In this document: positions 1 through 16,971 of the stretch, piece by piece
Layout: each line of letters starts with the position of its first letter
Numbering within the stretch: position 1 is the first letter of the stretch
Source of the DNA: Microcoleaceae cyanobacterium
Lineage (GTDB): Bacteria; Cyanobacteriota; Cyanobacteriia; Cyanobacteriales; Microcoleaceae
Length of the DNA: 16,971 bases
Direction of reading: 5' to 3'
Assembly (NCBI GenBank): GCA_051652765.1
Contig: JBOFUV010000025.1
Span: 1-16,971, forward strand
The notes under the pieces: generated by a model
The model's input: only the letters and a program-made list of their open reading frames with translations
Database searches by the model: none
What the model was told of the DNA's origin: nothing
Position numbers and translations under genes: made by a program

Positions 1-2935
1 GAATCTCAACGGTTCCGTGATAACCATCGACTCGAACCTGTTGCCCATTTTTTAGGTAAGTTGTTGCATTGGCAATATTCATCACCGCCGGAATCCCATA
101 CTCTCGGGCGATAATGGCTCCATGGGAAAGTTGCCCTCCAACCTCAGCAATGATCGCCTTAGCATTGAATAGCAGGGGAGCCCATCCAGCATCCGTGTAG
201 GGAACCACCAGAATCTGTTTTTCTCCAGCCAGAGCCGCATCAGCTAAGCTCCGCAGGACTTGAACAGTCCCTTCAACACACCCTATACTGGCTGGAATTC
301 CGGTTAGAATTGCAGCACTACTTGAAGATTGCTGCTTTTGAAGTTCAGGTTCAAGTTCAGGTAAGAAATTGCCATAGACCACATTAGGAATAGAGCGCTG
401 AATATTCTGTTCAAACTGTTGTCGTCGATGTTGAACTTTTTCTGATAAACCATCCGTTTGATGGGTCAAAATCCACTGCTGAATTTCAGAAAACTCTAGA
501 AAGAAAATATCTCCAGTCTGTTGAAAAATTTCCGTGTTTAACCCCTGGGTTTCAATTGCGAGGAATGTCCAGCGCAGGTGTGCCAAAAGTTTTCCATAGA
601 TTTCACTAATTTGACCTTTGATTATCGTGCACTGATCACACTGTTGGAGCCGCCAGTGTTGCCAAATATTCAAACTAGTTCTGGCAATTTTTTCGGGCTT
701 TTGGCTGTAGTTCTGAACCAGGTTCAACAGCATTGTTTGAAAGATTTCAGGTTGCTCTTGCCAAGTTGGAATTGCAATATCAGTTCCGACTTCACTCAGA
801 TAGCCGTAAGTTGAAAGCCAGTCTTGAAACTGAGTTTTTAAGCTTAAATTTTGCTTGAACTCCTGCTCAAGTTCTGACAAGGTTAATGACTCTTGCGAGT
901 TAGAGTCCGCCCTCAATTGATTAGCCAATTGATTAGCCAATTGTTGTAAGGCTTCAATGGAGGCCACCTCTGGTGAGGTTTCTGTTGGCAACCAAGAGTC
1001 TGGAACTCGAAAGATTCTGCACCGTATTGCCAAACCAATCGGCCCCAAAATATTATAATAGGTGATTGGCTTCAACACCGCTTGAATTCTTTCAGCTCGG
1101 GTCAAAAGTTGAGGCAAAGAGCATGTGTTTAAATCTTGGTTCTCAGTTTCTAACTGTTGAATTTCAGGGAGAAAAATGGCTTGGCGATCACGCTTAAATT
1201 CTGTTACTAATGCAATTTCTTTTTGGACGAGCCGTAACAATCCCGGTAGTGAAGAAAATACTTTTTTCAGAGGTGGCTTTCCCATTTTTTGACCGCGCAG
1301 GAGGAATTCTAATCCCTGTTCTGGCAACCCCATCATCCGAAAAATTTCCCCGAGCAACGTCGCATTAAAGTAAGCATGGGAACCCAGTAGGGTTGCCGTT
1401 TCAGTAAAGTCGAGCTGTTCTGCTCGTTTACCTAAGACTAGGGTAAAAATCTGTCCCCAAACCCCACAGGTTAGAGGTCGGTTAATTGACCAAGTGAGGG
1501 GACGAATTGCTCCGGGAATAACTTCGGCGGCAATAGTACGTGTCCAAATGGGGCGAAGGTTAGTAATAGGGCGGGCCTGAAAAATCCAGAGCGTTTCTTC
1601 ATCCCAGCCCCACTCAATATCCTGAGGCAAACCGTGATAGAACCCTTCAATTCTACGACCTTGCTCGACTAATTTTGCGGCTAAATCTTGGGGAAAAACT
1701 GAGTTCTGGATTTTGCTCAAACTTTCGGCTTGAGCTTCAACTGTGCTGATGTTAATTTCCAGGTGAATAGGAGTTTTTTGCCCACCGACAACTGCCTCTG
1801 CGCCACCCGGTAGGGCTTCAATCACAATGGTTGCTGCCCCATCCAAGGGATTGCGACTGAAGAGAACTCCGGCAAATTGACTCTGAATATAAGGCTGAAT
1901 TAAGACAGCAATTCCCTGACTCGAAAGCTGACGCTGTTGACGGTAGGAAATTGCTATTTCGCTCCCGTAAGATTGACGACATTGATGAATTGCAGTTGCC
2001 AACTCTGTCTGAGTTGAAACAGGGCCAATTGTGTCATATTGTCCGGCGGCTGAGCTTGATTCGCTATCTTCTTCTAAGGCAGATGAACGCACAATTAATG
2101 GGAAGTGAGAAGCCGCAATTGGAAGTTCCTCCAAAGATGATTCTTCTTGGGTTAACTGTTTGATTTTTTCCAGGGTTAAAGCAGGTAAAACCCACCCCAT
2201 TGGCACGGCAAATCCAGCGCCTTTGAGTTGACTGAGACAGGCAGCTTTTTTTCCATAAATCTTGCTATCCAATTCCTGATCTAAAAAGGTTAAATGCTGC
2301 TGTTTCATCTGTTTTTGTTGCATATTGTGTTGCATATAAAGTTCTAGGTCATCTGCTTGACGAAGATTAATCAATATCAGCAAGCCTGCTAATCCGATTG
2401 CCGCAACCCATTCTCCGGTAGACAAGGGAATAGGTTGCGGCCATTGATGCCAAGCCCAAACCCAAAGGGGACTGATAGCACAAGCCCAACGCACGGCTCG
2501 CTGTCGGGCAGCAGGGGCATCTTGGGGCGAGATCCAAACGCCCAACTGCCAGAGCATTAGGCCCACTAAACCCGTCGTCAGCACAACGGCAGGGGAGTAG
2601 ACCCACAGCCCCCAGGTGACGTTGGTAACACCTCCTCCTTTGCCAATCCAATACCGTCCCGCCACAAGGGCAATCAGTCCAACAAGTTCCCAAGCGGGTT
2701 GATTGGGGAACCAGTAACGCGCTAACAAAACCGGGGCAATCCCTCTAGCAACTTCTGTCAATACCGCAGCGACTCCTCCCTTCATTCCGGCGTGGACAAA
2801 GGCAGCAGAAACCCCGACATTCCCAGTGCCCAATTGGGTTAAGTCTTTTTGGGTTAGGAACTTAACTCCATAAAGAGTTAGGGGCATTGCCCCTAAACTA
2901 AAACAAACTAACAGCAGAGCGATTTGTAATAACAT
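1..2935 (-). CDS. Fusion of a PlsY-like glycerol-3-phosphate acyltransferase domain, a PPDK/PEP-synthase-type ATP-grasp domain and a C-terminal PEP-utiliser phospho-His swivel domain (3'-partial, >=978 aa)
   Basis: Manual translation from ATG at 2935 (MLLQIALLLVCFSLGAMPLT) stays open to base 2 (...VRVDGYHGTVEI). The first ~200 aa are hydrophobic, with PlsY-like motifs DLTQLGTGNVGVSAAF and GKGGGVTNVTWG. ATP-grasp motifs follow: YGKKAACLSQLKGAGFAVP, LIVRSSALEED...AAGQYDT, AGVLFSRNP, PQDIEWGWD...WIFQARPIT. The swivel motif is YTDAGWAPL...EVGGQLSHGAIIAREYGIPAV (His codon at 122-124). It is absent from the ORF track because there is no stop codon in the window. Confidence 0.9.
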   Translation of the reverse strand, partial: MLLQIALLLVCFSLGAMPLTLYGVKFLTQKDLTQLGTGNVGVSAAFVHAGMKGGVAAVLTEVARGIAPVLLARYWFPNQPAWELVGLIALVAGRYWIGKGGGVTNVTWGLWVYSPAVVLTTGLVGLMLWQLGVWISPQDAPAARQRAVRWACAISPLWVWAWHQWPQPIPLSTGEWVAAIGLAGLLILINLRQADDLELYMQHNMQQKQMKQQHLTFLDQELDSKIYGKKAACLSQLKGAGFAVPMGWVLPALTLEKIKQLTQEESSLEELPIAASHFPLIVRSSALEEDSESSSAAGQYDTIGPVSTQTELATAIHQCRQSYGSEIAISYRQQRQLSSQGIAVLIQPYIQSQFAGVLFSRNPLDGAATIVIEALPGGAEAVVGGQKTPIHLEINISTVEAQAESLSKIQNSVFPQDLAAKLVEQGRRIEGFYHGLPQDIEWGWDEETLWIFQARPITNLRPIWTRTIAAEVIPGAIRPLTWSINRPLTCGVWGQIFTLVLGKRAEQLDFTETATLLGSHAYFNATLLGEIFRMMGLPEQGLEFLLRGQKMGKPPLKKVFSSLPGLLRLVQKEIALVTEFKRDRQAIFLPEIQQLETENQDLNTCSLPQLLTRAERIQAVLKPITYYNILGPIGLAIRCRIFRVPDSWLPTETSPEVASIEALQQLANQLANQLRADSNSQESLTLSELEQEFKQNLSLKTQFQDWLSTYGYLSEVGTDIAIPTWQEQPEIFQTMLLNLVQNYSQKPEKIARTSLNIWQHWRLQQCDQCTIIKGQISEIYGKLLAHLRWTFLAIETQGLNTEIFQQTGDIFFLEFSEIQQWILTHQTDGLSEKVQHRRQQFEQNIQRSIPNVVYGNFLPELEPELQKQQSSSSAAILTGIPASIGCVEGTVQVLRSLADAALAGEKQILVVPYTDAGWAPLLFNAKAIIAEVGGQLSHGAIIAREYGIPAVMNIANATTYLKNGQQVRVDGYHGTVEI
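914..943. repeat. In-frame 12-bp tandem duplication (CAATTGATTAGC x2.5) inside the fusion gene
   Basis: caattgattagc caattgattagc caattg; encodes QLANQLANQL on the minus strand. Confidence 0.85.
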
Positions 2936-2936
2936 T

Positions 2937-2950
2937 TTGTAATATTACAA
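2937..2950. promoter_or_regulatory. Perfect 14-bp palindrome TTGTAATATTACAA directly upstream of the fusion gene start (candidate operator)
   Basis: The sequence equals its own reverse complement and lies 1 bp from the ATG at 2935. A regulatory role is inference only. Confidence 0.3.
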
Positions 2951-3124
2951 GACTTACGGATTGACAGAATTCAGAAAGTATAAACTCTAGGAAACATAGA
3001 CTAAAAGAGGTTCTTGAGCGCTGAACTCACGGGCAACCCTAGGTACAAGTCATTTTATGCAATTGATACCAATTTCACATCTGCTGTTGCCAACATCTAA
3101 GTTTTAACTCGATCAGGGCTTGTA

Positions 3125-3240
3125 ATATTAAATCTGGCTAGATTGCTGGTGATTAGAGAGGTGTGAAGGCTTAGCTTCCACGAAGGGGGCCAGCCCCCTT
3201 CACCCCCTTTTTTCTACGGTTATTCAAACGGATTTGATAT
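3125..3240. mobile_element. MITE-like / small dispersed repeat (116 bp) with degenerate terminal inverted repeats and an internal GC hairpin
   Basis: Left end ATATTAAATCTG (3125-3136) matches the reverse complement of right end CGGATTTGATAT (3229-3240) at 10/12. Internal perfect 8-bp stem GAAGGGGG-ccag-CCCCCTTC at 3182-3201; GTGAAGG upstream can also pair with CCTTCAC. Confidence 0.5.
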
Positions 3241-3361
3241 AACAAGCAGAACAACTGGAGATGGATACCTCACACAAGCCCCCTGAAAAGCGCTGTGATC
3301 CTTTCTTTACAGTTGGCAGGAGCAAGTTTAAGGAATCTGCCTCCGTGTGTAATGGGCCGCT

Positions 3362-3386
3362 AAAAAAGGGGGCATTTCCACCCTCT
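3362..3386 (-). terminator. Possible weak intrinsic terminator downstream of the GMC oxidoreductase gene
   Basis: Minus strand reads AGAGGGTGGAAATGCCCCCTTTTTT: an imperfect GC stem followed by six T, about 40 bp after the stop at 3429. Confidence 0.3.
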
Positions 3387-3428
3387 GGTTACATCTGATT
3401 TCTGGCTGCTACGGGGTGAGACACGCCA

Positions 3429-4967
3429 TCACTCAGCTAAATTAGAAATTCCTACTGTTGATGTTGCTGTTGTCTGAAGTAGATGCTGACCCAGGCGACG
3501 GGCTAGGGCTAGAATTGTGAAAGTAGGCGAGTATGATGGCCCTGTAGGGAACACTGCTGAACCTGCAATGTAGAGGTTTTCAGTGCCAAACACTCGACAA
3601 TTAGGATCAGTAACCCCTTCTTCAGGGCAACTTGCCATCCGTGTAGTTCCCATCTGATGTGCAGCATCGGTCATTGTCTCTAAACTGGGTGGATCATCAC
3701 CAAAGTCGAAGGTTCCTAGACCCGCTGCCTCGAACCGCTGGGTCAAAAATTCCAGGGTCTTTGCCATTGAGCGTCGATCCTGGTCAGTGAAACACCAGTT
3801 AAGCTCTATTTTTCTTTGTCCCAGAGAATCGCGTTCAGTTCCGAGCCTAAGGCGACTATTTCGTTGAGGAGCCTGTTCGGTCACAAACTTCACCCGATAG
3901 TTGTCAATTGCCCCATTACCATCACGACAAGCCGGACGACCCCGCAGGGTTCGCCACAAACGCCCAATTTTGCCCTCATACATGGGTTGCAGATACAGAA
4001 CATGTTCGAGCAACTTGTATTCTTTTTGGGTCGCACTATCGAGGGCAAAGCAAATGCAGAATCTCGGCTTTGGCCCGTATTGCAACTCCTTGGCAAACTG
4101 TCGCGCCAGAGGGCCGGGGTAAAGTTTGCCCGTGTGATGCTTCGGATGGTCTGTGTAAAAGCGCCCAACCAGGTCGTGGCTATTCCCAATCCCGCCAGGG
4201 ATTTGACGATCAGAAGATAGGAGCAGACGTGGAGTTTCAAATCCCCCCATCGCCAGGATAATATTTTCACCTTCAACAACCAGTTCTCGCCCTTCCAGGG
4301 AACGGCAATTTACCGCTGCTACCCGTCGGCAGGAGTCATCCAGTGTTAATTCAGTCGCAGTTGCGCCCAACACGACCTGTAAATTTTTCGAGCGACGCAT
4401 TTCCTCACCGAAGCGAACTGCTGTACGGGTTGGCGTTTCCTCCCAGTAGAAACTAGTTAGTTTCAAGCCACTCGCCCCAATCTGAGTTCGAAGGGCTGCA
4501 ACCTCTGATCTCATCGCCTCTGCTTCTAAATCACCAAAGCCATAATCTTTTCCAGTAGAGCGATAATATTCCAGAAGTTCGACAAAGGGAATCGGCCAAC
4601 CACTGTAGGCAACCCAAGGTCTGACCTCAAAGTCTGAAGGCTGCAGGTATTTCCATTTCCCCGTCCAGACATTACTCGTGCCACCAAACTGCCGCACCCG
4701 ACTCACTCCCCGTAGTTCAGGAGACAAGTAGTGATGATAGTAGGAGTCTGGGTTCAACTCACGATGGCGCTTACCCAAAAAGATGACATCATTCAAGGCT
4801 TGAATGGATGGGTCAAATTGAGCGCGTCCACTTTCTAACAGCACGACATCTCGACCATGACGTGCTAGATATGTGGCCACCTCAGCACCTGCAATTCCAG
4901 AGCCAATAACAACTGTCTGTCCTCGGAGTTGCGTCTGTTCACCTATCTCAAGAATATCAGTAATCAT
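3429..4967 (-). CDS. GMC family (glucose-methanol-choline) FAD-dependent oxidoreductase, 512 aa
   Basis: Rossmann motif VVIGSGIAG...VVLLESG, then FGGTSNVWTG, ILAMGGFETPRLLLSS, DLVGRFYTDHP, and C-terminal AAHQMGTTRM and NLYIAGSAVFPTG. Confidence 0.92.
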   Translation of the reverse strand: MITDILEIGEQTQLRGQTVVIGSGIAGAEVATYLARHGRDVVLLESGRAQFDPSIQALNDVIFLGKRHRELNPDSYYHHYLSPELRGVSRVRQFGGTSNVWTGKWKYLQPSDFEVRPWVAYSGWPIPFVELLEYYRSTGKDYGFGDLEAEAMRSEVAALRTQIGASGLKLTSFYWEETPTRTAVRFGEEMRRSKNLQVVLGATATELTLDDSCRRVAAVNCRSLEGRELVVEGENIILAMGGFETPRLLLSSDRQIPGGIGNSHDLVGRFYTDHPKHHTGKLYPGPLARQFAKELQYGPKPRFCICFALDSATQKEYKLLEHVLYLQPMYEGKIGRLWRTLRGRPACRDGNGAIDNYRVKFVTEQAPQRNSRLRLGTERDSLGQRKIELNWCFTDQDRRSMAKTLEFLTQRFEAAGLGTFDFGDDPPSLETMTDAAHQMGTTRMASCPEEGVTDPNCRVFGTENLYIAGSAVFPTGPSYSPTFTILALARRLGQHLLQTTATSTVGISNLAE

Positions 4968-4998
4968 ATGGCCTGTCTTCGTGCAAAATTGTGTAGAG

Positions 4999-5931
4999 TT
5001 AACGAGGATTTGAAATTGACGGCGGGAAGCTGCTTCTTAAGGAAGAAAGCATTTTCAATAACTGATTTTTGTAAGGAGATCCTAACCGGGCAGTGACATG
5101 AGTGGGATGTATCAGAAAGGCTTTCCCCAAAGCTTTTGCAGCCATTAAATTCTGCCCACTTCGTTGCAGCATGTCAGCATGATTAAATACAAAATCTGCA
5201 AACTTTTGCCGCGAATGGCTCATAAATAGGGCGTGATGCTTGGCAAGAAGCTGCTCAAAACTGCGCTGGCGACGTTGCGAACTTGAAGAGACACGAACAC
5301 CTTCATGGGCTGATAGGTGGTAGGTAACTTCTGAGATTCCCCACAGTGAGCAAACTGGATTGAGTCGTAGGAACAACTCAGTGTGTACCCGCGAGGTAAA
5401 ACTTGGATCAAATCCTCCCAGACTTAACAGTACTTCTCGTTCAATGACCAGGGTTTGCTTAGAAAAAAACGACTCATCTGGTCGAATCTCCTCTAGAGAA
5501 AAATGAGATCCCTTCGGCAAGGTTGGTGGCAGGTGGGTCTCTAGAACTTGCCCCTGGGTGTTGACAATATTGAGCCCAAACAACACAGCGATGGGTTCAG
5601 GTAAATCTCGAGGAAGTTGTCCGATTGCGCCCATCGCCTTTTCAGCCATATCAGGCAGCAACACATCATCATCATCCAAATAAGTAATCCAATGAGCACG
5701 AGCCGCGATCGCCCCTTGGTTACGAGCTGCTGCGCCCCCCTGGTTGGGATCTAAGCGGATGAGCCTAAGGTTTTCTTGTTCTGGCAATGTTACCGCTGGT
5801 GTAGAGCCATCATCTACAATAATGACTTCAACATCCGTCATCGTTTGACTTAGAGCACTATGAACTGCTCTAGGCAGAAGGTCAGGACGATTATAAGTTG
5901 GAATAATAATACTGAGACAGGGAGAATCCAT
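4999..5931 (-). CDS. Glycosyltransferase family 2 (GT-A fold), 310 aa
   Basis: LSIIIPTYNRP, SALSQT, EVIIVDDGS, NQGGAAARNQG, DxD motif YLDDDD, LGGFD. Lies 31 bp upstream of the GMC gene in the same orientation. Confidence 0.93.
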   Translation of the reverse strand: MDSPCLSIIIPTYNRPDLLPRAVHSALSQTMTDVEVIIVDDGSTPAVTLPEQENLRLIRLDPNQGGAAARNQGAIAARAHWITYLDDDDVLLPDMAEKAMGAIGQLPRDLPEPIAVLFGLNIVNTQGQVLETHLPPTLPKGSHFSLEEIRPDESFFSKQTLVIEREVLLSLGGFDPSFTSRVHTELFLRLNPVCSLWGISEVTYHLSAHEGVRVSSSSQRRQRSFEQLLAKHHALFMSHSRQKFADFVFNHADMLQRSGQNLMAAKALGKAFLIHPTHVTARLGSPYKNQLLKMLSSLRSSFPPSISNPR

Positions 5932-7177
5932 CCTACTTCGAGTGGTAAAGAATCGGTAATCCTGAAGGCGCGCAATCTGTAGATGCTGCTAGACCGCTAC
6001 ATGCTTCGATCTTGACTCTTCCTGGAAATAAAGTGAACAGCAAAAGCTTGGCTGTCTTGCCGCTTCCAAACTATTCAAAAGCACTATGAATCAGTATACA
6101 GTAACTAATAAGGTCGAAACATGCACAATAACCTCGTTATGATGTTTTTTATCCTTGGAGCGTTCCTGTTTCAACCTCTCGAAGTCGCTGCAATCATAGG
6201 TCAAAAGGCTTGATTATAGGGTTCACCAATCGCTTTGACCTGAAGTACTTCGATTTGAAGAGTCTTGCTCCCAGATCTGTCCAGAGCTTTTTATCTGTTC
6301 CCCGAGTTGAGGTTTTTCTGGTACTTCCAAGCCCAGACTCTGTTCATCTCTATTTTTCTTTGACTCCGTTTCAGTTTGAGTCAGACTTAGGGGTTCAATA
6401 ACGCGGGCGATCGCATCTTGAATAAAACTTTTAACAAATTCATCTTTACGGTTCAGATGAAATTGTTGTTGGACGACTTCAGTCATGCCGCCATCGCCCC
6501 AATCTTGATCTTGACGAAAATATTCAATGAAACTTTTCCCAGCAATTCGAGTCAAGTAGGCGGCACTAACCCCTTGAATAGCTTTGCCAATCACAAAGGT
6601 GCCAAAGTGAAATTGTAAGCCTTTGGCAATTAACTGAATGGTGCCTTGAACAATTCCCAAACTGCCCAAGGTTTTAGCCAGGGACAAGGCTAGTTCTTGA
6701 CCCCGTTCTCGATTGAGTTCACAGCCGTAAATCTTGCCGAGTTCCACCACCATTTGAGTGTTCACTGCTGCCGTCGCCAACAAATCTACCACGGGTAAGG
6801 GGGTAATCGCGATCGCTCCAGCCCCCAGCCATTGATACCGTTCTACCAGTTTTTCTGCTTGGTGACGGCGCTGAGTATCAATCAGTTGACGGGCTGCTTC
6901 CCCCAGACGTTGAGATTGGAGCAGAATATTGTCAGCCACTAACTCCTCCCCTTCGTCCCGCAGAATTGCCGCCATCCGTTGAATTAGAGGAGTGATATCG
7001 GAGTCTGGTTGAATCGTTGCTCCCATGTTCAGGGTTAAGGCTAGCGGATTGGCCATGACGGCGACAACATCTTCAGGGGCAATCACACTATAAACTCGAC
7101 CCCGCAACCGTTCTAGAATAATGGCTTGATCGGCTTCAGGAAACAGATCGGTTTTGTTGAACACGAGGAGCGATCGC
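5705..7177. repeat. HIP1 octamers (GCGATCGC), four copies
   Basis: Copies seen at 5705-5712, 6407-6414, 6809-6816 and 7170-7177. HIP1 is the characteristic cyanobacterial palindrome. Confidence 0.8.
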
Positions 7178-7884
7178 TTGCCAATGTCCGCCAGGGTTTT
7201 TAAAGGTTGATATTCGGACTGTCGCAGGTCATTATCAACCACGAATAACAGCAAATTTGCCTCCGTGGCCAGGGATCGGGCAGTCTCTCCCCGTTGGGTT
7301 CCCAGTTCCCCCGCTTCCAAAATTCCGGGTGTGTCTGTAATTAAAATCTCACGATCCAGTCCTGGAAGGTTTAAGCAATAGGTTTCTCCCCCTTGGGTTG
7401 TGCCCATTGGAGCGTTCACCTGCCCCACCATTTGCCCCATCAAAGCATTGACTAAGGATGTCTTTCCGGCTGACCCGGTTCCAAACACCACAACTCGAAT
7501 GTTCCCTCGGGATAAGTTTGTCTCAATTTCCTGAGAACGATCTAGCAATGCCTGCTTGGCAACGTCATCTTGAATTTGAGCAACCTGTTGTTGCACAGCC
7601 TTGAGGGAGGCTTCAGCCGCTTCAGCTTTGTCAACAGGGACTTTCAGGGGACGGCGCTTGCTCCTGTTGCGAGAGGATTTGAACAATCGGGTGTAGTGAA
7701 AAAAGGCGTAAATCGTGACTCCCAAAAGAGTCATCAACAACAGTAATAGCAAGTTTGCAAGCAGGGGACTCGCGGCCCAGGCGACCTGAGTATAGAGGGC
7801 TGAAAAGGAAGTGACTAGCCAAATGACTAATCCCAAAATCAGGCTGAGACCAAAAATTAGGGTTAGAAGGCGTGTTAAAGACAT
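6223..7884 (-). CDS. Membrane-anchored Era/MMR_HSR1-like GTPase with C-terminal DUF697 (YcjF-family) domain, 553 aa
   Basis: Two N-terminal hydrophobic helices; G1 GTGSAGKTS, G3 DTPG, G4 NKTD; DUF697-like ITPLPVVDLLATAAVNTQMVVELGKIYG; cyanobacterial-type tail QDWGDGGMTEVV. Confidence 0.88.
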   Translation of the reverse strand: MSLTRLLTLIFGLSLILGLVIWLVTSFSALYTQVAWAASPLLANLLLLLLMTLLGVTIYAFFHYTRLFKSSRNRSKRRPLKVPVDKAEAAEASLKAVQQQVAQIQDDVAKQALLDRSQEIETNLSRGNIRVVVFGTGSAGKTSLVNALMGQMVGQVNAPMGTTQGGETYCLNLPGLDREILITDTPGILEAGELGTQRGETARSLATEANLLLFVVDNDLRQSEYQPLKTLADIGKRSLLVFNKTDLFPEADQAIILERLRGRVYSVIAPEDVVAVMANPLALTLNMGATIQPDSDITPLIQRMAAILRDEGEELVADNILLQSQRLGEAARQLIDTQRRHQAEKLVERYQWLGAGAIAITPLPVVDLLATAAVNTQMVVELGKIYGCELNRERGQELALSLAKTLGSLGIVQGTIQLIAKGLQFHFGTFVIGKAIQGVSAAYLTRIAGKSFIEYFRQDQDWGDGGMTEVVQQQFHLNRKDEFVKSFIQDAIARVIEPLSLTQTETESKKNRDEQSLGLEVPEKPQLGEQIKSSGQIWEQDSSNRSTSGQSDW

Positions 7885-7909
7885 TTCGAGTTCTCTAAAG
7901 TCTGCAAGC

Positions 7910-7957
7910 TCAAGTTAAAGTTTTCAAGTTAAAGTTTTCAAGTTAAAGTTTTCAAGT
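7910..7957. repeat. 14-bp tandem repeat (CAAGTTAAAGTTTT, about 3.4 copies) in the divergent GTPase/ctpC intergenic region
   Basis: Exact units at 7911-7924, 7925-7938 and 7939-7952, plus partial CAAGT at 7953-7957. Confidence 0.9.
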
Positions 7958-8037
7958 CGTTCCACCATGACTTCATTATGCTTGTGTTAAATTGATCGTA
8001 GCTGAAGTGAATTTTTCTCCTCTGATTCGGAAAGTAC

Positions 8038-9324
8038 ATGGCTATTTCAAGAAGTGGGCTTGTTGTTAGTGTGACCGCAGTGGTATTGACCGCAGTTGCG
8101 GTGGCAGGTGCGGGCATTCATCTTTCTAGTCAAGCATCCTTTCGAGAGAGTCCCAAGGAACTAATCGACGAGGTTTGGCAGATTATTGACCGGAGTTATG
8201 TCGATGGGACATTTAACCAAGTTGATTGGAAAGAAGTTCGTACGGAGTATCTGAATCGCAACTATACCAGCGATGAGCAAGCGTATGAAGCCATTCAGGA
8301 AATGCTTTTAAAGCTGGAAGATCCCTACACGCGCTTCATGAACCCAGAAGAATACAAGAATATGCAGATTGATACCTCTGGAGAGCTGACCGGGGTTGGA
8401 ATTCAGTTGACTCAAGATGAGGAAACCAAGAAGCTGATTGTGATTGCTCCGATTGAAGATTCCCCTGCGTTTGATGCGGGGGTTCACGCTCAAGATATTA
8501 TCCTCGAAATTGATGGGCAGAGCACCAAAGGCATGGACATCAACGATGCCGTTAATTTGATTCGGGGGCCAGTGGGAACGAAAGTAATGCTGATCATTCA
8601 GCGGGGAGACCAGCAGCTCAAGTTCCCCATCACTCGCGCTAGAATTGAGGTTCATCCGGTTCGCGCGTCCAAGAAGCCCAGTTCGATTGGAGAAGTTGGC
8701 TACATCCGCCTCAATACCTTTAGTCAAAATGCCGCCGAAGAAATGCGAGAGGCCATTGATAGTCTAGAAACCCAAAATGTTTCTGGGTATATTCTGGATT
8801 TGCGGTCTAACCCCGGTGGGTTGCTGTATTCCAGTATTGAAATTGCTCGGATGTGGCTGAATAATGGGGATATTGTCTCTACGGTGGATCGTCAAGGAGA
8901 GATTGATCGTCAGAAAGCCAGCAGTCGTGCTTTGACGGATAAGCCCTTAGTCGTGCTGGTGGATGGGGGTTCTGCTAGTGCGAGTGAGATTTTATCAGGG
9001 GCACTCCAAGATAACAAACGGGCAACACTAGTTGGAACAAAGACTTTTGGCAAGGGGTTGGTGCAGTCTGTGAGACCTGTTGGGAATGGTTCGGGTCTAG
9101 CAGTTACGATTGCAAAGTACTTTACTCCCAGTGGTCGAGATATTAATAACGAAGGAATTCAACCTGACATTAAGATTGAGTTGAGCGAAGCACAGCGAAA
9201 TGCATTGCGCGAGAGCAGAGATAAAATTGGTACATCTGAAGATCCTCAATACTCTAAGGCTTTAGATATCTTGTCGAAGGAAGTCGCGGCCAAACGAGGC
9301 AATCAAGCCAAAACTTCAGACTAA
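8038..9324 (+). CDS. ctpC: Carboxyl-terminal processing protease (S41A peptidase with PDZ domain), CtpC-like, 428 aa
   Basis: N-terminal signal/TM segment; DPYTRFM; PDZ GELTGVGI; LDLRSNPGG; catalytic Ser in DGGSASASEILSGALQD and Lys in TFGKGLVQ. The N-terminus (GLVVSVTAVVLTAVAVAGAGIH...SPKELIDEVWQII) recalls the CtpC paralogue rather than the D1-processing CtpA. The paralogue assignment is less certain than the family. Confidence 0.88.
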   Translation: MAISRSGLVVSVTAVVLTAVAVAGAGIHLSSQASFRESPKELIDEVWQIIDRSYVDGTFNQVDWKEVRTEYLNRNYTSDEQAYEAIQEMLLKLEDPYTRFMNPEEYKNMQIDTSGELTGVGIQLTQDEETKKLIVIAPIEDSPAFDAGVHAQDIILEIDGQSTKGMDINDAVNLIRGPVGTKVMLIIQRGDQQLKFPITRARIEVHPVRASKKPSSIGEVGYIRLNTFSQNAAEEMREAIDSLETQNVSGYILDLRSNPGGLLYSSIEIARMWLNNGDIVSTVDRQGEIDRQKASSRALTDKPLVVLVDGGSASASEILSGALQDNKRATLVGTKTFGKGLVQSVRPVGNGSGLAVTIAKYFTPSGRDINNEGIQPDIKIELSEAQRNALRESRDKIGTSEDPQYSKALDILSKEVAAKRGNQAKTSD

Positions 9325-9349
9325 AAACTCCAAGCTAGAAAGTGACATT

Positions 9350-9931
9350 GTGATTTTTTCCGTCATAGCCTTAATTCTGGCTGGGGGCCAGAGTTCCCGT
9401 ATGGGTCAAGACAAGGCCCTGGTTTTGTTTCGAGGCCAGCCTTTGCTGCGAACCGTGTATGATGTGGCCGCCATCTGTTGTGAAACCATAGCTCTATTAA
9501 CCCCTTGGCCAGAACGGTACGTTGGAATCTTGCCGGAGAACTGCCAGTTTTTAGTCGAATCCTGTCCTAGTCAAGGGCCGTTATTGGCTTTAGCCCAGGG
9601 TTTAGGAAAAATTGAGGCGGATTGGATTTTGCTGTTAGCCTGTGATCTGCCGTTGTTAGAGTCCAAAGTCCTGCAAACTTGGATAGAGCAGCTTGCCCAA
9701 GTTCCTGAATCTGTTCTAGCTGTTGTCCCTTGGCAGACTTCTGGTTGGGAGCCGCTTTGTGGGTTCTACCGATCCACTGCCCAGGAAAACTTGCGGCGAT
9801 TTATTCAACAGGGTGGGAACTCCTTTCAGATATGGTTATCCCAGATTCCTACTCACCCGTTGCCGATTGATCCAGTAGTGGCCCCAATGCTTCGAAATTG
9901 CAATACACCTGAAGACTTACTGTCGCTCTAG
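9350..9931 (+). CDS. mobA: Molybdenum cofactor guanylyltransferase, 193 aa
   Basis: LILAGGQSSRMGQDKA, QGPLLAL, LLLACDLP, WEPLCGFY, NCNTPEDL. GTG start 25 bp after the ctpC stop. Confidence 0.92.
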   Translation: MIFSVIALILAGGQSSRMGQDKALVLFRGQPLLRTVYDVAAICCETIALLTPWPERYVGILPENCQFLVESCPSQGPLLALAQGLGKIEADWILLLACDLPLLESKVLQTWIEQLAQVPESVLAVVPWQTSGWEPLCGFYRSTAQENLRRFIQQGGNSFQIWLSQIPTHPLPIDPVVAPMLRNCNTPEDLLSL

Positions 9932-9962
9932 TTCAACCCCTACTTCCAACTGACACCTGAAG

Positions 9963-10035
9963 GATTAACGTAGACTTCAACACCGTCAGCAACAACAGTC
10001 GTCCTGACAAAGTAGGGCAAGCGGGTTCTTGACTG
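9963..10035 (-). other. Eroded integron attC-like recombination site
   Basis: Minus strand: AGTCAAG-AACCC-GCTTGC ... GTCAG-gacgactgttgttg-CTGAC ... TGAAGT-CTAC-GTTAATC. This gives degenerate R''/R' boxes, an L-box pairing CTT(G)C/GAAG with an extra G, and an internal hairpin. It starts a few bp after the stop of the toxin remnant. Confidence 0.35.
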
Positions 10036-10041
10036 CGTCGG

Positions 10042-10195
10042 CTAGAGAAACAAAATTGCTCACAGTCCCTTCGTCTACTTCTTCTTGTAGATGTTCTGGT
10101 AGCGTTCCAACACGCTTCCCTAAAAACCTGTTATGAACAGTAAACATCCGAGATACGCTAGCAATACAATCTTTTGGCAAACCTACAGCCTTTAC
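10042..10195 (-). pseudogene. 3' remnant of a MazF/PemK-family endoribonuclease toxin gene
   Basis: Reads KAVGLPKDCIASVSRMFTVHNRFLGKRVGTLPEHLQEEVDEG, resembling the PemK C-terminal pattern GLPKDSVANVSQIxTVDKxxLxxRxGxL. Removing one base after EG gives CTG TGA GCA ATT TTG TTT CTC TAG (L*AILFL*), consistent with an ancestral LRAILFL* carrying a CGA>TGA change. The N-terminal half and the antitoxin are absent. Confidence 0.7.
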
Positions 10196-10240
10196 AATTA
10201 ACTAGTCAAACAATTAACTAGCCAGACAATTCTAGCCAAG
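10194..10240. repeat. Imperfect 16-bp tandem repeat overlapping the GT4 stop codon
   Basis: acaattaactagtcaa / acaattaactagccag / acaattctagccaag. Confidence 0.75.
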
Positions 10241-11368
10241 GGTGTCCACCATAATTTGATGCATCGTTTTTGCCCAAGCCTCCCAATTTAACCGAGCATC
10301 GTACTCTGCTCTAGAAGAAAGCACAAGTTGTTGATAGCGATCTTTATCTGCAAAGGTTGCAGCGATTAATTCAGCATATTGATCCCCAGAGGCTGAGAGC
10401 GGAAACATATAGCCATTCTTGCCCTCTCTGATGATCGTTGGAATGCCACCGACATTAGTGGTCATCACAGGAATCCCGTAAGCATTGGCTTCGCAGATCA
10501 CAATCGGAGAACAGTCTGCCCGAGTTGGGAAAATTAAAAAGTGAGACTCCAACAGCAATTGACTGAACTGCTGCTGCTCTTGAGGAATATTTTTATTCAG
10601 GAATGGAATCACGTTCAATTTTTCATGCTGAAACTCAGGCGGTGGAACACAACCAATCAGCAACAGTTCTGCATCTACCCCCCGGTCTAACAAAGCCAGA
10701 AGCGTTTCATAGGCGATACTTCCCCCCTTTCGTTGCCAGTCCTTGCCAATGAACAGCAAACGACATTTTGCCGCCTGACACTTCTGCAAGGTATCAGCCA
10801 CGGCAGGCACGATATCTACATTGGCCCCTAAAGGCATTACCTTGACCTGAGCCGGATTAGCGCCATAATCCTGTATAGCTGAATTGGCAGCCCATTCGGA
10901 CGAATAAACTAAAGTTTTTGCCTTAGAAATTGCCGTCTGATCCCGTTGAGCTGCTTGTCGGAATTCTGCCTCATCAGAATAGAGTTTGTAAGTTTCGTGG
11001 ATCAACTTTGCCGTTGCATCTGACCAATACACAATCGGAATATCTGTCTCAAAAAAACTTAGCTCTTGGGAAGCAACGGGGGCATAGATGAGGTCGCAGG
11101 GAGTCTTCTGAAGCTGACGTTGAACTTTTTGAATAAACTGTTCGTATTGGGCCTGAGGATTTTGATTTTCTTTTGAGAAAACAGAAGCAACTTTCTGGAT
11201 TAACTTTCTAGGCTTTTGCCAGGGAGAAGGGGCTTCTGGACTTCCTAAGTTCACCCAATTCATCTCTGTCGAACTCAACGCTCTGTACATTGTATAAAGT
11301 GTACCTGAGAACGTATTTTTATCGAGGTAGTTCTTAATTGAGAAATACCCAACGCTGATTTTCTTCAT
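10232..11368 (-). CDS. Glycosyltransferase family 4 (GT-B fold), 378 aa
   Basis: RLLFIGKDWQRKGG, FLIFPTRADCSPIVICEANAYGIPVMTTNVGGIPTIIREGKNGY (D-x7-E variant of the GT4 E-x7-E motif), terminal LNWEAWA. Confidence 0.93.
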   Translation of the reverse strand: MKKISVGYFSIKNYLDKNTFSGTLYTMYRALSSTEMNWVNLGSPEAPSPWQKPRKLIQKVASVFSKENQNPQAQYEQFIQKVQRQLQKTPCDLIYAPVASQELSFFETDIPIVYWSDATAKLIHETYKLYSDEAEFRQAAQRDQTAISKAKTLVYSSEWAANSAIQDYGANPAQVKVMPLGANVDIVPAVADTLQKCQAAKCRLLFIGKDWQRKGGSIAYETLLALLDRGVDAELLLIGCVPPPEFQHEKLNVIPFLNKNIPQEQQQFSQLLLESHFLIFPTRADCSPIVICEANAYGIPVMTTNVGGIPTIIREGKNGYMFPLSASGDQYAELIAATFADKDRYQQLVLSSRAEYDARLNWEAWAKTMHQIMVDTLG

Positions 11369-11506
11369 AAGAATAGAGTTGTATCAGTTTTTAATGAAAT
11401 GACGTATAAACGGAAGTCCCACGGGGGAAGTATCTCTACAAAGAGGTGCTGCCCCAATTCTCGCATCGGTCAGTCGTGATTTAGTAACGTGATTAGCGCC
11501 ATGACG

Positions 11507-11622
11507 TTAAGTAGGCGTGATTCAGTAGAAGACCCCTGTAATTCCCCTTGGTAAGGGGGACAGCGATTACCGGGGGTTAGGCAAAGGCTTTATGTTCAAA
11601 TTGATTGATTCCATTTACTTAA
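11507..11622. mobile_element. Second MITE-like / REP-like dispersed element (116 bp)
   Basis: Terminal inverted repeat TTAAGTA (11507-11513) ... TACTTAA (11616-11622) with degenerate inward extension. Internal hairpin CCCCTT-ggt-AAGGGG (11544-11558) followed by GGGGGTTAGG, resembling cyanobacterial CCCCCTT..AAGGGGG repeats. Confidence 0.45.
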
Positions 11623-11645
11623 CTCTAGAACGCCAACTCTAGAAA

Positions 11646-12455
11646 CTACCAACTATAACGACAGCCCAAAAGATCGTAAAGCTCTTCATTAAAGGGTAAA
11701 AAGTAAGTTTTTAGCTGATCGATGATGACTTGATCGGCATCAGCTTTCTCATATTTACCAACATTATGTTTCTTTTCTTGCAACTGCTCAATTTGGCTAG
11801 GTGAGAATTGCTGAATTCCTAAAAATTCACAGACTGAGGTTAGAGTTGAAGACAGATCTTTGTGGAGCTGATCCATGCTCAGAACCAGGATATTATCTCG
11901 ACTAAAGTACTTGTAATAGTTCTTCAGTTGATCAGCGTATTTGCCTCGATTAACATAATCAAAAGGATAGTCTGTATGACCGGAGTCATTCAATTCTTGA
12001 TCAACAGCATCAGCAAAGCTTCTCTCATCGGCAATGTCTCTTAAATGCTGATGGGGATTATCAGAAAAACTATGATACATCTGCCATGCTGAGTAAGCTC
12101 GCTTCGCAGGGTCTCTCAAGACCGCGATCATTTTAATATTGCCAAGATCTTGCTGAATTCGCTGAGGAATGTAATCAAAATACAGGTAACTAGGAGAAGC
12201 ATCAAAGGTCAACCGATTGCCTTTTTTGAGCTTAGAGGGGAAGTTTCCTAAATACCAGCTCAACCCTTGACTATAATTTTCAGGCAAGTCAAAATATCGA
12301 ATCTCTTTCCAGGATTTATTCTCTAGAATTTGGGGATGCTGAGTGAGATAACGATATAGAGAAGTTGTTCCCGCTTTCTGTGCGCCAATCACTAAGAAAT
12401 CCGGTTTTGACATTAAAGCCGGGTAAGCTACTTTTTTAATAAATTCCTTAATCAT
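11646..12455 (-). CDS. PAPS-dependent sulfotransferase (heparan-sulfate sulfotransferase-like motifs), 269 aa
   Basis: 5'-PSB loop PDFLVIGAQKAGTTSL, KEIRYFD, DASPSYL, 3'-PB motif LRDPAKRAYS, YVNRGKYADQL. Confidence 0.92.
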   Translation of the reverse strand: MIKEFIKKVAYPALMSKPDFLVIGAQKAGTTSLYRYLTQHPQILENKSWKEIRYFDLPENYSQGLSWYLGNFPSKLKKGNRLTFDASPSYLYFDYIPQRIQQDLGNIKMIAVLRDPAKRAYSAWQMYHSFSDNPHQHLRDIADERSFADAVDQELNDSGHTDYPFDYVNRGKYADQLKNYYKYFSRDNILVLSMDQLHKDLSSTLTSVCEFLGIQQFSPSQIEQLQEKKHNVGKYEKADADQVIIDQLKTYFLPFNEELYDLLGCRYSW

Positions 12456-12536
12456 TGACTGTTTCCTCCTAAGACAATTTGGGGGTGAAAGGTGGGACTT
12501 GAATCTGGGTTTTCGATAGGTTTAGTCGGGCTAGAT

Positions 12537-13418
12537 CTACTGTTTTTGGAGCACTAACCACTCTCTCTGAGCGGCTCCTACAGTTGTTTTAAAATTTTCA
12601 CAGGAGATCTCGGTTCCTAGCCAAGCACCAAGCTGAGCTAAGTCTTGATCAAAGACAGTCTTTAAATACTCTACTCGTTCTGGAGCTAGCTCTGGCTTTT
12701 TCTTCATTGTCCATAATCCCCTCGCCCAAGTTCGGAAATCTTTGGGAATCAATAGCCGTCGAACTTCCCGTAAACCCGGCATCTCAACTAAAAAGTCACG
12801 CCAAGCGCTCTGGCGCATTCGTTCATTCGAGACATTTTGGGCATCCAGTTCAAAGCTCCATTGGGGTTGCCCTGAATACCCAATAAACTGACAAATTCGC
12901 TGCAGTTCCTCCTGAGGAAACTTCAGGACTCTTTCAAAAAAGACGGGCAGAACCCGTTCTTGTCCAAAGACCTCGAAATACGGCTGAAGCTGCATACTAT
13001 AGCGACTGTAGTCAATTAACTCCGGACACTCATTAATGGCGCGGTTAATGTCTGTTGAAATCACCCGCATCGACCATTCATGAACATATTGGGAAACTAA
13101 ACGATCAATCGGATGACGCATCACATAAATTAATTTGACATCCGGTATCTGTTGCCGAATTCGCTCAATCGTTTTTGGATAAGTAGGCAGCTTTGTATAG
13201 TGGGTACTGGATTCGCCCCAAAGGGCCTCAGTTGGTGCTGCTTTGAAATGGGAGAGATACCAATCTGTACCTTTAGCATACTCCTCATCATTACTGAAAA
13301 AATTGGGTTCTTTTAGCTCAGGCATGAAGAGTCCTGGCTGTAAAGCCAACTGTTCATGGAGTGTGCTTGTTGCACATTTCATCGCACCAATAATGATAAA
13401 GTCTGGGTATTTTGTCAT
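12537..13418 (-). CDS. PAPS-dependent sulfotransferase, 293 aa
   Basis: PDFIIIGAMKCATSTL, KEPNFFS, GESSTHY, MRHPIDRLVSQY, YSRYSMQL. Confidence 0.92.
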   Translation of the reverse strand: MTKYPDFIIIGAMKCATSTLHEQLALQPGLFMPELKEPNFFSNDEEYAKGTDWYLSHFKAAPTEALWGESSTHYTKLPTYPKTIERIRQQIPDVKLIYVMRHPIDRLVSQYVHEWSMRVISTDINRAINECPELIDYSRYSMQLQPYFEVFGQERVLPVFFERVLKFPQEELQRICQFIGYSGQPQWSFELDAQNVSNERMRQSAWRDFLVEMPGLREVRRLLIPKDFRTWARGLWTMKKKPELAPERVEYLKTVFDQDLAQLGAWLGTEISCENFKTTVGAAQREWLVLQKQ

Positions 13419-13473
13419 AGTCTCAGGGAGTTAACGTAGCTTTGACAAAGACATCGGGCTTCTGAATCAACTC

Positions 13474-14430
13474 TCATTTCAAACGACTTTGGAAAACCGC
13501 ATTAATTCTTAAAGTAACTTGTTTTTGCCGTTCTTTAGACCCAAACTTCCGAGTTAGGAAATCTTCAATGACTAGGGGCCAGCCCAAGCGTTCCACTCGT
13601 CCTTGGACTTTTCCCCACCAATCCTGAAGACGCAGCCTTTTTTCCAGGCTTGAGGTTACCTCTAAGGCAGGCAAGCCACTTAACTCGTATCCCCGACTTT
13701 CTAACAGATGACTGGCGCGAGATTCGACCAGTTGAATTTCATGCTCAGACAACTTTCGCCGCCACTGGCCAATGTACTTTGGATCAGGTACGGTGTAGTT
13801 GCTAGTTTGGGTATAGTCCAACATTTCAGGCTCGTAGGCAACCCCGATAAATTCACACAACTGGGTGAGGACTTGAGACGGTTCTGCAATTAACCCCTCA
13901 TAAGTAATCTCCACATATCTCTGTTCTGGCAGGTGCTGCTGGAGTTCCTCCCAGAGTGTTTCTGCCTCTAGCCACCGTTCTACCCCAGTCCAAACGTTCC
14001 CCGCCCATCCCATCCCAATACAGGAACGAGCCACATCCCGAGGATCACGAATCAGATGAATAAACCGAGCGTCAGGCCAAATTTGCAGCACCCGATCAAA
14101 ATGGCGGTGAACGGTAGCCCCGATAATTGGTTTATTTTCACTCTCCCGTTTCTGGTACAGAAAACTATTAACGAGTTCTGGATAGGTCAATGTGTGATCA
14201 AGACTAAAACCCGTTGCTCGAAAGACTCGATGAGTTTCTAGCCAATCATAATACTGATTTAGATCAGGCCATTTCCCAGGATGAGAAACCTGATCCACGG
14301 CATACTCAAACTCATTACACCAAGCAATCTTCGAGTGATGCTTTAACATCAGCCTTAGAACTGTTGTCCCAGAACGTTCAGCGCCAACTAAAAAAATTGG
14401 CTCAGGAACAAGTTGATCATCAGCGCCCAT
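13474..14430 (-). CDS. PAPS-dependent sulfotransferase (Sulfotransfer_3 / tyrosylprotein-sulfotransferase-like motifs), 318 aa
   Basis: PIFLVGAERSGTTVLRLML, WPDARFIHLIRDPRDVARS, ITYEGLIAEP, LCEFIG, IGQWRRKL. Confidence 0.92.
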   Translation of the reverse strand: MGADDQLVPEPIFLVGAERSGTTVLRLMLKHHSKIAWCNEFEYAVDQVSHPGKWPDLNQYYDWLETHRVFRATGFSLDHTLTYPELVNSFLYQKRESENKPIIGATVHRHFDRVLQIWPDARFIHLIRDPRDVARSCIGMGWAGNVWTGVERWLEAETLWEELQQHLPEQRYVEITYEGLIAEPSQVLTQLCEFIGVAYEPEMLDYTQTSNYTVPDPKYIGQWRRKLSEHEIQLVESRASHLLESRGYELSGLPALEVTSSLEKRLRLQDWWGKVQGRVERLGWPLVIEDFLTRKFGSKERQKQVTLRINAVFQSRLK

Positions 14431-14523
14431 TACAAGGTTCCTTGAAATTCTTTCACTAGTCTATCTTTGCAAATCAGCCATGTCATTACCGCGCTGGGCG
14501 AAGGAGTGAAAGTCCAGAAAAGA

Positions 14524-15351
14524 CTATCGAGAAATAATTTTTTTAAGGGTTTCTTTGGCTTTTCCGAATAGGGAATTTTCTGAGAATTGTTCTCCAGGTC
14601 GAGTTTGGAATACGGTGGAATGAGCGCCAGAAACCTCATAGGCAGGTCGCCCATTGCTGTAGTAATAAAGTGCTAGAGACTTTCGAGTTCGATCTTCAGG
14701 GCAATTCAGTGCATCAGGATGGCCATGGTATGAAAAGTCTGTGGTATTAAAAATCACACAGCGGTTGAATAGGGGGAGAACTTTCTTTTCACAACCCGCC
14801 ATTTCTGAATCCCACATCTCAAAATAACCACCATACTCCTCTTCCCAATCTTTATTAAGGTAAATTAAAAGGTTGAGTCGGCGATCTAGATTCAATTTCT
14901 TATGCTTGTTGAAATCCACGTGAACTTTCAAGAATCCTCCTCTTTCAATCTGATGTAAACCACCGCCCTTGAGATGAGGATCTGGAATAATACCGTCAAT
15001 TCCTGTCAATTTTTCTAAAAATTCGACAAAGATTGAAGAATTCAACTGGTATAAAAGGAAACGTGTTGCGTCTCCAAGTTGCAATTCTGAAGTGGAACCA
15101 AGCTTCTTAGAATAAGCACCATCAAACTTGCCCCAATTAATCGCATCGGGTTGGGGAAATTCATCCAGAATAGTCTCTAGAACCGATTCTGGCAAAAAGT
15201 TGTCGATAACGATATGAGGATAAGGCTTGGCTTGAATATAGTCCTCGTGATACTGAGTTGCCAAGTGATCTAAATAATCTGGATCAAGGCAGAAAGCAAG
15301 GGTTGAGTTCATAACTTTTTCTTGAGTAGATTGGTAAGAGGCAGATTGCAC
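14524..15351 (-). CDS. 2OG-Fe(II) oxygenase (prolyl-4-hydroxylase-like fold)
   Basis: AKPYPHIVIDNFL, GGGLHQI, HxD motif LKVHVDFN, LNLLIYLNKDW, distal His in SYHGHP, 2OG-binding Arg in RKSLALYYY. The start may instead be the ATG at 15312 (MNSTLAF). Confidence 0.9.
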   Translation of the reverse strand: MQSASYQSTQEKVMNSTLAFCLDPDYLDHLATQYHEDYIQAKPYPHIVIDNFLPESVLETILDEFPQPDAINWGKFDGAYSKKLGSTSELQLGDATRFLLYQLNSSIFVEFLEKLTGIDGIIPDPHLKGGGLHQIERGGFLKVHVDFNKHKKLNLDRRLNLLIYLNKDWEEEYGGYFEMWDSEMAGCEKKVLPLFNRCVIFNTTDFSYHGHPDALNCPEDRTRKSLALYYYSNGRPAYEVSGAHSTVFQTRPGEQFSENSLFGKAKETLKKIISR

Positions 15352-15359
15352 GCAAAAAA

Positions 15360-16277
15360 TTACTGATTCCAGTGAGACAGATCCCGGTTCAGAAATTCAA
15401 CCAGTTTCTGATTGGGCTCCTGAAACTTTTCTAGGAGCATCTGACGAGTTTCATGCAACATTGGTGGGGGAGTGTATTGTTCAGATGTCCAACCCGTGTA
15501 TTTCAGCTTTTTAACAACCTGGTATACTTGATCTTTAATCCCTTTCGGGAGCATCCCTGATATCAAATTCATACCAGCAACTGATTTTAGAGAAGCAGTT
15601 AATTGCTGTTTCACATACCATTCTGGCCGATCACTTGCTGTGTTGGCAATAACCTCACCTGCTTGAGTTAAATCAAGGGTTGGATCAACCCCAATAAAAT
15701 TACAAATTGTGCCCATGACTTCGACTGGTTTTTTGATCAAATCTTCCATCAGCACAGGCAATAACGAGGTCTTAGGAAAAACTTCTAGATATCTTTCAAT
15801 CTGATATGTGTAACAACTACTTTCGACAAATTCAGAACTCTGCTGAATGGCTTCCTCAAACGTTCTGGCTGTTGTTAATTCATTTCTGGCCGCTAGAAAA
15901 TCCGGGTTTTGTTGACTCCCTTTGAAGCGAAATGCATAAAAAGAATAGGCACAATCCACCGGATGTCGCATGATGTAAATCAGCTTGACATTTGGAAGTG
16001 CCTCAGCTAAACGTTCTACTGTCTTTGGATGTCGCTGTAATCTGGAATAAGTCGTTGAGGCTTCGCCACAAACTTGATCGGGTTCAGCTTTCTCAAACAG
16101 GGAACTATACCAATTCATACCTCGAGCGTAATTCTGATCTAGAGAGAAGAAATCAGGCTCTTTCGGCTTACTCATGTACACATGAGGATGACGACAAAGA
16201 TATTGATAAAGTGTTGTCGTTCCTGACTTGGCAGCGCCAATAATAATAAAGTTAGGCTTCTGCATAAAATTGGCCAT
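15360..16277 (-). CDS. PAPS-dependent sulfotransferase, 305 aa
   Basis: PNFIIIGAAKSGTTTLY, KEPDFFS, GEASTTYS, MRHPVDCAYS, C-terminal LNRDLSHW. Confidence 0.92.
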   Translation of the reverse strand: MANFMQKPNFIIIGAAKSGTTTLYQYLCRHPHVYMSKPKEPDFFSLDQNYARGMNWYSSLFEKAEPDQVCGEASTTYSRLQRHPKTVERLAEALPNVKLIYIMRHPVDCAYSFYAFRFKGSQQNPDFLAARNELTTARTFEEAIQQSSEFVESSCYTYQIERYLEVFPKTSLLPVLMEDLIKKPVEVMGTICNFIGVDPTLDLTQAGEVIANTASDRPEWYVKQQLTASLKSVAGMNLISGMLPKGIKDQVYQVVKKLKYTGWTSEQYTPPPMLHETRQMLLEKFQEPNQKLVEFLNRDLSHWNQ

Positions 16278-16537
16278 CCTGACTTATTCTAATGTCAATC
16301 TCTGCTTCCCTCCAGTATCACTAATTGTTTGCTGCCGGGGTGTGATTTGGTGCACATTAGTTCCCCTCTTTTTGAACCAAGAATATGACCATTTTTAAAG
16401 GTTTTTGATGGGGAAGGAGGATTCTTAAAGTTTGGGCTTCCTTCCCATTGCAGCTTGAACGTTCGTGGATTTAACGCTCACAATGAAGCAAAAATCCTTG
16501 AGGTTGTCATTTCTTCACCTGTTTTTAGATGTTGTAT

Positions 16538-16971
16538 CTAGATGACATACTGCAAATTACTTGCATCAGGGCTAGTAACGGTGACATTTCTTACCAAAGC
16601 GATTAACTCATCTGAGTTGTCATAGCGCTGATTGGCATTGCTATCGAGGTAGATGCCTGTGCCACTCGCCTCATCAATCGAGGTTGGATTCAGCACATAC
16701 TGGTTAGGAGTTCCCCACAAAGCGATCACATCCACTTCAGGATTAAAGTCCATGATCAAGGCGTAATCGCTTGTTCCGGGTGTCGCACTATTACCGTCGT
16801 TGTAATAGGCTTGGTTCTGGTCACCTAAGATGAACAAGTTAGCGCCGGTTCCGCCGGTTAGGGTGTCAATTTCGGTTATCCCAGGGGTTGATGCCGTTGG
16901 ATCGATACCTGTGAGAGTATCGTTATCCTCATCGCCCCAGAGTTTGTCATTGCCTGTCCCGCCCATGACAA
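16538..16971 (-). CDS. C-terminal end of an RTX/hemolysin-type calcium-binding secreted or surface protein (5'-partial)
   Basis: The frame is open to the right edge. Nonapeptide repeats GGTGNDKLW, GDEDNDTLT and DTLTGGTGANLF; cyanobacterial RTX-type tail YYNDG...DYALIMDFNP...DELIALV; DxNxN Ca-loop-like DSNANQRYDNSDE. Confidence 0.82.
   Translation of the reverse strand, partial: VMGGTGNDKLWGDEDNDTLTGIDPTASTPGITEIDTLTGGTGANLFILGDQNQAYYNDGNSATPGTSDYALIMDFNPEVDVIALWGTPNQYVLNPTSIDEASGTGIYLDSNANQRYDNSDELIALVRNVTVTSPDASNLQYVI

Follow-up and report, generated by a model that had tools for sequence, protein, structure and literature searches.

The closest described relatives of the protein analysed here are dikinases of the rifampin phosphotransferase (RPH) type. 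In RPH-Lm (PDB 5FBS/5FBT/5FBU and 5HV1-3; NF041857) an ATP-grasp domain, a substrate-binding domain and a swivel domain with a catalytic histidine follow one another without a barrel, and rifampin is phosphorylated at its C21-OH (PMC4844700). The acceptor-site residues Arg666-Glu667, together with Lys670, are said in the same source to be conserved across RPH clades, the most distant ones included (PMC4844700). Phenols (PMC12167813) and MBC (PMC13534948) are further acceptors of RPH-type dikinases, and the characterised acceptors described in these three sources are hydroxyl or enol oxygens. HapC and PigC, which like RedH are three-domain dikinases, first phosphorylate a hydrophobic intermediate, to which they then couple a second substrate (PMC13534948). 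They are the nearest precedent for an enzyme that activates and then transfers, with both steps in the soluble substrate domain. In HpeHI, which acts on small hydrophobic compounds, namely phenols, the dikinase is split over genes into the ATP-grasp domain and the rest, and there is no membrane partner. PEP synthase and pyruvate phosphate dikinase also have ATP-grasp and swivel-His domains, but their swivel is central and they possess a PEP/pyruvate TIM barrel.

Two sources of acyl-phosphate are known, PlsX and FakA/FakB, and neither is related in sequence or fold to the soluble module described below. PlsY (aaPlsY, PDB 5XJ5-9; PF02660, TIGR00023), a protein of seven helices, has acyl-phosphate as the only donor that it is known to use (PMC5700162). 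According to the same source, its glycerol-3-phosphate (G3P) phosphate clamp is formed by Ser35, Arg45, Lys104 and Asn180, the 2-OH is bound by Ser142 and His177, and acyl-phosphate is contacted specifically by Thr41 at its acyl carbonyl and by His92 at its phosphate (PMC5700162). Our literature search, for which subscription journals were mostly out of reach, found no study of a fusion between the two families.

Such a fusion is encoded at one end of the stretch of cyanobacterial DNA that we analysed, bases 1 to 16971 of contig C25 (the window). All features of the protein lie on the minus strand. The open reading frame (2..2935; ATG at 2935, 978 codons, no stop down to base 2) is open at the window edge, and its final two codons and a TGA are carried by contig C123, the first 117 nt of which overlap C25 with two synonymous mismatches. 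There the frame continues as ...GTVEI-L-E-stop, giving a protein of about 980 residues, and a convergent adenylosuccinate-synthetase-like gene follows. Since the stop lies only two codons past the edge, the protein has no PEP/pyruvate barrel, as had been proposed from the window alone, and a Pfam search of the fusion protein gave no match to the PEP-utilizers_C barrel (PF02896). The protein begins with a membrane domain of the PlsY fold, continues with an ATP-grasp domain and a central domain of the RPH type, and ends with a swivel-His domain. The Pfam families G3P_acyltransf (PF02660; residues 10-189, 57.1 bits, cut-off 24.1), PPDK_N (PF01326; residues 276-460, 126.5 bits) and PEP-utilizers (PF00391; residues 905-974, 79 bits) all match, and the C-terminus reaches position 863 of 864 in the rifampin-phosphotransferase model and 881 of 883 in the PigC model. 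The identical architecture is common to all of the best database matches (120/120), which places it far beyond chance. With the minus-strand frame, the Pfam matches and a structure prediction for the whole protein (pLDDT 89.3, pTM 0.75) in agreement, the single uninterrupted frame of the original prediction is confirmed, and the fusion of a PlsY-fold domain to an RPH-type dikinase module is real.

RPH-Lm is the best solved relative of the soluble module (profile E about 1e-111, Foldseek E 9e-31), and the predicted structure of residues 214-978 matches it with a VIA Z of 35.4 over 665 aligned residues. The ATP-grasp domain (residues 214-458; 1562..2296), delimited by Pfam, alignment and structural match, also resembles HpeI (PDB 9GOJ; Z 18.0). 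Its Lys230, Arg283 and Thr302 align with RPH Lys22, Arg117 and Thr136. The phospho-His swivel domain (residues 868-978; 2..334) carries His938, which corresponds to the catalytic His825 of RPH; its codon CAT at 124..122 is where the swivel histidine had been expected. Among 121 close homologues, to which all our conservation counts out of 121 refer, Lys230, Arg283 and His938 are each found in 121 and Thr302 in 112, with Ser in the other nine. The dikinase machinery, that is the ATP-site residues and the swivel histidine, is retained. The module stays well below the cut-offs of the models for the characterised subfamilies: it scores 224.1 bits vs a cut-off of 999 and 145.6 vs 1700 with the rifampin-phosphotransferase equivalogs (NF041857 / NF000283), 203.5 vs 1300 and 175.6 vs 1350 with those of PigC and RedH (NF052631, NF052632), and 163 vs 740 with PEP_synth (TIGR01418), all PEP-synthase equivalogs being far below their cut-offs. 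The RPH/PigC-type order, as opposed to that of PEP synthase, is upheld by profile, Foldseek, VIA and NCBIfam model alignment, and the swivel domain is C-terminal.

The central RPH-type substrate-binding domain (residues 459-867; 335..1561) was assigned through the Pfam 38.1 family 'Rph_4th' (PF27448), found on 105/120 homologues among the matches listed; the atlas look-up of residues 465-860 likewise gave Rph_4th clusters. Nine of its residues are invariant (W482, S483, N485, Y522, F523, N524, E543, W725 and R788), but in a single-sequence search the domain does not align to a single RPH sequence (-0.6 bits). The RPH acceptor-site dyad appears to be replaced. At the Arg666-Glu667 columns the alignment places Lys773-Gly774, followed by Glu778 (602..619), a mapping that is alignment-dependent and needs a 5-residue insertion relative to RPH. 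Lys773 is present in 121/121 close homologues, and the next residue is Asn (76), Gly (23), Ser (18), Ala (3) or Thr (1), never an acid. Glu778, found in 108/121, stands one helical turn after the dyad columns, and the invariant Arg788 is aligned to RPH Arg676. This Lys-Asn/Gly/Ser pattern belongs to the cyanobacterial clade, whereas R-[E/D] occupies the dyad columns in 15/15 unfused relatives and in 4/6 non-cyanobacterial fused members.

When residues 459-978 are folded without the ATP-grasp domain (pLDDT 86.5, pTM 0.88), the model superposes as one body on 5fbs, 5fbt, 5hv1 and 5fbu, the RPH structures with the swivel on the rifampin-binding domain (Z 25.6-26.1, rmsd 4.0-4.3 A, 438-449 residues, model 1-520 vs chain 325-865). 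With 5hv2/5hv3, whose swivel is positioned at the ATP site, the central domain alone aligns (335-336 residues, Z about 17). The swivel is predicted to dock on the central domain as it does in RPH with rifampin-phosphate, although this docking may simply repeat the RPH crystal structures seen by the predictor.

What distinguishes the protein from RPH-Lm in overall build is the N-terminal membrane domain (residues 1-205; 2321..2935), assigned by PF02660, profile and structural match. It matches aaPlsY 5xj5 with a profile E of 2e-13, and the predicted structure of residues 1-201 superposes on PlsY with a VIA Z of 18.8 (rmsd 2.8 A, 180/193 residues) and a Foldseek TM of 0.67-0.73; the atlas look-up of residues 1-215 gave PlsY clusters only, at 0.82-0.83. 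Besides the seven-helix fold it shares with PlsY the GxGN motif, the Gly-rich Loop3 and the E/D-x-x-K/R-G motif. G36-T37-G38-N39 (2819..2830) is the aligned counterpart of the PlsY GSGN (Ser35, Asn37); of the close homologues, 119/121 have T37 and 121/121 have N39. Arg94 (2654..2656), Arg in 121/121, occupies the column of His92, the phosphate ligand of acyl-phosphate. Loop3, the 'phosphate hole', is represented by K99-G100-G101-G102 (2630..2641); it is one residue shorter than in PlsY, lacks Lys104 and reads GGG at 100-102 in 121/121. Asp195-Asp196 (2348..2353), DD in 121/121, lies where the last membrane helix ends on the cytoplasmic side, a position occupied in PlsY by His177 and Asn180. 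The Thr41 column holds Ser in 102/121 and Ala in 18/121, and the Asn42 column holds Ala in the window's clade.

The G3P clamp has been lost from this site. The window protein has Thr37 for Ser35 and Val47 for Arg45, the Lys104 column is deleted, and there is no His..Asn at the place aligned to His177/Asn180, the Asn180 column shifting by 2-3 residues between the two alignments used. The six commonest residues at position 47 (I, T, S, Y, V and L), which cover 120/121 close homologues, never include Arg, and in diverse fused members Arg45 is kept in 0/15 and Lys104 in 1/15. The best PlsY-type NCBIfam model, PRK14416.1, gives 30.2 bits vs a cut-off of 222, and the PlsY equivalog TIGR00023 (cut-off 137.2 bits) is absent among the matches listed, the best 25 of 33 families. 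Of the PlsY-like acyltransferase first proposed, then, the fold stands; judged by its residues, and since the clamp is lost, the domain does not appear to work in the way known for PlsY, and G3P is very unlikely as its acceptor. The remodelled site is strictly conserved and retains the Gly-rich phosphate loop, to which an invariant Arg94 and Asp195-Asp196 are new. The invariance of N39, R94, G100-102 and D195-196 in 121/121 homologues argues that the domain is not a mere anchor.

The fused gene is single-copy. It is present in 44 of 49 genomes sampled from the window's order and in 0/90 genomes from other classes of the phylum. Elsewhere the two parts are mostly separate genes. A PlsY-like ORF is found in 53/78 loci of unfused relatives. 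When the count is restricted to those 44 of the 78 loci whose flanks measure 700 nt or more on either side, the PlsY-like part is fused in 1, directly adjoins the dikinase gene in the same orientation in 27, is nearby in 9 and is missing from 7, so that it lies within 5 kb in 37/44. The homologues are thus not split into unlinked genes, and with no barrel past the contig edge either, nothing at the sequence level was found of what the original prediction had listed against itself. In the tree of soluble modules, fused forms occur at three or more separate positions. The genes are separate but usually adjacent in other bacteria, fusion arose more than once, and the two parts are genetically coupled across bacteria. 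With fusion repeated independently and the operon linkage tight in other phyla, this is a clean 'Rosetta-stone' case of two cooperating proteins.

Scores of 77 and 90 bits were obtained for split partners in the PlsY equivalog test (TIGR00023, cut-off 137.2), and these partners are of two types. In type B, His92 is retained by 18/18 partners that abut downstream and by 12/12 that lie nearby, and Thr41 by the majority; Arg45 and His177 are missing, and the Asn180 column is occupied by Glu/Asp. In type A partners, as in the fused forms from outside the cyanobacteria, the residue at the His92 column is Thr instead of His, and the type A rows carry a basic residue at the Arg45 column in 13/15 and at Lys104 in 15/15. 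Because of these differences the family is not uniform. Two apparent features of the wider family were rejected: a PlsY-like/PucC fusion in one locus (L112) is a stop-to-stop ORF-calling artefact with its matches in different frames, and a 'second dikinase paralogue' (128 ORFs in 78 loci) was produced by single-linkage joining through fused members.

What the fused protein does can be approached from the names it carries. Homologues are labelled 'glycerol-3-phosphate acyltransferase' or 'pyruvate, water dikinase' by their sources, and PF02660, PF01326 and PF00391 do exceed their cut-offs; still, that either or both of the corresponding activities are right is extremely improbable given the missing clamp, the missing barrel and the low scores with PlsY-type and PEP-synthase models. 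The genome, moreover, separately encodes a canonical PlsY (151 bits), PlsX, both of which had been named for checking, and a barrel-containing dikinase / PEP synthase, which argues against taking the fused protein for the housekeeping PlsY or for a PEP synthase; the five same-order genomes without the fused gene keep one canonical PlsY each. The reading that we favour, tentatively and at somewhat less than even chances, is that the RPH-type module phosphorylates a lipophilic substrate and the PlsY-derived domain acylates an acceptor other than G3P, most likely via acyl-phosphate. His938 would be loaded from ATP by the ATP-grasp, substrate-domain and swivel-His module, and His938~P would phosphorylate the substrate on the central domain, where modelling suggests that the second phosphotransfer takes place. 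The substrate would most likely be a carboxylate; we infer that the product is an acyl-phosphate, with which the attached domain would acylate its acceptor, so that unlike in PigC and HapC the second step would use a membrane domain, and the soluble module would supply acyl-phosphate to a PlsY-type enzyme as PlsX and FakA/FakB do. The hypothesis draws some support from the type B partners and the predicted docking, and of the acyl-phosphate site the Gly-rich Loop3 persists in the window's clade, with Ser for Thr41 in 102/121 and a basic Arg in place of His92. The HapC/PigC precedent may be counted in its favour, as may a search of the genome (completeness 99.97%) for a FakA/FakB-type fatty-acid kinase (PF02734, PF02645), which found none. 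Against it, the same site is altered (Arg for His92, Ala for Asn42, a shorter Loop3), the RPH dyad seems to be replaced, the family is not uniform at the PlsY-site columns, PlsX already supplies acyl-phosphate in this genome, and we know of no RPH-type dikinase that phosphorylates a carboxylate.

This last point leads to the main rival, a lipid or hydrophobic-alcohol kinase, which is a doubtful but serious contender. Here the swivel His~P would phosphorylate the hydroxyl of a membrane lipid (polyprenol, phytol, diacylglycerol or a glycolipid) with no acyl transfer, the PlsY-derived domain extracting or presenting the lipid and its phosphate loop holding the head group. Hydroxyl or enol phosphorylation is the sole RPH-type dikinase chemistry documented in the papers cited above, the G3P acceptor site is lost while the phosphate-binding loop and the new invariant Arg94 are kept, and Asp195-Asp196 could act as a base or metal site. 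It is harder to see on this account why type B partners retain Thr41 and His92, acyl-phosphate contacts in PlsY (PMC5700162), and the predicted ground state would have His938 on the central domain, not the membrane domain; nor is any lipid-metabolism gene a conserved neighbour across 20 cyanobacterial genomes. A membrane-tethered kinase of a small molecule, be it a xenobiotic or a signalling metabolite, as in RPH or HpeHI, would need the PlsY-derived domain only as an anchor or sensor of membrane state. The RPH family is indeed broad, with diverse small-molecule substrates, the highly conserved central domain could be self-sufficient, and 7/44 well-flanked loci have no PlsY-like gene nearby. 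We think it improbable, as an anchor would not hold its site residues invariant in 121/121 and is not expected as the adjacent gene in 27/44 loci, nor to be fused repeatedly and independently. Returning to acyl-phosphate formation followed by transfer, a stronger version of this reading is possible but rather unlikely: the family would be a third route to acyl-phosphate, independent of PlsX and FakAB, wired to a PlsY-derived acyltransferase with a new non-anionic acceptor. The histidine-relay dikinase would phosphorylate a free fatty or other lipophilic acid and pass the product on directly, via the fusion in cyanobacteria or an operon elsewhere.

The enzyme is large, single-copy and strongly conserved in a major order of cyanobacteria. 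In public databases it goes by the name 'glycerol-3-phosphate acyltransferase' or 'PEP synthase', and since the residue analysis argues against both names, they would mislead models of cyanobacterial lipid synthesis and central carbon metabolism. If the favoured reading is true, it would add a new way of activating lipids or metabolites at the membrane and extend RPH-type dikinase chemistry beyond antibiotic resistance, pigment synthesis and aromatic catabolism. A third acyl-phosphate route would mean an undescribed lipid or metabolite acylation pathway in most genomes of this large order, tied in other bacteria to chelatase-like proteins, PucC-type carriers and MacB-type exporters. As both halves come from well-understood families, a phosphate shuttle and a user of acyl-phosphate, the hypothesis can be tested directly by standard assays.

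The genomic neighbourhood varies. In a set of 20 genomes drawn from different families, no neighbour is conserved in more than 5/20 loci and none has a fixed adjacent same-strand position. The window's own neighbours were rejected as partners: the GMC oxidoreductase, GT2 and purA-like genes adjoin the fusion gene in 0/80 related loci and the DUF697 GTPase in 1/80. They are also cut off from it by a terminator-like hairpin (3370-3383, minus strand) behind the GMC-oxidoreductase gene. The hairpin lies in the 493-nt spacer upstream of the fusion gene (2936..3428), where an Rfam scan found no RNA family (best sub-threshold match 23.4 vs 58.6 bits). A look-up of public sequencing runs listed none, and no source of RNA either. 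Within Microcoleaceae, a 151-aa ORF without a Pfam match lies directly upstream of the fusion gene in 35/80 loci; in the window's genome it is a broken fragment at another place. RTX/PAP2, LmeA-like, MacB and HlyD genes also recur near the fusion gene in Microcoleaceae loci.

The fusion gene reads from an ATG at base 2935 down to base 2 of the minus strand as 978 codons without a stop, the uninterrupted frame that the original prediction had described. The window comprises the initial 16971 bases of its contig (C25), in an assembly of 5.04 Mb that is 99.97 % complete. The start of another contig of this genome (L002 = G000:C123, bases 2-118) overlaps the end of the ORF by 117 bases (window 1-117) with 2 synonymous mismatches, and then reads Leu-Glu-stop, followed by a convergent adenylosuccinate-synthetase-like gene. 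Because of this addition the protein can be put at ~980 residues, just two of which are missing from the window. The assembly break falls within the last 40 codons of the gene and may be due to strain variants. Pfam places G3P_acyltransf at residues 10-189 (57 bits), PPDK_N at 276-460 (126 bits) and PEP-utilizers at 905-974 (79 bits), all above cut-off, and by our own count the new Pfam family PF27448 'Rph_4th' matches the central region in 105 of the 120 listed homologues. Pfam detects no PEP-binding barrel in the window protein, and with a stop codon two codons on, in C123, none continues past the window edge. The top NCBIfam models are PRK06241-type 'PEP synthase' subfamilies, rifampin phosphotransferase (RPH) and PigC, all far under their cut-offs; the C-terminus aligns to the final positions of these profiles, in agreement with the earlier view that the frame leaves the window at the usual end of the swivel domain. 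The swivel histidine, His938, lies at window 124..122 as predicted.

Standalone enzymes are encoded elsewhere in the same genome, namely a canonical PlsY that scores 151 bits and shows the motifs GSGSTGSTNVLR, GHTKSVWINFKGGKAVATG and HKGNIERL, a PlsX (409 bits) and a separate barrel-containing protein of the PEP-synthase type. FakA and FakB were not found in this genome. The fusion protein is thus neither the housekeeping PlsY nor the housekeeping PEP synthase. The canonical plsY (L006:1459-2193 (+) = G000:C93) encodes 244 aa and carries a perfect tandem insert, IYNLQ x5, in the loop between the second and third conserved motifs, which is unusual for so compact a membrane enzyme.

According to PMC5700162, PlsY binds glycerol-3-phosphate (G3P) through Ser35, Arg45, Lys104, Asn180, Ser142 and His177 and acyl-phosphate through His92, Thr41 and the Loop3 backbone, while Asn37 stabilises the oxyanion (aaPlsY numbering). 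In the window protein Ser35 is replaced by Thr37 and Arg45 by Val47, the Lys104 column is deleted and there is no His..Asn for His177/Asn180; His92 is replaced by Arg94 and Thr41 by Ser43, whereas Asn37 is kept as Asn39. Among 15 diverse fused members, none keeps Arg45 or His92 (Arg in 8 at the latter) and one keeps Lys104. In 121 close homologues N39, R94, G100-G102 and D195-D196 are invariant, T37 is found in 119 and S43 in 102 (Ala in 18). Depending on the alignment, Asp195-Asp196 falls at the Asn180 column or up to three residues off. The membrane domain has thus lost the anionic-acceptor pocket and retains a remodelled site that is strictly conserved.

For the dikinase half, PMC4844700 describes an RPH ATP site with Lys22, Arg117 and Thr136, a catalytic swivel His825, and an acceptor site with Arg666-Glu667 (plus Lys670) that is retained even in the most distant clade. 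K230, R283 and H938 are present in all 121 close homologues and T302 in 112. In profile and family alignments, the Arg666-Glu667 columns hold R-[E/D] in 15/15 unfused relatives and 4/6 non-cyanobacterial fused members, and the second residue is non-acidic in the 26 cyanobacterial-type sequences. All 121 close homologues have Lys773, with N/G/S/A/T next to it; Glu778, one helical turn further on, is found in 108, and Arg788 is invariant. Since this mapping needs a 5-residue insertion relative to RPH, we take the replacement of the dyad in the cyanobacterial clade to be real, though what it means is uncertain.

Predicted structures agree with the domain assignments that were originally made. A full-length model built from a 47-sequence alignment (pLDDT 89.3, pTM 0.75) retrieves six entries of the solved relative RPH-Lm first in Foldseek (E 9e-31 to 9e-20) and PlsY 5xj5-8 at TM 0.67-0.73. 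With VIA-align, its soluble part matches RPH 5hv3 over 665 residues (model 214-978, chain 4-865; Z 35.4), and its membrane domain (model 1-201) matches 5xj7 over 180/193 residues (Z 18.8, rmsd 2.8 A). PPDK 1kbl tightly matches the ATP-grasp domain plus swivel (rmsd 3.2 A), and therefore the His domain sits at the ATP site in this model. Residues 459-978 were folded separately from a 45-sequence alignment (pLDDT 86.5, pTM 0.88), and this model superposes as a single body on 5fbs, 5fbt, 5hv1 and 5fbu, the RPH structures with the swivel on the rifampin-binding domain (Z 25.6-26.1 and rmsd 4.0-4.3 A for 438-449 residues, with model 1-520 paired to chain 325-865). Against 5hv2/5hv3 the central domain alone aligns (335-336 residues, Z ~17). 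The modelled docking may echo the RPH crystal structures, and it points to the central domain, not the membrane domain, as the predicted second site of phosphotransfer, as in RPH and in HapC (PMC13534948).

The best 120 database matches are all fused proteins of filamentous cyanobacteria, 50-61 % identical and named either 'glycerol-3-phosphate acyltransferase' or 'pyruvate, water dikinase' in their sources. We sampled 151 genomes spread evenly over the phylum (150 once that of the window is set aside) and found a full-length fused gene in 44/49 genomes of the window's order, 6/11 of other orders of the class and 0/90 of other classes. It is always a single frame of 944-1056 aa in the sampled genomes. 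The five same-order genomes that lack it showed no split form, and each has one PF02660 match, which is canonical. The gene is thus widespread in the order but dispensable. Across families, we found no conserved neighbour of the cyanobacterial fused gene. In 35/80 loci the gene is immediately preceded, on its own strand, by a 151-aa ORF without a Pfam match (L023:7488-7943 (+) and 34 other Microcoleaceae loci); in the window's genome it is present just as a fragment with three stop codons on a separate contig (L089 = G000:C112:1475-1654).

Homology searching also returned fused proteins down to 26 % identity and many proteins of ~740-830 aa that match residues 215-978 alone at ~30 % identity. 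A metagenome scan seeded with 15 of these unfused proteins gave 78 loci, 53 with a PlsY-like ORF by an HMM built on the membrane domain of the fusion. Linkage was counted on the 44 loci flanked by 700 nt or more on each side: one is fused, in 12 a PlsY-like gene of the same strand abuts upstream and in 15 downstream, 9 loci have such a gene 19-3565 nt away and 7 have none. The homologues are therefore not mostly split into unlinked genes, the PlsY-like gene being fused, abutting or nearby in 37/44. When 77 soluble modules were placed on a tree, the 11 fused proteins of cyanobacteria grouped as a single clade (SH-aLRT 100), and the remaining fused forms fall at no fewer than two further places among the split forms; fusion therefore arose more than once.

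The split partners are of two types. Type A (15 rows, two fused included) mostly abuts upstream and resembles the non-cyanobacterial fused forms, with a G[ST]GN motif, a KGGK loop, Thr at the His92 column, a residue in place of Arg45 that is mostly basic (K 9, R 4, H 1, Y 1), Lys104 in 14 (R in 1) and no His177/Asn180. Type B mostly abuts downstream or lies nearby; it has Thr41 in most members, a GGR loop and neither Arg45 nor His177. All 18 downstream partners carry Glu/Asp in place of Asn180, and His92 persists in all 18 of these, in all 12 nearby partners and in 8 of 21 upstream ones. Compared with PlsY, type B has retained the acyl-phosphate side chains His92/Thr41 and discarded the G3P pocket, and these residues are the strongest sequence hint that the dikinase/PlsY-like partnership runs on acyl-phosphate. 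For the clade of the window the hint is indirect, since the site there differs again, with Arg94, Ser43 and a shortened loop.

The results fit a two-site enzyme in which His938 would be loaded at the ATP-grasp domain and would swing to the central domain to phosphorylate a lipophilic substrate there, after which the PlsY-derived domain would handle the phosphorylated product. Tentatively, this product could be an acyl-phosphate, with the acyl group then passed to an acceptor other than G3P. We prefer this reading because acyl-phosphate is the sole ligand type known for PlsY-type proteins (PMC5700162), type B keeps the site, and FakA/FakB are absent. For RPH-type enzymes, PMC4844700, PMC13534948 and PMC12167813 document phosphorylation of hydroxyls or enols only, which speaks for the main rival, a kinase of lipid hydroxyls, though we rate this as somewhat less likely.

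That the membrane domain serves as an anchor only seems improbable, given that its site residues are invariant and that the two parts are linked in operons. It is hardly credible that the database names, glycerol-3-phosphate acyltransferase or PEP synthase, are correct, as the protein lacks both the defining PlsY residues and the barrel. A full-text search, with most subscription journals outside its scope, found no published treatment of a PlsY-like/dikinase fusion. New here are the type A/B distinction, the altered Arg-Glu dyad, the order-level prevalence, the lack of a conserved cyanobacterial neighbour and the predicted RPH-like swivel docking.

The split loci contain further genes. Chelatase-fold proteins of ~410-450 aa, which match ferrochelatase/CbiX/CfbA weakly, are present in 13, and MacB-type exporter parts (ABC ATPase, FtsX/MacB_PCD permease, HlyD, LolA-like) also in 13, often alongside the chelatase-fold genes. 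The chelatase-fold gene lies between dikinase and PlsY-like gene in L101, L119 and L124 (a weaker relative, by NCBIfam only, in L151), and these intervening proteins, of ~430 aa, have an N-terminal extension of ~100-130 residues ahead of the chelatase match. PucC-type MFS carriers are found in 3 split loci, and further genes encode alpha/beta-hydrolases, one DegV protein and DedA/VTT proteins. These neighbours, from loci that are not independent lineages, give a hint that the substrate is hydrophobic and may be exported; none shows linkage across families to the fused gene of cyanobacteria. One metagenome contig has a heliorhodopsin gene (L107:3593-4405 (+)) ~600 nt upstream of a split pair.

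Elsewhere in the window, GMC oxidoreductase and GT2 glycosyltransferase genes lie 31 nt apart on the minus strand (3429-5931). Far below threshold, the mycofactocin-system NCBIfam models MftG and MftF are the first match of the GMC gene and the second of GT2, respectively; in other genomes the pair showed no linkage to the fusion gene. Beside an RTX-repeat ORF stands a run of genes for a GT4 glycosyltransferase, four sulfotransferases and a 2OG-Fe(II) oxygenase (10232-16277 on the minus strand, plus 16538-16969), which looks like a sulfated glycan or metabolite cluster.
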